This document shows positions 1-64,000 of a stretch of 64,000 nt of DNA, one piece after another. This DNA is from Bacteroidota bacterium. Lineage in GTDB: Bacteria; Bacteroidota; Bacteroidia; Palsa-965. The position numbers and the translations under genes were made by a program. Each line of letters starts with the position of its first letter. Positions within the stretch are counted from its first letter, which is position 1. The notes under the pieces were generated by a model, which was not told the origin of the DNA, ran no database searches, and worked only from the letters and a program-made list of their open reading frames with translations. The DNA is taken from positions 66,956-130,955 of the forward strand of contig JANOCU010000032.1 of assembly GCA_031412295.1 (NCBI GenBank), read 5' to 3'.

Positions 1-222
1 GTCGTAATAAAATCTTCCTGATAATTCGGCTGCGAGATGTTGTGCGTCGGCAGCGCTTCCGCCATTTCCCGCCCACAACACTTTGCCACCATTCCTGTAG
101 CAATTCACAACTTCTTCAACGAGCTTGTGTAATGAATTTAAAATTGCATCGTGTGAAAGCAATGCTGTTTTTAAGTTCACCGATGCTTCTATGCGCTCGC
201 GTATAAATTTCAGCTCGTCCAT
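1..222 (-). CDS. gmhA: Phosphoheptose isomerase (SIS domain), 5' part only; the gene continues beyond the window start
   Basis: The reverse complement translates as [14 protein letters not shown]...[30 protein letters not shown], matching the GmhA SIS-domain motif GGKxLxxGNGGSxxDAQHxAxEL. Its start codon lies inside the 3' end of the upstream kinase gene. Confidence 0.7.
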
Positions 223-1235
223 GTAGTGAGTCCGTGATTGGTAAATGTAAAAGATTTTGTGCGTCCGCCGAATTGCTCTAATGCTTTTGCGACATTCAAA
301 CGTGTGGTGCCGGGACAATAGAAAAACATAAATCCGCCACCGCCGGCTCCTGAAATTTTTCCGCCGTTTGCTCCGGCTTTCATTGCTGCGAAATAAATGG
401 AATCTAAAAGATCATTGGAAATAGAGGCGGCCATTTTCTTTTTGTGCTCCCAGCCCATGTTTAAAATTTCGCCGAATTTATCTGTATCGCCGCGAAGCAA
501 ACATTCTTTCATGAGCACTGCATGTTTTTTTAATTCATGAGTTGCTTCAATTGCTTCGGTGTTATTTTTCTTTACGTTTTCGACTTGATGTGTGATGATC
601 TGCGCCGAGTCGCGTTTTGTTTCGGTGAAGTAGAGGAGGAGGTTCATCTCCAATTCATTCATCACATCGGGTTTGATCATCAGAGGATTTACAATGACTT
701 TATCGTTGGCGAGAAATTCCAAATAATTTACACCACCAAAAGTTGCCGCGTACTGATCTTGTTTTCCGCCGGCCATCTTCATTTCGATACGTTCAATCTC
801 GAAAGCCAAATGTGCAATATCGTATTGGCCAAGCGGCAACTTGAGCCACTCGACAAACGCGCCGATGATGGCAACTACCAATGTAGAAGACGTGCCGAGA
901 CCCGAACCCTGCGGCGCATCGATCCAGGTGGTCATGCGGAAGGAAAGTGGCTTGTGCGTGAATTGTTTTACGATGCGGTTATAAACACCGCATTGTAATT
1001 CGAAAGCGCGATCGTCGATTGGTAATGCGTTTGTTGCATCATACACACGCATAGTTGTAGCGCTGCCCGAAACGAATTCTATTTTTCCGTTGTCGAGTGG
1101 TTCAATGGTTGCGTATGCGTAGCTGCTGATGGTTGCATTAAGAATTGCACCGCCGAACATATCGGAATACGGAGAAACATCTGTTCCGCCGCCGGCAAGT
1201 CCCAAACGCAAAGGAGCTTTACTTTTGATCATCAT
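210..1235 (-). CDS. hddA: GHMP-family sugar kinase, probably D-glycero-alpha-D-manno-heptose 7-phosphate kinase
   Basis: 341 aa. It carries an N-terminal [11 protein letters not shown] motif and the GHMP ATP-binding motif [10 protein letters not shown]. It overlaps gmhA by 13 nt, as in GDP-heptose operons. Confidence 0.65.
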
Positions 1236-1257
1236 ATCGCTACGAAAGTAGCTAATA

Positions 1258-1321
1258 GACGTGAGATTTTAGACTTGAGACAGGAGACAAAATAAAATAG
1301 CGCCTGCTCACATCTCACGTC
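1258..1321. repeat. Intergenic inverted repeat GACGTGAGAT ... ATCTCACGTC with an internal ACTTGAGAC motif
   Basis: The two 10-bp arms are exactly complementary and 44 nt apart. The same core recurs at 4755..4792. Confidence 0.5.
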
Positions 1322-1328
1322 GCACGTC

Positions 1329-2912
1329 TCACATCTCCTTCCCCCATCTCAAAGCAATTTTCGCTTGTCTCACTTCTTCAAAACTTTTTCCGCAGATCTT
1401 ACTTTCCAAATAAGACGCGAGGTCGAACATTCGTGCGCTCAGCTCATCGGTTTCGTTTTCCAATTCGTTTTCCACTTCCTGTTTCCACTTCCGGAATCGT
1501 TCTATAATTTCTGATTCATTCAGCACTTTTCGAAAAACATCGCGCAGGAAATCGAGGATTGCTTTTTCGACTTTATGCAATTGTTTCTTTTGCACCAGGA
1601 AGCGGTAAGTGGAACGCAATTGGCTGTCTATTCCCAACCGGTCGCCGTGTTCGAATTCTACGACCAGCAAAAAAATACGTGCGCCGGCAGCAAGTGAAAT
1701 TGCTTTTTCGGCTGCAGGATGACGTAAAAGTTGGCGAAGCTGTTTAGCTGCCTGTTGCAATTTTCCGTTTGTGAACAAGGCGCAGGCACTGATGTAAAGT
1801 GCAATCAGCTCTTCCATTGGGCGATTTACCAGCTCCTGATTTTTATGAAGATATCCGATCATAGAAGCAGAAAGTTCGTGCACATCATCGTAGCGGCCGG
1901 TTTCCCAGGCTTCCATTAGTTTTAATCGCTGCAATAAAATATTTGATTTCGGATTGCCAAGATTATCTTTTACAATAAGTCGTTCGAGCACTTCGATTGA
2001 GGCGCGGACTTCCGATCGATAAAATAATAATTCATACAATGCTTTATTATAAAAGGCGGTGATATACGCTGTTGATTTTGACGTTGAATATTTCCAGTTT
2101 TCCAATAACCAGCCGCAATGTACATCCGCATATTTCAAGCCTTCTTTTATATCGCCACATATGTAATTATAATTGACAAGGAGCTGGTAATACAAATTGC
2201 GTGTGTCGAACGATTGCAAACGGCTTGTGTCATAGTGCTGCCATTGCCGGATCTTTTCACGGAAATGATTTATGTCTTCTTCCGTGCGTACCTGCGTGAT
2301 ACCGGAAGTTTTTCGTTTCAACAATTCCATTTCATGCTGCATCGTCGTCACTTCAATAGAAAGTGCGCTTGTTTCTTTGATCTGCTCAAGTATATTTTCT
2401 GTGCCACCCACCCATTCCGAATTGTACATGATGGTATGTGAAAGGAGCACGTGCAATACTTCCGTTTTCAGAATGGTATGCCCGTTCTTTTCACACAGCT
2501 GCAGCGCGCGCAGCAAAAGTTTATGACCAAGGAGTGTCAGGCCTTTGCGTCGGAGAATTGTATATTGATTGAGCAGGTTTCTTATTTCATTTGGTGCAGA
2601 AGAATCATAGGATTCGAGATGGCGGAGAATTACGTTTTGCAAATAATTTTTCGCGCCGGGAAAATTTTTCATGAATTGATCTTTCGCTAATTTTTTGCGC
2701 AAGGCAGCTTCATCGTAAGCTTTCTGCTTATCAATTGCATCGAAAAGCCGGAGGTAATTGTTTTCGCCACTTCCCTGGTGCACAAAAGCCATCCGGCGGA
2801 TATAACCTTTCTCGTGCGGTGTAAGCGATTTGATCAATGCGAAAAGCTGGTCCCGGGCCATTGGAAGTAGTTTGATGCAAATGTGCTGATTGTTCGCGGA
2901 AGTAGCATACAA
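1329..2912 (-). CDS. Hypothetical alpha-helical protein, 527 aa or shorter; the start is uncertain and may be the internal Met of MARDQLF
   Basis: Long uninterrupted ORF with no recognisable catalytic motif. Confidence 0.45.
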   Translation of the reverse strand: MYATSANNQHICIKLLPMARDQLFALIKSLTPHEKGYIRRMAFVHQGSGENNYLRLFDAIDKQKAYDEAALRKKLAKDQFMKNFPGAKNYLQNVILRHLESYDSSAPNEIRNLLNQYTILRRKGLTLLGHKLLLRALQLCEKNGHTILKTEVLHVLLSHTIMYNSEWVGGTENILEQIKETSALSIEVTTMQHEMELLKRKTSGITQVRTEEDINHFREKIRQWQHYDTSRLQSFDTRNLYYQLLVNYNYICGDIKEGLKYADVHCGWLLENWKYSTSKSTAYITAFYNKALYELLFYRSEVRASIEVLERLIVKDNLGNPKSNILLQRLKLMEAWETGRYDDVHELSASMIGYLHKNQELVNRPMEELIALYISACALFTNGKLQQAAKQLRQLLRHPAAEKAISLAAGARIFLLVVEFEHGDRLGIDSQLRSTYRFLVQKKQLHKVEKAILDFLRDVFRKVLNESEIIERFRKWKQEVENELENETDELSARMFDLASYLESKICGKSFEEVRQAKIALRWGKEM

Positions 2913-3124
2913 GTCAGGTGGAAAAATTCAGCCTTCGAAACCGTATGAAAATTGCCTTAACTTATTTTTATTTAATTGTATGTCAGATAAATATCTGATA
3001 ATTTGTTTAAAAGTTGCCTCTTTCGAATCCGCATGAATAACAGCTCTTTTTCTTGACCGGGAAACGGAAGAAGTGAATCTTTAATCCCGCAAACACATTC
3101 TTTTAAACCGATAACTTCTACGAT

Positions 3125-4732
3125 ATGAAAAAGAGCTACAAACTTCTCCTGATCGCTTTTGCTTTTTCGTGCATGGCGAGCGCGCAATCTATTTCACTTG
3201 ATTGGGTACAAACCGAGCAATATGGCGTGGATAATATGGGCGATGTTTTTATTATTGATAAATCAACTAATGATATAGTAACCGGTGTTATGGGAGTTTA
3301 CCTGGATCCCAATAACCAGTACCATGCGAATGCTTTGAATCGCCGCAACCAGCAGGGACAAATGATCTGCGATACGATATTTAACGATACGTCTTATCTT
3401 AATTATCGGTTACGTGGCTTTTACCCGAAAAACGGTGACACGTATTATTGTCTCAATTACCAGTCAAGCAACCTCATCTTTGAGAAGATAAGTGTTACGG
3501 GACAATTGTTATGGCAGCAGCAGCTTCCGCGTGCGACTTTATTTTTCGCTTATGATTGGAATTTGAAGGGCAATAATTATGTGATCGATGATTCGCTGAA
3601 CAATCGCATGTTATGGATGTTCGAACAATATGATCCTGCGTTCACAACCAGGAGCATTGGTGTTCTTGCAACAGATAATACAACCGGTGCAATTACAATA
3701 ATCGATACGTTAAGTCAATCCAGCCAGGCGACATGGAACTCATTTGCTGTAGAGCTGCAGCGCGACAATTACAACCACATTTATTTGAGCTCCTCAGATT
3801 CAAATCCGGGTATGCGAATTTCGTTGCTTGAAAACGGGCAATGGACAACCGTAGCCGCGCATGATTCTGTCGGAGAAAGGGATTATCCGCAGTCGATGCG
3901 CATCGTTGGAAATACGATGTTTGTCACTTCGCGTATTGAATTGAATTCCTATTCCATCAACAAGCTTCGTATTTATTCCATCGACAGTGCCGGTCATCTC
4001 ACGCTGATAAGTGAGCAGAACATGTCGGATACGCAAAATTATCTCTTGGGAATGCGTACGTTCAATAATTGCTGCTACGTATTTACTTCGGGATATGTAA
4101 ATTTTGGGTATCCAATGCTGACGCCGACGATTTGGAAATATGATAATGCAGGAAATCTTATCAGCACATTTACGTTATCCAATTTCGTTTCAAAATGTAT
4201 ATTGGATCTGGCTGTAACGAATAATGCTATTTATTGCTCCATGTATTCATCTGCCGGATATAATATGCTCGAAGTGATAGATCCGTTTGCAGGGCAACAT
4301 TTGACAAATTATTCGCTGCTTTACGAATTTACTGCTAGTGCAAATGATGGAGCTTACCAGGTGGAAGCGTACAGCACAAATGCAACAAGTGATGTGATTT
4401 TTATTGCCGGGAATCAATGGGTGAACAATACGAATATATTCGCCCGCCTTGCAAGATATGAGTATCAGGGAATGGAAAACAGCACGGGGGAATTAAGTGA
4501 TGATCCAATACTTACAGTATTTCCAAATCCCGCGAAAGATCGGCTGTTTGTGAATTACGCAAGCGAGGATTACACTATAGAAATAACTGATGCAGCGGGG
4601 AAATTGATTTTATCGCAACAAGCGCAAACCGCTCAGCAGGTTCTTGCTATTGGCGAATTAAGCAAAGGAATTTATTTTATCCGCTTGCACGATACAGAAA
4701 AAACTGTGGTGCGAAAATTCGTAAAAGAATAA
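3125..4732 (+). CDS. Secreted protein with a T9SS type-A C-terminal sorting domain
   Basis: It has a signal peptide, MKKSYKLLLIAFAFSCMASAQ. The C-terminus ...ILTVFPNPAKDRLFVNY...GIYFIRLHD... is a typical Por_Secre_tail. Confidence 0.7.
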   Translation: MKKSYKLLLIAFAFSCMASAQSISLDWVQTEQYGVDNMGDVFIIDKSTNDIVTGVMGVYLDPNNQYHANALNRRNQQGQMICDTIFNDTSYLNYRLRGFYPKNGDTYYCLNYQSSNLIFEKISVTGQLLWQQQLPRATLFFAYDWNLKGNNYVIDDSLNNRMLWMFEQYDPAFTTRSIGVLATDNTTGAITIIDTLSQSSQATWNSFAVELQRDNYNHIYLSSSDSNPGMRISLLENGQWTTVAAHDSVGERDYPQSMRIVGNTMFVTSRIELNSYSINKLRIYSIDSAGHLTLISEQNMSDTQNYLLGMRTFNNCCYVFTSGYVNFGYPMLTPTIWKYDNAGNLISTFTLSNFVSKCILDLAVTNNAIYCSMYSSAGYNMLEVIDPFAGQHLTNYSLLYEFTASANDGAYQVEAYSTNATSDVIFIAGNQWVNNTNIFARLARYEYQGMENSTGELSDDPILTVFPNPAKDRLFVNYASEDYTIEITDAAGKLILSQQAQTAQQVLAIGELSKGIYFIRLHDTEKTVVRKFVKE

Positions 4733-4754
4733 AGATAGACTTGGGATAAGAGAC

Positions 4755-4792
4755 TTGAGACGTGAGAAGAATTAGAAATTCTCACGTCTCAA
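4755..4792. terminator. Bidirectional hairpin terminator between convergent genes
   Basis: TTGAGACGTGAG then a 14-nt loop then CTCACGTCTCAA. The 12-bp stem is perfect and the loop is itself palindromic. Confidence 0.55.
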
Positions 4793-4793
4793 A

Positions 4794-5945
4794 TCAATCC
4801 ATCAAAATGCGGCGGTACAAGGTCTCAATATTATCCACCATCACATCCCAGCCGTATTTCTTTTTCTCTTCAATCGTTTCGCGCACAAAATCCTCTTCGC
4901 GTAAATTATCATAAAAGTCAACAATGCTGTCGGCAATAGCCTTTGCTTTCGGCGGTACCACATAACCTGATTTGCCGTGGAAAATAATTTCTCCGAGTCC
5001 GCCCACATTCGTTACAAGTGAAGGCTTATCAAACTGCAATGCAATTTTTGTTACGCCGCTTTGTGTGGCTGTATGATACGTCTGTGCAACTAAATCGCAA
5101 GCCGAGAAATACCATTTCACATCTTCATTCGCAATAAATTTCGCGTGCAGCACCACGTGATTTTTTAATTCGTACTTGTGAATTATTTCATCGTAGTACG
5201 TGCGGTCTTCATAAAATTCACCTGCAACAAGCAATTTTACACCGAGATTTTTCACGCGCACATCGGCCATTGCTTCTAGCAAAAGATCAAGTCCTTTGTA
5301 ACGGCGAATCAATCCGAAGAACAAAAGATATTTTCCGCTTTCATCAACACGTAAATGTTTACGCGCTTTGATTTTTTCTTCCGCATCACCGAACGAAGTA
5401 TACAGCGGATGTTCAGTAAAAATTTTCGTTGTGGAATCGGTGAATTGCTGCAGATCATGCAATACTTTTTGCGACATGGTTAAATAGCCATCGCAGCTTT
5501 TCAGGAAATAAGAAGAAAATAGTTTATCGCCCGGACGTTTTTCATGCGGAATAGCATTGTCAACGATCGCGATCACTTTTGTTTTTTTATTTTTCTTCGC
5601 GCGGCGTGCAATAGTTCCAAGCGACGGTCCCATAAACGGCAACCAGTAACGAATGAGAATAAAATCGGGCTGCTCTTTTTTAATGTAATTACCAACCGAA
5701 AGCCAGTTGAACGGATTGACGGAATTTATTTTGGTTTCAATGGTAATTCCTTCCGGTGCTTTTCCGCTTTCATCAAATTGCGTGGTTCCGGGGAATAGAA
5801 ATCCGGGATATTGCAATGAAAATGAAATGATGCTGCAATCGTGTCCCGCAGCAATTAACGAACGGCAAAGCAGCTCATCAAAAGTGGCAAGTCCGCCGCG
5901 CAAAGGCCAGGCGGGTCCGAGAATGAATATTTTTTTCTTTTCCAA
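4794..5945 (-). CDS. Glycosyltransferase, family 4-like
   Basis: 383 aa. The N-terminus KIFILGPAWPLRGGLATF and the C-terminal half fit the GT-B retaining glycosyltransferase pattern. Confidence 0.65.
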   Translation of the reverse strand: MEKKKIFILGPAWPLRGGLATFDELLCRSLIAAGHDCSIISFSLQYPGFLFPGTTQFDESGKAPEGITIETKINSVNPFNWLSVGNYIKKEQPDFILIRYWLPFMGPSLGTIARRAKKNKKTKVIAIVDNAIPHEKRPGDKLFSSYFLKSCDGYLTMSQKVLHDLQQFTDSTTKIFTEHPLYTSFGDAEEKIKARKHLRVDESGKYLLFFGLIRRYKGLDLLLEAMADVRVKNLGVKLLVAGEFYEDRTYYDEIIHKYELKNHVVLHAKFIANEDVKWYFSACDLVAQTYHTATQSGVTKIALQFDKPSLVTNVGGLGEIIFHGKSGYVVPPKAKAIADSIVDFYDNLREEDFVRETIEEKKKYGWDVMVDNIETLYRRILMD

Positions 5946-5995
5946 AATTGTCTGACAAAGTTAAGCGCGTGAGCTTACCCTCGCCGAAACCGGTG

Positions 5996-7567
5996 TTAAT
6001 GTTTTACACAGCACAACACATGCCCTGCAGGAATTCCATTTTCATATACAGAAACCGTGTACATTCCTTCTGCTAAGGCGGAAATTGAAATGTGGAATTT
6101 ATTTTCAGCATTCAATTGCAACGTCTCACTCCTGTTTATTCGTCCGGCTATATCAGTAATTTCAACGACCAGATTCGCATTCAGATCTTTCGGGGTATAA
6201 TGAATCGTCAACTCATCATTGGCCGGATTTGGAAAAATTGTTGGCCTGGCCAATGCTGCCGAATTTTCATTTATACCTGTTGGCAAACAACCATTCCATT
6301 TATCATAACCCAGCTGAACAGTTGTATCCGAATAATTAATATTTTCTGTTTGAATAAAATGAGGAATCGATAGGAGCTGGTTGGATAAAGTGGTGCTTGA
6401 ATTTACGGTAGTGATAATTGCGCGGGGCTTGAGGCAGCTTGAAATGGTATTCATATCGAAACGCATTAATGTATGACGATAATCCATAACCGCATCGTGG
6501 TAAATAGGACCGGCAAGCATAAATTCATTCGAGCTGCAAGGCTTTAAAACTTTGTAATTATTACTGCTGTTTACTGTAAATCCGGCACCGACCGGAAAAC
6601 CGAGCGTGTCTATTTCAAACATAACGCTGTCGGAGTAAAGCATAAGATTATTTCCGCTCGGATAAATATTCCTGATAGCGCTCATCGTCAAGCTGTTGGC
6701 CATGAGATACGTATGATACCAAATGAGAGCGCCGGAAGTATCAAATTTCGCAACGTATGAAACGCTTGTGCTTGTAAACGTAGTTCCGCCTGCAAAAATT
6801 GAACTACCAACACGGCATAAAGTAAACGCATTTCCTATGGAAGGATAAGATTTGGACCAGATAATTGCGCCGCCGGTTGTTGTTTTTGTAAGTGCTAAAC
6901 AATTTGCTTCACCATTGAATAAAAGTGTTGTATCCGGAAGCAAAAGGCAATCGCGTCCGCGGCTATACAAAGTATTTACCTGGTAAATTCCACTTGAAAT
7001 TACATTCAATTGTTGATCAAGCCTGTAAAATCCAAAGCGCTCATATTCTGAAATGCTGATGATAATGCTGCTATCTTCAGAGATGGTGAGCAACGGAAGA
7101 ACATTGGCATTACTGATATTAAGGGTGTCGCCGAGAGCAGTATAATCGAGCACATTTCCATTTGTGTCAAAAACAAAGATCACGTAAGCAGGTCTGCCGG
7201 GTACGCCTGTTTCCGCGAACATATAATAGTTGCCATTCAACAATTCCCCGACATTGGAAAAATTAATATTGTCGTAAGGCATTGCAGCATTATTAAAATT
7301 CAGCATAGTCGACCAGGTTTCCTGCAAAGCAGTATCTGTGCGAATCAATATGGTGTTGCGCACATTTGTTGAAGAGTATTTTTCTGCTGTAAGAAGGTAG
7401 CCGGATTGGTTGGAAAGTTCATGGCAATTGGTAAATGTTGTACCCACCATCGGGTTATTCACACCGAAAGAGAAGTATTTTGAAAATGTCGATTGCGCGT
7501 TTGCGGTGAAGACAACAAACAATAAGGCAATAACAAGAGTAAATCGCGACTTTTGTGTAGAGATCAT
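5996..7567 (-). CDS. Secreted protein with a T9SS type-A C-terminal sorting domain
   Basis: It has a signal peptide. The C-terminus TIFPNPANDELTIHY...GMYTVSVYENG is a Por_Secre_tail. Confidence 0.7.
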   Translation of the reverse strand: MISTQKSRFTLVIALLFVVFTANAQSTFSKYFSFGVNNPMVGTTFTNCHELSNQSGYLLTAEKYSSTNVRNTILIRTDTALQETWSTMLNFNNAAMPYDNINFSNVGELLNGNYYMFAETGVPGRPAYVIFVFDTNGNVLDYTALGDTLNISNANVLPLLTISEDSSIIISISEYERFGFYRLDQQLNVISSGIYQVNTLYSRGRDCLLLPDTTLLFNGEANCLALTKTTTGGAIIWSKSYPSIGNAFTLCRVGSSIFAGGTTFTSTSVSYVAKFDTSGALIWYHTYLMANSLTMSAIRNIYPSGNNLMLYSDSVMFEIDTLGFPVGAGFTVNSSNNYKVLKPCSSNEFMLAGPIYHDAVMDYRHTLMRFDMNTISSCLKPRAIITTVNSSTTLSNQLLSIPHFIQTENINYSDTTVQLGYDKWNGCLPTGINENSAALARPTIFPNPANDELTIHYTPKDLNANLVVEITDIAGRINRSETLQLNAENKFHISISALAEGMYTVSVYENGIPAGHVLCCVKH

Positions 7568-7920
7568 GATGCAAATTAGAATGAATGGAAAGAAATAGAA
7601 ACGGAATAAATGAGTAAATCTTACCTGTTCAGGAAAAATTCTGCTGAATTGCCCGGATTTAGTATAATAATACTCCCACGAACCGGCAGAAAAAAATGGA
7701 AATTAAAATTGTTTGAATACAAGATTCAGTATTGAAATTCTTCTTAGTCTTGCATAATAATTTGATAATCAGTATTTAATCACCGAGTGAGTTGGCTTTT
7801 TCATGAAATCTCGAATATTGAATATTGAATATTGAATTTTTGTTTTAAATCTTGAATTTTGAATATTGAATTTATTCCCTACATTTGCAGCCCTGATAAA
7901 ATTAACATACCACACACAAA

Positions 7921-8115
7921 ATGATCGTAGTAGCAGTTAAAGAAGGAGAGTCAATCGAAAAAGCTCTCAAAAAGTTCAAGAAAAAATTCGAAAAGACAGG
8001 CGTTGTACGTGAATTACGTGATCGTCAGAAATTTACAAAACCGTCTATTCGCAAGCGTGAAACAAAGTTGAAAGCCATCTACAAACAGGCGCTTCAGCTT
8101 TCTGAAGAAGCATAG
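7921..8115 (+). CDS. rpsU: 30S ribosomal protein S21
   Basis: MIVVAVKEGESIEKALKKFKKKFEKTGVVRELRDRQKFTKPSIRKRE is an S21 signature. Confidence 0.9.
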   Translation: MIVVAVKEGESIEKALKKFKKKFEKTGVVRELRDRQKFTKPSIRKRETKLKAIYKQALQLSEEA

Positions 8116-8236
8116 ACAGATGATATTGTAGAATCGCGATGCTTCGCGATTCAATATTAACATACATACACACAATTGTGCGAACTTCCTTAAACGGAAT
8201 CCGTACAATTGTGTGTATTTCTTTTTATAGCTGTTT

Positions 8237-9160
8237 GTGAACGACGACGCCACCGATATTTTCGACCCATTTATTGATTACCTCGGTTTTGAAAGGCGGC
8301 TTTCTCCTCATACCCTGACGGCCTACCGCACGGATCTCATCCAATTCCGTGATTTTCTCGCCACTTCTTACGAAAATCTGCCTCCACTGGAAGCCAATTA
8401 TCCCATCATCCGCACGTGGATCGCTTCTTTGATGGACAATAGCATTACCCCGCGTTCTGTAAATCGCAAGATCACAACGCTCCGCACTTATTTTCATTTT
8501 TTGCTCAAGAACGAGCTCATCCAGGTTAACCCGATGCTTAAGATCCAGGGACCGAAATCGGGTAAACGTCTGCCTGTGTTTGTGGAGGAAAAGCAGATGG
8601 AGAATTTGCTGGACAAAACTGCCTTCGAAGAGCGTGAAGCTGATGCGTATGATGCGATGCTTGTGCGGTTGGTAGTGGGAATGCTGTATGAAACAGGTAT
8701 GCGACTTTCAGAGTTGATAAATCTGAAGCAGGTTGACTTCGAACCGGTTGCAGGAACAGTAAAAGTTTTGGGAAAAAGAAATAAAGAAAGGATCATTCCG
8801 CTTACCGTTGAATTGATTGAACTTGGAAAGCAATTTGTCAATGAAAAGATAAAAGAAAACGTGCCTGCCGGTGATGAAAAATTTGTTTTTCTCCTACAGA
8901 AAAAAGATGGAAAAAAACTGAATGAAAAGTTTGTCTACACCCGTGTAAAATTCTACCTTAGTCTTGTAACAACCATTAATAAAAAATCCCCACATGTTTT
9001 ACGCCACTCTTTTGCTACTCACATGCTTAACAACGGTGCTGATCTTAACGCTATCAAAGAGCTTCTCGGTCATGCCAATTTATCTGCGACGCAAGTCTAC
9101 ACGCACAATACGGTCGAAAAATTAAAAGCGATTTATCACAAAGCGCACCCCCGCGCATGA
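8237..9160 (+). CDS. xerC: Tyrosine site-specific recombinase of the XerC/XerD family
   Basis: The N-terminal SAM-like domain reads LGFERRLSPHTLTAYRTDL. The C-terminal catalytic region reads RHSFATHMLNNGADLNAIKELLGHANLSATQVYTH and carries the catalytic Tyr. Its position between rpsU and hpf is conserved in Bacteroidota. Confidence 0.85.
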   Translation: MNDDATDIFDPFIDYLGFERRLSPHTLTAYRTDLIQFRDFLATSYENLPPLEANYPIIRTWIASLMDNSITPRSVNRKITTLRTYFHFLLKNELIQVNPMLKIQGPKSGKRLPVFVEEKQMENLLDKTAFEEREADAYDAMLVRLVVGMLYETGMRLSELINLKQVDFEPVAGTVKVLGKRNKERIIPLTVELIELGKQFVNEKIKENVPAGDEKFVFLLQKKDGKKLNEKFVYTRVKFYLSLVTTINKKSPHVLRHSFATHMLNNGADLNAIKELLGHANLSATQVYTHNTVEKLKAIYHKAHPRA

Positions 9161-9216
9161 AATTCATTTAATAAGGACAATGGTCCGAAACATATCCAAA
9201 AACAAGGAGGACAATT

Positions 9217-9516
9217 ATGAACATCCAGATCCAATCCATCCATTTTACCGCAGATCAAAAGTTGCTGGGGTTTATTGAGGAAAAAGTAGCAAAGCTTACA
9301 CATTTTTATGATGGAATTATCAGCAGCGAAGTTTTTTTGAGGCTTGATAACGCAGATGATGCAACAAATAAAGTGGCGGAAATAAAATTGATTGTTCCCG
9401 GAAACGATTTGTATGTAAAACGTCAATGTAAAACATTCGAAGAAGCGATTGACACAGGAATTTCAGCGCTTTCAAAACAGGTGAAGCGCTATAAAGAAAA
9501 ACAAAAAGGGATTTAA
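9217..9516 (+). CDS. hpf: Ribosome hibernation promoting factor (RaiA/HPF family)
   Basis: 99 aa. MNIQIQSIHFTADQKLLGFIEEKVAKL...IKLIVPGNDLYVKRQ matches the YfiA/HPF fold signature. Confidence 0.85.
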   Translation: MNIQIQSIHFTADQKLLGFIEEKVAKLTHFYDGIISSEVFLRLDNADDATNKVAEIKLIVPGNDLYVKRQCKTFEEAIDTGISALSKQVKRYKEKQKGI

Positions 9517-9540
9517 TCCTTTAAAATTTGAATTTAAAAA

Positions 9541-9576
9541 ACGTCTTGTCGGTTTGACAGGACGTTTTTTTTTATT
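9541..9576 (+). terminator. Rho-independent terminator after hpf
   Basis: ACGTCTTGTCGGTTTGACAGGACGT stem-loop followed by a T9 run. Confidence 0.7.
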
Positions 9577-9674
9577 TTCGCCGCGGTTTTAGTTTGAAAA
9601 CGGAGTTGAAGATCGATTAACAAGGTTTCGGGCTCAAAAAAGGCTGAAAATCACGTAAAAAAATAATATCAAAT

Positions 9675-9704
9675 TTGTTGCGTGATGAAATAATTGTACA
9701 TTTG
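9675..9704 (+). promoter_or_regulatory. Bacteroidota sigma-A-type promoter, TTG-N19-TACATTTG, for the tRNA-tuf transcription unit
   Basis: TTG at 9675..9677, a 19-nt spacer, then TACATTTG at 9697..9704. The same TACATTTGCAG -7 element lies upstream of rpsU at 7880..7890. Confidence 0.5.
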
Positions 9705-9812
9705 CAGTCCTTTTTGAGGGGCATCCAATTAAAAAGCCTCTAAAGTTCTTTGAAATCAGGAGATGTATGCATGATGGTCGCTTAGGCACATCCTCAGTGA
9801 CTCACACTAATA

Positions 9813-9885
9813 GCCGGTGTAGCTCAGCTGGTAGAGCAGCTGATTTGTAATCAGCAGGTCGGAGGTTCGAATCCCTTCGCCGGCT
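9813..9885 (+). tRNA. tRNA-Thr (anticodon TGT)
   Basis: The acceptor stem GCCGGTG pairs with CGCCGGC. D arm is GCTCAGCTGGTAGAGC. Anticodon stem-loop is GCTGA-TTTGTAA-TCAGC. T loop is TTCGAAT. Confidence 0.8.
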
Positions 9886-9960
9886 CATTTTTTTTATTAA
9901 AAATGAATCAAATAATTGTCACAGGGGAGGCTAAGGATATCAGCTTCATCAATGGCTTCG

Positions 9961-10042
9961 GGGGAGATACTCAAGCGGCCAACGAGGACAGACTGTAAAT
10001 CTGTTGACTTAGTCTTCACAGGTTCGAATCCTGTTCTCCCCA
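9961..10042 (+). tRNA. tRNA-Tyr (anticodon GTA)
   Basis: The acceptor stem GGGGAGA pairs with TCTCCCC. Anticodon loop is CTGTAAA. The long variable arm is typical of tRNA-Tyr. Confidence 0.85.
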
Positions 10043-10109
10043 CACATCCACCCGGCTTGGGTGGATACCTGCAAGGCAAATGCAGTAGTAATCGGAAGAT
10101 AAAAATTAA

Positions 10110-10182
10110 GCGGAAGTAGCTCATTTGGTAGAGCGATAGCCTTCCAAGCTATAGGTGGCCGGTTCGAGCCCGGTCTTCCGCT
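10110..10182 (+). tRNA. tRNA-Gly (anticodon TCC)
   Basis: The acceptor stem GCGGAAG pairs with CTTCCGC. The anticodon stem-loop is ATAGC-CTTCCAA-GCTAT. Confidence 0.85.
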
Positions 10183-10304
10183 CAAAATAAAAAGAGCACG
10201 GCACGTCCAACGAAGCTTCAGCGCAGTTGGATCTTCCGCTCAAAAGAAAAGTTATCCCGAAAGGGAAAAGTGAAAATAGAAGTCCATTGCATCTCCTGAT
10301 CATC

Positions 10305-10376
<72 letters not shown>

Positions 10377-10506
10377 CACAAAGTTCCGGCTTTGAGAGTA
10401 AACAGCTCAACCAGGGGGAATGAGGCAACCGGATTTGAAAAATATTGAAGAGTAACATTACGAAACACAGAAACACAAACAATAATCAACACCAAAAACA
10501 ATAGCA

Positions 10507-11694
10507 ATGGCAAAAGAAAAATTTGACCGCTCCAAACCACACGTGAACGTTGGTACCATCGGTCACGTTGACCACGGTAAGACAACACTTACTGCTGCAA
10601 TCACAACTGTACTTGCATCTAAAGGTCTCGCGGAAATCCGCGACTTTTCGTCAATCGATAACGCTCCTGAAGAAAAAGCACGTGGGATCACAATTAATAC
10701 ATCACACGTTGAATACTCAACTGCTGCGCGTCACTACGCTCACGTAGATTGTCCTGGTCACGCTGACTATGTAAAAAACATGGTTACAGGTGCTGCCCAA
10801 ATGGACGGTGCTATCCTTGTTGTAGCTGCAACAGATGGTCCTATGCCACAAACACGTGAGCATATCCTTCTTGCTCGCCAGGTTGGTGTTCCTGAACTTG
10901 TTGTGTTCATGAACAAAGTTGATATGGTTGATGATCTTGAGCTTCTTGATCTCGTTGAGATGGAGATCCGTGATCTTCTTGTGTTCTACAAATTCGATGG
11001 AACAAAAACTCCGATCATTCGTGGATCTGCACTTGGCGGATTGAATCAGGAGCCGAAATGGGTTGAGAAAATCATGGAATTGATGGATGCTGTGGATACT
11101 TATATCCCGACTCCTACACGTGATAAAGACAAGCCTTTCCTGATGTCTGTTGAGGACGTTTTCACAATCACAGGTCGTGGAACAGTTGCAACTGGTCGTA
11201 TCGAAACCGGCGTTGTAAACGTTGGTGAAGATGTTGAGATCATCGGAATGCAAGAGGAAAAACTCAAATCAACCTGCACAGGTGTTGAGATGTTCCGTAA
11301 GCTTCTTGATCGCGGCGAAGCTGGTGACAACGTTGGTCTTCTCCTTCGTGGTATTGATAAAGATGCAATCCGTCGTGGTATGGTTATCGCGAAACCGGGT
11401 TCTATCACACCTCACCACGATTTCAAAGCTGAGATCTACGTTCTTAAAAAAGAAGAAGGTGGCCGTCACACGCCATTCCACAATAAATACCGTCCACAGT
11501 TCTACTTCCGTACAACAGATGTAACAGGAGAAATCGAACTTCCGGAAGGACGCGAAATGGTAATGCCTGGTGATAACGTTACAATCACAGTTAAATTGAT
11601 TGTTCCGATCGCTATGGATAAAGGTCTTCGTTTCGCGATCCGCGAAGGTGGCCGTACTGTTGGCGCTGGCCAGGTAACTGAAATTCTTAAATAA
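10507..11694 (+). CDS. tuf: Translation elongation factor Tu
   Basis: 395 aa. [18 protein letters not shown] and NKVD are the G-domain motifs. Confidence 0.97.
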
Positions 11695-11750
11695 ATAAAA
11701 GGTACCTGTTTTCCTTAGCGTACGCTGAGGCGAACAAGATCACAGCAGAT

Positions 11751-11788
11751 CGAAGCTGTTCCCCGCTCAAACGGGGAACAGCTTTCGC
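11751..11788 (+). terminator. Stem-loop downstream of tuf with a 14-bp perfect stem and no U tract
   Basis: GAAGCTGTTCCCCG, loop CTCAAA, then CGGGGAACAGCTTC. It may be a processing or pause site before tRNA-Trp. Confidence 0.4.
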
Positions 11789-11820
11789 TGCCAAAAGGAC
11801 CTCCGGTAACCGAAACAAAA

Positions 11821-11891
11821 ACGGGAATAGTTCAATGGTAGAATAGCGGTCTCCAAAACCGTTGATCTTGGTTCGAGTCCAGGTTCCCGTG
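11821..11891 (+). tRNA. tRNA-Trp (anticodon CCA)
   Basis: The acceptor stem ACGGGAA pairs with TTCCCGT. The anticodon stem-loop is GCGGT-CTCCAAA-ACCGT. T loop is TTCGAGT. Confidence 0.85.
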
Positions 11892-11964
11892 CAAAGTCTG
11901 CCGAAGTTTAACATAGTCAGACAAGAATCGCCGGTCAGGCAAAGGCAGGCAAAAAACAAAAGCA

Positions 11965-12156
11965 ATGAATAAACTCAAAGTATACTTTCAGGAAGTCGGA
12001 GACGAGCTTCTCCGCAAAGTAACCTGGCCAACATGGTCAGAGCTGCAGGAAAGCGCAATCATTGTAATGATCGCAACTTTGATTTTTGCGGTTGTTGTTT
12101 TTGCAATGGATTTCACATTCAACAAAGGGATGGAAAAGCTGTATAGCATTTTCTAA
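11965..12156 (+). CDS. secE: Preprotein translocase subunit SecE
   Basis: 63 aa with a single C-terminal transmembrane helix. Its position between tRNA-Trp and nusG is conserved. Confidence 0.85.
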   Translation: MNKLKVYFQEVGDELLRKVTWPTWSELQESAIIVMIATLIFAVVVFAMDFTFNKGMEKLYSIF

Positions 12157-12193
12157 TATTTGAATTTCACAACCAATTAGTTCCCCACGGAAA

Positions 12194-12757
12194 ATGTCAA
12201 AGGTCCAAACAAAAGAACAACAGGTTAAGAAGTGGTATGTATTGCGTGTCGTTAACGGCAAAGAGAAAAAAATCAAGCAATACATCGATTCTGAGATTTC
12301 ACGTCTCGGAATGCAGGATTATGTGACGCAAGTGCTTATTCCGATGGAGAAGGTAATCCAGATCCGCGGAGGAAAAAAAGTAAGCAAAGAGCGTAACATC
12401 TTTCCTGGCTATATCATGCTCGAAGGTATGCTGGTAGGAGAGATCCCACACATGCTCAAAAATATTACCGGCGTAATCGGGTTCCTTGGTTCAAAAACAG
12501 GAGATCCCGTTCCGTTGCGTCAGTCTGAAATTAATCGCATTCTCGGAAAAGTCGATGAAATGGCAGGAGCAGAGGAAACAATGCTCAACACATTTGTGGT
12601 TGGAGAAACAGTGAAGGTGATCGACGGACCGTTCAATACCTTCTCAGGCGTGATCGAAGAGATCAACGAAGAGAAGAAGAAGCTTAAAGTGATGGTGAAA
12701 ATTTTCGGAAGAAAAACACCACTTGAGCTTAATTACATGCAGGTCGAAAAAGAATAG
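12194..12757 (+). CDS. nusG: Transcription termination/antitermination factor NusG
   Basis: 187 aa. The NGN domain is WYVLRVVNGKEKK. The C-terminal KOW domain is GETVKVIDGPFNTFSGVIEE. Confidence 0.95.
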   Translation: MSKVQTKEQQVKKWYVLRVVNGKEKKIKQYIDSEISRLGMQDYVTQVLIPMEKVIQIRGGKKVSKERNIFPGYIMLEGMLVGEIPHMLKNITGVIGFLGSKTGDPVPLRQSEINRILGKVDEMAGAEETMLNTFVVGETVKVIDGPFNTFSGVIEEINEEKKKLKVMVKIFGRKTPLELNYMQVEKE

Positions 12758-12821
12758 ACCTGCCCCTAACTCGCTGTTACGTTGCTTCCACAAATAACAG
12801 AAACAAAGTAAAAAAATCACA

Positions 12822-13265
12822 ATGGCAAAAGAAGTAAGTGCTCTAATTAAACTCCAGATCAAAGGTGGCGCAGCCAACCCGTCTCCTCCAATCGGACCTG
12901 CTTTAGGTGCGAAAGGTGTGAACATCATGGAGTTTTGCAAGCAGTTCAATGCCCGTACGCAAGCTCAAGCAGGAAAAGTTCTGCCGGTTATCATCACGGT
13001 TTATAACGATAAATCATTTGAATTTATCCTTAAAAATCCCCCTGTTGCTATCCAGTTGAAAGATGCTGCTAAAGTGCAAGTCGGTTCCGGTGAATCTAAC
13101 CGTAAGAAAGTTGGATCAGTAACATGGGAACAGGTGCGTGCAATCGCTGAAAACAAAATGCCCGATTTGAATTGTTTCACCATTGAATCAGCAATGAGCA
13201 TGGTGGCCGGTTCTGCCCGCAGTCTTGGTTTCACGGTTACGGGAACAAACCCGCTTGAAAACTAA
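12822..13265 (+). CDS. rplK: 50S ribosomal protein L11
   Basis: [29 protein letters not shown]. Confidence 0.97.
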
Positions 13266-13347
13266 ATCCGGGAATTCCGGAAGTTTTTAACCCGACGGAG
13301 TTTTTTGTAAAAGACAAAAAACGTTTGTACGTCACAACAGTAATTAA

Positions 13348-14040
13348 ATGGCAAAACTGACCAAAAAAAGAAAAGCGATCATCTCGAAATACGACGCAGC
13401 TAAGTCGTATACGCTCGTTGATGCAGCGAAGATCGTAAAGGAAATTACGACAACTAAGTTCGATGCTTCTGTAGACCTGAGCGTACGCCTCGGTGTTGAT
13501 CCGAAGAAAGCAAATCAGATGGTTCGTGGAACAGTAACACTTCCGCACGGAACAGGTAAAACTCTTCGTGTGCTTGTTATTTGTACCCCGGATAAAGAAG
13601 CTGAAGCGAAAGCTGCAGGCGCTGATTTTGTTGGAGGTGATGAATTTATCACCAAGATCAAAGAAGGCTGGACAGATGTTGACGTAATTATCACTACTCC
13701 GTCTATGATGGGTAAAGTAGGTGCATTAGGAAAAGTACTCGGACCCCGCGGACTCATGCCGAATCCTAAAACAGGAACGGTAACGATGGAAGTTGGCAAA
13801 GCCGTGAAAGATTCCAAAGGCGGAAAAATCGATTTCAAAGTAGACAAAGCAGGGATCATTCATTCCTCTGTGGGCAAAGCTTCTTTTGATGTTGAAAAGC
13901 TCGCTGAAAATGCAAACGAAATTCTTCAGTCGATTCTTAAGCTTAAGCCTGCTTCGGCAAAAGGTGCTTATATGAGAAGTGTTTATCTCTCCAGCACAAT
14001 GAGCCCAAGCGTTCAGGTTGAAACTAAATCGATCGCATAA
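13348..14040 (+). CDS. rplA: 50S ribosomal protein L1
   Basis: 230 aa. [11 protein letters not shown]...[15 protein letters not shown]. Confidence 0.97.
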
Positions 14041-14077
14041 CAGTCTTTTATAATCGGATCATTAACTGATCATCGAA

Positions 14078-14659
14078 ATGAATAAAGAAAATAAAACACA
14101 AATCATCAGCGACCTTGCAGAGAAACTTGCAGCAAGCAAGAATTTCTACCTGGCCGACACTTCTGAGCTTGCGTCTAATAAGACCAGCGCTTTGAGGAGA
14201 AAATGCTTTGATCAAGACATTAAGCTGATTGTTGTAAAAAACACGCTTTTGCAAAAAGCGTTAGAGCGCACAAACGATGAAGAGTTCAAAGCTCTTTATG
14301 TTGCATTGAAAGGCTCTACATCAATCATGTTCAGCGATTCAGCCGCGGCACCAGCGAAACTTATTAAAGAGTTCCGCCTGACAAACAAAAAGCCGGTATT
14401 AAAAGGTGCATTCGTTGAGCAAAGTGTTTATATCGGAGACGATCAATTAGATGCTCTTGCAGCGATAAAATCGAAAAACGAGCTTATCGGCGATGTACTT
14501 GCAGCCCTTCTTTCTCCTATCCGCAATGTCATTGGTGCCCTCACAAACGAGGAACGCAAAATGCCGGGATCGGAAGAAGCAACGCCAGAAGCACCAGCTC
14601 CTGAAGCAACGCCCGAAGCACCAGCTCCGGAAGCATCTACTGAGGAAACACCATCCTAA
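14078..14659 (+). CDS. rplJ: 50S ribosomal protein L10 with an unusual P/E/A-rich C-terminal tail
   Basis: 193 aa. The body is L10-like. The tail reads EEATPEAPAPEATPEAPAPEASTEETPS and is encoded by a 27-nt tandem repeat at about 14574..14650. Confidence 0.9.
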   Translation: MNKENKTQIISDLAEKLAASKNFYLADTSELASNKTSALRRKCFDQDIKLIVVKNTLLQKALERTNDEEFKALYVALKGSTSIMFSDSAAAPAKLIKEFRLTNKKPVLKGAFVEQSVYIGDDQLDALAAIKSKNELIGDVLAALLSPIRNVIGALTNEERKMPGSEEATPEAPAPEATPEAPAPEASTEETPS

Positions 14660-14759
14660 CCCAAGGCTTCAGCCTTGCGACTACCAGACATCCTGGTGAC
14701 AACAAAAACAACAAACCACATCACTCCTAAAGTTAAATCACAAAAACCAAATAAATAAA

Positions 14760-15131
14760 ATGGCAGACGTAAAAGCTATCGCAGAAACGTTAGTTAACCT
14801 TACTGTAAAAGAAGTAAGTGAACTTGCAAAAGTATTGAAAGATGAATATGGAATCGAACCTGCTGCTGCTGCTGTAATGGTTGCTGGCCCTGGTGCCGGT
14901 GCTCCTGCAGCTGCTGAACAAACATCATTCGACGTAATTCTCAAAGCAGCAGGCCCAACTAAGCTTGCTATTGTGAAAATCGTTAAAGATGCAACAGGAC
15001 TTGGACTTAAAGAAGCAAAAGACCTCGTTGATGGCGCTCCAAAGCCTATCAAAGAAGGTGTTAGCAAAGAAGATGCTGAATCACTCAAAAAGTTACTGGC
15101 TGATGCTGGTGCTGAAGTTGAGGTTAAGTAA
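14760..15131 (+). CDS. rplL: 50S ribosomal protein L7/L12
   Basis: 123 aa. It has an Ala-rich hinge and a C-terminal [12 protein letters not shown] motif. Confidence 0.97.
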
Positions 15132-15152
15132 TTCACTTCTTGCCTGAATTTT

Positions 15153-15188
15153 GGTTTAGATCCTCCAGTCTTATGGAGGATCTAAACC
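15153..15188 (+). promoter_or_regulatory. Hairpin between rplL and rpoB with a 14-bp perfect stem; classical position of the attenuator
   Basis: GGTTTAGATCCTCC, loop AGTCTTAT, then GGAGGATCTAAACC. Confidence 0.55.
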
Positions 15189-15191
15189 CTT

Positions 15192-18100
15192 TTGTTGCTT
15201 ACAGTGCCTTTATTTTCACGCATTAATTCCGAAGCTTTGGAAACGACCAAAAAACAGCAACGCATAAGTTTTGCAAAGAGCAAAGCGCAAATCGATTATC
15301 CGGATTTCCTGGATATTCAGCTGAAATCCTTCCAGGATTTCTTCCAGTTAGAAACCACCAGCGAAAATCGTCAGGACGAAGGTCTGTTCAAAGTATTCAG
15401 TGAGAATTTTCCTATCACTGATGCCCGCAACAACTTCGTGCTCGAATTCCTGGATTATTTTGTTGATCCGCCGCGCTACTCAATTGATGAGTGTATCGAG
15501 CGTGGACTAACTTACAGTGTTCCGCTTAAAGCGAAATTGCGTCTGTATTGTACAGACCCTGAACACGAAGATTTCGAAACAATCGTGCAGGATGTGTACC
15601 TGGGAACAATCCCGTACATGACCCCGCGCGCTACTTTCGTTATTAATGGCGCTGAACGTGTTATCGTATCGCAGCTGCACCGTTCACCTGGTGTATTCTT
15701 CGGACAATCACGCCACGCTAACGGAACAAAGCTTTATTCTGCCCGTGTAATTCCTTTCAAAGGTTCATGGATCGAATTTGCCACTGACATTAATAACGTC
15801 ATGTATGCATACATCGACCGTAAGAAAAAATTACCGGTTACAACTCTCCTCCGCGCAATCGGTTGGGAAAGTGATAAGCAGATCCTCGAACTTTTCGGTC
15901 TTGCCGATGAAGTGAAAGTTTCTAAAGCAGCTTTAAAAGCAGTGATCGGCCGTAAATTGGCTGCTCGTGTTTTGAAAACATGGGTAGAAGATTTCGTTGA
16001 TGAAGATACCGGTGAAGTTGTGTCAATCGAGCGTAACGAGGTTATCATCGATCGCGAAACCATTCTTGAAAATCAGCATGTGGATCTGATCGTTGACGCC
16101 AACGTAAAATCTGTCATCCTGCACAAAGAAGACGCCGCAAATCTTGATTATTCTATCATCTACAATACACTCCAAAAGGATACTTCGAATTCTGAGAAGG
16201 AAGCCGTGGAGCATATCTACCGTCAGCTTCGTAACGCTGAACCACCGGATGAAGAAACTGCCCGTGGAATTATCGACAAGCTTTTCTTCTCTGACAAACG
16301 TTATGATCTTGGAGAAGTTGGTCGTTACCGTATCAACAGAAAGTTAAAAGCAAGCACATCTTCTGAAACACGCGTTCTTACAAAAGATGATATCATCGCG
16401 ATCATTAAATATCTCATCGAGCTTATTAACTCGAAAGCAGATGTCGATGATATCGATCACTTGTCAAACCGTCGTGTACGTACTGTAGGCGAACAATTGT
16501 ATTCTCAGTTCGGAGTTGGTCTTGCCCGTATGGCACGTACCATCCGTGAGCGTATGAACGTTCGTGACAATGAAGTGTTCACACCAACAGATTTGATCAA
16601 CGCGAAGACACTTTCTTCCGTTATCAATTCGTTCTTCGGAACCAACCAGCTTTCACAGTTTATGGATCAGACCAACCCGTTGGCAGAGATCACGCACAAG
16701 CGTCGTCTCTCCGCACTCGGGCCTGGAGGTCTTTCACGTGAGCGCGCAGGATTCGAAGTTCGTGACGTTCACTATACGCACTACGGACGTCTTTGCACTA
16801 TTGAAACACCAGAGGGACCAAACATCGGTCTTATCTCTTCACTTTGCGTTTATGCGAAGATCAACAAGCTTGGATTTATCGAAACACCTTACCGTACAGT
16901 AACAAATGGTAAGATCGATATCAACAAGCCTGTTATCTACTTAACAGCAGAAGAAGAGGATATGCGTACCATCGCTCAGGCAAATGCTGAGACAGATGAC
17001 AAAGGAAACTTCATCGAGAAACGTATCAAAGCGCGTTACGAATCGGATTACCCGGTTGTAGAGCCTGAGCAAATTTCTTTGATGGACGTTGCTCCGAACC
17101 AGATCGCTTCTATTGCGGCTTCTTTGATTCCTTTCCTTGAGCATGATGATGCTAACCGTGCTCTTATGGGCTCGAACATGCAACGCCAGGCTGTACCACT
17201 TCTTCGTCCGGAAGCTCCGATTGTCGGAACCGGTCTTGAAGGATTGATCGCGCGTGACTCACGTGTGTTGTGGCAGGCTGAAGGTGAAGGTGTAGTTGAA
17301 TACGCTGACGCAACAGAGATCACGATCCGTTACAATCGTACAGATAAAGATCGTCTCGTTTCTTTCGACGACGATTTGAAAACATACAAGCTCACGAAAT
17401 TCCGCAAAACCAACCAGAGCACTTGTGTCAACCTTCGCCCTATGGTGAAAAAAGGAGACAAAGTGAAAAACGGTCAGATCCTCTGTGAAGGTTATGCAAC
17501 GAAAGACGCTGAAGTAGCATTGGGAAGAAACCTGAAAGTGGCTTTCATGCCATGGAAAGGTTACAACTTCGAGGATGCTATCGTTATCAGCGAACGCGTT
17601 GTGCGTGATGATATCTTCACTTCCCTTCACATTGATGAATACGTGATGGAAGTGCGTGATACAAAACGTGGTCTTGAAGAATTAACCGCAGACATTCCGA
17701 ACGTTTCTGAAGAGGCTACAAAAGACCTTGATGAAAACGGATTGATCCGCGTTGGTGCTGAAGTGAAAGAAGGAGATATTCTTATCGGAAAGATCACACC
17801 GAAAGGTGAAACAGATCCTTCTCCGGAAGAAAAGCTTCTGCGCGCGATCTTCGGCGATAAAGCAGGTGATGTAAAAGATGCTTCGTTGAAAGTTCCACCA
17901 TCCATTCGTGGTGTGATCATCGACAAAAAACTTTTCTCACGCGCTATCAAAGACAAAAAAGCGAAAGCTGATGAGAAAACACTGGTTGAGAAAATCGACA
18001 AAGAAGAAGCAGTTGAAGCAGCAGCTTTGAAAGCAGTTCTTGTTGAGAAGCTCACATCAATCCTCAGCGGAAAATCTACTCCGGGTGTATTCAGCAACCT

Positions 18101-19046
18101 CAAAGAAGAGGTAGTTGAAAAAGGAACAAAGTTCACCGGAAAAGTGCTTGAAAAAATCGATTTCGCTAACGTAAATCCATCTAAATGGACAAACGATAAC
18201 GACACTAACGATCTTGTAAAAGCAGTGCTTCACAACTTCAACATCAAGAACAATGATCTTGGTGGTGTGTACAAGCGTAAGAAATTCGCTTTACAGGTTG
18301 GTGATGAATTGCCAGCAGGAATTGTTCAGCTTGCTAAAGTTTACATCGCGAAAAAACGTAAGCTGAAAGTGGGAGATAAAATGGCCGGCCGTCACGGAAA
18401 CAAAGGTATCGTTGCGCGTATTGTACGTGATGAAGATATGCCGTTCCTTGATGATGGATCGACTGTGGATATCGTCCTCAATCCGCTTGGTGTACCATCG
18501 CGTATGAACCTTGGACAGATCTATGAAACTGTACTTGGCTGGGCCGGTATGAAGCTTGGTTTGAAATTCGGCACGCCGATTTTCGACGGAGCAACTATTG
18601 ACGAGATTAATGCATACACTGATAAAGCTGGTCTGCCACGTTTTGGCCGTACCTTCTTAACAGACGGCGGATCGGGAGAACCTTTCGATCAACCGGCTAC
18701 TGTTGGTGTGATTTACATGCTGAAGCTCGGTCACATGGTTGACGACAAAATGCACGCACGTTCAATCGGACCATACTCGCTCATCACTCAGCAGCCGCTT
18801 GGTGGTAAGGCACAGTTCGGTGGTCAGCGTTTCGGAGAGATGGAAGTTTGGGCACTCGAAGCATTCGGTGCAGCGAACATCCTCCAGGAAATTCTGACAA
18901 TCAAGTCTGATGACGTAGTAGGCCGTGCAAAAGCTTACGAAGCAATTGTTAAGGGTGAGAATATGCCAACACCTGGCATCCCGGAATCATTCAACGTATT
19001 GTTGCATGAGCTTCGCGGTCTTGCGCTCAACGTCAGCCTCGACTAA
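15192..19046 (+). CDS. rpoB: DNA-directed RNA polymerase subunit beta; the start is uncertain, TTG at 15192 or GTG at 15204
   Basis: About 1,280 aa. [48 protein letters not shown] and [18 protein letters not shown] are rpoB motifs. Confidence 0.97.
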
Positions 19047-19094
19047 TTTCAACCGATTCAGTTTTTATTTTCACGAACGAAAACAAAACAAAAC

Positions 19095-22000
19095 ATGTCT
19101 TTCCGAAAAGATATCAAAATAAAAAGTAACTTCTCTACGATCACGATCAGCCTGGCTTCCCCGGAATCCATCCTTGAGCGTTCGAGCGGTGAAGTGCTTA
19201 AACCGGAGACTATCAATTACCGTACTTACAAACCTGAACGCGATGGTTTGTTCTGCGAGAGGATCTTCGGACCAGTGAAAGACTGGGAGTGCCATTGCGG
19301 TAAATACAAACGTATCCGGTACAAAGGAATCGTTTGCGATCGTTGCGGTGTTGAAGTAACAGAGAAAAAAGTACGTCGTGAGCGCATGGGTCATATCAAT
19401 TTGACTGTGCCTGTTGCTCACATCTGGTACTTCCGTTCTTTGCCAAACAAAATCGGTTACCTGTTAGGTCTTCCTACAAAGAAGCTTGACATGATCATTT
19501 ACTACGAGCGTTATGTAGTAATCAACGCCGGTATCAAAGGTGAAGACGGAATTCAGTACATGGACTTTTTAACAGAAGAACAGTACTTAGAGATCCTTGA
19601 CACACTTCCAAAAGAAAATCTTCACCTCGATGACATGGACCCTAATAAGTTCGTGGCGCGTATGGGTGCAGAAGCGTTGTATGATTTATTGCAGCGCACA
19701 AAATTGGATGAGCTTTCTTACGACTTACGTCACAAAGCAAATACAGAAACTTCACAGCAGCGTAAAAACGAGGCGCTCAAACGTCTCCAGGTTGTTGAAG
19801 CATTCCGCCAGGCAAACAAACACGTTGAAAATCGTCCTGAATGGATGATCATCAAAGTTGTTCCTGTTATTCCACCGGAGCTTCGTCCACTCGTTCCGTT
19901 AGATGGCGGACGTTTCGCTACTTCTGATTTGAACGATTTGTATCGCCGTGTGATCATTCGTAACAATCGTCTTAAGCGTCTTATCGAAATCAAAGCTCCT
20001 GACGTAATTCTCCGTAACGAGAAACGTATGTTGCAGGAAGCTGTCGATTCATTATTCGATAACTCACGTAAATCAAACGCTGTAAAAACAGAATCAAACC
20101 GCGCCCTCAAATCGCTGTCTGATTCCCTCAAAGGAAAACAAGGCCGGTTCCGTCAGAATTTGCTCGGAAAACGTGTCGATTATTCTGCGCGTTCGGTTAT
20201 CGTCGTTGGACCGGAATTAAAATTACATGAGTGTGGTTTGCCAAAAGATATGGCAGCCGAGCTTTTCAAACCGTTTATCATTCGCAAGCTCATCGAGCGT
20301 GGAATCGTGAAAACAGTTAAGTCAGCGAAGAAAATCGTTGACAGAAAAGATGCAGTTGTTTGGGATATCCTCGAGAATGTACTTCGCGGACACCCGGTCC
20401 TTCTGAATCGTGCTCCAACACTTCACAGGTTAGGTATCCAGGCTTTCCAGCCAAAACTGATCGAAGGAAAAGCGATCCAGCTTCACCCACTCGTTTGTAC
20501 AGCGTTCAACGCCGATTTCGATGGTGACCAGATGGCGGTGCACGTTCCGTTAGGAAATGCAGCTATTCTTGAAGCGCAGATTTTGATGCTTGCTTCACAT
20601 AACATTCTTAACCCTGCGAATGGTGCGCCGATTGCGGTTCCATCACAAGACATGGTACTTGGTCTGTATTACATGACCAAAGGAATGCGCACAGATAAAA
20701 TCGTTACTGTAAAAGGTGAAGGTTTGAAATTCTACAGCGCTGAAGAAGCAATTATCGCTTACAACGAAGGACGCGTTCAGCTCCATGCATGGGTGCACGT
20801 GAAAATTCAGAATCACAAAGAAGGCGACAATCTTTTGCCTAAAGTGATCGAAACAACAATGGGTCGTATCATCTTCAACCAGGTTGTGCCTTTCGAAGCA
20901 GGTTATATCAATGAGCTTCTTACGAAAAAATCGCTGCGTGATATTATCGGAGCGATCGTGAAAGAAACAGGTATGGCTAAAACAGCTAAGTTCCTCGATG
21001 ATATCAAAGAACTTGGTTTCCGTATGGCGTTCAAAGGTGGACTTTCGTTCAACCTTGGTGACATCATCGTTCCGGAAGAAAAGCCGCAAATGATCAAAGC
21101 TGCTAACGAACAGGTTGAGGAAGTCAGATCAAATTACAACCTTGGTTTCATTACCAACAACGAGCGTTACAACCAGATCATTGACATCTGGACACATACA
21201 AACAATAAAATCACGAAACGTGTACTTGACCAATTGTCATCAGATCGCCAGGGCTTCAACCCGGTGTATATGATGCTTGATTCCGGTGCGCGTGGATCTA
21301 AAGAGCAGATCAAACAGCTCGGCGGAATGCGTGGACTGATGGCAAAGCCGTCAAAGGCAGGTTCATCAGGCGGGGAGATCATCGAGAATCCCGTTATCTC
21401 CAACTTCAAAGAAGGTCTGTCAATTCTTGAGTACTTCATCTCCACTCACGGTGCGCGTAAAGGTCTTGCCGATACTGCTCTTAAAACAGCGGATGCGGGT
21501 TACCTCACACGTCGTCTCGTTGACGTTGCACAGGATGTTGTAATCACAGAAGAAGATTGCGGAACACTTCGCGGACTCATTGCAGTTCCGTTGAAGAAAA
21601 ATGAAGAGGTTGTAGAATCATTGCACGATCGTATTCTTGGTCGCACAGCGGTTCATGATGTATACGATCCACAAACAGGCGATCTTATTATCGAATCAGG
21701 TTCTGAGATCACTGAAGGTTATGCAATGCTTATTGATAACACAGCAATCGAATCTGTTGAGATCCGTTCGGTACTTACCTGCGAATCGAAACAAGGTGTT
21801 TGCGGAAAATGCTACGGACGTAATCTTGCATCGGGCCGCATGGTTCAGCAGGGTGAAGCTGTTGGTGTTATCGCAGCGCAATCAATCGGTGAGCCGGGTA
21901 CACAGCTTACACTTCGTACCTTCCACGTTGGAGGAACTGCGTCGAGTATCGCTGCTGCTTCTAAACTCGAAGCGAAATACGACGGTATCATCGAGATCGA

Positions 22001-23390
22001 AGAGCTTCGTACTGTAAAACGTAAGAATGCAGAAGGAAATATGGTTGATGTTGTTATCGGCCGTTCTGCTGAGATGCGTATCATCGATACCAATACAAAG
22101 ATCGTTCTTACCACAGGTAACGTTCCTTACGGTTCACAGCTTTATGTGAAAAACGGGCAGAACGTGAAGAAGAATGAAGTGATCTGCGATTGGGATCCTT
22201 ACAATGCGGTTATCGTTTCTGAATTCGGTGGTAAGCTTGAATTCGAACATATCGAAGAAGGTGTTACTTTCCGTGAAGAGTCTGATGAGCAAACCGGATT
22301 TGCTGAGAAAGTAATTATCGAAACAAAAGATAAAACGAAGAATCCTTCTATCCGCATCATGGGTGGAAGCGATATCCTGAAAAACTATAACCTTCCTGTG
22401 GCTGCGCATATCGTTGTTGACAATGGTGCGAAGATCGAACCGGGTCAGATCCTGGTTAAGATCCCACGTGCTCTTGGAAAACAAGGTGATATTACAGGAG
22501 GTCTTCCACGTGTAACTGAATTGTTCGAAGCACGTAATCCTTCGAATCCTGCAGTTGTTTCTGAAATTGACGGTGTTGTTACTTTCGGAAAGATCAAACG
22601 TGGTAACCGTGAAGTTATGGTTGAGTCACGCACAGGGGAGCGCAAAACATATCTTGTTCCGTTATCAAAACATATTCTCGTACAGGAAAATGACTTCGTC
22701 CGCGCAGGAGAAGCATTATCTGATGGATCAATTTCGCCTGGTGATATCCTCGCGATCAAAGGACCAACAGCAGTACAGGAATATCTTGTTAACGAGGTGC
22801 AGGAAGTTTACCGTTTGCAGGGTGTAAAAATCAATGACAAACATTTTGAAGTAATCGTTCGTCAGATGATGCGCAAAGTGGATATCGTTGATCCGGGTGA
22901 TACAATTTTCCTTGAGACACAGTTGGCAAACAAAGCTGACTTCATGGAAGAGAACGATCGTCTCTACGGCAAAAAAGTTGTTGTTGAACCTGGTGATTCA
23001 CAAAGTCTCAAAGCAGGACAAATCATTTCCGCACGTAAATTGCGCGATGAGAATTCCATGTTGAAACGTAAAGATCAGAAGCAGGTTGAGGCACGTGATG
23101 CTGTTCCTGCAACATCTTCACAGATTCTTCAAGGTATCACACGTGCATCGTTACAGACTAACTCTTGGGTATCAGCTGCTTCCTTCCAGGAAACAACAAA
23201 AGTCCTCAACGAAGCTGCTGTCAACGGAAAAGTGGATATCCTCAACGGACTCAAGGAAAACGTTATTGTTGGTCACCTTATTCCAGCCGGAACAGGTCAC
23301 CGCACTTACGAAAAGCTTGTGGTTGGTTCGAAAGACGAATACGAAAAGCTCCTCGCTGCGAAAAAAGAAGCGATGGAAGAAGAAGCATAA
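19095..23390 (+). CDS. rpoC: DNA-directed RNA polymerase subunit beta prime
   Basis: 1,431 aa. The zinc-binding motif is [23 protein letters not shown]. The catalytic motif is [12 protein letters not shown]. The C-terminal domains are present. Confidence 0.97.
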
Positions 23391-23414
23391 AACCTTCTTT
23401 CTTTATAGAACAGA

Positions 23415-23450
23415 AAGTCCTCTCAACTCAGTTGGGGGGACTTTTTTTTT
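23415..23450 (+). terminator. Rho-independent terminator after rpoC
   Basis: AAGTCCTCTCAACTCAGTTGGGGGGACTT followed by a T9 run. Confidence 0.75.
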
Positions 23451-23475
23451 GCTATTTTAGAAGTAATTCCTTAAG

Positions 23476-24129
23476 ATGAACAATCAATTCCCGCGCGCTG
23501 CGAAATCCAATTCTGCTTTCAAAATAGTGATGATCTTTTGCCTGGTTTTGTTGGGTATCTGGATCATGGGAATGTTGGGCATTTATTTTTTATGCAATAA
23601 GATGATGAAAAGTTCAGAAGCTTACGAGCGAACCTTTACAGATTTTACGGGTGTATTTGAAGGAGATGATTCCGTTGTAGCTCCTTTATCAGGTGAAAAA
23701 ACCTTATTCGCTTTTTTTAATGTCAGGCGTACTCATTCAAAGATCGGCCCCGGACGTGATGACCCATCTGATGATTTCGAGTTTCTATATTTTAAACCAG
23801 GGACATTTTTTAATGTCAATGGCAAAAAGTACCACCTTTCAGGAACGCAGGTCCACAGATTTCATGGTAAAAAGAAGTACACTTCTTCCACTGAATTAAG
23901 TATTGTCGCCGTAAATTCAAGAGGAAAACATCATGATGAAATTCCTCCGGCGATCAATGGCCTTGATGTAAAGCTGGATAAATATCTTCGCGAGATAAAG
24001 GATTATTCATTCCAAGGTAATGGATGCGTTTTGTCTTTGAGAGAGTGGATTTATTCAGGAAAAGATACTGTTCAAATCCGCGTTCATGTACGAAATGATA
24101 CGATCTTCCTGAGAGAAAGCATGCGCTAA
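23476..24129 (+). CDS. Hypothetical membrane-anchored protein
   Basis: 217 aa. It has an N-terminal transmembrane helix, IVMIFCLVLLGIWIMGMLGIYFL, followed by a soluble domain of unknown function. Confidence 0.5.
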   Translation: MNNQFPRAAKSNSAFKIVMIFCLVLLGIWIMGMLGIYFLCNKMMKSSEAYERTFTDFTGVFEGDDSVVAPLSGEKTLFAFFNVRRTHSKIGPGRDDPSDDFEFLYFKPGTFFNVNGKKYHLSGTQVHRFHGKKKYTSSTELSIVAVNSRGKHHDEIPPAINGLDVKLDKYLREIKDYSFQGNGCVLSLREWIYSGKDTVQIRVHVRNDTIFLRESMR

Positions 24130-24239
24130 ATATTTACCAAAGCGTTTCTGAAATAACAAAGTCCTGTCACCTGATTTTTTCGTAAATTTCACCTACCAAC
24201 CGGCCTGATGAAAAGTATAAGATCAGGCATCTCCCCAGG

Positions 24240-26534
24240 ATGAAAGCAGCTACTTCTATCTCGAAGCAACTTTACTTTTTTATTCTTTTGCTTTTACCGG
24301 CAATAAATTCATTTGCACAGAATGCCGCAGCCGATACGCTTCGTCAGCAATTAGCTGCACTCAAACCAAATTCTCCAACGTACCTCGAAGATAAGATCGG
24401 CGGACTGGGAACACTTTTTCTTTCTATCGTTCACACTCATCCTGCGGAAGCGCTTAAAATTTCAGATCAGCTTGCGGCATGTTTGAAGCAGAAAGGTGAT
24501 TCTGTTGCGTATTACGAAGCGCTTTATCGTCACAAATCAATTGCCTATAAAGAAATGGGCGATTACACGAATAATATTATTTACCTCGAAGCTTATGCAG
24601 CAGCATTAAACCGGATTGGTAAAAGTGATGGGTATGCATATGTGGATATTGGAAATGCATATTATAGCCAAGGACTGCGTGTGCTCGCGAGAGATTGTTA
24701 CAGGCAGGCTGATGAAATTTTCGAGAAAGAAAATAATGTTCCCGGGCAATGTACGGTGCATAATAATTACGCGCAGATCTATATGATGCAGGCGCAATAC
24801 GATTCTGCATTATACGAATTGCATCTCACACATTCGCTTCGTTTGAATAAGCTGAAAGATGTTGCGATAGCAGGCGATTCAAAATTCCTGATCGGCATTT
24901 GTTATTTCAACCTGGCAAAGTATGATTCAGCTAAGTATTATTTTCGTCAGGTGCTTAATCTCATTGGAAGCGCAGCATTGCAAAATCACACCGATCATGT
25001 TGCGTTACAGGAAGAATACGCAGGCGCTTACAATCGGCTTGCAATGGTTTTTGTCAATGAAAAAAACTGGGACAGCGCTTCGTATTACCTCGATAAAGGA
25101 TTTGATTTTTATAGCGGCGCCGGTTATACACGCAAGATCAACAGCACGTATGCAACATGGGCAGAGCTGTATCTTAAAAAAGGAATGCCCGACAGCGCGC
25201 TGGCTAACATCATGCGTTTTGAAAAAAGAATAGCAGGAACCGGCAATCTTGAAGCGCAAATAAGATTGTATAAGCTCTACGCTGATTATTATAACGCAAA
25301 GGATGATAAAGAAGGCTATTACAAATTCATGATGCAGTATTATATGCTGGAGGATTCGCTGAAAGGTGAATCCATTAATGAAGGATCGCTGCTTGCATCG
25401 GGAACGATGATGGAATTAAAAAACAAATCACGTATCGAAGAGCAGAACATTGCGCTTGCACAGCAGGAAAAAGAAAAAGTAATGCTCTATGCAATTTCCG
25501 GGTTGTTACTTTTTATTATTTCCACCGGTATTTTCTTTTTCTTCCAGATCCGTAAAAAGAATAAGCTTATTCAACATTATAATATTGAGCTGGAAGAAGC
25601 GAATGCCACCAAAGAAAAATTTCTTTCTGTTATCAGCCATGATCTGCGTGGACCTTTTAATACGCTCATCGGCATGTCGAATGTGATGATGAATAATGTG
25701 AAAGCGCATAAGCTGGAGAATCTTTCTTCCAATGCCGAAGCGATCAATGTTTCTTCACGGAAAGCATATGTGCTGCTGGATAATTTAATGCAATGGGTGA
25801 GCTTGCAGAAAGAAAAAATTGTTGTGAACAAGGAAGAGCTTCAGGTGAATGAAATAGTGGAAGATGTGCTGGTGCTCTTCAGGAACCAGGCGTTGGCACA
25901 AAGCATAACAGTTAATAAAGATCTGAATGCGTCTGTAATTTTCGCTGATAAAAATCTGCTACAGGTTGTCTTGCGCAATTTATTATCAAATGCAATCCGG
26001 CATATTCCTGCAGGAGGAACGGTCAAGCTTTGTATCGAAGCAAATGGCAAAGACATGCTGATCATTGTGGAGGATAATGGTAACGGCATTGAAAAAGAAA
26101 CATTAGAATCACTGTTCATTAAAAAAGAGCATACCAGCATCGCACGAAAAGGAGGCGGGCTCGGATTACTTTTAGTGCAGGAGTTTGTAGAGCAAATGAA
26201 TGGCACCATCAAAGCAGAAAACATTCCTGCAGGTGGCGCAAAGTTTACAATTGTATTGCATAATGCAACTGTGTCGGGCGCCAATCATTCTGTGGGACAA
26301 ACTACTTCGTTGACAGAAGCACAATTTACTGACGACGAAAAGAAAAAAATGAATGCGCTGATACGCAAAATGGAGAAGTATGAAATTTTTGATACCACCG
26401 AATTGCGTGAATGTTTTGATGCATTTGATGCAGTCGATTCGGTGGCAATGAAAGAATGGATAAAAAATTTATCGCTCGCTGTTTATCATGCGAACAATGA
26501 GCAATTCAAAAAACTCATCAGCCTGGCTAATTAG
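24240..26534 (+). CDS. Sensor histidine kinase with a signal peptide, extracytoplasmic TPR domain, transmembrane helix, HisKA and HATPase_c
   Basis: The signal peptide is MKAATSISKQLYFFILLLLPAINSFAQ. The TPR region spans about 350 aa. The transmembrane helix is VMLYAISGLLLFIISTGIFFFFQI. The H-box is FLSVISHDLRGPFNTLIG. The N and G boxes are LLSNAIRH, EDNGNGIEKE and GGGLGLLLV. Confidence 0.85.
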   Translation: MKAATSISKQLYFFILLLLPAINSFAQNAAADTLRQQLAALKPNSPTYLEDKIGGLGTLFLSIVHTHPAEALKISDQLAACLKQKGDSVAYYEALYRHKSIAYKEMGDYTNNIIYLEAYAAALNRIGKSDGYAYVDIGNAYYSQGLRVLARDCYRQADEIFEKENNVPGQCTVHNNYAQIYMMQAQYDSALYELHLTHSLRLNKLKDVAIAGDSKFLIGICYFNLAKYDSAKYYFRQVLNLIGSAALQNHTDHVALQEEYAGAYNRLAMVFVNEKNWDSASYYLDKGFDFYSGAGYTRKINSTYATWAELYLKKGMPDSALANIMRFEKRIAGTGNLEAQIRLYKLYADYYNAKDDKEGYYKFMMQYYMLEDSLKGESINEGSLLASGTMMELKNKSRIEEQNIALAQQEKEKVMLYAISGLLLFIISTGIFFFFQIRKKNKLIQHYNIELEEANATKEKFLSVISHDLRGPFNTLIGMSNVMMNNVKAHKLENLSSNAEAINVSSRKAYVLLDNLMQWVSLQKEKIVVNKEELQVNEIVEDVLVLFRNQALAQSITVNKDLNASVIFADKNLLQVVLRNLLSNAIRHIPAGGTVKLCIEANGKDMLIIVEDNGNGIEKETLESLFIKKEHTSIARKGGGLGLLLVQEFVEQMNGTIKAENIPAGGAKFTIVLHNATVSGANHSVGQTTSLTEAQFTDDEKKKMNALIRKMEKYEIFDTTELRECFDAFDAVDSVAMKEWIKNLSLAVYHANNEQFKKLISLAN

Positions 26535-26538
26535 CGAT

Positions 26539-27405
26539 ATGAAAATATTCGAGCATAAAACAATTCTTGTAGCAGATGATGATCCGGGCAACCGTGAGCT
26601 TGTGGTAAGCACAATGCATAAGCTGGCAGAGGGAATTAAAGTGCTGTCGGCTTCGCATGGCGGACAGGTAATTGAAATTCTTAGCAAGCGGAATGTTGAT
26701 GCTGTGCTGCTCGATTGGGAAATGCCGGTGAAGGATGGTTATGCTGTGCTTTGTGAAATGAAAGCAAATCCAAGGTGGGCGGATATTCCTGTGCTTATGT
26801 ATACCGGTGTGATGACATCAAATGTGAATTTGGTAAAAGCGCTGGAGATTGGTGCGTCGGATTTTATCCGTAAGCCCACAGAACCGGTTGAGCTTACAGC
26901 GAGGATAAAATCTGCATTACAGCAGCGTGAAAATTTTAAAGCGTTGATTCGATTGGAGAAAGAAAGTGCGGAAATGCATGCGCTTGTTTTTGAAACCGAG
27001 ATCAGATCGCTTAAAGAGCAGCTCAATAATTACCTCATCCAGCTCGCGCGAAAAAATGAAGTGCTGATAAATGTGCGTGAACGTTTGATTAATGGAGAAG
27101 ACTCAATGGAGGCTGCCAGGTATATTGACAGTCTCGTGAACATGGAAAATTATTGGGATGAGCTGTTTCAGCAATTCAGCCGCCTCGATAAAAATTTCCT
27201 CACCACATTAAACGGTAAGCATGAAGACCTTTCGCCAAACGAATTAAAGTTTTGTGTGCTGCTTAAAGCCGGCATGGGATCAAAAGATATTGCGAGTCTT
27301 ATGAATGTATCCATCGCTGCAATTGAAAAGAACCGTTACCGCATTCGCAAAAAATTAGTGCTGAACCCGGAAGATTCCCTCGAAAAATATATTCTCTCTT
27401 TTTGA
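26539..27405 (+). CDS. Response regulator with a REC domain and a C-terminal LuxR-type HTH
   Basis: The REC domain reads KTILVADDDPGNREL...DAVLLDWEMPVKDGYAV...VLMYTG. The C-terminal HTH reads LSPNELKFCVLLKAGMGSKDIASLMNVSIAAIEKNRYRIRKKL. The ATG at 26539 sits immediately after the kinase stop codon TAG at 26532..26534. Confidence 0.85.
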   Translation: MKIFEHKTILVADDDPGNRELVVSTMHKLAEGIKVLSASHGGQVIEILSKRNVDAVLLDWEMPVKDGYAVLCEMKANPRWADIPVLMYTGVMTSNVNLVKALEIGASDFIRKPTEPVELTARIKSALQQRENFKALIRLEKESAEMHALVFETEIRSLKEQLNNYLIQLARKNEVLINVRERLINGEDSMEAARYIDSLVNMENYWDELFQQFSRLDKNFLTTLNGKHEDLSPNELKFCVLLKAGMGSKDIASLMNVSIAAIEKNRYRIRKKLVLNPEDSLEKYILSF

Positions 27406-27614
27406 TGCTGTTGTTTTAAGTAATATTTATTTGCGGAGATTTTATCCTTTCCTCCATCCGTTGATTTAATAATTTCTTTATATGCCTTCCGCTTTGTCCG
27501 GCTTTTGTCCGGCCGGCAGAATAGGCTGGTCCTCCCTTTTGAAATACTTTTGTGCTGATTTTACGAATTTCCCCGGCACCCCATTTTTACCTATTTCCTA
27601 TGTCAAGTGTTTCT

Positions 27615-30600
27615 ATGAAAAATAGACTGTTCACCATTGTGCTTGTTTTATTCAGCACAGCAGTATTCGCCCAGGTTATTACCCCTTTTTCCATTCGCTA
27701 TCAAACAACACAAAAAGGAGGCATTCGTTATCTTTCAAATACATCGGTAACATGCTCCGGTGTGGGGTGCGGAGCTGGTCGCTCAGAAGTTCCGCCCGCT
27801 GGTACTTCTACAGATAACGGGTTTACAGCGGCTTATGTTGATATCGACGCTGACGGAACAACATTCTCCTCTTCATCGGATAGTTTGGCGCTTCCGACTT
27901 GTAGTGAAATTTCATGGGCGGGGCTTTATTGGGGCGGTGAAATGACGAATGCCGGTGCAAACTATGCAACACGTAACCAGGTAAAGCTAAAAACAAATAA
28001 TGGTTCATACGTCAATCTTACTGCTGACGCTTTGCAGGATAATGCAGTTGGCTTCAGTACTTATCATTGCTACAAAGACATTACGGCTATCATGCAGGCA
28101 GGTGGCACCAATGCGCGTTATACCATTGCAAACGTTGCAGCACGCATAGGAGGAACAAATCGTTTTGGCGGATGGAGTATCGTGATCGTTTATAAAAATG
28201 ATTTGCAGCCAATGCGTAACCTGACGGTCTTTAACGGTTTGTCAAATGTGTCCGGTGCAAATCCTATTTCTGATATTACTGTAAGTGGATTTCTTACGCC
28301 ACTTTCCGGACCTGTTACGTTTGAAGTGGGTAATATTACCTATGACGGCGATCGCAGCTCCACCGGGGATCAATTGATGTTCAACGGAGGTAGTGGATTT
28401 GTAAATATCCTGGATGCCGTTAATCCAACGAATGATATTTTCAACAGCACCTATTCTTACAATGGTGTTCAGAAAGTTACGCCATTCATTAATCCGGGCT
28501 ATACCAATAGTCTTGGGTATGATGCTGATATTTTCCTTCCGAATAATGCAGCGAAAAATTTCATTGGAAACAGCGCAACCTCTGCAACACTACGACTAAC
28601 CACGGGAGGAGAAACCTTTCTCACCCAGGTTGTAACAATGGCCATTGACGTGTACGAGCCTGATCTTCGAGCCGCATGTCGTGTTGTCGATCTTAATGGC
28701 GGCTCTGTGCTTCCCGGCGACATTCTCGAATACACAATCGTCGGAAAAAACATTGGTTCGGATCCTTCTGTCAATACGTATATCACTGATACGCTCGAGT
28801 ATAACTCTGTATATATTCCGGGATCATTAAGTATTCTTTCCGGACCAAATGCTGGTCTTAAAACAGATGCAGCAGGTGATGATCAGGCAGAATACATTAC
28901 AGCCAGCCGTACAGTAAAAGTGCGCATAGGAACCGGTGCGAATGCAGTATCAGGAGGGCAGGTAAATAATTCCCCGCTTGGTATCGACAGCACACAAATC
29001 AGGTTTCGTACAATGGCAACGACAGATTGTATTGTATTACAATGTGATAATATTATTAATAACCGCGCTTACATTTTCGGGACAGGAAACGTTTCCGGAA
29101 ATAATTTTAACAACGGAAGTAATCCGAATATTTTTGACGGAAACGGATGCCCTGTTCCCGGAACAACAAACACCCCGATCAGCGCGGCAAGCTGTACACC
29201 ACCTTCCTCTTCAAGCAATTCACCTGTCTGCACAGGCTCAACATTAAGTCTTACCACCAGCCCATCCTCATCTATCGCCACTTATTCGTGGACAGGCCCG
29301 GGCGGATTTGTATCAACCGCAGCAAATCCAAATCGCGCTAATGCTACTGCTGCTATGGCAGGAACATATACGTGTGTTATCACTATTCCTGGTTCGGCTT
29401 GCTCATTTACAGTCACCACAACAGTTGTCATTAATACAAGACCTGCAACACCGGCTCCATCCAGCAACACACCGGTTTGTTCAGGCAATACAATCAATCT
29501 TTCAACTGCTGCAGTTGCAGGTGCAACATATTCATGGACCGGGCCATCTGCATTTGCTTCAGCGCTGCAAAATCCAACGCGCCCGGCCGCAACAGTTGCA
29601 ATGAGCGGAACCTATAGCGTAACGGTCACGGCAAATGGTTGTACTTCTGCAGTCGGAACAACTGTCGTCATTGTCAATTCAACTCCGGCAACTCCGGCAC
29701 CATCAAGCAACACTCCTGCTTGTACAGGAAACACAATTAATCTTTCCACAGCAGCAGTTGCAGGAGCTACATATTCCTGGACAGGGCCAAATTCATTTGC
29801 TTCTGCAGTACAAAATCCATCCATTGTAAATGCAACACCAGCAATGGCCGGGACTTACAGTGTAACTGTTACAACAAATGGTTGCACATCAGCAGTTGGA
29901 ACAACAGCAGTGGTTGTCAATGCAACTCCTGCAACACCTGCACCTTCAAGCAACACTCCTGTTTGTACAGGCAACACAATTAATCTTTCGACTGTAGCAG
30001 TTGCAGGAGCTACCTATTCCTGGACAGGTCCGAACAGTTTTGCTTCAGCAGTACAAAATCCATCCATTGTAAATGCAACAGCAGCAATGGCCGGAACATA
30101 CAGTCTAACTGTTACAACAAATGGTTGTACATCTGCGGTCGGAACAACTGTGTTGGTAATTAATACAACACCTGCAACACCTGCCCCGTCAAGCAACACA
30201 CCTGTTTGTACAGGCAACACAATTAATCTTTCTACTGCAGCAGTAGCAGGTGCAACTTATTCCTGGACTGGACCAAACAGTTTTGCTTCTGCCGTTCAGA
30301 ATCCTGCTATTGTTAATGCTACAACAGCAATGGCTGGAACGTACAGTGTGGTAGTTACAGCAAATGGTTGCTCATCGGCAGTCGGAACTACAGCTGTGGT
30401 TGTTAACTCAACTCCTGCTGCACCGGCACCATCAAGCAATTCACCGGTTTGTACAGGAAATACAATTAATCTTTCCACTGCAGCAGTAGCTGGAGCAACG
30501 TATTCATGGACCGGACCAGCTGCTTTTGTTTCTGCAGTTCAAAATCCAACACGTGCAGGTGCAACCGCTGCAATGGCGGGAACATATAGTGTAACTATTA

Positions 30601-33600
30601 CAACAAATGGTTGTACATCCCCAGTCGGAACTGTTGCTGTTGTTATCAATGCAACACCGGCCGCACCAACTGCTTCAAGCAATTCACCGGTTTGTACAGG
30701 CAATACAATTAATCTTTCAACACCAGTTGTAGCAGGGGCAACCTATTCCTGGACCGGACCAAATTCATTTGCTTCAGCGGTACAAAATCCATCTATTGTA
30801 AATGCAACAGCAGCAATGGCCGGCACTTATAGTGTAACCGTTACTACCACAGGTTGTACTTCGGCAGTCGGAACAGTTGCGGTTGTTGTGAATGCAACTC
30901 CGGCTGCACCAGCGCCATCAAGCAACTCTCCTGTTTGCACCGGAAATACAATCAATCTTTCTACAACAGCAGTAGCAGGCGCAACGTATTCCTGGACCGG
31001 ACCAAATTCATTTGTTTCAGCAGTACAAAATCCATCCATTGTAAATGCAACAGCAGCAATGGCCGGAACATATAGCTTAACTATTACTACAACAGGTTGT
31101 ACTTCGGCAGTCGGAACAATTGCTGTAATTATCAATGCAACTCCTGCTGCACCAACTGCATCAAGCAACTCTCCTGTTTGTAGCGGAAATACAATTAACC
31201 TTTCTACACCTGCCGTTGCAGGCGCGACTTATTCATGGACAGGACCAGCTGCATTTGTTTCTGCAGTTCAGAATCCAACACGCGCAAGCGCAACAGTTGC
31301 AATGTCCGGAACATATAGTGTGACGATTACGACTAACGGATGTACTTCAGCAGTCGGCACAGTTGCAGTAATTGTAAATGCAACACCGTCAACACCTGCG
31401 CCGTCAAGCAATTCACCTGTTTGTATCGGTAACACAATTAACCTTTCTACTGCAGCAGTTGCAGGCGCTACGTATTCATGGACAGGCCCGAACAGTTTTG
31501 TTTCAGCAGTACAAAATCCTTCAATTGTCAACGCAACAGCTGCGATGGCCGGAACATATAGTGTTACGGTAACAACCAATGGCTGTATATCTGCTGTGGG
31601 AACAACAGTGGTAACGATCACTCCGCCGCCAACAACAGCTGCGGCAGGTTCTGATCAGACCATTTGTGTGAACAGCACAACGATGGCTGCAAATGCTCCA
31701 ACAACCGGAACCGGAACATGGACGCAGATCAGCGGACCTGTTACGACAACGATCACTACGCCGTCATCTCCTGTAACAACTATTACGGGAATAACTACAG
31801 CCGGTACATATGTGTTCCAATGGACAATTTCAAATTCACCTTGCACAGCTTCAAGCGATTTAGTTTCCGTTATACTGAACGGAACAACCGCTGCCGCGAA
31901 TGCAGGGACTAATCAGCTGTTGTGCGATGTTACAACTACGGTTATGGCGGCAAATGCTGCTGCGCCGGGTGTTGGTTCATGGACACAAGTAAGCGGTCCG
32001 AATACAGCAACGATCACTTCACCAGCTTCTGAAACCACAACAATGACCGGTCTTATTACTGGTATATATGTTTTCGAATGGACCATTACAAATGCTCCAT
32101 GTCCTGCAACAACGGATAATGTAACAGTTACGATTTCTGCACAACCAACAACATCGTTTGCCGGTCCGGACCAGGCTATATGCAGTTCAGTTGCTTCAAT
32201 GCTTGCAAATACGCCGTCAGTCGGAGCAGGAACCTGGTCGCAGGTAAGTGGTCCGAACACTGCAACAATCACCACTCCAACTTCACCAGCAAGCACAATG
32301 ACCGGTTTAATTGCCGGAACATATGTGTTTGAATGGTCGATTGCAAATGCGCCTTGCGTTCAGTCGGATGATGTAGTTAGTATTGTTGTGAGCGCGGTTC
32401 CTACCACAGCAAATGCAGGAACTGATCAGACAATTTGTTCTGCTTCTGGTGCTGCTACTATGTCAGGAAATATTCCTGCTACCGGAACAGGTGCATGGAC
32501 GCAGGTAAGCGGACCAGTGAGTGCAACAATTACTTCTCCTTCTTCCGAAGCGACAACAATCACAGGTATGACAACTGCCGGCACCTATGTTTTCGAATGG
32601 AGCATCAGTAACGGTTCTTGTGCAGCTTCAAACGATTCAGTTAGTGTTATTGTAAATAATCCTCCGACAGTCGCCGCAGCTGGAAATAATCAATCGTTGT
32701 GTAATGTTACAACTGCTCTGATGAACGGAAATACTGCTGTGAACGGAACCGGTAACTGGACACAAATAAGCGGTCCGAATACAGCAACCATCACAACTCC
32801 TTCTTCTGAAGGAACAACAATGACAGGACTCATTGCAGGCACTTATGTATTTGAATGGACAATTTCCAATTCACCTTGTGCTGCTACAACTTCACAAGTA
32901 CAAGTTGACATTTTCGATTTGCCGACAACTTCAAATGCAGGCCCTGATACATCAATTTGCGCAGCAGCCGCTTCTACAACGATGAACGCGAATGCTGCAA
33001 CAACAGGAACAGGAAACTGGTCACAGGTGAGCGGTCCTTCAACAGCAGCGATTACAAATCCTGCTTCCCCGGTTACAACAGTTACCGGAATGGTTGCCGC
33101 AGGAACATATGTTTTCCAATGGGAAATCAGCAATGGTGTTTGTGCAGTGAGCGCTGATAGCATGCAGGTTATTGTAGCTGATCCGCCGACAACTTCCAGC
33201 GCAGGTGCTGATCAAACATTGTGTAACAGCGCAGCCGCTACAATGGGTGCAAATACTGCCGGAACAGGAACAGGTGCATGGACACAAATCAGCGGACCAA
33301 ACACCGCAACAATTACTTCACCGGCTTTCGAATCTACATCGGTGACAGGACTTATTGCAGGAACATATTTATTTGAATGGACAATTACCAGCGGCGCTTG
33401 CACACCAAGTTCCGACACAATACAAATTACAATTGATGATCTGCCAACAGCTTCGAACGCAGGTGCTGATCAGCAAATTTGTAATGCAACTGCAATAACG
33501 ATGGCTGCTAATATTCCATCAACAGGAACAGGAATGTGGTCGCAGTTGAGTGGTCCGAATACAGCGATAATTTCTTCACCATCTTCTGAAGCTACAACGA

Positions 33601-35813
33601 TCACAGGATTAACTTCCGGTGCTTACGTATTCGTTTGGTCGATAACGAATGGTGTTTGTGCTGTAAGTACTGACAGTGTGAATGTGATCGTTGATCCGTT
33701 ACCAACAACAGCATCAGCAGGGCCTGATCAATTGAGCATTTGTCCGCCGGTAACAACGATGACTGCGAATGTTCCAACAGAAGGAACAGGAATGTGGTCA
33801 CAACTAAGTGGTCCGAATACAGCGACCATCACCACACCGAATTCTGCAACGACAACAATTTCTTCGATCACATCAGGAACGTATGATTTTGTATGGACGA
33901 TCAGCAGCGGTGTTTGTGCTTCAAGCGCAGATACAATTCAAGTTGTTGTTATTCCATGTGATTCCGACGGTGATGGTGTTGCTGATCTCACAGAAGTTTC
34001 CGACGGAACAAATCCAAATGACCCATGCGATTATCTCACAGCAAGTGTGAATTTAATCCAGGGTGGTCTTTGGAATCTTGCGGATTGTGATGGTGATGGT
34101 GTGACGAACGGAACTGAGATCACTGACGGAACAAATCCAAATGATCCGTGTGATCATCTTGTTGCAAACATTACTTTATCGCAAGGCGGAAATTGGAATA
34201 CTGCAGATTGTGATAACGATGGTGTAACAAACGGAACAGAAATTGTTGACGGAACAAATCCATCTGATCCTTGCGATTATATTGCTGCAAACATGACGCT
34301 TCCACAAGGAGCAACCTGGAATGTGGCTGATTGTGATGGTGACGGAGTAATCAACGGAACAGAAGTAGCTGATGGAACAAATCCGAATAATCCTTGCGAT
34401 TATCTTACCGCCAATATTACATTATCACAAGGCGGAAACTGGAATGTTGCGGATTGTGACGGTGATGGTGTAATCAACGGAACAGAAATTACTGACGGAA
34501 CAAACCCGAATAATCCATGTGAATATCTTGCTGCGAATATTACTTTATCGCAAGGCGGAAACTGGAATGCTGCGGATTGCGACGGTGATGGTGTGACGAA
34601 CGGAACTGAAATTGCTGATGGAACAAATCCGAATAATCCATGCGAATATCTTGCTGTAAATATTACTTTATCACAAGGTGGAAATTGGAATGCTGCAGAT
34701 TGTGATGGAGATGGTGTGATCAACGGAACAGAAATTATTGACGGAACAAATCCGAATAATCCATGCGATTATTTGACAGCAAGCATGACATTGCCACAAA
34801 CAGGAAATTGGAATGTTGCGGATTGTGATGGTGATGGTGTAACAAACGGAACGGAGATCGTTGATGGAACAAACACAACTGATCCATGCGATTATCTTAC
34901 TGCAAACGTTACACTTCCGCAAGGAGGAAATTGGAATACGGTTGATTGTGACGGTGACGGTGTAACAAACGGAACTGAAATTGTTGACGGAACAAATCCA
35001 AACAATCCATGCGATTATCTTCTTGCAAATGTTACGCTTACTCCGGGTGGAAATTGGAATGCTGCAGATTGCGATGGTGATGGTGTGATCAACGGAACAG
35101 AAGTAGTTGACGGAACAAATGCAACTGATCCATGCGATTACTTAGCTGCAAACATGACGCTGCCACAAACCGGAAGCTGGAATGTTGCAGATTGTGATGG
35201 CGACGGAGTAACAAACGGAACAGAAGTAACCGACGGAACAAATACAAATGATCCATGCGATTACCTTGCTGCGAATGTTACGCTTCCACAAGGCGGAAAC
35301 TGGAACATTGTTGATTGCGATGGTGACGGTGTAACCAACGGAACTGAAATCGCTGACGGAACAAATCCGGATGCACCATGTGATCTCTTGCTTGCAAGTC
35401 AAACGCTTCCGCCAAATGCTGCGTGGAATGCATTGGATTGTGATGCTGACGGAATTACCAACGGCGTAGAAATTACCAATGGAAATAATCCATTAGATCC
35501 TTGCGATCCGAATGCATGCGACCTCATTATTCCTGAAGGATTCTCGCCGAACGGAGATGGCATCAATGATATTTTCGAGATCAAAGGAATTTCTGCTTAT
35601 CCGAATAATACAGTAACCATGTTTAACCGCTGGGGTAACTTAGTTTACAAAGCTGCCGGTTATGACAATGGTTCTGTGAGCTGGGATGCAACCAACCAGG
35701 GCGAGCTTAGCACCGGTTCCGGTCCATTACCGGAAGGAACTTATTTCTACGTCATCGATCTCGGTGATGGAAGCCCGATACGTTCCGGTTATGTATTTGT
35801 AAATCGTCAATAA
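27615..35813 (+). CDS. Giant cell-surface adhesin of about 2,730 aa with a type-B T9SS C-terminal domain (gliding-motility-associated CTD); SprB-like
   Basis: The signal peptide is MKNRLFTIVLVLFSTAVFAQ. An N-terminal globular region includes a DUF11-like segment, GDILEYTIVGKNIGSDPSVNTYITDTL. The first array is 11 x 80-aa Cys-containing beta-sandwich repeats (PVCTGNTINLST...ATYSWTGP...AGTYSVTVTTNGCTSAVGT). The second array is 9 x about 86-aa repeats (AGxDQxIC...GTGxWxQxSGP...GTYVFEWTIxNxxC). The third array is 12.5 x 42-aa Asp-rich thrombospondin-type-3-like Ca-binding repeats (DCDGDGVTNGTEIxDGTNPNxPCDY...). The C-terminus reads IPEGFSPNGDGINDIFEI...MFNRWGNLVY...GTYFYVIDL, which is the type-B sorting domain. 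The true start is likely the internal Met at 27615 rather than 27552. Confidence 0.9.
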   Translation: MKNRLFTIVLVLFSTAVFAQVITPFSIRYQTTQKGGIRYLSNTSVTCSGVGCGAGRSEVPPAGTSTDNGFTAAYVDIDADGTTFSSSSDSLALPTCSEISWAGLYWGGEMTNAGANYATRNQVKLKTNNGSYVNLTADALQDNAVGFSTYHCYKDITAIMQAGGTNARYTIANVAARIGGTNRFGGWSIVIVYKNDLQPMRNLTVFNGLSNVSGANPISDITVSGFLTPLSGPVTFEVGNITYDGDRSSTGDQLMFNGGSGFVNILDAVNPTNDIFNSTYSYNGVQKVTPFINPGYTNSLGYDADIFLPNNAAKNFIGNSATSATLRLTTGGETFLTQVVTMAIDVYEPDLRAACRVVDLNGGSVLPGDILEYTIVGKNIGSDPSVNTYITDTLEYNSVYIPGSLSILSGPNAGLKTDAAGDDQAEYITASRTVKVRIGTGANAVSGGQVNNSPLGIDSTQIRFRTMATTDCIVLQCDNIINNRAYIFGTGNVSGNNFNNGSNPNIFDGNGCPVPGTTNTPISAASCTPPSSSSNSPVCTGSTLSLTTSPSSSIATYSWTGPGGFVSTAANPNRANATAAMAGTYTCVITIPGSACSFTVTTTVVINTRPATPAPSSNTPVCSGNTINLSTAAVAGATYSWTGPSAFASALQNPTRPAATVAMSGTYSVTVTANGCTSAVGTTVVIVNSTPATPAPSSNTPACTGNTINLSTAAVAGATYSWTGPNSFASAVQNPSIVNATPAMAGTYSVTVTTNGCTSAVGTTAVVVNATPATPAPSSNTPVCTGNTINLSTVAVAGATYSWTGPNSFASAVQNPSIVNATAAMAGTYSLTVTTNGCTSAVGTTVLVINTTPATPAPSSNTPVCTGNTINLSTAAVAGATYSWTGPNSFASAVQNPAIVNATTAMAGTYSVVVTANGCSSAVGTTAVVVNSTPAAPAPSSNSPVCTGNTINLSTAAVAGATYSWTGPAAFVSAVQNPTRAGATAAMAGTYSVTITTNGCTSPVGTVAVVINATPAAPTASSNSPVCTGNTINLSTPVVAGATYSWTGPNSFASAVQNPSIVNATAAMAGTYSVTVTTTGCTSAVGTVAVVVNATPAAPAPSSNSPVCTGNTINLSTTAVAGATYSWTGPNSFVSAVQNPSIVNATAAMAGTYSLTITTTGCTSAVGTIAVIINATPAAPTASSNSPVCSGNTINLSTPAVAGATYSWTGPAAFVSAVQNPTRASATVAMSGTYSVTITTNGCTSAVGTVAVIVNATPSTPAPSSNSPVCIGNTINLSTAAVAGATYSWTGPNSFVSAVQNPSIVNATAAMAGTYSVTVTTNGCISAVGTTVVTITPPPTTAAAGSDQTICVNSTTMAANAPTTGTGTWTQISGPVTTTITTPSSPVTTITGITTAGTYVFQWTISNSPCTASSDLVSVILNGTTAAANAGTNQLLCDVTTTVMAANAAAPGVGSWTQVSGPNTATITSPASETTTMTGLITGIYVFEWTITNAPCPATTDNVTVTISAQPTTSFAGPDQAICSSVASMLANTPSVGAGTWSQVSGPNTATITTPTSPASTMTGLIAGTYVFEWSIANAPCVQSDDVVSIVVSAVPTTANAGTDQTICSASGAATMSGNIPATGTGAWTQVSGPVSATITSPSSEATTITGMTTAGTYVFEWSISNGSCAASNDSVSVIVNNPPTVAAAGNNQSLCNVTTALMNGNTAVNGTGNWTQISGPNTATITTPSSEGTTMTGLIAGTYVFEWTISNSPCAATTSQVQVDIFDLPTTSNAGPDTSICAAAASTTMNANAATTGTGNWSQVSGPSTAAITNPASPVTTVTGMVAAGTYVFQWEISNGVCAVSADSMQVIVADPPTTSSAGADQTLCNSAAATMGANTAGTGTGAWTQISGPNTATITSPAFESTSVTGLIAGTYLFEWTITSGACTPSSDTIQITIDDLPTASNAGADQQICNATAITMAANIPSTGTGMWSQLSGPNTAIISSPSSEATTITGLTSGAYVFVWSITNGVCAVSTDSVNVIVDPLPTTASAGPDQLSICPPVTTMTANVPTEGTGMWSQLSGPNTATITTPNSATTTISSITSGTYDFVWTISSGVCASSADTIQVVVIPCDSDGDGVADLTEVSDGTNPNDPCDYLTASVNLIQGGLWNLADCDGDGVTNGTEITDGTNPNDPCDHLVANITLSQGGNWNTADCDNDGVTNGTEIVDGTNPSDPCDYIAANMTLPQGATWNVADCDGDGVINGTEVADGTNPNNPCDYLTANITLSQGGNWNVADCDGDGVINGTEITDGTNPNNPCEYLAANITLSQGGNWNAADCDGDGVTNGTEIADGTNPNNPCEYLAVNITLSQGGNWNAADCDGDGVINGTEIIDGTNPNNPCDYLTASMTLPQTGNWNVADCDGDGVTNGTEIVDGTNTTDPCDYLTANVTLPQGGNWNTVDCDGDGVTNGTEIVDGTNPNNPCDYLLANVTLTPGGNWNAADCDGDGVINGTEVVDGTNATDPCDYLAANMTLPQTGSWNVADCDGDGVTNGTEVTDGTNTNDPCDYLAANVTLPQGGNWNIVDCDGDGVTNGTEIADGTNPDAPCDLLLASQTLPPNAAWNALDCDADGITNGVEITNGNNPLDPCDPNACDLIIPEGFSPNGDGINDIFEIKGISAYPNNTVTMFNRWGNLVYKAAGYDNGSVSWDATNQGELSTGSGPLPEGTYFYVIDLGDGSPIRSGYVFVNRQ
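29190..31630 (+). repeat. In-frame tandem array of about 11 copies of a 240-nt unit, up to about 90% identical
   Basis: For example, the units at 29449 and 29689 are near-identical, as are units at 240-nt spacing throughout. Confidence 0.85.
31621..33950 (+). repeat. In-frame tandem array of about 9 copies of an approximately 258-nt unit
   Basis: The protein-level motif PTTxxAGxDQxIC...GTYVFEWxI recurs with this period. Confidence 0.8.
33957..35520 (+). repeat. In-frame tandem array of about 12.5 copies of a 126-nt unit encoding DCDGDGVTNGTE... Ca-binding-type repeats
   Basis: GATTGTGATGGTGATGGTGT recurs every 126 nt. Confidence 0.85.
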
Positions 35814-35880
35814 AAAAAATATGGTAATCCGACTAATGCCTATTTGGTAAACCCGGTTTCGGCCGACGACAAAAAACAAA

Positions 35881-36813
35881 ATGAAAAAAATAATCTTCAG
35901 CAGTATGCTGCTCATCATTTCCGCTTCGCTGAAGCTTTCAGCGCAGCAGGATCCGCAGTTTACGCATTACATGTACAATACACTCAGCGTAAATCCGGCC
36001 TACGCAGGCAGCAGAGACGTGCTTAACATCAGCGCGCTTCATCGCCAGCAATGGATCGGGTTGAACGGCGCACCGACTTCACAATCCGTGCAGGTTCATT
36101 CGCCTTTGAAAAATAAAAAAATGGGTTTAGGATTTTCGGTCATCAACGATCGTATCGGGCCTATTAATCAAACATTTTTTTACGCGGATTATTCCTACAC
36201 CGTCAAGTTGGCTGAAAAGTTGAAGTTGAGCTTCGGCGTGAAAGGTGGAGTAAATTGGTTTCAACCGAAGATCGCTGAGCTCAATACGATCCAGGCGAAT
36301 GATCCTTCATTTGTCGGAAGCACATTGCAAAGCAGCGTTAAGCCGAACTTCGGAGCAGGAATTTATTTGCATCACGAGCGTTGGTATTTTGGTGCGAGCG
36401 CGCCGCGTTTGGTGCAGAATGCTTTTAACCTCGGCGAAGGAAACAGCGATACAACTTCTTTAAAAGAGTTGCGTCACCTGTTTTTTATCGGCGGCGTAAT
36501 TATTCCTGTTTCATCAGATCTGAAATTGAAACCGACGTTCCAGGTGAAGATGGTGCAAAATTCGCCGGTTTCTATTGATGCAACTGTTGAAGCATTGTTC
36601 CGTGAAAAGTTTTCTGTCGGATTAGGTATGCGTTACAATGACAGCTATTATGCATTAGTTGGCTACCAGCTGACAAGTCAGTTCCGCGCAGGTATTTCTT
36701 ACGATTATACATCAACAAAACTTCAAAATGTAAATAACGGAACAGTTGAAATTAACCTCAGCTACGATTTCAACAACAAGCAGGACAAACTGCGCTCACC
36801 GCGTTATTTCTAG
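35881..36813 (+). CDS. Type IX secretion system membrane protein of the PorP/SprF family
   Basis: 310 aa. It has a signal peptide followed by QQDPQFTHYMYNTLSVNPAYAG, the hallmark N-terminus of PorP/SprF. It lies immediately downstream of a type-B CTD cargo gene. Confidence 0.8.
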   Translation: MKKIIFSSMLLIISASLKLSAQQDPQFTHYMYNTLSVNPAYAGSRDVLNISALHRQQWIGLNGAPTSQSVQVHSPLKNKKMGLGFSVINDRIGPINQTFFYADYSYTVKLAEKLKLSFGVKGGVNWFQPKIAELNTIQANDPSFVGSTLQSSVKPNFGAGIYLHHERWYFGASAPRLVQNAFNLGEGNSDTTSLKELRHLFFIGGVIIPVSSDLKLKPTFQVKMVQNSPVSIDATVEALFREKFSVGLGMRYNDSYYALVGYQLTSQFRAGISYDYTSTKLQNVNNGTVEINLSYDFNNKQDKLRSPRYF

Positions 36814-36831
36814 GTTCAATAAAAAGTAAAA

Positions 36832-39045
36832 ATGAAAAATAGTATCGCAATATTTTTATCGCTTGTCCTTTTTTCTTCAATTGGATTTGCGCAGGGTTTA
36901 ACTGTGAAAAGTGCAGATCGCGCATTCGACAGGCTTGCTTATGTAAGAGCAGCAGAATTATACCTGCGTGTTGCTGACAAGAAAGGCAATGATCGCGTGT
37001 ATGAGCGGCTTGGAGATTGTTACCGCTTAATGGGACAAACAAATAAATCTGAATCGTGGTACGGAAAAGTTGCAACCGGTGCAGCGCCAACACCGACTTC
37101 ACTTTTGTATTATGCAGAAGCATTGCGTGCAAATGGAAGATACGATGAGAGTGATGCGTGGATGAAAAAATATTTTGCAGTTCGGGCAGATGATAACCGT
37201 GCAAAGCTGTATGTAAATAACTCCGCCTATTTTGAAGCGCTGAAAACACAGCAACCTTATTTTTCTATCAGCAATCTTGATGTCAATACACCGCAGGCTG
37301 ATTTCGGAACAACATTTTATAATGGAAAAATAGTTTTCGCTTCATCACGTATCGATCAGGTGGCAGTAAAAAATACACACTCGTGGAATGATATGCCTTT
37401 CCTGAATTTATACATTGCAGATCGTGACGAGCAGGGAAATCTTAGCAAAGTTGTAACACTGAATCAAAAGTTGAATACACGTTATCATGAAGGACCTGCA
37501 TGTTTTTCGACTGATGGAAATGTGTTGTATTTCACACGCAATAATTATTTTAAGAATGAATTCCGCAGAGACAAAAAGGGAATTAATAATCTTAAAATTT
37601 TCAGGGCAAAAAATGTAAATGGAACCTGGCAGGAAGAAAATCTGTCGATCAATAGTGATGAATTTTCTGTTGGGCATCCAACCATTTCACCTGATGGCAA
37701 CTTCCTTTATTTTGTCAGCGATATGCCTGGCGGAAAAGGAATGACAGATATTTACCGTGTGCAAATTAACCCTGACGCATCACTCGGAACCCCCGAAAAC
37801 CTGGGTGATGCTGTCAACACGGAAGGGCGTGAAATGTTTCCTTTTTTAGACACGGAAGGCAACCTGTTTTTCTCCTCCGACGGACAAGTTGGTCTTGGTG
37901 GACTGGATGTTTTTTATGCAGCGAACGATCGTAAAAATGGTTTTGCTAAGGTGACGAATGTTGGATTGCCTGTCAATTCTTCTTCTGATGATTTTGCGCT
38001 TGTGTTGGATGCTTCAGGTAAAAGCGGTTATTTCAGCAGCAACCGCGATGGCGGAAAAGGTGATGATGATATTTATGCGCTGAATCTTGTTCGTCCGTTC
38101 AAAACAACTTATTTATTGAAAGGAATTGCAAAAGATAAAGTGACAGGGCTTCCGCTTGTTTCATCTGAAGTATTGCTCAAAGAAAATTCCGGAAGTGTAA
38201 GCGATTTAATTACGACAGATGCAACAGGCGCTTTTCAATTTGAAATTGAACCGGATAAAAATTACACCTTAAGCGGAACAAAAGACAACTATTTTCCAGG
38301 AATGATGACGATCACTACCGTAAACATCGGTGATCAGACTGAGCTTACGCGCGATATTGCACTGGAAAAAGATCCGGGACTTGCCTTGTATTTTCTATTG
38401 AAAGATAAAGCAGACCGCAACGCTATTCGTGATGTGAAAATTAAGATCACAAATAATTTGACAGGAAAAACAGACAGCGTTTTCTCACTTGAAAATGGAG
38501 ACTTCAGAATTCCGGTAACAGGAAAAAAGATCGGCGAACAGTTAAGCTATAACATATCCTTTGAAAAGCCCGGCTATCTTTCGAAAAGCATGACATACAC
38601 TGCTGCGATCGAAAAAGAAGGGGAGATACGCATCGAAGAGAATCTCGATAAAATTTCCGTCGGACTCGATCTCGCAAAGATCATTGACATCAAACCAATT
38701 TATTTCGATCTCGGAAAATCCATCATTCGTCCTGATGCTGCAATTGAGCTTGACAAAATTGTAAAAGTGATGAATGAAAATCCGAACATGATCGTAGAGC
38801 TTGGTTCGCATACAGATTGTCGCGGAACAGCAGCATCCAACACATCACTTTCCGACAGAAGAGCAAAAGCATCGGCAGAATATATCAAGAAGCGCATTTC
38901 CAATCCAACCCGCATCTACGGAAAAGGATTCGGAGAAAGTCAGCTTACAAACGGATGCCAGTGTGAAGGCGCAGTAAAAGCAACTTGCTCCGAAGACGAA
39001 CATCAGAAAAACCGCCGCACGGAATTCAAGATCATCAAAATGTAA
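36832..39045 (+). CDS. PorE-like T9SS-associated OmpA-family protein with TPR, a TolB-like beta-propeller, a carboxypeptidase-regulatory-like domain and OmpA_C
   Basis: 737 aa. The N-terminal TPR is AYVRAAELYLRVADKKGND...GDCYRLMGQ. The PD40-type repeats include YFTRNNY, YFVSDMPGGKGMTDIY, FFSSDGQVGLGGLDVF and YFSSNRDGGKGDDDIY. The C-terminal OmpA-like domain is IYFDLGKSIIRPDAAIELDKIVKVMNENPNMIVELGSHTDCRGTAASNTSLSDRRAKA. Confidence 0.75.
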   Translation: MKNSIAIFLSLVLFSSIGFAQGLTVKSADRAFDRLAYVRAAELYLRVADKKGNDRVYERLGDCYRLMGQTNKSESWYGKVATGAAPTPTSLLYYAEALRANGRYDESDAWMKKYFAVRADDNRAKLYVNNSAYFEALKTQQPYFSISNLDVNTPQADFGTTFYNGKIVFASSRIDQVAVKNTHSWNDMPFLNLYIADRDEQGNLSKVVTLNQKLNTRYHEGPACFSTDGNVLYFTRNNYFKNEFRRDKKGINNLKIFRAKNVNGTWQEENLSINSDEFSVGHPTISPDGNFLYFVSDMPGGKGMTDIYRVQINPDASLGTPENLGDAVNTEGREMFPFLDTEGNLFFSSDGQVGLGGLDVFYAANDRKNGFAKVTNVGLPVNSSSDDFALVLDASGKSGYFSSNRDGGKGDDDIYALNLVRPFKTTYLLKGIAKDKVTGLPLVSSEVLLKENSGSVSDLITTDATGAFQFEIEPDKNYTLSGTKDNYFPGMMTITTVNIGDQTELTRDIALEKDPGLALYFLLKDKADRNAIRDVKIKITNNLTGKTDSVFSLENGDFRIPVTGKKIGEQLSYNISFEKPGYLSKSMTYTAAIEKEGEIRIEENLDKISVGLDLAKIIDIKPIYFDLGKSIIRPDAAIELDKIVKVMNENPNMIVELGSHTDCRGTAASNTSLSDRRAKASAEYIKKRISNPTRIYGKGFGESQLTNGCQCEGAVKATCSEDEHQKNRRTEFKIIKM

Positions 39046-39113
39046 TTTCACCTGGCGGCCTTCTGAACGTTTCGCACAGCCACATTAAAGCTATTTTACA
39101 CACCATATAAGTG

Positions 39114-39149
39114 ACACCGCGGGCTTAAACTGGCCTTGCGGTGTTTTTT
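39114..39149 (+). terminator. Rho-independent terminator after the PorE-like gene
   Basis: ACACCGCGGGC, loop TTAAACTG, then GCCTTGCGGTGT followed by TTTTTT. Confidence 0.6.
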
Positions 39150-39169
39150 GTGCAGATTATTTATCCAAC

Positions 39170-39720
39170 GGTAAGGGTTGTCCGGCTTTTGTCTGGCTTG
39201 CTGAATTGACTTACGTTTCTTATTGGAATACTTTAGTAATAAGTTTAGATCATTGCAATAACCCCTTATTACCCACTGCGCAAAATGAAAAATTCAGTTC
39301 TACAACCGGGCAAATTCCCACATGAAAAAACAGAGAACGCCTCAATTGAAGCGACTCAAAAAAAGGGTTTCCCTGTCAGAGAAAAAACATCGCTTGACAT
39401 CACAAAAAAGCTTCACCAGATTTTGCAAAAGCGCCTGGTACAATACGCTGATCAGGATTAATAAAAAGCTCAACTCACTAGTGCATTACGTTCTGTATTT
39501 CCCCGTTTTATAAATCTTCTGCCGATCAGAAATCGAAGACAATAAGTAAACCGTGTACAATTTAACCCTGGCTCCATTTCCCGGAACCCCTGAAAACCCG
39601 GGTGGTGTGGTCTACACGGAAGAACGAGAAGTTTTCGTTCTTAGCCACTAAAGGCAACCTGTTCTTTTTACCCCAACGAACAGGTTGACCTTGGTGCTCT
39701 TACCTGGTTGAAATTCTGAA
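39170..39720 (+). pseudogene. Decayed partial duplicate of a leader resembling the adhesin gene's upstream region plus a segment of the PorE-like gene
   Basis: 39170..39300 resembles 27490..27610 (GTCCGGCTTTTGTCYGGC ... GGAATACTTT ... ATGAAAAAT). 39322..39720 is a degenerate, out-of-frame copy of about 37490..37920; for example CCGTGTACAATTTAACCCTGGC versus CCGTGTGCAAATTAACCCTGACGC, and CACGGAAGAACGAGAAGTTTTCGTTCTTAGCCACTAAAGGCAACCTGTTCTTTTT versus CACGGAAGGGCGTGAAATGTTTCCTTTTTTAGACACGGAAGGCAACCTGTTTTTCT. No intact ORF remains. Confidence 0.45.
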
Positions 39721-39765
39721 ATAGAAAAAGCAAAGAAGATTAATTCTTATTCTACAGGACCCGAA

Positions 39766-39800
39766 AAACAGCTGTCAATTATGACGGCTGTTTTCTTTTT
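39766..39800 (+). terminator. Rho-independent terminator at the end of the decayed duplicate
   Basis: AACAGCTGTC, loop AATTATG, then ACGGCTGTT followed by TTTCTTTTT. Confidence 0.5.
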
Positions 39801-40018
39801 GTAGTAGTCGAACTATAATCTTTCAATAGAACTTAGCCTGCTGCTATTTATTACGCCGCCATTCATGGCCGGGGGCAAACAAACGCAGCAGTACCGGCTT
39901 TAGCTAAATACATACAGCACTGATCCACGGCATTCTCCCTGATAATTCCCTGGATCTCATTAAAAAGCCTGTCTATAATTTTAGGTAACTTTATCCCACT
40001 AATAAAACACAAAACACC

Positions 40019-40333
40019 ATGCAAGACGATAACAACAATCAGCAGCTCAATATCGAATTAAACGAGGATGTAGCATCCGGTGTTTATTCCAATTTCGCAG
40101 TCATCACACATTCCGCTTCTGAATTTGTGCTCGATTTCATCCAGGTGATGCCCGGCGTTCCGAAAGCAAGAGTAAAGTCGCGCGTGATTCTTACACCACA
40201 GCACGCAAAACGTTTGATGAAAGCGCTGAAAGAAAATGTATCCCGTTTCGAAAGCGCTCACGGCGCAATCAACGATACCGAATTCGCACAAGCCTACCCA
40301 ATGAATTTCGGCGGACCAAAAGGACAAGCTTAA
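40019..40333 (+). CDS. Small conserved protein, probably of the DUF3467 family
   Basis: 104 aa. The core FAVITHSASEFVLDFIQVMPG matches this Bacteroidota-wide family as I recall it. Confidence 0.5.
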   Translation: MQDDNNNQQLNIELNEDVASGVYSNFAVITHSASEFVLDFIQVMPGVPKARVKSRVILTPQHAKRLMKALKENVSRFESAHGAINDTEFAQAYPMNFGGPKGQA

Positions 40334-40474
40334 AGAAAAGTTGTCAGATGCCAGTTGTCAGTTGTCAATTGTCAGACAAAATAACAGGGAAAGAATTACG
40401 AATCCTCGAATAAGAAATAGTACACAGGTACCTTTCGTATATTCGTTTTCATTCGTAATTCGTCCCCTTTCTAT

Positions 40475-42637
40475 TTATTTCCCTCTTATCAGCTGAACAA
40501 ATCCTGTTGCTGTTTCTTTCAGGTTGACTCCGCTGAGAATATAATAGTACGTTCCGTCAACACAATCTGCGCCGCTTCCGTTTTTCTTTCCGTTCCAGTC
40601 ATTGAGATAATTTCCATTCTCATAAACCAGCGCGCCCCAGCGATCATAAACCTGAAGCGCAGTATTCGGATAAAATTCAAGATTTTTGAAAATCAGCAAA
40701 TCATTTGTCGCATCGCCATTCGGTGTAAATACATTCGGCGCTTCTACATTGCGTGGCAAAACAATTACATCCGAACACGCAGTATCAATACAACCTGCAT
40801 TGCTCGTGGTAATAACACAAACACGATATGTTCCTCCAACCGGGTATGAATGTGAAGGATTTTGTAACGTGGATGTATTTCCATCGCCGAAATTCCACAA
40901 CCACGAAGAAACTCCGCCTGTCGACAAATCTGTAAAATAATACGAGCTGTCGGCGAAAATCACCGTTGGCAAATACGAAAACAACGCAACCGGCAAAGGA
41001 GAAATTGTTACAGTAGCAATGTCAACATCCGTACAGCCGATCGCATTCGTAACAGTACATGTATAGGTTGTGGTAACAGTTGGTGTAGCAATAGGATTTT
41101 GAATGTTTGGATTATTCAAACCCGCAGTCGGCGTCCATGAATAAGAAACACCGCCTGTCGCTGTGAGTGTTGCGCTTTGCCCAAGACAAATTGTTGTATC
41201 CGGACCTGCATTTGCAAGAGTGAATTGCACTGTTACTACAACCGGTTCCGATGCAGCGCAGGTTCCGTTTGATGCAGTAACCACGTAGGTTGTTGTCACC
41301 GCAGGGGTCGCCACCGGGTTAGAGATATTCGGATTATTTAAACCTGTTGCCGGTGACCAGGAATATGCTGTTGCTCCGTTAGCAAATAGAGTTGCCGATG
41401 AGCCTGCACAAATACTTGTATCGTTGCTCGCAGTAATCACAGGCGAAGGCAATACAACAACCACGATCGGAATAGATGTTACACCCGAGGGAACGCCGTT
41501 GTCAGTTGCTGTAATGATAATTGTATTCGTTCCCTGGTTAGCTGCGGATGCAACAAAATAGGCGACAAGTGTTGCAGTATTTCCCGGCGTATTGCTCGTT
41601 TGAAAATAACCGGTCGTTCCGGTAGTGTCAATTGTGATGACCGTATTTTGTATTGCTTCCGGTGCGAAAAAAGAAACGTTCAACGGAAGTGTATCGCCGA
41701 TGCACAGATAAAGTGTATCACAAACTGCAATTCCTGATGCAGTAGGCGGAACGTTGTTTGAATTTCCACAAGCATCAAAAAGAAATGTTTGATTATCGAG
41801 CCAGTCAATTCCGCTGCCGCCAACCTGCGGACCATTATAAACTCCACCCGGCTGATTGAATGCGCCGAATTGAATGTAATCAACTCCATTTCCCTGGTTG
41901 GCACCAACAACTGCATCAGAGCCACCAAAACCATTTACACCACCTGAAGCATCACCGGTAGTCCATTGCATGTCCTTGTAACAAAACGCAACATTACCAC
42001 CCGGAACAATCGGATCACTTCCATTGGTAATAATTACCTGGAACGTATTCAGCTTATCTGTGTATGCAGAAAAATAACCTACACTATCCCATTGCACGAT
42101 CATGTAAGTAGGTGTGATCTTGTAATGAGGAAGTCCGCTCAGCACACCACGCGTGTCTACATCGGCCCAGAAAGGCGCAACCATTACAAATGAATTATTC
42201 GGAAATCCTGTAGCAGTAAATGTTCCATACGGCGCACCGAAAGAAATATTTCCATTGTTATTGATGTAGCAATCCGTCCACGTTTGACCATAAAGACAAA
42301 AGCTGAACGGAAGAGGAATAAGCGGTGAAGAAAGATCGTCGTTGCGATATTCAGGAGGAAGTGCGCCGGTCATCGGAACAATATCCCAGGTGGAATCGCG
42401 CGTTTGCCAGCACTGGCAGCTTGAAGTGGCAGGTTTTACCGGAACGTTGGGGGAAATGCGAAAAGCAGGCTGTGTTTTTGGCGATGCCGTAACAGGCGCA
42501 TTTTTTGCTTTCCCGTTCAACGTACCTTCTTTTTTTGCTTTTTCCCATTGCGATGGTGTCAGCGATGGTGCCTGGCCAAATGCAAAAAAATAGCATAACA
42601 AGCAGGAAACTGCTGTCAGAAGTAGTTTTGTTTTCAT
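40475..42637 (-). CDS. Secreted multi-domain protein with a type-B T9SS C-terminal domain
   Basis: 720 aa. The signal peptide is MKTKLLLTAVSCLLCYFFAFGQ. Internal 60 to 80-aa Cys-containing repeats (SICAGSSATLFANGATAYSWSPATGLNNPNISNP...TTTYVVTASNGTCAA, twice) resemble the first repeat class of the giant adhesin. A PKD-like segment reads GDGNTSTLQNPSHSYPVGGTYRVCV. The C-terminus PNVFTPNGDATNDLLIF...VYDRWGALVY...GTYYYIL is the type-B CTD. Confidence 0.8.
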   Translation of the reverse strand: MKTKLLLTAVSCLLCYFFAFGQAPSLTPSQWEKAKKEGTLNGKAKNAPVTASPKTQPAFRISPNVPVKPATSSCQCWQTRDSTWDIVPMTGALPPEYRNDDLSSPLIPLPFSFCLYGQTWTDCYINNNGNISFGAPYGTFTATGFPNNSFVMVAPFWADVDTRGVLSGLPHYKITPTYMIVQWDSVGYFSAYTDKLNTFQVIITNGSDPIVPGGNVAFCYKDMQWTTGDASGGVNGFGGSDAVVGANQGNGVDYIQFGAFNQPGGVYNGPQVGGSGIDWLDNQTFLFDACGNSNNVPPTASGIAVCDTLYLCIGDTLPLNVSFFAPEAIQNTVITIDTTGTTGYFQTSNTPGNTATLVAYFVASAANQGTNTIIITATDNGVPSGVTSIPIVVVVLPSPVITASNDTSICAGSSATLFANGATAYSWSPATGLNNPNISNPVATPAVTTTYVVTASNGTCAASEPVVVTVQFTLANAGPDTTICLGQSATLTATGGVSYSWTPTAGLNNPNIQNPIATPTVTTTYTCTVTNAIGCTDVDIATVTISPLPVALFSYLPTVIFADSSYYFTDLSTGGVSSWLWNFGDGNTSTLQNPSHSYPVGGTYRVCVITTSNAGCIDTACSDVIVLPRNVEAPNVFTPNGDATNDLLIFKNLEFYPNTALQVYDRWGALVYENGNYLNDWNGKKNGSGADCVDGTYYYILSGVNLKETATGFVQLIRGK

Positions 42638-42776
42638 GAATCTTGTCTTAAATGTGTTCCGAAATATATTGCCAGATTAAAGATAAGCAATCTGTTAAAG
42701 ATATAACGCTGTATTCCGGATTTGATACAGTAACAGGCACGTTAAATTGGAATAGGAAAGATTTTTTCCCGAACTT

Positions 42777-45152
42777 TTAATCCATCGTCTTCCTGTTGAA
42801 TATAATATATCCGAAATTAAACAACAGGCTGAATGGTTGTTGTCGCGGACTATAATAATTCAGGCTCAGGCTTAATGGTCCGAGTGGAGAATGCCATACA
42901 AATGCAGTCATTGCCATAGACTGCAATGTTTTTATGTATTGAAAATTAAAAGCCGGCGGCACCGCGTAAGAAGCAGTGAGATTTGCATTCTGAACAATTT
43001 TCTCATATGGAGCGAAAATGTAACCTTCAATTCTCCATTCAATATTTTTTGCAAGAACAAAAATGCTTTTTAATCCCATTCCTAAAAACTGGTGTGCGCG
43101 GAAATCAGGAATGAAATACGTTTTACTTTCCGGTGTTGGTTCAAATGCCGGGGCATTCAACATCGTGGAAATATAATTATGAAAGAACGGCTGATCCTGG
43201 AATGGCTGTGTCGAATAAACAAGCTCCGCGAGGTAACCTAAACGCCATCTTCCTCTTTCTTTAAAGTACGTATCGTATGTTAAACGAAATTGCAGCCAGT
43301 TATGAATGCCGCGAAAATTTTCATCTACGATTGCAGTTGTCCCCGGACGATAAAACTCTTCACCCTGGACAAATCGTGCGCGGATGGCAAAATAAGTACC
43401 GGAGGACGCGAATTGTTTTCTGTTTAACGTATTTCGCTCATACAAAAAGTGAGTAGTGATGAGATTGAAATCAGTAATATCAGCAACATCGGAAGAGCTG
43501 AAAATATCTGTCTGGTAGTATAAATTTCTATTCGCTGCAAAACCGGTTCCGATCACGAATCGGCCTTTGTTACGGACCGGGAATCCCGCATCAACTTCTG
43601 CGAAACGATCAATATTAACAAGGAACGGTGGTTTTGTATCGGAGAAAAATGCAGGGCTGCTGCGGTAATAATCCCAGCGATTCCACGTAACAATCGGCTC
43701 AAGGTAAAATGGAAGACGAAAAGGAAAATCGATACGCGCTCTTACTTGTGCTCCGCTGTAAAGTTTTCCGAAGTAACCATTCCCGCTGACAGAAATAGAT
43801 GGATTGCTGAGAAAATTATAGCGGAAACCAACAAATCCCATATTGATCGGGCGGTTCGAAAAATTACCACCGAAAGAAGTGGAAACATTTTTCTCTTTTT
43901 TGATCGTCAGCTTCAAATCATAATAACCCGTGGTTTTATTGTAATGCGCTTTCGGGAAAATGGTTTTTATTTTATCATCTGCGGCAAGACGGAAATAGCC
44001 GGGCTTCAAATCTTCAATGGCAACATATTTTTCACGATGACGAAGCAAACGCGAAACATATGCAACCTGACGTTTTTTTAATCCCGTTCCTTCAATGGTA
44101 ATATTATCAAAAACAATTTTCGGCTGCTTCGCGATGAACGCTGCACGACCCGCTGCAAGCTGCGCAGGATCACTTCTCCGCACAACCGACATTTTGATCG
44201 TATCCATCTTCCGCATAGTAGCAACGTAACCACTATCAATTATTCGTTGTGCATTTACGAAATCAAAAAGTCCGAGCCAGTCCGCATCAGGTTCAATAAT
44301 AATTCCGTTTTCACATTGTGCATCGAATGTTGTTTTGCTCGTAAGCATCGCGCGTATTTGTGAAATAAGATTGTCTTCATCCGGATTTTGAAATTCAGAT
44401 GCAACATTGCTTCCGATGATAAAGTCAGGAAAGAAATCCTGGTACATGATATTCGCCGGAAAATTATTGTACAAACCTCCGTCATACAAAAGTTTCCCAT
44501 TTACGCTGATCGGTTTCAAATAGAACGGATAAGACATCGAAGCGCGCAATGCTTCACCTAGATCTCCTTCTTTAAAAACAACAGATTGTTTTGCCGCAAC
44601 ATCTGAAGCCACACAACGGAACGGAATAAAAAGACTGTCGAAATTGTAATTTGCTGCCGCTGCTGCTGCGGCCGTGCGTTCCATCAATGCAAAATCAAGC
44701 TGCACAGGAGAAATTAAATTCGTCGGAAGATTGGATGAAAGTGCAGTATCAAGATTCAGCTTGAAGGTTACCCATGAAGCATCGTCTTCTTTTTTCTTGA
44801 AATAATAAATATTATCAGGACGAACACTTCCCGTTGCCCAGCTTAAAAACTCTTCTGATTTCACCAACGTTTCAATTTCAGTCGGCGTCAAACCTTCTGC
44901 ATAAAGGCAGCCGATCAAAGCGCCCATTGAAGTTCCGCAGATATAATCGATTGGAATATTATTTTCTTCCAGCGCTTTTAAAACACCGATGTGCGCAAGC
45001 CCTGAAGCACCACCGCCGCTAAGCACAACTCCCACCTTTTCACCCGTATATTGGACCGGCCCCACCTGTACAGGTGCACGATCAATAACCTGTGCCTTTA
45101 ATGAAAAGCAGAAGAGGAGGGAAAGAAACAAAACCGAAATCCGCCGGATCAT
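42777..45152 (-). CDS. Patatin-like phospholipase fused to an Omp85/surface-antigen-type beta-barrel, PlpD-like
   Basis: The signal peptide is MIRRISVLFLSLLFCFSLKAQ. The patatin motifs GVVLSGGGASG and GTSMGA (GxSxG) are present. About 450 aa of C-terminal, beta-strand-rich sequence ends in an aromatic residue. The start is assigned to the internal Met at 45152. Confidence 0.7.
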   Translation of the reverse strand: MIRRISVLFLSLLFCFSLKAQVIDRAPVQVGPVQYTGEKVGVVLSGGGASGLAHIGVLKALEENNIPIDYICGTSMGALIGCLYAEGLTPTEIETLVKSEEFLSWATGSVRPDNIYYFKKKEDDASWVTFKLNLDTALSSNLPTNLISPVQLDFALMERTAAAAAAANYNFDSLFIPFRCVASDVAAKQSVVFKEGDLGEALRASMSYPFYLKPISVNGKLLYDGGLYNNFPANIMYQDFFPDFIIGSNVASEFQNPDEDNLISQIRAMLTSKTTFDAQCENGIIIEPDADWLGLFDFVNAQRIIDSGYVATMRKMDTIKMSVVRRSDPAQLAAGRAAFIAKQPKIVFDNITIEGTGLKKRQVAYVSRLLRHREKYVAIEDLKPGYFRLAADDKIKTIFPKAHYNKTTGYYDLKLTIKKEKNVSTSFGGNFSNRPINMGFVGFRYNFLSNPSISVSGNGYFGKLYSGAQVRARIDFPFRLPFYLEPIVTWNRWDYYRSSPAFFSDTKPPFLVNIDRFAEVDAGFPVRNKGRFVIGTGFAANRNLYYQTDIFSSSDVADITDFNLITTHFLYERNTLNRKQFASSGTYFAIRARFVQGEEFYRPGTTAIVDENFRGIHNWLQFRLTYDTYFKERGRWRLGYLAELVYSTQPFQDQPFFHNYISTMLNAPAFEPTPESKTYFIPDFRAHQFLGMGLKSIFVLAKNIEWRIEGYIFAPYEKIVQNANLTASYAVPPAFNFQYIKTLQSMAMTAFVWHSPLGPLSLSLNYYSPRQQPFSLLFNFGYIIFNRKTMD

Positions 45153-45205
45153 GGGGTGATTTTGAATGATTGGTAAAGGTACATAATCCCCCGCTACAGG
45201 AAATC

Positions 45206-46018
45206 TCAATGTAAAGACGAAAGCAATTCAAAAAAGTAGCCGGGAGATTTCAGCAATCTTGTGCCGTACCAGGAAAATAATTCTCCGTCTACCAATAACA
45301 CCTGCGTACCGGGACAAACTTCATGCAGCAGCTCAATGTGTTTTTCCCGAAAAGGATAAGGTTCTGATGACAGAAAAATAACATCAGGCTTTTCTGCTGC
45401 CAGCTCTTCCAGCGTTATTTCAGGATAACGCATTTGGGCGAAAATATTTTCAAGTCCGCAAATGCCCAGCATATGGTCAATGAACGTATCGCCACCTGCA
45501 ACCATCCAGGGCGATTTCCAGATAAAATAGGCAACACGTTTTTTGGGAAATTTATTGATCTGTTTGCGGAGTTTGGAAAATCGTTTTTCAATTTCCCCGG
45601 CTAATTCTTCCGACCTTTCGTTTTTCCCTGTCAGCTCACCAATGCGTCGAATCATATCACAAGCATCACCAAGCGTTTTGATGTCGCTCATCCACACACA
45701 TTTTGTTTTTATCAGCTCTTCAACCTGGCCCTTTTCATTTTCTTCTTTATTGCCAATGATAAGATCCGGTTTGAGCGATTTGATCTTATCCAGCTCCAAT
45801 GTTTTTGTTCCACCGATCCTTTCTTTGGTTCGAAACCAATCCATCGGGTAAATACAAAACTTAGTGATCCCGATCACTTCTTTTTCTAAACCTAAATCTG
45901 CCAACAATTCTGTTTGTGAAGGAACAAGAGAAATTATCCGCCCGGGTAAACCCTGTAACGTAATTTCTCTCTGCATCTGATCCTTAAATTTCATATTGCA
46001 AAGATGAATTGATTCCAA
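45206..46018 (-). CDS. Periplasmic-binding-protein fold of the BtuF / Fe-siderophore / TroA-like class (cobalamin- or chelate-binding)
   Basis: 270 aa. GRIISLVPSQTELLADLGL...KPDLIIGNKEENE matches BtuF-like proteins. No clear signal peptide is seen. Confidence 0.55.
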   Translation of the reverse strand: MESIHLCNMKFKDQMQREITLQGLPGRIISLVPSQTELLADLGLEKEVIGITKFCIYPMDWFRTKERIGGTKTLELDKIKSLKPDLIIGNKEENEKGQVEELIKTKCVWMSDIKTLGDACDMIRRIGELTGKNERSEELAGEIEKRFSKLRKQINKFPKKRVAYFIWKSPWMVAGGDTFIDHMLGICGLENIFAQMRYPEITLEELAAEKPDVIFLSSEPYPFREKHIELLHEVCPGTQVLLVDGELFSWYGTRLLKSPGYFFELLSSLH

Positions 46019-46339
46019 TCAACTCCCAAAGAAAAGCAGTAGGAAAAAATTTAATAAATATGAATTGTTCAATTACACTTTATGGATGTAGCCTTGAAAG
46101 ACTATGATGAAATTCTTCTACCTGGAGTTTAAGCTGGCAGGAATTTTCTTCCTGTCAGTATCATTTCCTTCATATTGATGAGCAAGTAGAACCGCGATAC
46201 TAATAAAAATTTATTGTGGAATGCTATTGTTAAATGTAGATTCTTGTCCACATGAATTTCACAAAACACCAGCACGATACAATGAGATACCGGATGGTAT
46301 AGCGTTTGTTGCTTTAGTATAATTAAAACTCGAAAAGAT

Positions 46340-47656
46340 ATGAGAAACCAACGATCAAACGGAAGCTCTTCTTCACAAAACAGTGAAAGAGGTTCACATG
46401 GCCAGGACAAAAGCCATGGCAACAGAAATACCTATTCCAATTCATTCGGTAATTCAAGACAAGAAAGGAATTCACATAGCGGGTACAATGAAAATGATCA
46501 GCGCAGTTCACGTTATGGTTCGAACAATGAAACAGGTCAGTACAGAAGAGATGAAAATCCGCGCGGACGTTCTATTGACCAGGACGACCGAAATAACAGG
46601 AATAATAATTCGCGTAATTCAGAACACGGCAACTCACGCGGCGGATCAAATCAAAATGATAATCGCAGCTCACGAAATAATTCAACGAATGCAGGTTCCG
46701 CTTCCCGGAATTCTCAGGGTGGACAGGGGAATTCACGCAGTCGCTACCAGCGCGATGACGATACTAATAGTGCACGCTATAACTCATCATCCGGTTCAGG
46801 TAATTCTTCCGGCAGGGGAGGAAATCAACGCGACGAGCGCAGCGCACGATATGGCAATGCAGGGAATTCCGGTCAATACGGAAATCAAGGTGGCGGACGT
46901 TACGACAGTGATTTGAGCTCACGTCGCAGCTTCAATGATTTTGAAGATGATGATCGTGAATCAAGAGAAGAAGATTTCGATTCCTTCTATGAAAATGATT
47001 CACGCAGTCACGCATTCGATAGGAATTCGCAGAATCGTTCCGGCCAGGGAAACAATCGCAATTCCTCCTACAACGATCATGATGCGCGCGGCTCATATGA
47101 TGACGACGATGATGACGATTTCGAAGACGATATCGAGAATGAATACGAAGATGATTCAGACGACGAGCAATCCGGCCACGGATATTCATCACGGGGAAAT
47201 AATTCGCACGGTAACAATTCTTATGGAAGAGAAAATTCATCGCGTGGAAATAATTCGGGCTCATCATATGAAAGAGAAAATTCATCGCGAGGAAATAATT
47301 CCGGTTCATACTACGGAGGCGGCAATTTTTCACGAAATAATTCGGGTTCATCGTACGGCGGAGAAAACAATTCACGTGGAAATAATTCCGGCTCATCATA
47401 TGGAAGAGAAAATACATCCCGCGGAAATAATAATCCCGGTTCATCCTACGGAGGAGGAAATAATTCGCGCGGAAATAATTCCGGTTCATCTTATCGTGGA
47501 GAAAGCTTTTCAGGAAAGGGCTTTTATGCCACTCCCGACGAACAAACCGGCGTAAGCAATTCAAATTTGTCAGGAGGAGATTATGATGATGACAGCTCCT
47601 CTAACGGCAGCCAACACACCGGCTCCCGCAACTCCCGCTCAACACGAGAGTGGTAG
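46340..47656 (+). CDS. Low-complexity N/S/G/R-rich intrinsically disordered protein with an acidic core; hydrophilin-like
   Basis: 438-aa ORF. The acidic block is DDDDDDDFEDDIENEYEDDSDDEQ. It is followed by degenerate 15-aa repeats such as SSYGRENSSRGNNSG. A perfect terminator hairpin lies 25 nt downstream. Alternative-frame ORFs in the same region are likely repeat artefacts. Confidence 0.5.
   Translation: MRNQRSNGSSSSQNSERGSHGQDKSHGNRNTYSNSFGNSRQERNSHSGYNENDQRSSRYGSNNETGQYRRDENPRGRSIDQDDRNNRNNNSRNSEHGNSRGGSNQNDNRSSRNNSTNAGSASRNSQGGQGNSRSRYQRDDDTNSARYNSSSGSGNSSGRGGNQRDERSARYGNAGNSGQYGNQGGGRYDSDLSSRRSFNDFEDDDRESREEDFDSFYENDSRSHAFDRNSQNRSGQGNNRNSSYNDHDARGSYDDDDDDDFEDDIENEYEDDSDDEQSGHGYSSRGNNSHGNNSYGRENSSRGNNSGSSYERENSSRGNNSGSYYGGGNFSRNNSGSSYGGENNSRGNNSGSSYGRENTSRGNNNPGSSYGGGNNSRGNNSGSSYRGESFSGKGFYATPDEQTGVSNSNLSGGDYDDDSSSNGSQHTGSRNSRSTREW
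47185..47520 (+). repeat. Degenerate 45-nt tandem repeats, about 7 copies, inside the low-complexity ORF
   Basis: The peptide period RGNNSGSSYGRENSS is repeated. Confidence 0.6.
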
Positions 47657-47680
47657 AAAATTAAAATTCGTCATATAAAA

Positions 47681-47716
47681 AGAGACGGCAGGAATTTTTT
47701 CCTGCCGTCTCTTTTT
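47681..47716 (+). terminator. Rho-independent terminator
   Basis: AGAGACGGCAGG, loop AATTTTTT, then CCTGCCGTCTCT followed by TTTTT. Confidence 0.75.
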
Positions 47717-47730
47717 AATTCAATCGCTAC

Positions 47731-47775
47731 CTTTTGTCAGACTGAGTAACGAAGTGTATCGAAGGCTGACAAAAG
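47731..47775. repeat. Palindromic repeat element, copy 1 (45 nt)
   Basis: CTTTTGTCAG, then ACTGAGTAACGAAGTGTATCGAAGG, then CTGACAAAAG. Confidence 0.8.
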
Positions 47776-47789
47776 ATAGAGATTGAATG

Positions 47790-48096
47790 TTATTTCTTTT
47801 TGGCCCTTGGCTTCTTCTTTGAAAGGGCAGGTAATTTTTCTTCTTGTCCATTAATTAACGCTTCCTTTTTTGCACGCGACCACCCCTTAAGTTGTTTCTC
47901 ACGTGCAATAGCAAGATTTACATATTTAAAATCTTCCCACCAAACTAAATGAACCGGCCTGCGATCTGCAGTATTACGAACCTTCATTAATTCCTTCCTC
48001 ATGCTGTTCAAATCTCAGGTCAAGATTATTCGTCATTCCAACATAATAAGAATCAGCAGCGCAAAGTAAAATGTAAGTAAAGTAACGATCTTTCAT
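47790..48096 (-). pseudogene. GIY-YIG nuclease-family small protein gene disrupted by a frameshift
   Basis: The N-terminal part runs 48096 to 47974 and reads MKDRYFTYILLCAADSYYVGMTNNLDLRFEQHEEGINEGS then stop. The C-terminal part is in another frame and reads ...KVRNTADRRPVHLVWWEDFKYVNLAIAREKQLKGWSRAKKEALING. Together they match the about 100-aa GIY-YIG family, whose typical sequence is Y.YIL...G..YIG.T.DL.RR..EHN.G...YT...RPW.LVY.E.F.....A..RE.Q.KGWSR.KK. The frames differ by one nt near 47975..48000. Confidence 0.6.
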
Positions 48097-48252
48097 AGCT
48101 TATAATTAACAATCATTTATCAGACGAATTAACGAAAAGTTTCAAAACAAATAAATGCTTTAAGAAATCATTCTTCGTTTTTTTTCTCAGACTAAGCTGT
48201 GAAAATTATCGAATACGGCTAAATAATATCAATGAAGAGAATCCCTAAATTC

Positions 48253-48277
48253 CTTTTGTCAGACTGAGTAGCGAGTA
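48253..48277. repeat. Palindromic repeat element, truncated copy (left arm and part of the loop)
   Basis: CTTTTGTCAGACTGAGTAGCGAG, then divergent sequence. Its upstream flank AATAATATCAATGAAGAGAATCCCTAAATTCC resembles the flank of copy 4 (AATAGTATCAATGAAGAAGTTCACATAGTAGC). Confidence 0.6.
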
Positions 48278-48318
48278 ACAACGAATCAAATCAAATAATT
48301 CCAAGAAAATGTCCCCAC

Positions 48319-48373
48319 AGTTCCTTTTGTCAGACTGAGTAGCGAAGCGTATCGAAGGCTGACAAAAGGAACT
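48319..48373. repeat. Palindromic repeat element, copy 3, with an extended stem
   Basis: AGTTCC-CTTTTGTCAG-ACTGAGTAGCGAAGCGTATCGAAGG-CTGACAAAAG-GGAACT. Confidence 0.8.
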
Positions 48374-48454
48374 AGCGCAATATTACTTTTTGTCACCGTG
48401 AATATCAAAGTTGCCCGAAGAGCACCAAATAGTATCAATGAAGAAGTTCACATA

Positions 48455-48507
48455 GTAGCTTTTGTCAGACTGAGTAGCGAAGCGTATCGAAGGCTGACAA
48501 AAGCTAC
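48455..48507. repeat. Palindromic repeat element, copy 4, with an extended stem; it abuts the stop codon of the CBS gene
   Basis: GTAGC-CTTTTGTCAG-ACTGAGTAGCGAAGCGTATCGAAGG-CTGACAAAAG-GCTAC. The 45-nt core is identical to copy 3, but the flanking 5 to 6 nt differ and remain complementary. Confidence 0.8.
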
Positions 48508-49886
48508 TAGCACAACGCCTTTATTATATCATGCCGCGTAATAATAAAATTCGAATCCGTTTTAAAATCCCTCACCAGCACAGCAGGATTTTCAGGCGTG
48601 ATCATCGACGCGAGCGATTCAACAGGAGTAGAAATATCCACGAATGGAAAAGCCGCCTGCATGATCGTTTCAACAGCATCCGATTTTTTATCCGGATTTT
48701 TCACAAGACTGTCGAACAATTGCATTTCGTTTATCGATCCCACAATTCTTCCGCCGTTTGTTACAGGCATTTGAGAAAAATCATTTTCACGCATTATTTT
48801 CACCGCGCGTTCTATCGGCTCAGTACATTCAATCGCTTTTAAAGTTCCGCCTTTGATCGTCGATACCACATCTTTCGCAGTCTGACCTTTCGGCTCAAAA
48901 AATCCTTTCTCACGCATCCAGTCGTCGTTGAACATTTTTCCAAGGTAACGTGTACCGTGATCATGGAAAATTACAACAGCCAGGTCACCTTCTTTCAGCT
49001 GCGCTGCCAATTGAACAACACCCGCCATTGCAGAACCTGCAGAATTCCCTGCAAAAATTCCTTCTTCTTTCGAAATGCGGCGTGTCATCACAGCAGCATC
49101 TTTATCCGTTACTTTTTCAAACAAATCAATAATGCTGAAGTCAACATTCTGCGGCAAAAAATCTTCCCCGATTCCTTCTGTGATGTAAGGGTAAATTTCA
49201 TTCTTATCGAAAATGCCGGTCTCTTTATATTTTTTGAAAATAGATCCGTACGTATCAATTCCCCAGCATTTAATATTCGGATTTTTCTCTTTCAGATATT
49301 TTCCTGTTCCGCAAATTGTTCCGCCCGTTCCAACGCCAACAATCAAATGCGTAATTTTTCCTTCCGTCTGTTCCCAAATTTCCGGACCCGTTTGCTCATA
49401 ATGCGCCTGCGAATTCGAAAGATTATCATACTGGTTTGGCTTCCACGAATTCGGAACTTCTTTTATCAAACGTGAAGAAACAGAATAATAAGAACGCGGA
49501 TCTTCCGGATCAACGTTGGTCGGACAAACAATTACTTCCGCACCAAAAGCCTTCAGCGCATCCACTTTTTCTTTCGACTGTTTATCAGTAGTAGTAAAAA
49601 TGCATTTGTAACCCTTAATGATCGCCGCAATCGCCAACCCCATTCCTGTATTACCCGAAGTGCCTTCAATAATTGTTCCTCCCGGCTTCAGTCTTCCGTC
49701 CTTTTCAGCATCCTCAATCATCTTGAGCGCCATTCTGTCTTTAATAGAATTACCCGGATTAAAAGTTTCAATCTTGGCGTAAACTTTCGCTTTCGTCAGC
49801 CCTTTGGTAAGGTTATTAATACGCACCAGCGGAGTATTTCCGATTGTACCGAGAACGTTGTCGTAAACTTGTTTGGAAGGATTCAC
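48507..49886 (-). CDS. Cystathionine beta-synthase-like enzyme: PLP-dependent cysteine-synthase fold plus a C-terminal CBS-domain pair
   Basis: 459 aa. The cysK/CBS catalytic core is GNTPLVRINNL...KIETFNPGNSIKDRMALKMIEDAEKDGRLKPGGTIIEGTSGNTGMGLA. C-terminal tandem CBS domains are present. It probably uses a GTG start. Confidence 0.7.
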   Translation of the reverse strand: MNPSKQVYDNVLGTIGNTPLVRINNLTKGLTKAKVYAKIETFNPGNSIKDRMALKMIEDAEKDGRLKPGGTIIEGTSGNTGMGLAIAAIIKGYKCIFTTTDKQSKEKVDALKAFGAEVIVCPTNVDPEDPRSYYSVSSRLIKEVPNSWKPNQYDNLSNSQAHYEQTGPEIWEQTEGKITHLIVGVGTGGTICGTGKYLKEKNPNIKCWGIDTYGSIFKKYKETGIFDKNEIYPYITEGIGEDFLPQNVDFSIIDLFEKVTDKDAAVMTRRISKEEGIFAGNSAGSAMAGVVQLAAQLKEGDLAVVIFHDHGTRYLGKMFNDDWMREKGFFEPKGQTAKDVVSTIKGGTLKAIECTEPIERAVKIMRENDFSQMPVTNGGRIVGSINEMQLFDSLVKNPDKKSDAVETIMQAAFPFVDISTPVESLASMITPENPAVLVRDFKTDSNFIITRHDIIKALC

Positions 49887-49924
49887 TTTTCTTTGGATTT
49901 ATGGAGGCGCAAAGGTAAGGTTTT

Positions 49925-49954
49925 AGTTATGAGTTTGGAGTTATGAGTTCGGAG
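49925..49954. repeat. Direct 15-nt tandem repeat, two copies
   Basis: GTTATGAGTTTGGAG followed by TTATGAGTTCGGAG. Confidence 0.5.
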
Positions 49955-50013
49955 ATTTTAGGGGATGGAACAATGGCTTTTTTCAGAAGCTATTCCTGCT
50001 CTCGGCAGTCGCT

Positions 50014-50068
50014 TTTTTCTTTCATCATTAGGCGAGTTTCTTAAACTCGCCTAATGATGAAAGAAAAA
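50014..50068. repeat. Perfect 26-bp inverted repeat with a 3-nt loop
   Basis: TTTTTCTTTCATCATTAGGCGAGTTT, loop CTT, then AAACTCGCCTAATGATGAAAGAAAAA. It lies between the lolE-like stop and the CBS start. No U tract follows it in either orientation. Confidence 0.8.
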
Positions 50069-50156
50069 GAGCTTCAACAAATGCCTCCATCAGGGCTAAA
50101 GAGGAGAAGTGTCCTTACATCTCCATGCTTCAGCTTGGAGACCCTGGAAGCCAACC

Positions 50157-51392
50157 TCAACTAAACCTAATCGCCTTCACCGGAGAAATCCTCGTCACGA
50201 TCAACGCAGGAAGCAGCAACGCCAACTGGCACAACACCAGCGTCGCCAAATTCAGCAGCAGCACATTTACCCAGTCAATTGCAATCGGAACAGTTTTAAC
50301 GTAATAAGAAACTTCATCCAAATGCACCAGTCCGAATTCATCCTGCAAAAAGCACATGCCTAATCCTAATGCATTTCCTATCAGCAAGCCAAATAAAATA
50401 AGTTTTGAGGCATGCATAAGGAAAATACGGATCACACTTTTGTCAGATGCCCCTAAAGCTTTTATTGTTCCGATCATGTTTGTGCGATCGAGAATTAAAA
50501 TAATAAGCGCGCTTATCATATTGATCATGCTCACAAATAACATCAGCACAATTATGATCACCGCATTCACATCCAGCACATCCAGCCACGAAAAGATTTG
50601 TGGTGTCAATTCTTTTATGCTTTGCGCATTCATTGTAATGTCAATCGTATTATTTACATCTTCCGTTGCTTTATCCAGCGCTTCGTAATTATCCACAAGC
50701 ACTTCAAATCCCGCAACAAGATTCGTATCCCAGTCATTTAATTTCTGCACCTGGCGAATGTCGCACAACAAAAAACGATCGTCAAAACCATCCGTCAATC
50801 CCGTATCGTAAATTCCCGAAACCATAAATGCACGCTGTTTCGTTTCAGATCCGCGCAGAAAAAACATCCTGAATTTTTTTCCCACTTTCAATCCCATCTT
50901 ATCCGCAATGTATCTCGAAACCATAACCTGGTTCGAAACCGTATCCGGCAAATTAAAAACTGCACCTTCTTTTAAGTTCTGCTTAAAAAACGTCCAGTCA
51001 AAATCTTTATCCACGCCTTTCAGCACCACGCCAAGCAATTGATCGCCCGATTTAATAATACCCGGCTTCAACCCGAAAACCTGCACATGCCGCACACCGG
51101 GAAGCTTTTTTACTTCTTCAATTGAAGGCTGATTGCGGTTCATCGAATCCGTTTCAAAAGATTCATTCGTATCAAATCCCATGATCTGGATATGCGATCC
51201 GAATCCTATTACTTTCTGACGAATAGATTTCTGAAACCCGTTCATCACTGCCAGCGTCAGGATCATCACCGCAAGCCCTACTGCAATTCCGCCCACCGCC
51301 ACACGCACAATCGGCCGCGACATACGTCCACCCGCATCCGCCTGGTTAAGCATCCGCCGCGCAATAAGACGTTCGAAATAAAATCGTGACAT
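50157..51392 (-). CDS. lolE: Lipoprotein-releasing system permease of the LolC/LolE family (FtsX-like ABC permease)
   Basis: 411 aa. It has an N-terminal transmembrane helix, a MacB-like periplasmic domain and a C-terminal FtsX 3-TM bundle. MSRFYFERLIARRML...RPIVRVAVGGIAVGLAVMIL. Confidence 0.75.
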   Translation of the reverse strand: MSRFYFERLIARRMLNQADAGGRMSRPIVRVAVGGIAVGLAVMILTLAVMNGFQKSIRQKVIGFGSHIQIMGFDTNESFETDSMNRNQPSIEEVKKLPGVRHVQVFGLKPGIIKSGDQLLGVVLKGVDKDFDWTFFKQNLKEGAVFNLPDTVSNQVMVSRYIADKMGLKVGKKFRMFFLRGSETKQRAFMVSGIYDTGLTDGFDDRFLLCDIRQVQKLNDWDTNLVAGFEVLVDNYEALDKATEDVNNTIDITMNAQSIKELTPQIFSWLDVLDVNAVIIIVLMLFVSMINMISALIILILDRTNMIGTIKALGASDKSVIRIFLMHASKLILFGLLIGNALGLGMCFLQDEFGLVHLDEVSYYVKTVPIAIDWVNVLLLNLATLVLCQLALLLPALIVTRISPVKAIRFS

Positions 51393-51413
51393 TGGCGGTA
51401 AAGATAGTCAATG

Positions 51414-51485
51414 AAAAGGTTGGTGGTAGGTGGTCAAAAAGGTTGGTAGTAGGTGGTCAAAAGGGTTGGTGGTCGGTACAAAAAT
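51414..51485. repeat. Three tandem, roughly 23-bp G/T-rich repeats in a divergent promoter region
   Basis: AAAAGGTTGGTGGTAGGTGGTCAAA, then AAGGTTGGTAGTAGGTGGTCAAA, then GGGTTGGTGGTCGGTACAAAAA. Confidence 0.7.
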
Positions 51486-51540
51486 TTTTTGCACGTTATT
51501 TGCTAATTCAATAACTGACTGACTACTGACTATTGACAAC

Positions 51541-51572
51541 TTTTTTTTCACCACCAACCACCAACCTTTTTT
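51541..51572. repeat. Inverted partner of the 51414..51485 repeats
   Basis: TTTTTTTTCACCACCAACCACCAACCTTTTTT is the reverse complement of AAAAGGTTGGTGGTTGGTGGTGAA. Confidence 0.7.
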
Positions 51573-51589
51573 AGTAATTTCACTCCCCG

Positions 51590-52801
51590 ATGAAATCCTT
51601 CCCGCTCATCCTTCTCTTCACCCTTCTTTTTTCCTTCACAGGGAATTCGCAGATCATTATTCGTACGCAATTGAATGATGAAAAAACAGATGCGGATATT
51701 AAAACCGGAGCTGAACGAACCGAGGTTTATCTGCCATGGCTCGCAGGAAAAAATGTGGCGGTAGTTGCCAATCAAACTTCAATGATCAATTCCACTTCGC
51801 TCGTGGATAGTTTGATCTCACTTAAAGTAAAAGTCAAAAAAATATTTTGCCCTGAACATGGTTTCCGCGGAATGGCAAGTAATGGCGAAGAAATTGGCAA
51901 TGCTGTTGATGCAAAAACAGGTTTACCCATCATTTCCCTTTACGGCGATCATGTAAAACCATTACCACAGGATTTAAAGGGAATCGATATTGTCATTTAC
52001 GATTTGCAGGATGTAGGTGTGCGTTGTTATACTTACATCACAACAATGACCAATGTAATGGAAGCCTGCGCAGAGCAGAAAAAAACATTGATCATTCTCG
52101 ATCGTCCTAATCCGAATGGCTATTATGTAGATGGACCTGTTTTAGAACCGGCGAATAAATCGTTTGTCGGAATTCATCCTGTTCCGCTGGTGTATGGAAT
52201 GACCATTGGCGAATACAGCAAAATGGTGAATGGAGAAAAGTGGCTGGCGAATGGAATTCAGTGCGATCTGAAAGTTGTTACCTGTGATAATTATAATCAC
52301 AATGACTGGTATCAATTGCCGGTTGCACCATCACCGAATTTACCGAATATGGCTTCCGTGTATTTGTATCCATCGCTTTGTCTTTTTGAAGGAACAGTGA
52401 TGAGCGTTGGAAGAGGAACCGATTTGCCTTTCCAGGTGGTCGGACATCCGAAGCTTAAAAATGCGGCGTATCAATTCACACCCGCTTCACGCACCGGCGC
52501 AAAAAAGCCTCCTTACGAAAAACAACTTTGTTACGGCCACGATCTTCATGATTTCGCGTTGCTGTACGTGCGCGATTACAAAGGCGTTTATCTCTACTGG
52601 TTGATGTCGTCTTACAAAGACATGCCGGAGCAGTCAACTTATTTCAATTCTTTTTTCGTGCGCCTTGCCGGAACAAAAACACTACAAGAACAAATCATAG
52701 CCGGACAAACAGAGGAGCAAATAAAAGCCTCCTGGCGCCCCGCCATCATGAAATTCAAACTCATTCGAAAAAAGTATCTTCTCTACAGCGATTTTGAGTA
52801 A
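51590..52801 (+). CDS. namZ: DUF1343-family protein, NamZ-like exo-beta-N-acetylmuramidase
   Basis: 403 aa. It has a signal peptide. The conserved core is GKNVAVVANQTS...FCPEHGFRG...LYGDHVKP...DIVIYDLQDVGVRCYTYI...LDRPNPNG. Confidence 0.65.
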   Translation: MKSFPLILLFTLLFSFTGNSQIIIRTQLNDEKTDADIKTGAERTEVYLPWLAGKNVAVVANQTSMINSTSLVDSLISLKVKVKKIFCPEHGFRGMASNGEEIGNAVDAKTGLPIISLYGDHVKPLPQDLKGIDIVIYDLQDVGVRCYTYITTMTNVMEACAEQKKTLIILDRPNPNGYYVDGPVLEPANKSFVGIHPVPLVYGMTIGEYSKMVNGEKWLANGIQCDLKVVTCDNYNHNDWYQLPVAPSPNLPNMASVYLYPSLCLFEGTVMSVGRGTDLPFQVVGHPKLKNAAYQFTPASRTGAKKPPYEKQLCYGHDLHDFALLYVRDYKGVYLYWLMSSYKDMPEQSTYFNSFFVRLAGTKTLQEQIIAGQTEEQIKASWRPAIMKFKLIRKKYLLYSDFE

Positions 52802-53032
52802 GGAAAAGGAAAATAGGAAATTAAGGGGATAAATAATTAAGAATTGAGAAATTAGGTAAAGAAGTAATTAGACCTTCATCACATTCTATATTTTAGGTTG
52901 CATTTCCCGAATTTCTAATCTTCCAGTTTCGATTTGTTAATTGCCTATAGCTCCCATTTCCCTAATTCCCTAATTTCCCTAGTTTCCCCCTTTTCCCTAC
53001 CTTTGCATCCATACAAAAAACTCAACTCTTTC

Positions 53033-55210
53033 ATGAAAAAACACTTACTCGCATTTTCATTTTTTGCACTATTCGGAAGCTTAAGCCTGAATGCGCAAAT
53101 CGTTTATTCCGAAGATTTCGATGGAATCCCCGGACCAACAGCAGGCGGACCCGGAACATATACCATGGCTCCCGGAATGCTACTTCGCAATGTGGATAAC
53201 CGCACACCTGATGCACAGGTTTCTTATGTGAATGAAGCATGGGAACGTCGTGAAGATTTCAACTTTAACGTTGCTGACTCTTGTGCATTCAGCACTTCAT
53301 GGTATTCACCTGTAGGAGCTGCAAATGATTTTATGTGGACACCGGTGATCGGGCCATTGCCTGCGAATTCGGTGCTTTCATGGAATGCTGTAGCGTACGA
53401 TCCAACATTCCTGGATGGTTATGAAGTTCGTATCATGACTATTGCTCCTACCGGCGGAACAGGTGTGATCGGAAATCAGCTTACCAGCTCAACAGTTATC
53501 TTCTCAACCGCCGCTGAAGCAAGCACATGGACTTCCCATTCCGTAAGTCTTTCTGCGTATGCAGGTCAATCCGTTTACATCGGGTTCCGAAATAATTCGA
53601 ATGATAAATTTTTATTGCTCGTTGATGATATTCTAGTGCAGGTACAAGTGAATTTCGATGCAGAATTGTTGAGTGTGGATTCCATGCAGTACACAATTGA
53701 ACCAACATCGCAACGCACACCAAATACAATTAAAGGTGTTGTCCGCAATAATGGTTCGAGCGCAATTACGAACGTACAATTGGTATTCAGTGTATTTGAC
53801 GGAACAATGACACAGGTGTATACTAACTCCAGCCCTGTGCTTGGTTCACTTGCACCAAATGCTACTTCAACGTTAACTGTTGGTTCTTACACACCACCGG
53901 CCGCAATTGATCTTTATACTTACACTTATACCGTAACTACAAGCAGCACCGACCAGGTTCCTGCAAATAATTCACTTTCAAGGACTCTTATCGTTGACGA
54001 CAGCATATACGCACGCGACGATGGGAATGTTGTAGGATCACTTGGAATCGGTGCAGGAAATGGCGGTTATCTCGGTCAGCAATTCGAAGTAGTAAGCAGC
54101 GCTGATCCGTTGACATCCATTTCTTATTACATGACCCGCGGTTATACAGGTCGTCGTACTGCAGCAGTAGTGTGGGATATGCTTTCAGGAGCACCAAATC
54201 AAATTATTGCTTTCACAGATACAATTCTTTACCAGGATGACTCTGCACGTCTTTACACAATAATGATTGACGGCGGTCCAATGTCATTAACACCGGGCAT
54301 GTATGTAGTAACTGCAATTGAATTTGATTCCACGCTGGCACTCGGACAAACAAATACAATTTTCGTCCCCGGAACAACATGGGTAGACTGGCCGACAAGT
54401 CCGATCACAGGTTGGGCAAACAATGAAGACTTCGGTGCAGGATTCATGAAGCCTTATGTAATTCGTCCGAACTTCGGTGATCCTTGTATCGGCTTCTCTT
54501 CACTTGCAACAAGCACAGATGCAACATGCGGCGCTTGTACAGACGGTTCAGCAACAGTCACACTTACTGAAGGAAGCGCGCCTTTCACATACGCATGGTC
54601 GAGCGGCGGAACTGCTGCAACAGAAAATAATCTTGCAATGGGTTCCTATATTGTAACTGTAACAGATCAGTTCGGTTGCACAACAAGTGATACCGTTGCT
54701 GTTGGAAATGATTGCAGCAGCTACAGCGCTTCTGCTTCTTCAGTTGCCGCGTCATGTGCCGTTTGTGCAGATGGAACAGCAACCGCAACCACAACAAACG
54801 GAACAGGGCCATTCACTTACCTCTGGTCGAACGGCGATACTGCTATGACAGCAGACAGTTTGCTCCCGGGAGTTTACACAGTAACAGTAACTGATGCAGC
54901 AGGATGCAGTTCGGTGGTAACTGTAACAGTAAACTTCACAACTTCTACACATACATTAGGCGTAGCAGGTTCTGTAGGCGTTTTCCCTAATCCATCAGAA
55001 GGAAACTTTACCCTGTTCGTGAATATTCCTTCAGCAGCAGATGTGCAGGTTGAAGTAATAAATTCACTCGGACAAGTTGTTTATGCAAGCGCTCACCTGG
55101 ATTATTCCGGTGGACAGCTTCCGATTTTTATTGAAACACCCGGAATGTACACCGTGAAAATCATGACAGCGGAAGCAATGCGTGCGATTCCTGTATTGAT
55201 TAAAAATTAA
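53033..55210 (+). CDS. Secreted protein with a choice-of-anchor-J-like N-terminal domain, two SprB-type repeats and a T9SS type-A CTD
   Basis: The signal peptide is MKKHLLAFSFFALFGSLSLNAQ. The SprB-like repeats are CGACTDGSATVTLTEGSAPFTYAWSSGG...GSYIVTVTDQFGCTTSD and CAVCADGTATATTTNGTGPFTYLWSNGD...GVYTVTVTDAAGCSS. The C-terminus VFPNPSEGNFTLFVN...GMYTVKIMT is the sorting domain. The start is assigned to the internal Met at 53033. Confidence 0.75.
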   Translation: MKKHLLAFSFFALFGSLSLNAQIVYSEDFDGIPGPTAGGPGTYTMAPGMLLRNVDNRTPDAQVSYVNEAWERREDFNFNVADSCAFSTSWYSPVGAANDFMWTPVIGPLPANSVLSWNAVAYDPTFLDGYEVRIMTIAPTGGTGVIGNQLTSSTVIFSTAAEASTWTSHSVSLSAYAGQSVYIGFRNNSNDKFLLLVDDILVQVQVNFDAELLSVDSMQYTIEPTSQRTPNTIKGVVRNNGSSAITNVQLVFSVFDGTMTQVYTNSSPVLGSLAPNATSTLTVGSYTPPAAIDLYTYTYTVTTSSTDQVPANNSLSRTLIVDDSIYARDDGNVVGSLGIGAGNGGYLGQQFEVVSSADPLTSISYYMTRGYTGRRTAAVVWDMLSGAPNQIIAFTDTILYQDDSARLYTIMIDGGPMSLTPGMYVVTAIEFDSTLALGQTNTIFVPGTTWVDWPTSPITGWANNEDFGAGFMKPYVIRPNFGDPCIGFSSLATSTDATCGACTDGSATVTLTEGSAPFTYAWSSGGTAATENNLAMGSYIVTVTDQFGCTTSDTVAVGNDCSSYSASASSVAASCAVCADGTATATTTNGTGPFTYLWSNGDTAMTADSLLPGVYTVTVTDAAGCSSVVTVTVNFTTSTHTLGVAGSVGVFPNPSEGNFTLFVNIPSAADVQVEVINSLGQVVYASAHLDYSGGQLPIFIETPGMYTVKIMTAEAMRAIPVLIKN

Positions 55211-55228
55211 TTTTCATAAACCCGTAAA

Positions 55229-55262
55229 AAAGAGGCTGGTCAATCGATCAGCCTCTTTTTTT
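55229..55262 (+). terminator. Rho-independent terminator
   Basis: AAGAGGCTG, loop GTCAATCGAT, then CAGCCTCTT followed by TTTTTTT. Confidence 0.75.
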
Positions 55263-55307
55263 GCGCTGTGTTTTTGAGTAACTTGCATTAAAATTCAAAC
55301 ACTCCCG

Positions 55308-56876
55308 ATGTCAAAAAAGTTACTTTTCATTTTCGCCGCATTTTTCCTCATCAAAACCGGGATCGCACAACCAACATGGGCGACAGATGTAGCACCGATT
55401 TTATACCAGCATTGCACCAGTTGCCATAATGCAACCGGCATCGCACCATTTTCACTAATGACCTACGCTGATGCATTTCCGAATGCAGGTGATATGGCGA
55501 ATGATGTTTCACAGCGCATTATGCCACCGTGGCCTCCCGATACAGCCTACACACGCTTTTGTGATGAGCGGATTCTTTCACAGGCAGAAATTCAAACCAT
55601 CGTTGACTGGGCTTCAACAGGCGCTCAACCGGGAAATTTAGCATCTGCTCCAACACCACCAACTTATACAGGAATTGCAGCCATCACTAATCCTGATCTC
55701 GTTGCACAAATTCCACTGTACACCGTAAATACAGCAACAGATCTTTATCGCTGCTTCGTAGTACCAAGTGGAAATGCCAGCACAGAATACATCACAAAGA
55801 TCGAAGTGCTTCCGGGTAACCGCGCAATTGTTCACCACGTTTTGGTGTACCAGGACCAGGCCAACACCTGCGTTAATCTTGATAATGCAGATCCGGCTCC
55901 GGGGTATACAAATTTTGGTGGCGTTGGTTCAAACACAGCAACCCTTGTACTTGGTTGGGTTCCCGGACAGGATATGTATCAGCTTCCGGCTAACATGGGA
56001 ATAAAGCTGGAGGCAAATACAAATTTGATTTTCCAGGTGCATTATCCCGGCGGAACATTCAACCAGGTCGACAGCACACAGGTACGAATGACATTTTCTT
56101 CCGGCTTAGTAAGAAATGTTTCGCTTGCCCCGGTAATCAATCATTCCACATCGCTTACAAATGGTCCGTTGTATATTCCGGCCAACCAGGTGCAAACATT
56201 TTACGCGCAGGAATTTGTCAGCCTTGATGCAACCATTATCAGCATCGCGCCGCACATGCATTTGATCGGTAAGTCAATTACAAATTATGCAGTAACGCCA
56301 TTGGCAGATACAATTCCTTTGATCCAAATCAATGATTGGGATTTTCACTGGCAGGGTTTTTACAATTATCGTCAGCCCGTTCACGTTCCGTATGGCAGCA
56401 CACTTTACGCGCACGCGGTGTATGATAATACCGTAAACAATCCATCTAATCCGAACAATCCACCACAAGCAGTTTGGGAAGGCGAATCCACCACCGATGA
56501 AATGATGATCGTGTATTATGCTTATTTGCCGTACCAGCTCGGTGATGAGAATATTATCATCGATTCAACAGTTGCCGTGCAGGAACACATGTATTCCGAT
56601 TTGATCATCACGCCACAACTTTACGAACCATATCCTGTTCCATCAGCGAATGGAGAAAGTGTAACCGTTTCTTTTTTCCTCCCGAATAAAACAGGAGTGA
56701 AAATCGAAATCGTTGATGTAACAGGAAAAGTGATTGCAGTTCCAATGCAAACCACAGAAACATCTGCAGGCTTCGGAAAAGCACAAATCAACACAACAGG
56801 ATTTGCAAAAGGAACCTACATCGTGAAGCTCACTGCAGACGGAAGTGTAAAAACGAAATCGATTATTGTTCAATAA
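55308..56876 (+). CDS. Secreted fusion of a c-type cytochrome (CxxCH) domain and a copper type II (PHM/DBH-like) monooxygenase, with a T9SS type-A CTD
   Basis: It has a signal peptide. The heme motif is HCTSCHN at aa 35..41. The Cu2-monooxygenase His/Met ligand pattern is VHHVLVY, then about 68 aa to QVHYP, then about 72 aa to APHMHLIG, then about 80 aa to DEMMIVYY. The C-terminus SVTVSFFLPNKTGVKIEIVDVTGKV...GTYIVKLTADG is the sorting domain. Confidence 0.65.
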   Translation: MSKKLLFIFAAFFLIKTGIAQPTWATDVAPILYQHCTSCHNATGIAPFSLMTYADAFPNAGDMANDVSQRIMPPWPPDTAYTRFCDERILSQAEIQTIVDWASTGAQPGNLASAPTPPTYTGIAAITNPDLVAQIPLYTVNTATDLYRCFVVPSGNASTEYITKIEVLPGNRAIVHHVLVYQDQANTCVNLDNADPAPGYTNFGGVGSNTATLVLGWVPGQDMYQLPANMGIKLEANTNLIFQVHYPGGTFNQVDSTQVRMTFSSGLVRNVSLAPVINHSTSLTNGPLYIPANQVQTFYAQEFVSLDATIISIAPHMHLIGKSITNYAVTPLADTIPLIQINDWDFHWQGFYNYRQPVHVPYGSTLYAHAVYDNTVNNPSNPNNPPQAVWEGESTTDEMMIVYYAYLPYQLGDENIIIDSTVAVQEHMYSDLIITPQLYEPYPVPSANGESVTVSFFLPNKTGVKIEIVDVTGKVIAVPMQTTETSAGFGKAQINTTGFAKGTYIVKLTADGSVKTKSIIVQ

Positions 56877-56889
56877 TAAAGTCTTCAGA

Positions 56890-56929
56890 AATAAAGAAAG
56901 CGATTCTGCAAAGGGTCGCTTTCTTTATT
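56890..56929. terminator. Bidirectional hairpin terminator between convergent genes
   Basis: AATAAAGAAAGCG, loop ATTCTGCAAAGGGT, then CGCTTTCTTTATT. Confidence 0.6.
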
Positions 56930-57065
56930 GGAGAGAAGCAGTGGTGCATCGTCATTTATGGCGGGGTAAAACGCCCACACGAAACCGGCTTTAGCCAAAC
57001 TACACCTTAGCATCCACGTCCTTCAAGAAAAGGCAAACGCAAGAGAAAAATCTCCCCAATAAAAT

Positions 57066-57659
57066 TTACTGCTGATTCTGCTGCCTCACCAAATACCTGT
57101 TCAGCTCCCACGTTCCCCACGCACATGCCGAACCAATCAACGCGCCAATCAAAACATCCGTCGGGTAATGCACACCCAAATGCATGCGCGAATAACCAAC
57201 TGTAAACGCCCAGATATAAGCCGGCGCAATCACATACCACTTCGGGTAACACAAACTAACCGAAGTCGCCAGCGCAAACGCAGAAGAAGTATGCCCCGAA
57301 GGAAAAGATTTCGGACCCGCATGCGTATCATGCCTGAAAATATCCGGGTAAGTAACATAAGGCCGCGGACGATTGACAGTGTATTTCAATCCAAGCGTAA
57401 TGCTCACACTCGCAGCAAGCGAAAAACAAACAACAGCAGGTTTCCGGATATCACCATCTTTCCTGAAATATTCGTAAGCCAGCAACCCTGCAGGAATTCC
57501 AATCATCAATGGAGCTACCGTCTGCGAAGTAAACCGCATCGTTCTGTCGATTCGCAAATTTTCAGGACCGTTGATGTTGCGTAAAAGACGGATGTCAGCA
57601 TTCTGCGCGTTTGCTGTCGCGAATAAAAAAGAGAAAAGAAAAAGGAAAAAGGTTTTCAA
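57066..57659 (-). CDS. PAP2-superfamily phosphatase (membrane)
   Basis: 197 aa. KYTVNRPRP, PSGHTS and SRMHLGVHYPTD are the three PAP2 motifs. Confidence 0.75.
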   Translation of the reverse strand: MKTFFLFLFSFLFATANAQNADIRLLRNINGPENLRIDRTMRFTSQTVAPLMIGIPAGLLAYEYFRKDGDIRKPAVVCFSLAASVSITLGLKYTVNRPRPYVTYPDIFRHDTHAGPKSFPSGHTSSAFALATSVSLCYPKWYVIAPAYIWAFTVGYSRMHLGVHYPTDVLIGALIGSACAWGTWELNRYLVRQQNQQ

Positions 57660-58879
57660 TGTATAGCGACGGTAGTTTTTTTCACGGTTCTTCCCGGGTA
57701 AACTTTTAATGCTTCATCGAGACAGATCATCGCATTTTTCAGATCCGTGCGATTCAGAACGTAGGCGATACGCACTTCATCTGTTCCCGCTCCCGGCGTA
57801 GAATAAAATCCTGTCGCAGGAGCAAGCATTACTGTTTCTCCGCTGTGATTAAAACTTTCCAAAAGCCATTGACAGAAAATATCTGCATTGTCAATTGGTA
57901 AACGCGCAATGCAATAAAATGCCCCGCTTGGCTTCGGACAAAAAACTCCGTCCATTTTATTCAGCGCTTCAATCACAAAATCTCTTCGTGCTGTATATTC
58001 CATAATTACACCATCGAAATAAGATTGCGGTGTTTCCAAAGCAGCCTCAGCGCCGATCTGTCCGAATGTTGGCGGACTTAATCGTGCCTGCGCAAATTTC
58101 ATTGCGTTCGCCATCACCTCTTTATTTTTCGAGATCAGCGCGCCGATTCGTGCACCGCATGCGCTGTAACGTTTCGAAATGGAGTCGAGAAGCACTACAT
58201 TGTTTTCAAGTCCTGCGAGATGCATAACAGAAACATAGGTCTTTCCGTCGTAGCAAAACTCGCGGTAAACTTCATCCGACAAAAGGAACAGGTCGTACTT
58301 CAAAACCAGCTGCTTCAATGCTTCCAGCTCTTCGCGTGTGTAGAGATAACCTGTAGGATTTCCCGGATTGCAGATCATGATGCCTTTTGTTTTCGGCGTG
58401 ATCATTTTTTCAAACGCTTCAATAGGAGGAAGTGCAAAACCGGATTCAATAGAAGAACGAATTGGTTTTACGATGAGATCCGCCGCGCAGGAAAATCCAT
58501 TGTAGTTCGCATAAAATGGTTCCGGGATTATGATTTCATCACCCGGATTGAAACAAGTCAGCATCGCAATTTCAATCGCTTCCGATCCGCCTGTGGTGAT
58601 CATAATATCTTCCATCTCCACAGGCATATCGAACTTGCGGTAATAAGCAGCAAGCTTTTTGCGATATGATTCAATTCCTGCAGAATGGGAATATTCAATA
58701 ATTTTTATGTTGGAATTCTTAATCGCGTTCAACATCACCTCAGGAGTTTCAATGTCGGGCTGACCGATATTGAGGTGATAGATTTTCTTGCCTTCTTTTT
58801 TCGCTTTTTCAGCGAATGGAACAAGCTTGCGAATAGGGGACGACGGCATATGATCCGCCTTCTGGGATACTTTTGGCAT
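57656..58879 (-). CDS. Class I/II pyridoxal-phosphate-dependent aminotransferase, aspartate/aromatic aminotransferase-like
   Basis: 407 aa. The N-terminus reads SSPIRKLVPFAEKAKKEGKKIYHLNIGQPDIETP. The PLP-lysine region is DSISKRYSACGARIG. It overlaps the PAP2 start by 4 nt. Confidence 0.75.
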   Translation of the reverse strand: MPKVSQKADHMPSSPIRKLVPFAEKAKKEGKKIYHLNIGQPDIETPEVMLNAIKNSNIKIIEYSHSAGIESYRKKLAAYYRKFDMPVEMEDIMITTGGSEAIEIAMLTCFNPGDEIIIPEPFYANYNGFSCAADLIVKPIRSSIESGFALPPIEAFEKMITPKTKGIMICNPGNPTGYLYTREELEALKQLVLKYDLFLLSDEVYREFCYDGKTYVSVMHLAGLENNVVLLDSISKRYSACGARIGALISKNKEVMANAMKFAQARLSPPTFGQIGAEAALETPQSYFDGVIMEYTARRDFVIEALNKMDGVFCPKPSGAFYCIARLPIDNADIFCQWLLESFNHSGETVMLAPATGFYSTPGAGTDEVRIAYVLNRTDLKNAMICLDEALKVYPGRTVKKTTVAIH

Positions 58880-59043
58880 GGGAAGTTTCTAGGATGGTAA
58901 AGGTCGCAAATAGCCGCTGATTTCGCTGATTTTCGCAGATAAAAAATACAGGAAAATCGGGCATGCCTTAAATAATCACCGTAAATCTGCGAAACCGCTG
59001 CCTGCAGACGCGCGTGCATTGCTGCGGCAGGCAGGAGCGGCTG

Positions 59044-59463
59044 CTAACCTTTCCGCTTCAGCACAATCGCCTTAAACGTAAGCGTAACCGGTGAATTCGA
59101 AGCATTTGATTTTACGATCACCGTTCTTTCCTGGCGGTCCATTGCACTTTTGCTGTCGAAAGTAACTTTTACTATTCCTGTTTGTCCTGTTTGAATCGGT
59201 TGTTTTGGGAAATCTACTTTCGTGCATTCACACGATACTTCTGCTTCGGTAATAATTAAAGGTTCATCGCCGGTATTTGTAAAGGTAAATTCATGCGAAA
59301 CAATATCGCCCTGGTGAATCATTCCGAAATTATGTTTCACCGAATCAAATGTCATTGCAGCGGCCTGCCTGCCCACGTGTTGAGCTGCGCGTTGCAGGCA
59401 GGGATTAGAAACCCTGAAAGCAAAAACGCTGATGAGAAATACGAATGCGAGGAGCCTTTTCAT
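59044..59463 (-). CDS. DUF1573-domain protein, paralog 1
   Basis: 139 aa. It has a signal peptide. The core is FTFTNTGDEPLIITEAEVSCECTKVDFPKQPIQTGQTGIVKVTFDS. Confidence 0.7.
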   Translation of the reverse strand: MKRLLAFVFLISVFAFRVSNPCLQRAAQHVGRQAAAMTFDSVKHNFGMIHQGDIVSHEFTFTNTGDEPLIITEAEVSCECTKVDFPKQPIQTGQTGIVKVTFDSKSAMDRQERTVIVKSNASNSPVTLTFKAIVLKRKG

Positions 59464-59555
59464 GAAATGAAGTTACAATTTAAAAAAACAAAAAGAGCAA
59501 ATACCAAATTCCAAACATTGTCTTGGGATTTGATATTTGCTCTTTTGTATTTCAT

Positions 59556-59960
59556 TTAGGGTGTTACAATTGTTCCGTTAAGATGAAGAACTATATTTCC
59601 GTCACCGTTATTCGAAATGATCGTGGCTGTTTTATGCTGTAGTCCCATTTTATTGGCAGAATCAAACACCACGTGAATTGTTCCTGATTTACCCGGGGCA
59701 ATCGGCTCTTTCGGATAATTAGGAACGGTACAGCTGCACGATCCTTCTGCTGAGGTAATGATCAATGGTGTTTTTCCTGTATTCTTAAATACAAAATCCA
59801 TTTCCACTTTCGTTCCTTGTTTTACCGTTCCGAAATCAATCGTGTCTTGTTTAAATGTCATCACCGGAGCAGATGGATCGATCCCGGCGGTAGATTGCGG
59901 TTGTGCAGACACAGATAAAAATCCGGTCATAAGAATTGCAGCGAGTAGGAACATTTTCAT
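59556..59960 (-). CDS. DUF1573-domain protein, paralog 2
   Basis: 134 aa. FVFKNTGKTPLIITSAEGSCSCTVPNYPKEPIAPGKSGTIHVVFDS. Confidence 0.7.
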   Translation of the reverse strand: MKMFLLAAILMTGFLSVSAQPQSTAGIDPSAPVMTFKQDTIDFGTVKQGTKVEMDFVFKNTGKTPLIITSAEGSCSCTVPNYPKEPIAPGKSGTIHVVFDSANKMGLQHKTATIISNNGDGNIVLHLNGTIVTP

Positions 59961-60019
59961 TGGAGAAAATTTTAGTTTGTTAGGTAATTCACTAACTGCA
60001 AATACTACGCCACGAAATG

Positions 60020-61051
60020 TTAATCCGGTTTGTAAGGCGGAGTGACTTCGCCGATAATATTTAATACTACTACCTGGTCATTATTATACCTAATGATAAT
60101 CTGCTTATGCTGTACTCCTCTTCTGGCATCCGTATTAAGCAGGTATTTTATTACACCCTTTCCACCGGGAGGAATCGGTTCACGAGGTGCTTCAGCAACA
60201 TCACATCCGCAGGCAGTAACACAATCAGTTATTTGAATGGGTGTTGTTCCGGTATTTGTAAAAGGAATTTCAAGCCTTACATATTCACCCTGTTTTACTT
60301 TTTCAAAATGATAAGTTGTTGAATCGAATTTCATATACTGCACTGCATAAACCCATCCTGTCAATTGCAGCTGAACACTTCCATTTTCACTGTTCGATTG
60401 AATGTCGATCGATTTACTCAATGGTCCTGTTCGGTCAGAAGTGGTTTGCGTTATTTTAATTACACCCGATTCACCCGGCGGAATTTCATTCTTTGGCCAT
60501 TCCGCATAGTTAGCGCCATGACCAAATACTACATTCCTGATGATGAGATTTGCTTTACCTGCATTTGTAAAATGAAATTCTTTAACAATCAATGTTCCCT
60601 GTTCCACTTTTCCGAAACTGATTGATGTCGAATCAAACCTGATGAGCGCAAACGGACCGGTCGTGATATTTCCTTTTATATGCAGCACAATATTTCCATC
60701 CCGATTATTCGATTCGATCGTAGTTGTTTTATCCTGCAACCCCATTTTACCATCCGTACAAAAACGAATAACAATCACTCCCTTATTTCCCGGCGCTATC
60801 GGCTCTTTCGGATAATCTGCAACCGTCCCACCTGAACCGCGCGCACCAGTAATAATAAGAGGGGATTTCCCTGTATTCTTAAAATAGAAATTCTCCAGGA
60901 CCTGTGTACCCGGTTTTACATCACAAAAATTTTGAGTTAAAGAATCAAACGTCATCACCGGCTCATTCAGATCGAGTGGGGGTGGAATACTTTGTGCTTC
61001 CGAATTCGCATAACAAAAAAGAAGAATAAAAAAGAGGAGAAATTTTTTCAT
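60020..61051 (-). CDS. Triple-DUF1573-domain protein, paralog 3
   Basis: 343 aa containing three consecutive DUF1573-like modules. Confidence 0.7.
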   Translation of the reverse strand: MKKFLLFFILLFCYANSEAQSIPPPLDLNEPVMTFDSLTQNFCDVKPGTQVLENFYFKNTGKSPLIITGARGSGGTVADYPKEPIAPGNKGVIVIRFCTDGKMGLQDKTTTIESNNRDGNIVLHIKGNITTGPFALIRFDSTSISFGKVEQGTLIVKEFHFTNAGKANLIIRNVVFGHGANYAEWPKNEIPPGESGVIKITQTTSDRTGPLSKSIDIQSNSENGSVQLQLTGWVYAVQYMKFDSTTYHFEKVKQGEYVRLEIPFTNTGTTPIQITDCVTACGCDVAEAPREPIPPGGKGVIKYLLNTDARRGVQHKQIIIRYNNDQVVVLNIIGEVTPPYKPD

Positions 61052-61093
61052 GCAGCGGGATTTGGGTTTATCTAACCAACAAAAATCAAGCCT

Positions 61094-61281
61094 GCCTCAC
61101 CCCGTGGGAGATTTCATCTCACGAACATTTCCAATCCCCCTCTCCAGGGAGAGGGGGATTGGAAGTTTTCATAGAAAGGTTTCAGCAAAATTTCGTGAGA
61201 AGAAAATCTAAATCCCCCTCTCCCCCGGAGAGGGAACACCACAATGCCCATCGCTATAAAAATCTCCCAAAGGGGTGAGGC
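61094..61281. mobile_element. MITE-like 188-bp element with about 21-bp terminal inverted repeats and internal GGGGG/CCCCC palindromes
   Basis: The left TIR is GCCTCACCCCGTGGGAGATTT and the right TIR is AAATCTCCCAAAGGGGTGAGGC. The internal perfect palindromes are CCAATCCCCCTCTCC-AGGG-AGAGGGGGATTGG at 61131..61162 and CCCTCTCCC-CCGG-AGAGGGA within 61213..61235. There is also CATCTCACGAA ... TTCGTGAGAAG. Confidence 0.45.
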
Positions 61282-61305
61282 ACAAAAATTTAGTTTTAAC
61301 CAAAA

Positions 61306-61737
61306 TTAATTCCCGCCTGTGGCCGGTGTGCCGGCGGGAGTTACTGTACCTTTAATTTTTACGTCAACAATTGCATTCGATGCGTTCGATGTTACTGTGA
61401 TCTTTTTGTCAAACATTCCCGGACGATTTGTTGTATCATATTTTACTTTAAAAGAAGCTGTTCCCCCGGGAGGAATCGGATCTTTTGGCCAGCCTTCAGG
61501 TAATGTAGTGCAACCACACTGACCTTTGATGCTGGTAATTATCAATGGTGTTTTTCCTGTATTTGTAAATGTAAAAACACGAATTGCCTCTGTTCCGTAA
61601 ACAATACTTCCGAAGTTGATCTCTGTTTCTGCAAAAGTGATCACAGGTGCATTCGGATCTGCAAGAGCAACGGGTGCTTGTGCAGACAAACGCATGGAAG
61701 CGACAAGCAAAAACAATACAGGAATGAATCGTTTCAT
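61306..61737 (-). CDS. DUF1573-domain protein, paralog 4
   Basis: 143 aa. FTFTNTGKTPLIITSIKGQCGCTTLPEGWPKDPIPPGGTASFKVKYDT. Confidence 0.7.
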   Translation of the reverse strand: MKRFIPVLFLLVASMRLSAQAPVALADPNAPVITFAETEINFGSIVYGTEAIRVFTFTNTGKTPLIITSIKGQCGCTTLPEGWPKDPIPPGGTASFKVKYDTTNRPGMFDKKITVTSNASNAIVDVKIKGTVTPAGTPATGGN

Positions 61738-61751
61738 CGGATTGTGGCTGA

Positions 61752-62321
61752 TTAGTTATTTACCGGGGTTGCACCATTTGTTGGTGTTGAACCTGGTCCC
61801 GGGAAAGATGTTTCAGAAGGCGGAGCTTCAACAGTTCCTTTAATTTTAAGAACTGCAGGAGTATCTTTTCCCTGGAAAGTCACTGTAACCTGCTTTTCAA
61901 AAGGTCCGATACGATTTGTATCGTAGTGAACTGTGATTACAACAGTTTGTCCCGGTTTGATCGGCTCTTTCGGATAAGTTGGAACCGTACAGCCACATGA
62001 ACCGTGCGCTTCAGTGATTACAAGCATTTCTTTGCTTGTATTCGTGATGCGGAATTCACAATTAGGCTCGCCACCTTTTTTGATAGTGCCGTAATCGTGT
62101 GTGGTTTTGTCAAACTTATAACCAGGATCAGCCTTGGTTTGAGTTGTTGCGGCCGGGGCTGTTTGCGTAGTTGCAGGTGCAGTCTTTGTTGTTGCAGCCG
62201 GAGCTGGTTTAGTAGCAGCAGGAGCCGGTTTGGTTGCTGTTGGAGCCGGTTTGGTAACCGTTTGTGCATTAGCAGCAGCAAAACCAAAGCAAAGGACAGA
62301 AATTGCGATCAGCTTTTTCAT
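61752..62321 (-). CDS. DUF1573-domain protein, paralog 5, with an N-terminal KPAPAAT/TTQTAPA low-complexity linker
   Basis: 189 aa. FRITNTSKEMLVITEAHGSCGCTVPTYPKEPIKPGQTVVITVHYDT. Confidence 0.7.
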   Translation of the reverse strand: MKKLIAISVLCFGFAAANAQTVTKPAPTATKPAPAATKPAPAATTKTAPATTQTAPAATTQTKADPGYKFDKTTHDYGTIKKGGEPNCEFRITNTSKEMLVITEAHGSCGCTVPTYPKEPIKPGQTVVITVHYDTNRIGPFEKQVTVTFQGKDTPAVLKIKGTVEAPPSETSFPGPGSTPTNGATPVNN

Positions 62322-62341
62322 TTGGAAAAAGGGTTTTAAAA

Positions 62342-62950
62342 TTAGTGTTTCGGCTTTTCAGCTGGTGTTGTTGGAGCTGTTGTTCTTGGCGCTGTAGATG
62401 CAGGAGCTGTAGTAGCAGTTTTTGGTGCTGTAGCAGGACCATTTGTGCCTTTTGGAGCTGTTGTAGTTGCAGGTGTTGTAGTTGATTTAGGGGCCGGTGT
62501 TGAAGCGCCGCCTTGTGGTGCTGTCTGGCCATCTTTTGGTGCAGCTGCAGCCTCTACATTTCCTTTAATATGAAGAACAATAGTTTTGTCAGTGTCATAT
62601 GTCAAAGTAACTGTTTTGTCCTGCATGCCCATTTTACCTGCAGAGTTAAAAGTCACTTTAATGATGCCTGAACCATTTGGTTTGATCGGCTCTTTTGGAT
62701 AATCAGGAACTGTGCAGCCACATGATCCGACAGCATTATTAATGATCAATGGCTCACGACCTGTGTTTTTGAATTTGAACTCGTAGGTTACAGATTCACC
62801 TTGTTTGATAGTTCCGTAATTGTATTCAAGAACATCAAAGGTCATAACCGGACCATTTTTAGATTCCATTCCGGAAGTTACAGGAGCTTGCGCTTTAGAA
62901 ACGGTGATAAAACCGAGGCACAAAAGCGGCAGGAGGAGCAATTTTTTCAT
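62342..62950 (-). CDS. DUF1573-domain protein, paralog 6, with a C-terminal Pro/Thr/Ala-rich tail
   Basis: The start is taken at MKKLLLLPLLCLGFITVSKAQ, an internal Met of the longer ORF. The core is FKFKNTGREPLIINNAVGSCGCTVPDYPKEPIKPNGSGIIKVTFNS. The tail is TPAPKSTTTPATTTAPKGT... Confidence 0.7.
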   Translation of the reverse strand: MKKLLLLPLLCLGFITVSKAQAPVTSGMESKNGPVMTFDVLEYNYGTIKQGESVTYEFKFKNTGREPLIINNAVGSCGCTVPDYPKEPIKPNGSGIIKVTFNSAGKMGMQDKTVTLTYDTDKTIVLHIKGNVEAAAAPKDGQTAPQGGASTPAPKSTTTPATTTAPKGTNGPATAPKTATTAPASTAPRTTAPTTPAEKPKH

Positions 62951-63104
62951 TGTAAAAGTTTTTTGATGATTAGGAGTGTAATAGTTTCGGTTCTCAACAG
63001 CTAAAATCATGCCATAGTCAGGCTTCCTTAAACTATTGACTCGGCGAAAATTATTAGCTTTACAGCCCTTGTAAATAAAGGGAAGTACCGAAGATAAGCT
63101 ATTT

Positions 63105-64000
63105 ATGGAAATCGCAAAAACCTTTGAATTTTCTGCCGCTGAAGAGCGCTGGTATGACTTCTGGAATAACCAGGGCTTTTTCCGCTCTGTTCCCGATGAT
63201 CGTGAGCCGTATACCATTGTAATTCCGCCTCCTAACGTTACAGGCGTGCTGCACATGGGGCATATGTTAAATAACACTATCCAGGATGTGCTGGTGCGCC
63301 GGGCAAGAATGCTGGGCAAGAATGCGTGCTGGGTTCCGGGGACCGACCATGCTTCCATTGCTACTGAGGCTAAGGTAGTTGCGCTCCTGAAAGAAAAAGG
63401 AATTAACAAAAAAGATCTGACCCGCGATGAGTTTTTGAAATACGCGTGGGAATGGAAAGAAAAATACGGCGGAATTATTTTAGAGCAGCTCAAAAAGCTC
63501 GGCGCCTCCTGCGATTGGGAACGTACGCGTTTTACAATGGAAGAAGAGCTGAGCGAATCCGTGATCGATGTTTTTATTGATCTCTACCAGAAAGGTCATA
63601 TTTACCGCGGAACACGAATGGTCAACTGGGACGTTTCTGCATTGACCGCTGTTTCGGATGAAGAAGTAATCATGAAAGAGGCGACTTCGAAATTGTATTA
63701 TTTAAGGTACAAAATCGAAGGCACAGAAGATGAATGGGTGACGATTGCCACTACACGACCTGAAACAATTTTAGGTGATACTGCTGTTTGTGTTCATCCC
63801 GAAGATGAGCGTTATGCAAAACTGGCAGGCAAAAAAGTAATCGTTCCTTTATTAAATCGCCCGATCGAAATTATTTACGATGAATATGTAGATAAAGAAT
63901 TCGGAACAGGCGCTTTGAAAGTTACTCCTGCGCACGATCGTAACGATTATGAATTAGGAAAAAAACATAATCTAGCTTCCATTGATATTTTGAATCCGGA
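63105..64000 (+). CDS. valS: Valine--tRNA ligase, 5' part; the gene continues beyond the window end
   Basis: [26 protein letters not shown]...[29 protein letters not shown] matches the class-I HIGH region, and the ValRS N-terminus is conserved. Confidence 0.9.

What the first reader, a model, noticed from the sequence alone, without database searches (positions are those of the whole stretch)
59044..62950. Tandem array of six DUF1573 paralogs, including a triple-domain fusion and Pro/Thr/Ala-rich linkers
Six consecutive minus-strand genes all encode the roughly 100-aa DUF1573 module. The module has a conserved FxFxNTGxxPLxIT...GxCxCT...YPKEPIxPG core and its own signal peptide. One gene carries three modules in series. 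Two genes carry KPAPAAT or TPAPK low-complexity tails, which suggests surface or linker roles. Spacing is tight, and several intergenic gaps contain hairpins. DUF1573 has no assigned function. A six-gene array, mixing single-domain and multi-domain forms and lying next to an aminotransferase and valS, suggests lineage-specific expansion. Roles such as a secreted binding-module family or a cell-surface layer are plausible.
Basis: partly seen in the sequence, partly recalled or inferred. Interest (0 to 1): 0.5.

Follow-up and report, generated by a model that had tools for sequence, protein, structure and literature searches.

The report
Array of exported DUF1573 CxC proteins
Six neighbouring genes in an uncultured Bacteroidota genome encode small exported immunoglobulin-like proteins of the uncharacterised DUF1573 family; related bacteria put selenocysteine at the first cysteine of the conserved Cys-x-Cys loop in the equivalent genes, which points to periplasmic thiol-redox (or soft-metal) chemistry rather than a surface layer.

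Summary
Six minus-strand genes (59044-62950) encode eight DUF1573 (PF07610) modules, with E-values from 1e-31 to 6e-69. One gene carries three modules and two genes have Pro/Thr/Ala-rich stretches.

The array is not unique to this genome. It is an enlarged version of a conserved Bacteroidota locus, valS <-> DUF1573 x n -> aminotransferase, where n is 1, 2, 5, 6 (here) or 9 in other genomes. Five of the six genes have positional orthologues in relatives, with dN/dS of 0.05-0.19. The duplications are therefore old and each copy is maintained. Three-domain DUF1573 proteins are common.

The fold is a HYDIN/ASH/PapD-like Ig sandwich. The CxC lies in a short loop between two strands. It is invariant in the 52 aligned one-domain relatives (50 proteins with 1-3 domains in later samples lack it in at least one domain) and absent from giant multi-repeat relatives.

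Metagenomic genes at the same position, just upstream of the aminotransferase orthologue, carry an in-frame TGA (UGC) at the first Cys. The same is true of genes in a second conserved locus, nusB-DUF1573-yajC.

Best reading (about 0.45): exported CxC thiol-redox modules. Function is untested. This is a new member of a known but uncharacterised family, of moderate interest.

The parts
62342..62950 (-). g6: signal peptide (..VSKA|QAP), one DUF1573 module (62555-62845), CGC at 62714-62722, and a 70-aa Thr/Ala/Pro-rich C-terminal tail (62345-62554) ending in EKPKH
   Evidence: PF07610 E = 2.5e-33. Translation checked. Orthologues at the same position in L001, L011, L012, L013 and L014 all end in (D/E/T/R)PK[HNY]. 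dN/dS 0.06-0.12.
61752..62321 (-). g5: signal peptide (..AANA|QTV), a 48-aa N-terminal KPAPAAT-type linker (62121-62264), one module (61830-62117), CGC at 61989-61997, and a conserved tail APPSETSFPGPG..PVNN (61755-61829)
   Evidence: PF07610 E = 9.4e-33. 21-nt tandem repeat at 62194-62256. The tail motif is conserved in orthologues. dN/dS 0.05-0.07.
61306..61737 (-). g4: signal peptide (..RLSA|QAP), one module (61342-61641) with a 2-residue insertion after the CxC, CGC at 61510-61518, and the tail PAGTPATGGN
   Evidence: PF07610 E = 1.5e-31. Forms an orthologue clade with the third gene of the array in five other genomes. dN/dS 0.09-0.16.
60020..61051 (-). g3: signal peptide plus three modules (60665-60955, 60356-60646, 60038-60334). 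Only the third module keeps the CxC (CGC at 60203-60211).
   Evidence: PF07610 E = 6.4e-69 with 3 stretches. The AF2 model has three confident beta-sandwiches (pLDDT 90.8) but an uncertain mutual arrangement (pTM 0.48). The CxC pattern -,-,C compares with the usual C,-,C in 59 of 63 three-domain relatives.
59556..59960 (-). g2: signal peptide (..SVSA|QPQ), one module (59568-59861), and CSC at 59730-59738
   Evidence: PF07610 E = 3.3e-35. AF2 pLDDT 88.4, with C75/C77 in the 4-residue connection between strands 68-73 and 78-81. Orthologues read CHC.
59044..59463 (-). g1: divergent member (CEC at 59224-59232; FPKQPIQTG). It has an atypical N-terminus carrying a 13-codon insertion; module at 59062-59355.
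   Evidence: PF07610 E = 2.3e-33. Orthologues in L001, L013 and L014 read CKC or CEC and lack the insertion. dN/dS 0.06-0.10.
59491..59546 (-). Terminator-like hairpin after g2 (24-nt arms, 92% complementary), followed by a T-run on the minus strand
   Evidence: It suggests g1 is transcribed separately from g3-g2. This is an inference.
61093..61282 (.). Nested palindrome of about 190 nt filling the 254-nt gap between g4 and g3
   Evidence: RNA MFE of -108 kcal/mol for the gap, z = -6.8. Its GGGAGAGGGGGATT motif occurs only here in the window and is absent from all 210 loci fetched up. No significant Rfam match. Probably an inserted element or an insulator/terminator; its role is unknown.
63105..64000 (+). 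5' part of valS, divergent from g6. The shared 154-nt intergenic region presumably holds both promoters.
   Evidence: PF00133 E = 9e-58. The orthologous neighbour in L001 carries the Val_tRNA-synt_C domain.
57656..58879 (-). Class I/II aminotransferase downstream of the array, the conserved 3' neighbour of the locus
   Evidence: PF00155 E = 3e-50. Orthologues of 58-90% identity follow the DUF1573 gene or genes in 20 or more other loci.

Best explanation
The six genes encode soluble proteins that are exported by Sec and signal peptidase I and are most likely periplasmic. Each protein is built from one or three roughly 100-residue HYDIN/ASH/PapD-like Ig sandwiches.

The working part is the Cys-x-Cys pair, in a short loop between two consecutive strands. 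The first Cys (selenocysteine in some orthologues) would be the attacking nucleophile. The second Cys, two residues on, would resolve it into a strained CxC disulfide. Each module would then act as a small thiol-disulfide exchange catalyst or electron shuttle for envelope proteins, or for a small oxidant. The closest analogues are the Ig-fold redox proteins nDsbD and CsgC.

The paralogues differ in three ways: the residue between the cysteines (G; S or H; E or K), their linkers and tails, and the presence of Cys-less modules. This fits specialisation by substrate or redox potential. The Cys-less modules of g3 could serve as binding or spacer domains.

Shown: family membership, fold, export signals, conservation, the Sec/Cys position and the synteny. 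Inferred: periplasmic location, formation of a CxC disulfide, and any catalytic activity or substrate.
For: 1. Family and fold. PF07610 and PF22544 score above threshold in all six genes. The AF2 models are confident. Fold matches are HYDIN PapD-like domains, the VesB/VesC Ig domain, ASH, MSP and P. gingivalis 2QSV.

2. Export. Five of six N-termini are hydrophobic, with A-x-A|Q sites (direct reading). This matches the Bacteroidetes Q-rule for type I signal peptidase substrates (PMC5837995). No T9SS tail was detected. A 133-aa DUF1573 protein is present in Tannerella outer-membrane-vesicle proteomes (PMC10682907).

3. The CxC is functional rather than structural.
- It is invariant in 52 single-domain relatives.
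- In mature g2, g4 and g6 it provides the only cysteines.
- It is present in 1.3% of modules of relatives with 6 or more modules (36 proteins), and in none of the 33 relatives with 8 or more modules and over 1,190 aa. The fold therefore does not need it.

4. Sec/Cys pair. The literature lists PF07610/OS_HP2 selenoproteins with a UxC or UGC motif (PMC2398784, PMC9312934). My own metagenome scan found 19 DUF1573 reading frames (18 distinct; two are identical) with an in-frame TGA exactly at the first Cys, with profile E-values down to 2e-38. The RNA just downstream of the TGA is more stable than in Cys forms (median -7.9 against -5.2 kcal/mol, p = 0.003).

5. The Sec forms are positional orthologues. 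Seven loci (six distinct sequences) lie directly upstream of an aminotransferase 60-71% identical to the window's. Six more lie in nusB-X-yajC. Three such arrays (L159, L166, L163) have three tandem genes with exactly one UGC member.

6. Precedent.
- Periplasmic Ig-fold CsgC has a redox-active CxC (E = -139 mV).
- nDsbD is an Ig-fold thiol-disulfide exchanger.
- The CGC peptide has a potential of -167 mV (PMC3173608).
- A CGC is the active site of the DsbB-like MauE (bioRxiv 10.64898/2026.03.05.709764).

7. Selection and specialisation. Each paralogue is under purifying selection (dN/dS 0.05-0.19). The middle residue of the CxC is specific to each orthologue group.
Against: - No experiment on any DUF1573 protein was found in the searchable literature.
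- I could not read model coordinates, so the S-S distance and the exposure of the pair are unknown.
- No thioredoxin-like, DsbD/CcdA or other redox partner is encoded next to the array, here or in relatives. The neighbours are housekeeping genes.
- nDsbD and CsgC were not among the top 50-60 fold matches, so the comparison is by analogy only.
- From memory, not checked here: CsgC's main role was later shown to be inhibition of amyloid formation independent of its CxC. An Ig fold plus a CxC therefore does not prove redox function.
- Two modules of g3 have lost the pair.
- A Sec/Cys position would also fit a metal ligand.
Confidence: 0.45

Rival explanations
1. The modules are periplasmic soft-metal binders or chaperones (for Cu(I), Zn, Cd or Hg). 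The two thiolates of the CxC, or a selenolate plus a thiolate, bind a metal ion, possibly across a dimer. The array would then supply buffering or delivery capacity, for example to exported cuproenzymes.
For: - CxC and CHC motifs (CHC in g2 orthologues) are classic thiolate metal sites. This is established knowledge from metallothioneins, the CXC of CCS domain 3 and Ctr1 tails.
- Several predicted selenoproteins found in the same surveys are metal-handling proteins: MerP/MerT-like, YHS and cation ATPase.
- Ig-like sandwiches are used by periplasmic copper proteins such as CopC and PCuAC (own knowledge).
- A T9SS-secreted PHM/DBH-like copper monooxygenase lies 2 kb away, both here and in L001.
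Against: - No other conserved His, Met, Asp or Cys ligand is present; the invariant residues are N, I, C, C, T, P and I.
- The copper-enzyme neighbour is absent from the more distant loci.
- No metal-resistance or transport genes are nearby.
- Most Sec/Cys pairs are redox sites (PMC2398784).
Confidence: 0.2
2. The modules are Cys-independent binding, chaperone or scaffold proteins of the envelope. This is the first reader's 'binding module or surface layer' idea, or a CsgC-like holdase. The Ig fold would do the work and the CxC would be accessory.
For: - The fold family (ASH, MSP, PapD-like, HYDIN) is a protein-protein interaction fold.
- Cys-less modules exist in g3 and in giant repeat proteins.
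- Flexible P/T/A linkers and conserved short tail motifs look like tethers and docking peptides.
- Some relatives carry a T9SS tail and so reach the surface (P0088 and P0103).
Against: - The CxC is invariant in the 52 aligned one-domain relatives and kept in most modules of small proteins, and it was replaced by the costlier Sec in several lineages. That is hard to explain for an accessory feature.
- None of the six proteins has an anchor or a T9SS domain.
- No S-layer or pilus genes are nearby.
Confidence: 0.2
3. The proteins are PapD-like pilus or fimbrial chaperones, or are otherwise part of a fibre-assembly system.
Against: - The modules are single, about 100 residues long, rather than the two-domain chaperone.
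- No usher, pilin or type V pilus genes are in the window or in related loci.
- The matches to HYDIN and ASH are better.
Confidence: 0.03

Closest known systems
Pfam PF07610 (DUF1573), including the NCBIfam OS_HP2 (seleno)protein subfamily NF041425
   Same: All eight modules match PF07610 end to end. They share the same CxC position that is UxC or UGC in the selenoprotein members.
   Different: The window's modules use Cys, not Sec. They score only 46-59 bits per single-module protein against NF041425, whose cut-off is 100 bits. g3's 144 bits is the sum of three modules. The family has no assigned function.
HYDIN/CFA65/VesB-like Ig domain (PF22544), within the ASH / MSP / PapD-like superfamily
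   Different: Those domains lack the CxC...PKEPI signature. They are cytoskeletal or ciliary repeats or protease appendages, not small exported stand-alone proteins.
P. gingivalis W83 protein of unknown function, PDB 2QSV
   Different: It has 17% identity and two domains, and the DUF1573 profile does not detect it at E <= 10. It has no known function, so it adds nothing on mechanism.
Ig-fold periplasmic redox proteins: the DsbD N-terminal domain and CsgC
   Same: These are exported beta-sandwiches with a reactive Cys pair in a loop. CsgC has an invariant CxC with E = -139 mV, and was solved in both oxidised and reduced forms (PMC3173608).
   Different: No detectable homology: neither is among the top fold hits. 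The Cys pair sits in a different loop. This is an analogy of mechanism, not family membership.
CGC or CXC active sites in disulfide-generating proteins (MauE; the CGC peptide as a PDI mimic)
   Same: The tripeptide is the same: CGC in four of the six genes here. A CGC is required for DsbB-like activity in MauE. The CGC peptide has a potential of -167 mV (cited).
   Different: MauE is a membrane protein that works with quinone. Here the motif sits on a soluble Ig domain with no identified electron donor or acceptor.

Membership tests
Pfam PF07610 DUF1573 | HMM score at or above the gathering threshold (26.1 bits), with full-length module coverage | tested here: met
   Scores of 108.7-228.6 bits. 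Matches cover profile positions 1-98 of 98 in each gene, with three stretches in g3.
Pfam PF07610 DUF1573 | Conserved CxC followed by T..(Y/W/F)PK(E/D/Q)PI | tested here: met
   Present in 6 of 8 modules and lost in the first two modules of g3. Invariant in 52 single-domain relatives.
PF22544 HYDIN/VesB/CFA65-like Ig (PapD-like / ASH fold) | HMM score above 25.5 bits, and a seven-to-eight-strand beta-sandwich that matches solved members | tested here: met
NCBIfam NF041425 OS_HP2 family (seleno)protein | Score at or above the 100-bit cut-off | tested here: not met
   Single-module proteins score 45.6-59.2 bits. g3 reaches 143.9 bits only by summing three modules. These are related to the subfamily but not members of it.
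NCBIfam NF041425 OS_HP2 family (seleno)protein | Selenocysteine (in-frame TGA) at the first position of the CxC, or its Cys counterpart | tested here: met
   The window has Cys (TGT or TGC) at that codon in six modules. Positional orthologues in metagenomes have TGA there.
Thiol-disulfide oxidoreductase (functional class; Ig-fold examples nDsbD and CsgC) | Exported protein with a solvent-exposed pair of cysteines able to cycle between dithiol and disulfide | tested here: inconclusive
   Signal peptides were read directly. The CxC lies in a 4-5-residue non-strand connection between strands.
Thiol-disulfide oxidoreductase (functional class; Ig-fold examples nDsbD and CsgC) | Measured redox potential or catalytic activity | not testable with these tools
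   This needs purified protein. No published assay on a DUF1573 protein was found.
Thiol-disulfide oxidoreductase (functional class; Ig-fold examples nDsbD and CsgC) | Homology to nDsbD or CsgC | tested here: not met
T9SS cargo / cell-surface protein | C-terminal sorting domain (PF18962 or a related family) | tested here: not met
   None of the six proteins hits PF18962 at E <= 0.01, although the neighbouring genes at 55308 and 52934 do. Some distant relatives (P0088, P0103) carry it.
Bacterial lipoprotein | A lipobox with a Cys at the cleavage site, at the end of the hydrophobic region | tested here: not met
   g2-g6 have A-x-A|Q type I sites, and their signal-peptide cysteines lie inside the hydrophobic region. 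The nusB-yajC-linked paralogues in other genomes do have lipoboxes, for example ..FTAC|NN. This was judged by eye, not with a predictor. g1 is ambiguous.
PapD-like periplasmic pilus chaperone | Two-domain chaperone encoded with usher and pilin genes | tested here: not met
   The modules are single. No usher or pilin genes occur in the window end or in syntenic loci.

The most novel reading that the evidence does not exclude
DUF1573 may be an unrecognised family of exported Ig-fold CxC/UxC thiol oxidoreductases that is core to envelope biogenesis in Bacteroidota. It would have two branches: one lipoprotein copy linked to the Sec-accessory gene yajC, and one soluble set linked to valS and the aminotransferase. 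The array here (six genes, with CGC, CSC and CEC centres plus Cys-less modules) would be a set of enzymes specialised by substrate or tuned in redox potential, or a redox relay. In sister lineages one member has been upgraded to selenocysteine.
Probability: 0.3. Interest if true: 0.7.

Novelty: new member of a known kind. Interest (0 to 1): 0.4.

Why it matters
DUF1573 is a large family: about 55,000 clusters at 50% identity match the profile. It sits in two highly conserved housekeeping neighbourhoods of Bacteroidota, yet has no assigned function.

This locus, together with its Sec-containing positional orthologues, gives a concrete and testable hypothesis: an Ig-fold CxC redox or metal site in the periplasm. 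It also offers a natural series of variants for biochemistry (CGC, CSC/CHC, CEC/CKC, UGC and Cys-less).

If the redox reading holds, it would add a non-thioredoxin catalyst class to envelope thiol chemistry in a major phylum. If it does not hold, the array is simply an old paralogue expansion of a binding module.

Tried and rejected
- Exact look-up of the window's own proteins in the contig index found nothing. I used homologues instead.
- The PDB sequence search with g2 gave no hit. The profile search found only HYDIN-type repeats.
I repeated it with a tighter 10-sequence alignment.
- The Rfam scan of the locus gave only sub-threshold chance hits to hairpins.
- The sigma-70 promoter scan found no more sites than shuffled sequence. 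A search for the Bacteroidetes -7 motif TAnnTTTG found no site upstream of any gene start.
- A common SECIS structure across all Sec forms could not be defined. RNAalifold returned no consensus because the hairpins are in different registers. Only a weaker energy comparison was possible.
- Neighbour clustering for 27 loci without marker genes gave only housekeeping genes, namely a putative prenyltransferase (my reading of the example sequence) and one unidentified protein. This gave no functional lead.
- The Bacteroidetes O-glycosylation motif D[ST][AILVMT] occurs inside several modules but not in the P/T/A linkers. I did not pursue it.
- The AFDB fold library was unavailable.
- Pilus-chaperone and surface-layer readings were considered and set aside (see the rival explanations).

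Full report
WHAT IS THERE

The region holds six consecutive minus-strand ORFs: g1 59044-59463, g2 59556-59960, g3 60020-61051, g4 61306-61737, g5 61752-62321 and g6 62342-62950. Every one matches Pfam PF07610 (DUF1573) over the whole 98-position model, at 108-229 bits against a 26.1-bit threshold. g3 matches three times, giving eight modules. The same stretches also pass the threshold of PF22544, the HYDIN/CFA65/VesB-like Ig domain. A profile built from the eight modules finds no other copy in the 64-kb window.

A class I/II aminotransferase (57656-58879) and a PAP2 phosphatase lie downstream. valS starts at 63105 on the opposite strand and is therefore divergent from g6. The gaps between the genes are 20, 14, 254, 59 and 92 nt.

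ANATOMY OF THE PROTEINS

Five N-termini are short hydrophobic signal peptides ending A-x-A|Q: SKA|Q, ANA|Q, LSA|Q, SEA|Q and VSA|Q. This is the pattern described as the Bacteroidetes Q-rule for type I signal peptidase substrates (PMC5837995). None of the six has a T9SS sorting domain, although two genes a few kb away do.

- g5 has a 48-residue KPAPAAT-type linker between the signal peptide and the module. It is 77% P+T+A and is encoded by a 21-nt tandem repeat.
- g6 has a 70-residue T/A/P-rich C-terminal tail.
- The low-complexity stretches vary between orthologues, but short motifs at their ends are conserved. g6-type proteins end in (D/E/T/R)PK[HNY], g5-type in APPSETxFPGPG...PVNN, and g4-type in PAGxPAxGGN.

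The modules are 28-62% identical to one another. Six keep a Cys-x-Cys: CGC in g6, g5, g4 and the third module of g3, CSC in g2, and CEC in g1. The first two modules of g3 have lost it. In mature g2, g4 and g6 these are the only cysteines.

FOLD

AF2 models are confident for g2 (pLDDT 88.4) and g3 (pLDDT 90.8). The pTM of 0.48 for g3 means three well-defined sandwiches whose mutual arrangement is uncertain. In both models the CxC lies in a 4-5-residue non-strand connection between two consecutive strands.

Structure searches return the following:
- the Ig domains of VesB and VesC;
- OCRL ASH, CEP192 and MSP domains;
- pilus chaperones, more weakly.

By sequence, only HYDIN repeats are found in the PDB. 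The FxFxNTG and PG motifs are therefore general to the fold. The CxCT..PKEPI part is what is specific to DUF1573.

WHERE THE ARRAY COMES FROM

A scan of one genome per GTDB species kept the 80 loci most similar to g6, out of at least 597 confirmed matches. I scored these with the module profile and with marker proteins. Two conserved neighbourhoods appear.

1. nusB -> DUF1573 -> yajC (-> coaE). The DUF1573 gene is always single-copy here; this covers 38 of the 90 loci scored (80 from the genome scan plus 10 fetched earlier). The proteins I looked at from this context are lipoproteins with a lipobox and a disordered linker.

2. valS <-> DUF1573 x n -> aminotransferase. The copy number n is 1 in, for example, Cryomorphaceae; 2 in eight loci; at least 3 and at least 4 in two loci cut by contig ends; 5 in two genomes; 6 here; and 9 in a 4.96-Mb metagenomic contig that shares the whole synteny, including PAP2 and the copper monooxygenase.

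The window's locus is thus an expanded form of a widespread one-gene locus.

A neighbour-joining tree of the modules groups g6, g5, g4, g2 and g1 each with the gene at the corresponding position in L001, L011, L012, L013 or L014. The third module of g3 also pairs with an L001 module; the rest of g3 and the extra genes in relatives are variable. Orthologue pairs have dN/dS of 0.05-0.19. The duplications are therefore old, the order is conserved, and each copy is individually maintained.

Three-domain DUF1573 proteins are very common in Bacteroidota. They usually show the pattern CxC, none, CxC (59 of 63). In Cytophagales they sit divergently next to trpS. The window's g3 (none, none, CxC) is an unusual variant of a usual architecture. 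The source organism is an uncultured Bacteroidota bacterium, judged from the names given to close relatives.

THE CYS PAIR

The CxC is invariant in 52 single-domain relatives. In contrast, relatives with 8-20 modules found by an exhaustive profile search lack it almost completely: 1.3% of modules carry it. That search matched 55,466 clusters at E <= 1e-3. The fold therefore does not need the pair, which argues against a structural disulfide.

Reviews and the original surveys list PF07610/OS_HP2 among predicted selenoproteins with a UxC or UGC motif. I tested this directly with a metagenome pattern scan for TGA-GGN-TGY-ACN followed by the PIxPG codons.

- The scan returned 19 reading frames (18 distinct; two are identical) that match the DUF1573 profile across the TGA, with E-values down to 2e-38. 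They have intact signal peptides or lipoboxes upstream and the rest of the module downstream.
- Each has a local hairpin starting about 12-16 nt after the TGA.
- The 39 nt downstream fold more stably than in 136 Cys forms (median -7.9 against -5.2 kcal/mol, p = 0.003).
- No single consensus structure could be defined.

The Sec forms are positional orthologues. Seven loci (six distinct sequences) lie immediately upstream of an aminotransferase 60-71% identical to the window's, and six lie between nusB and yajC. Three of the aminotransferase-linked loci carry three tandem DUF1573 genes, of which exactly one is UGC. The first Cys of the window's motif is therefore a Sec/Cys position within its own orthologous neighbourhood.

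HOW IT MOST LIKELY WORKS

A Sec/Cys pair next to a second Cys, on an exposed loop of a small exported protein, is the signature of a reactive thiol centre. Most predicted Sec/Cys families are thiol oxidoreductases (PMC2398784).

There is direct precedent for redox chemistry on Ig folds in the periplasm. nDsbD is one example. CsgC is another: its invariant CxC has E = -139 mV and was seen both oxidised and reduced (PMC3173608). A CGC is the active site of the DsbB-like MauE.

I therefore favour thiol-disulfide exchange or electron shuttling by the CxC, at about 0.45. The paralogue-specific middle residue (G; S or H; E or K), the tails and the Cys-less modules would provide specificity or tuning. 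The link of the lipoprotein paralogue to yajC, a Sec-translocon accessory gene (established knowledge), is suggestive but only circumstantial.

The points against are these:
- there are no experimental data on the family;
- no redox partner gene is nearby;
- there is no homology to nDsbD or CsgC;
- I could not measure the geometry of the pair;
- from memory, CsgC itself later turned out to act mainly as a Cys-independent amyloid inhibitor.

VERDICT

The 'lineage-specific expansion' is supported, but it is old and is shared with related genomes. The triple-domain form is ordinary. A surface-layer role is unsupported.

The locus is a new member, and a large example, of a known but uncharacterised family. 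Its main value is as a natural panel of CxC variants, with Sec-containing positional orthologues, for working out what DUF1573 does.

Noticed in passing
window 61093-61282: A nested palindrome of about 190 nt fills the 254-nt gap between g4 and g3. The RNA MFE is -108 kcal/mol (z = -6.8). The motif GGGAGAGGGGGATT occurs three times here and nowhere else in the window. A search with a 13-nt core of this motif found no match in any of the 210 loci fetched up. There is no significant Rfam match. It may be an inserted MITE- or REP-like element, or an insulator or terminator.
   Followed up: partly
window 59364-59402 and 58996-59037: Two related hairpin elements of about 40 nt, with arms CCTGCCTGC / GCAGGCAGG, bracket g1. 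One lies inside the coding region. It is exactly 39 nt long, and g1 has 13 more residues here than its orthologues in L001, L013 and L014 (..SNPCLQRAAQHVGRQAAAMTFD against ..SNPALMKFD). The other lies just after the stop codon.
   Followed up: partly
L159 72-1544; L166 2124-3538; L163 8690-10117; L116 1940-2901: Metagenomic Bacteroidota loci carry two or three tandem DUF1573 genes upstream of the aminotransferase orthologue. Exactly one member has an in-frame TGA (UGC) in place of the first Cys. The Sec member is the gene next to the aminotransferase in three of these loci and the middle gene in L163.
   Followed up: yes
L006, L008 and 36 further loci (e.g. L022, L030, L052): A very conserved nusB -> DUF1573 -> yajC (-> coaE) arrangement across Flavobacteriales, Sphingobacteriales and Cytophagales. 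The DUF1573 proteins inspected from it are lipoproteins. Sec-containing versions of this gene also exist (L107, L111, L137, L157, L169, L177).
   Followed up: partly
L009 5783-8104; L010 5961-8080; window 62950-63105: DUF1573 genes sit divergently next to an aminoacyl-tRNA synthetase gene in two different arrangements: valS in this clade, and a class Ib aminoacyl-tRNA synthetase gene (PF00579; taken as trpS) for the three-domain form in Cytophagales. This is unexplained and may be chance conservation of housekeeping synteny.
   Followed up: no
window 55308-56876 (+) and 52934-55210 (+): A PHM/DBH-like copper type II monooxygenase with a T9SS C-terminal sorting domain, and an SprB-repeat protein with a T9SS tail. 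Both are also present next to the array in L001.
   Followed up: no
window 59491-59546: A strong terminator-like hairpin after g2 (24-nt arms, 92% complementary, followed by a T-run on the minus strand). It suggests g1 is a separate transcription unit.
   Followed up: no
proteins P0210, P0214, P0320 and others: Giant bacterial proteins of 1,400-6,900 aa contain 7-20 modules matching the DUF1573 profile, all without the CxC. They are presumably HYDIN-like repeat adhesins.
   Followed up: partly

Follow-up and report, generated by a model that had tools for sequence, protein, structure and literature searches.

A 188-bp nested inverted repeat at the place of an intrinsic terminator between two DUF1573 genes of a Bacteroidota bacterium

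The spacer between a gene for a 143-aa DUF1573 protein and a gene for a 343-aa protein with three DUF1573 domains (the triple-domain gene) was found to contain a nested inverted repeat of 188 bp at positions 61094-61281 of the window, the whole 64-kb stretch of DNA that was analysed. All coordinates are positions in the window unless they carry the label of a related locus (L009-L030). The structure is a real, non-random and strongly structured insert of a known general kind, palindromic and associated with a terminator, and was seen in one lineage and at a single locus. Two inverted copies of a unit of about 75-95 nt, unit A and unit B, each with the CCCTCTCC/GGAGAGGG hairpin, make up its length. 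The explanation favoured here, which as a whole is given about an even chance of being correct from the comparison of sequences, is that the insert represents lineage-specific structured spacer DNA beside a terminator, and that unit A would end or stabilise the transcript of the 143-aa gene. The sequence-only reading of the same DNA had proposed a MITE-like element or, as an alternative, a highly structured RNA or regulatory hairpin. Its alternative fits the results better, and the MITE label is only partly supported by them.

Anatomy of the insert and its flanks

The features of the insert and of the adjacent DNA are listed in Table 1. Imperfect terminal inverted repeats of about 21 bp, as described in the sequence-only reading, were confirmed at both ends of the structure, and the two outer arms pair throughout apart from a 1-nt indel and a single mismatch (21/22 alike). 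A third inverted pair in that description was recovered by the repeat finder (TCTCACGAA at 61117-61125 and TTCGTGAGA at 61192-61200) and corresponds to the cores of a 19-nt arm pair with 84% complementarity. Two perfect palindromes had also been described. Hairpin 1 was verified with its 18-bp stem, whereas the second, hairpin 2, forms just 8 bp on the + strand (CCCTCTCC at 61216-61223 with GGAGAGGG at 61227-61234) and attains 10 bp on the - (sense) strand only, through two G.U pairs. The arms of hairpin 1 are the 13-mer AATCCCCCTCTCC and its complement, and this 13-mer recurs at 61211-61223, in hairpin 2.

Table 1. Features of the 188-bp structure and its surroundings, in order along the sense (-) strand
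Feature	Position	Strand	Sequence or description	Basis
Gene for 143-aa DUF1573 protein, upstream; the 188-bp structure lies in its 3' region	61306-61737	-	Orthologs 76-87% identical	ORF list, orthologs, Pfam PF07610
Post-stop flank, common to nearly all related loci	61289-61305	-	TTTTGGTTAAAACTAAA	Alignments
Leftover T-run of classical intrinsic terminator	61284-61288	-	TTTTT	Alignment with L028
Outer inverted-repeat arm, end motif of unit A (right terminal repeat of the sequence-only reading)	61260-61281		AAATCTCCCAAAGGGGTGAGGC	
Unit A, older conserved copy	61188-61281	-	End motif GCCTCACCCCTTTGGGAGATTT, 25-nt linker, hairpin 2, U-rich tail to TCTCACGAAATTT	Identity to L016 and L028, nhmmer
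Hairpin 2, terminator-like stem	61214-61236	-	UUCCCUCUCC-GGG-GGAGAGGGGG, 10 bp including two G.U	Terminator scan, folding
U-rich tail after hairpin 2	61198-61213	-	AUUUAGAUUUUCUUCU	Sequence, terminator scan
Middle-stem 3' arm, partner 61112-61130	61187-61205		Core TTCGTGAGA at 61192-61200	Repeat finding, folding
Unit B, inverted second copy	61093-61169	+	End motif, linker with TCTCACGAA, hairpin 1	Profile match
Hairpin 1	61127-61166		18-bp stem (17 Watson-Crick pairs and one G.U), about -35 kcal/mol	Repeat finding, folding
Outer inverted-repeat arm, end motif of unit B (left terminal repeat of the sequence-only reading)	61094-61114		GCCTCACCCCGTGGGAGATTT	
Conserved flank directly upstream of the triple-domain gene ATG	61052-61093	-	AGGCTTGATTTTTGTTGGTTAGATAAACCCAAATCCCGCTGC	94% identical to L016:594-644
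Triple-domain gene (343 aa, three DUF1573 domains), downstream	60020-61051	-		ORF list, homologs

The inverted-repeat structure of the 188 bp was thus real, but it was resolved into two inverted copies of a shorter unit and not into one symmetric unit. The layout of the unit is an end motif GCCTCACCCC(N2-3)GGGAGATTT, about 25 nt, CCCTCTCC-loop-GGAGAGGGGGATT and a T-rich tail. A profile constructed from three unit A sequences (window, L016 and L028) matched unit B at E = 2.4e-6, and the linkers of the two units were dissimilar. An absence of coding capacity had been stated for the whole element; ORFs of 53 aa and 45 aa are present inside 61094-61281 and one + frame is free of stop codons throughout, but neither ORF gave a Pfam match, and all six frames of the structure gave nothing at E <= 10 against 5.8 billion proteins, a search with weak sensitivity below about 30 aa.

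The flanking genes are all encoded on the - strand. On this sense strand the 188-bp structure begins 24 nt past the stop codon of the 143-aa gene and leaves 42 nt between its end and the triple-domain gene's ATG, and hairpin 2 is located 70 nt past the same stop codon. The flank at 61052-61093 was conserved also in L009, L011 and L030, and because it is highly conserved and abuts the ATG, it is suggested to be a candidate promoter or leader of the triple-domain gene. The triple-domain gene itself (60020-61051) diverges far faster than its neighbours; compared with L016:637-1343 it showed 64% identity over 61% of its length, with a differing number of domains, and the flanking aminotransferase and 134-aa DUF1573 protein share 98-99% of their residues in these two loci.

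The spacer in related lineages

Syntenic contigs of relatives were located through homologs of the flanking proteins, and the 188-bp structure was missing from the orthologous spacer in six related lineages. In L024, L029, L011-L015 and L030, a canonical terminator, GAAA(A)CGCGGTTCAGRAATGAGCCGCG-T7-8, is positioned directly behind the conserved TAATTTTGGTTAAAACTAAA, and there is no insert. The same terminator is accompanied by an unrelated GGTGATT-rich stretch in L009, and a different canonical terminator is found in L025-L027, in each case with no insert. L030 represents an empty site: its spacer measures 109 bp, and the flank on either side is orthologous. Since the 188-bp sequence is absent from the spacers of six lineages, it did reach this site at some point, by insertion or replacement.

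In L028 (read set SRR22198322), the canonical terminator is followed at once by a homolog of the 188-bp structure. The sequence of L028 reads AAACTAAA-TTGAAAACGCGGTTCAGGAATGAGCCGCG-TTTTTTTT-GTGCCTCGCCCC and that of the window reads AAACTAAA-TTTTT-GTGCCTCACCCC; the classical terminator hairpin (about 30 nt) was deleted in the window, with the T-run left at 61284-61288. The left junction is identical in the two loci, TTTTTGTGC being joined to CTC (that is, TTTTTTTTGTGC to CTCGCCCC). The closest relative, L016 (GCA_046596275.1, JBKJMR010000471.1), whose aminotransferase gene showed 93.6% nucleotide identity to that of the window and 76% identity at fourfold sites, contains unit A only, 3 nt from the conserved right flank, and 94 nt that include the unit B stretch are absent. 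Unit A was 84% identical to L016:505-590, and the right flank was 94% identical.

Other nested palindromic repeats occupy L016:196-520 in the same spacer. There, the two arms of a 27-nt inverted repeat, CCCATCGGGCAATGTCATTAAGTTAAG (207-233 and 486-512), lie on either side of four copies of CAGGTCGCACCTACGGCGCT, two direct and two inverted. The gene caller had extended the downstream ORF of L016 through unit A (start at 522 versus 637). Repeats of the GGTGATTGGTGA type were observed in L009 in the spacer where the window has the insert.

The spacer is a hot spot, with differing inserts in L009, L016 and L025. Three terminator solutions occur in it among relatives with 143-aa proteins 76-87% identical to that of the window. 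The terminator stem of L028 (1130-1172) differs from that of L030 (520-560) by a compensatory change of C-G to U-A (ACGCGG..CCGCGU versus AUGCGG..CCGCAU), and L025 has an unrelated terminator hairpin in the same position as the canonical one. From this stem change and the different hairpin of L025, the terminator cassette turns over while the flanks stay conserved. The presence or absence of the insert is at odds with the similarity of the 143-aa genes, L030 being empty yet closest to L028 (85% nucleotide and 90% amino acid identity), a pattern that is easier to reconcile with mobility or recombination than with plain vertical inheritance.

The sequence-only reading had further suggested that insertion helped to separate or rearrange the paralogs. 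This was unsupported, as in L009 and L011, neither of which carries the insert, the genes follow one another as in the window (205/183/143 aa, triple-domain gene, 143/126 aa, aminotransferase). In L028, one breakpoint of a deletion does lie inside the insert homolog; the deletion extends from a point within the 188-bp structure (after GAGATGAAATCT) as far as the final codons of the triple-domain gene. Alignment of L028:1325-1345 with window 60020-60045 gave the junction of GAGATGAAATCT with AATCCGCAATACAAAACGGATTAA, and the whole triple-domain gene is deleted in L028. The loci L025-L027 are likewise without a triple-domain gene.

An assembly artefact is considered unlikely, because syntenic genes are present on both sides and parts of the structure recur in two independent assemblies (L016 and L028).

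Sequence constraint on unit A

When the window was compared with L028, 65 of the 78 positions of the unit A core were identical (83%), versus 61% at fourfold sites in the adjacent gene (p = 1.2e-5). Identity over the other 100 aligned columns was 64%, about the neutral level, and a shuffled control gave 44 +/- 3%. As the 64% identity exceeds the shuffled control and the 83% identity of the core exceeds that of the fourfold sites, the whole block is homologous between the window and L028, with constraint only on the sense-strand left arm and hairpin 2. These values point to purifying selection on the unit A core, and the stretch of L028 homologous to unit B has changed at the neutral rate (64% identical).

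Terminator-like character of unit A

Hairpin 2 has the make-up of an intrinsic terminator: a GC-rich stem-loop with a U-rich tract behind it, both on the sense strand and soon after a stop codon. The terminator consensus scan flagged 61236-61214 (- strand), with 10 pairs (6 G-C) followed by ATTTAGATTT. The G.U pairs of hairpin 2, which form on the sense strand only, are kept in L016 and L028 in the same imperfect form, and its tail is U-rich in the window and L016 and poor in L028, which retains the classical terminator. The loci without the insert (L009-L015, L024-L027, L029 and L030) and L028 have a canonical terminator where the window insert starts.

In the favoured explanation, unit A, on the sense strand, immediately follows the T-run that belongs to the classical intrinsic terminator of the 143-aa gene, and would have been inherited in place in at least three lineages. 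With the classical hairpin lost here, hairpin 2 and its U-rich tail are the only remaining terminator-like signal on the sense strand. Hairpin 2 most likely ends or stabilises the transcript of the 143-aa gene, and most likely insulates the triple-domain gene, whose conserved putative promoter or leader flank begins right past the insert. Unit B may be understood as an inverted copy whose pairing with unit A produces the MITE-like symmetry and whose rate of change is about neutral; hairpin 1, with its perfect stem, probably arose recently when template switching or conversion copied an arm of hairpin 2. Several points count against this explanation. Hairpin 2 by itself folds no better than shuffles of matched composition, and its U-tract is interrupted. 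The DUF1573 genes may be transcribed together, and a terminator would then be superfluous at this site. A terminator role accounts neither for the near-perfect outer arms nor for the perfect stem of hairpin 1, and the distribution of the insert departs from the similarity of the 143-aa genes.

Search for further copies

No second locus was found in any sequence searched, and every homolog was found at one orthologous site. There were no copies in the 64-kb window beyond 61094-61281, and the profile of unit A detected only unit B beyond its own source sequences in the 278 kb made up of the window and the fetched loci (about 214 kb, of which about 130 kb came from related Bacteroidota). By pattern search, the end motif was found nowhere else in the 64 kb (chance expectation, 0.01 matches), and even with 3 mismatches no further match in the window was obtained that could mark a parent IS. 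An exact scan for the end motif in GTDB species-representative genomes revealed no family member, and blastn against plasmids and phages gave nothing.

Several candidates from these scans were rejected. Eight single end-motif matches in GTDB genomes belonged to unrelated taxa (near the roughly 17 expected by chance, by hand estimate), and the two that were inspected lay inside or at the end of coding sequence. The three-motif scan of JGI metagenomes gave one match, on an unrelated high-GC contig with the same vocabulary in another organisation, which was no homolog. In IMG/VR, matches to the hairpin pattern were generic phage terminators and one 39-nt tandem array, and the single match of the end-motif scan reads as coding.

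Motifs of the C-/G-rich vocabulary recur in intergenic hairpins of distant bacteria. Two unrelated contigs contain arrays of it, L018:1985-2105 (IMG/VR) and L023:2715-2830 (JGI), and the shared vocabulary comprises CTCACCCC, CCCTCTCC...GGAGAGGG and GGGAGAT. One such array is a 39-nt tandem repeat, CTCACCCCAACCCTCTCCCGAAGGAGAGGGGGATTTT, in three copies.

These results bear directly on the proposal that the insert is a true MITE, that is, a non-autonomous element, multicopy in its source genome, with a transposase that recognises GCCTCACCCC...GGGAGATTT ends and that may prefer sites behind terminator T-tracts. Terminal inverted repeats of 21-22 nt bound an element shorter than 500 bp (188 bp) that has strong structure and no recognisable coding function. 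Orthologous sites are empty in six lineages, including L030, the distribution does not track the similarity of the 143-aa genes, the unit occurs twice at the locus, and the other nested palindromes in the spacer of L016 imply that the site accumulates such elements. Single-copy-per-genome MITEs and terminator-like SPRITE repeats are both on record (PMC10969869).

On the other side, no target-site duplication was found. No direct repeat adjoins the insert, which is bordered by ...TTTTTGT and AGGCTTGATT..., and the nearest one, ACAAAAAT, is 7 nt from its left end. Nor is the insertion clean: measured against the empty site L030, the window lacks about 11 nt of the ancestral spacer (TATTTTTTAGC). 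All homologs found reside at this one locus, with no other copy in the window, the fetched loci, the GTDB representatives, the JGI metagenomes, the plasmids and phages or the ORFs of the 5.8 billion proteins. A core conserved above the neutral level beside a drifting remainder argues for a host function and not for a young selfish copy. The architecture and the empty sites expected for a MITE were seen here, the duplication and the clean insertion were not, and no second locus was found in the sequence searched; a true MITE is judged unlikely. In the sequence-only reading, a single-copy sequence that has no flanking direct repeats and is conserved in place in relatives was to be taken as a regulatory hairpin rather than a mobile element, and this appears largely to describe the present case, with homologs in place in L016 and L028 and the same left junction.

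Origin of the symmetry by local copying

The symmetry of the insert could also have arisen in situ, if errors of local inverted duplication or template switching had copied the left arm and hairpin 2 rightward, with no transposition and no function. Several details of the sequence agree with such a history: the arms of hairpin 1 are the 13-mer AATCCCCCTCTCC of hairpin 2, the L028 stretch homologous to hairpin 1 forms no hairpin, and L028 has a private perfect 10-bp inverted pair, TTTGTGCGAT/ATCGCACAAA, around hairpin 2. The right half evolves at about the neutral rate, and by eye the outer arms of the window are more alike (21/22) than the unit A arm is to its ortholog in L028. What this history leaves unexplained is the origin of a block of about 190 nt that is common to L028 and absent from six lineages, as well as the constraint on the unit A core, and the dissimilar linkers of units A and B are unexpected for a simple recent inverted duplication. 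As an account of the whole insert it is rated quite improbable.

The absence of the right arm in L028 was considered as a sign of symmetry generated in situ and was rejected, the arm having been lost with the triple-domain gene in the deletion. Because that deletion removed the arm, L028 is uninformative on whether the right (unit B) outer arm is ancestral.

Folding and RNA families

On the + strand, the 206-nt region folded at -97.6 kcal/mol (z -10.4); the value for the - strand was -101.3 kcal/mol (z -7.7), and none of 200 shuffles (0/200) matched the real value. The folding proposed as a check in the sequence-only reading was thereby borne out on both strands. Hairpin 2 alone gave -15.8 kcal/mol (z -0.37), no better than composition-matched shuffles. 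An alternative fold was predicted in which the end motif pairs with both arms of hairpin 2. Over the 61094-61281 region, Rfam gave nothing at gathering thresholds and, at E <= 10, sub-threshold generic hairpin matches only (eukaryotic miRNA and lncRNA models). In the consensus fold of the unit A homologs (window, L016 and L028) there were no compensatory changes, and three sequences are too few for such a comparison.

Control of the triple-domain gene by a structured small RNA or a cis-regulatory leader encoded here, although in keeping with the very stable structure predicted on both strands, the conserved core and an alternative pairing that could form a switch, is very unlikely in view of the lack of any Rfam family even at E = 10, the lack of compensatory pair changes among the three homologs, the persistence of the insert in L028 despite the deleted triple-domain gene, the presence of this gene without the insert in L030, L011 and L009, and the conserved promoter-like flank that lies downstream of the insert.

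Comparison with known systems

The comparisons below concern resemblance, and no membership in a MITE, SPRITE or REP-doublet family is claimed. In proteobacteria, REP doublets (BIME/REPIN) consist of two inverted palindromic units that form one long imperfect hairpin; they are located downstream of genes, where they act as terminators or mRNA stabilisers. REPINs are present in tens to hundreds of copies and depend on RAYT (a Y1 transposase). The insert resembles them in that two inverted, short, palindrome-bearing units form one long super-hairpin downstream of a gene, and differs in the length of its unit (about 75-95 nt versus about 25-35 nt).

The Rho-independent terminators of the relatives (L009, L011, L024, L028, L029 and L030, and the other one in L025) share with hairpin 2 the post-stop position, the strand, the GC-rich stem and the U-rich tail. 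Hairpin 2 differs from them in a stem made of homopolymer-like C/G runs, in its interrupted U-tract and in its location inside a super-hairpin of 188 nt.

Bacterial MITEs (reviewed in PMC10969869) include Correia/CREE of Neisseria, ERIC and MITEAba12. Like the insert, such elements are about 100-400 bp in length, intergenic and non-coding, have terminal inverted repeats, form a long hairpin, may contain terminator or promoter signals and vary in presence and absence. Unlike them, the insert has no target-site duplication, dispersed copies or partner IS detected in the sequence searched, its homologs are at one orthologous site, and half of it is under purifying selection. SPRITEs, described as terminator-like small repeat elements (PMC10969869), are likewise small units with a GC-rich hairpin core and a T-rich tail like that of an intrinsic terminator, and they cluster or nest with other small repeats, as in the spacer of L016. 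They are multicopy in one genome, whereas here two adjacent inverted copies are present in a Bacteroidota host, and the two were compared by description, not by sequence.

Other repeats and features in the window

At 47676-48525, at least four copies of a hairpin unit of about 47 nt, CCTTTTGTCAGACTGAGTAGCGAAGCGTATCGAAGGCTGACAAAAGG, were observed (47718-47788, about 48250, 48319-48373 and 48437-48525). This family differs from the structure at 61094-61281 and is clearly multicopy within the window. Its copies surround a small - strand ORF (47790-48011) that matched the C-terminal part of a GIY-YIG nuclease domain (E = 1.2e-4), and this ORF may be a truncated GIY-YIG gene with associated repeats. 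A unit bounded by inverted repeats at 51414-51571 has three tandem AAAAGGTTGGTGGTAGGTGGTC on its left; an inverted copy, TTTTTCACCACCAACCACCAACCTTTT, follows about 100 nt further right, immediately before the start of a gene. Rfam at gathering thresholds identified five clustered tRNA genes at 9813-11891. An ORF of 438 aa at 46340-47656 is extremely low in complexity; it is rich in N, S, G, R and D and has GNNSRGNNSGSSYG-like units that recur.

Significance

The structure calls for caution, in that inverted-repeat architecture alone is insufficient for calling a MITE. Within one spacer, the relatives exhibit rapid structural turnover, from a canonical hairpin or a different canonical hairpin to a canonical hairpin plus the insert and to the insert alone. 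The locus offers a concrete place to examine whether the function of a host terminator can be taken over by a small palindromic insert, and it would bear on a major open question only if a dispersed family were found. That the unit is a member of an undescribed, terminator-mimicking family of mobile palindromes (SPRITE- or REPIN-like) in uncultivated Bacteroidota is a decidedly doubtful proposition. If it were true, mobile palindromes would land behind the T-tracts of terminators, take over termination and let the resident terminator be lost, and intrinsic terminators would be exchangeable cassettes.
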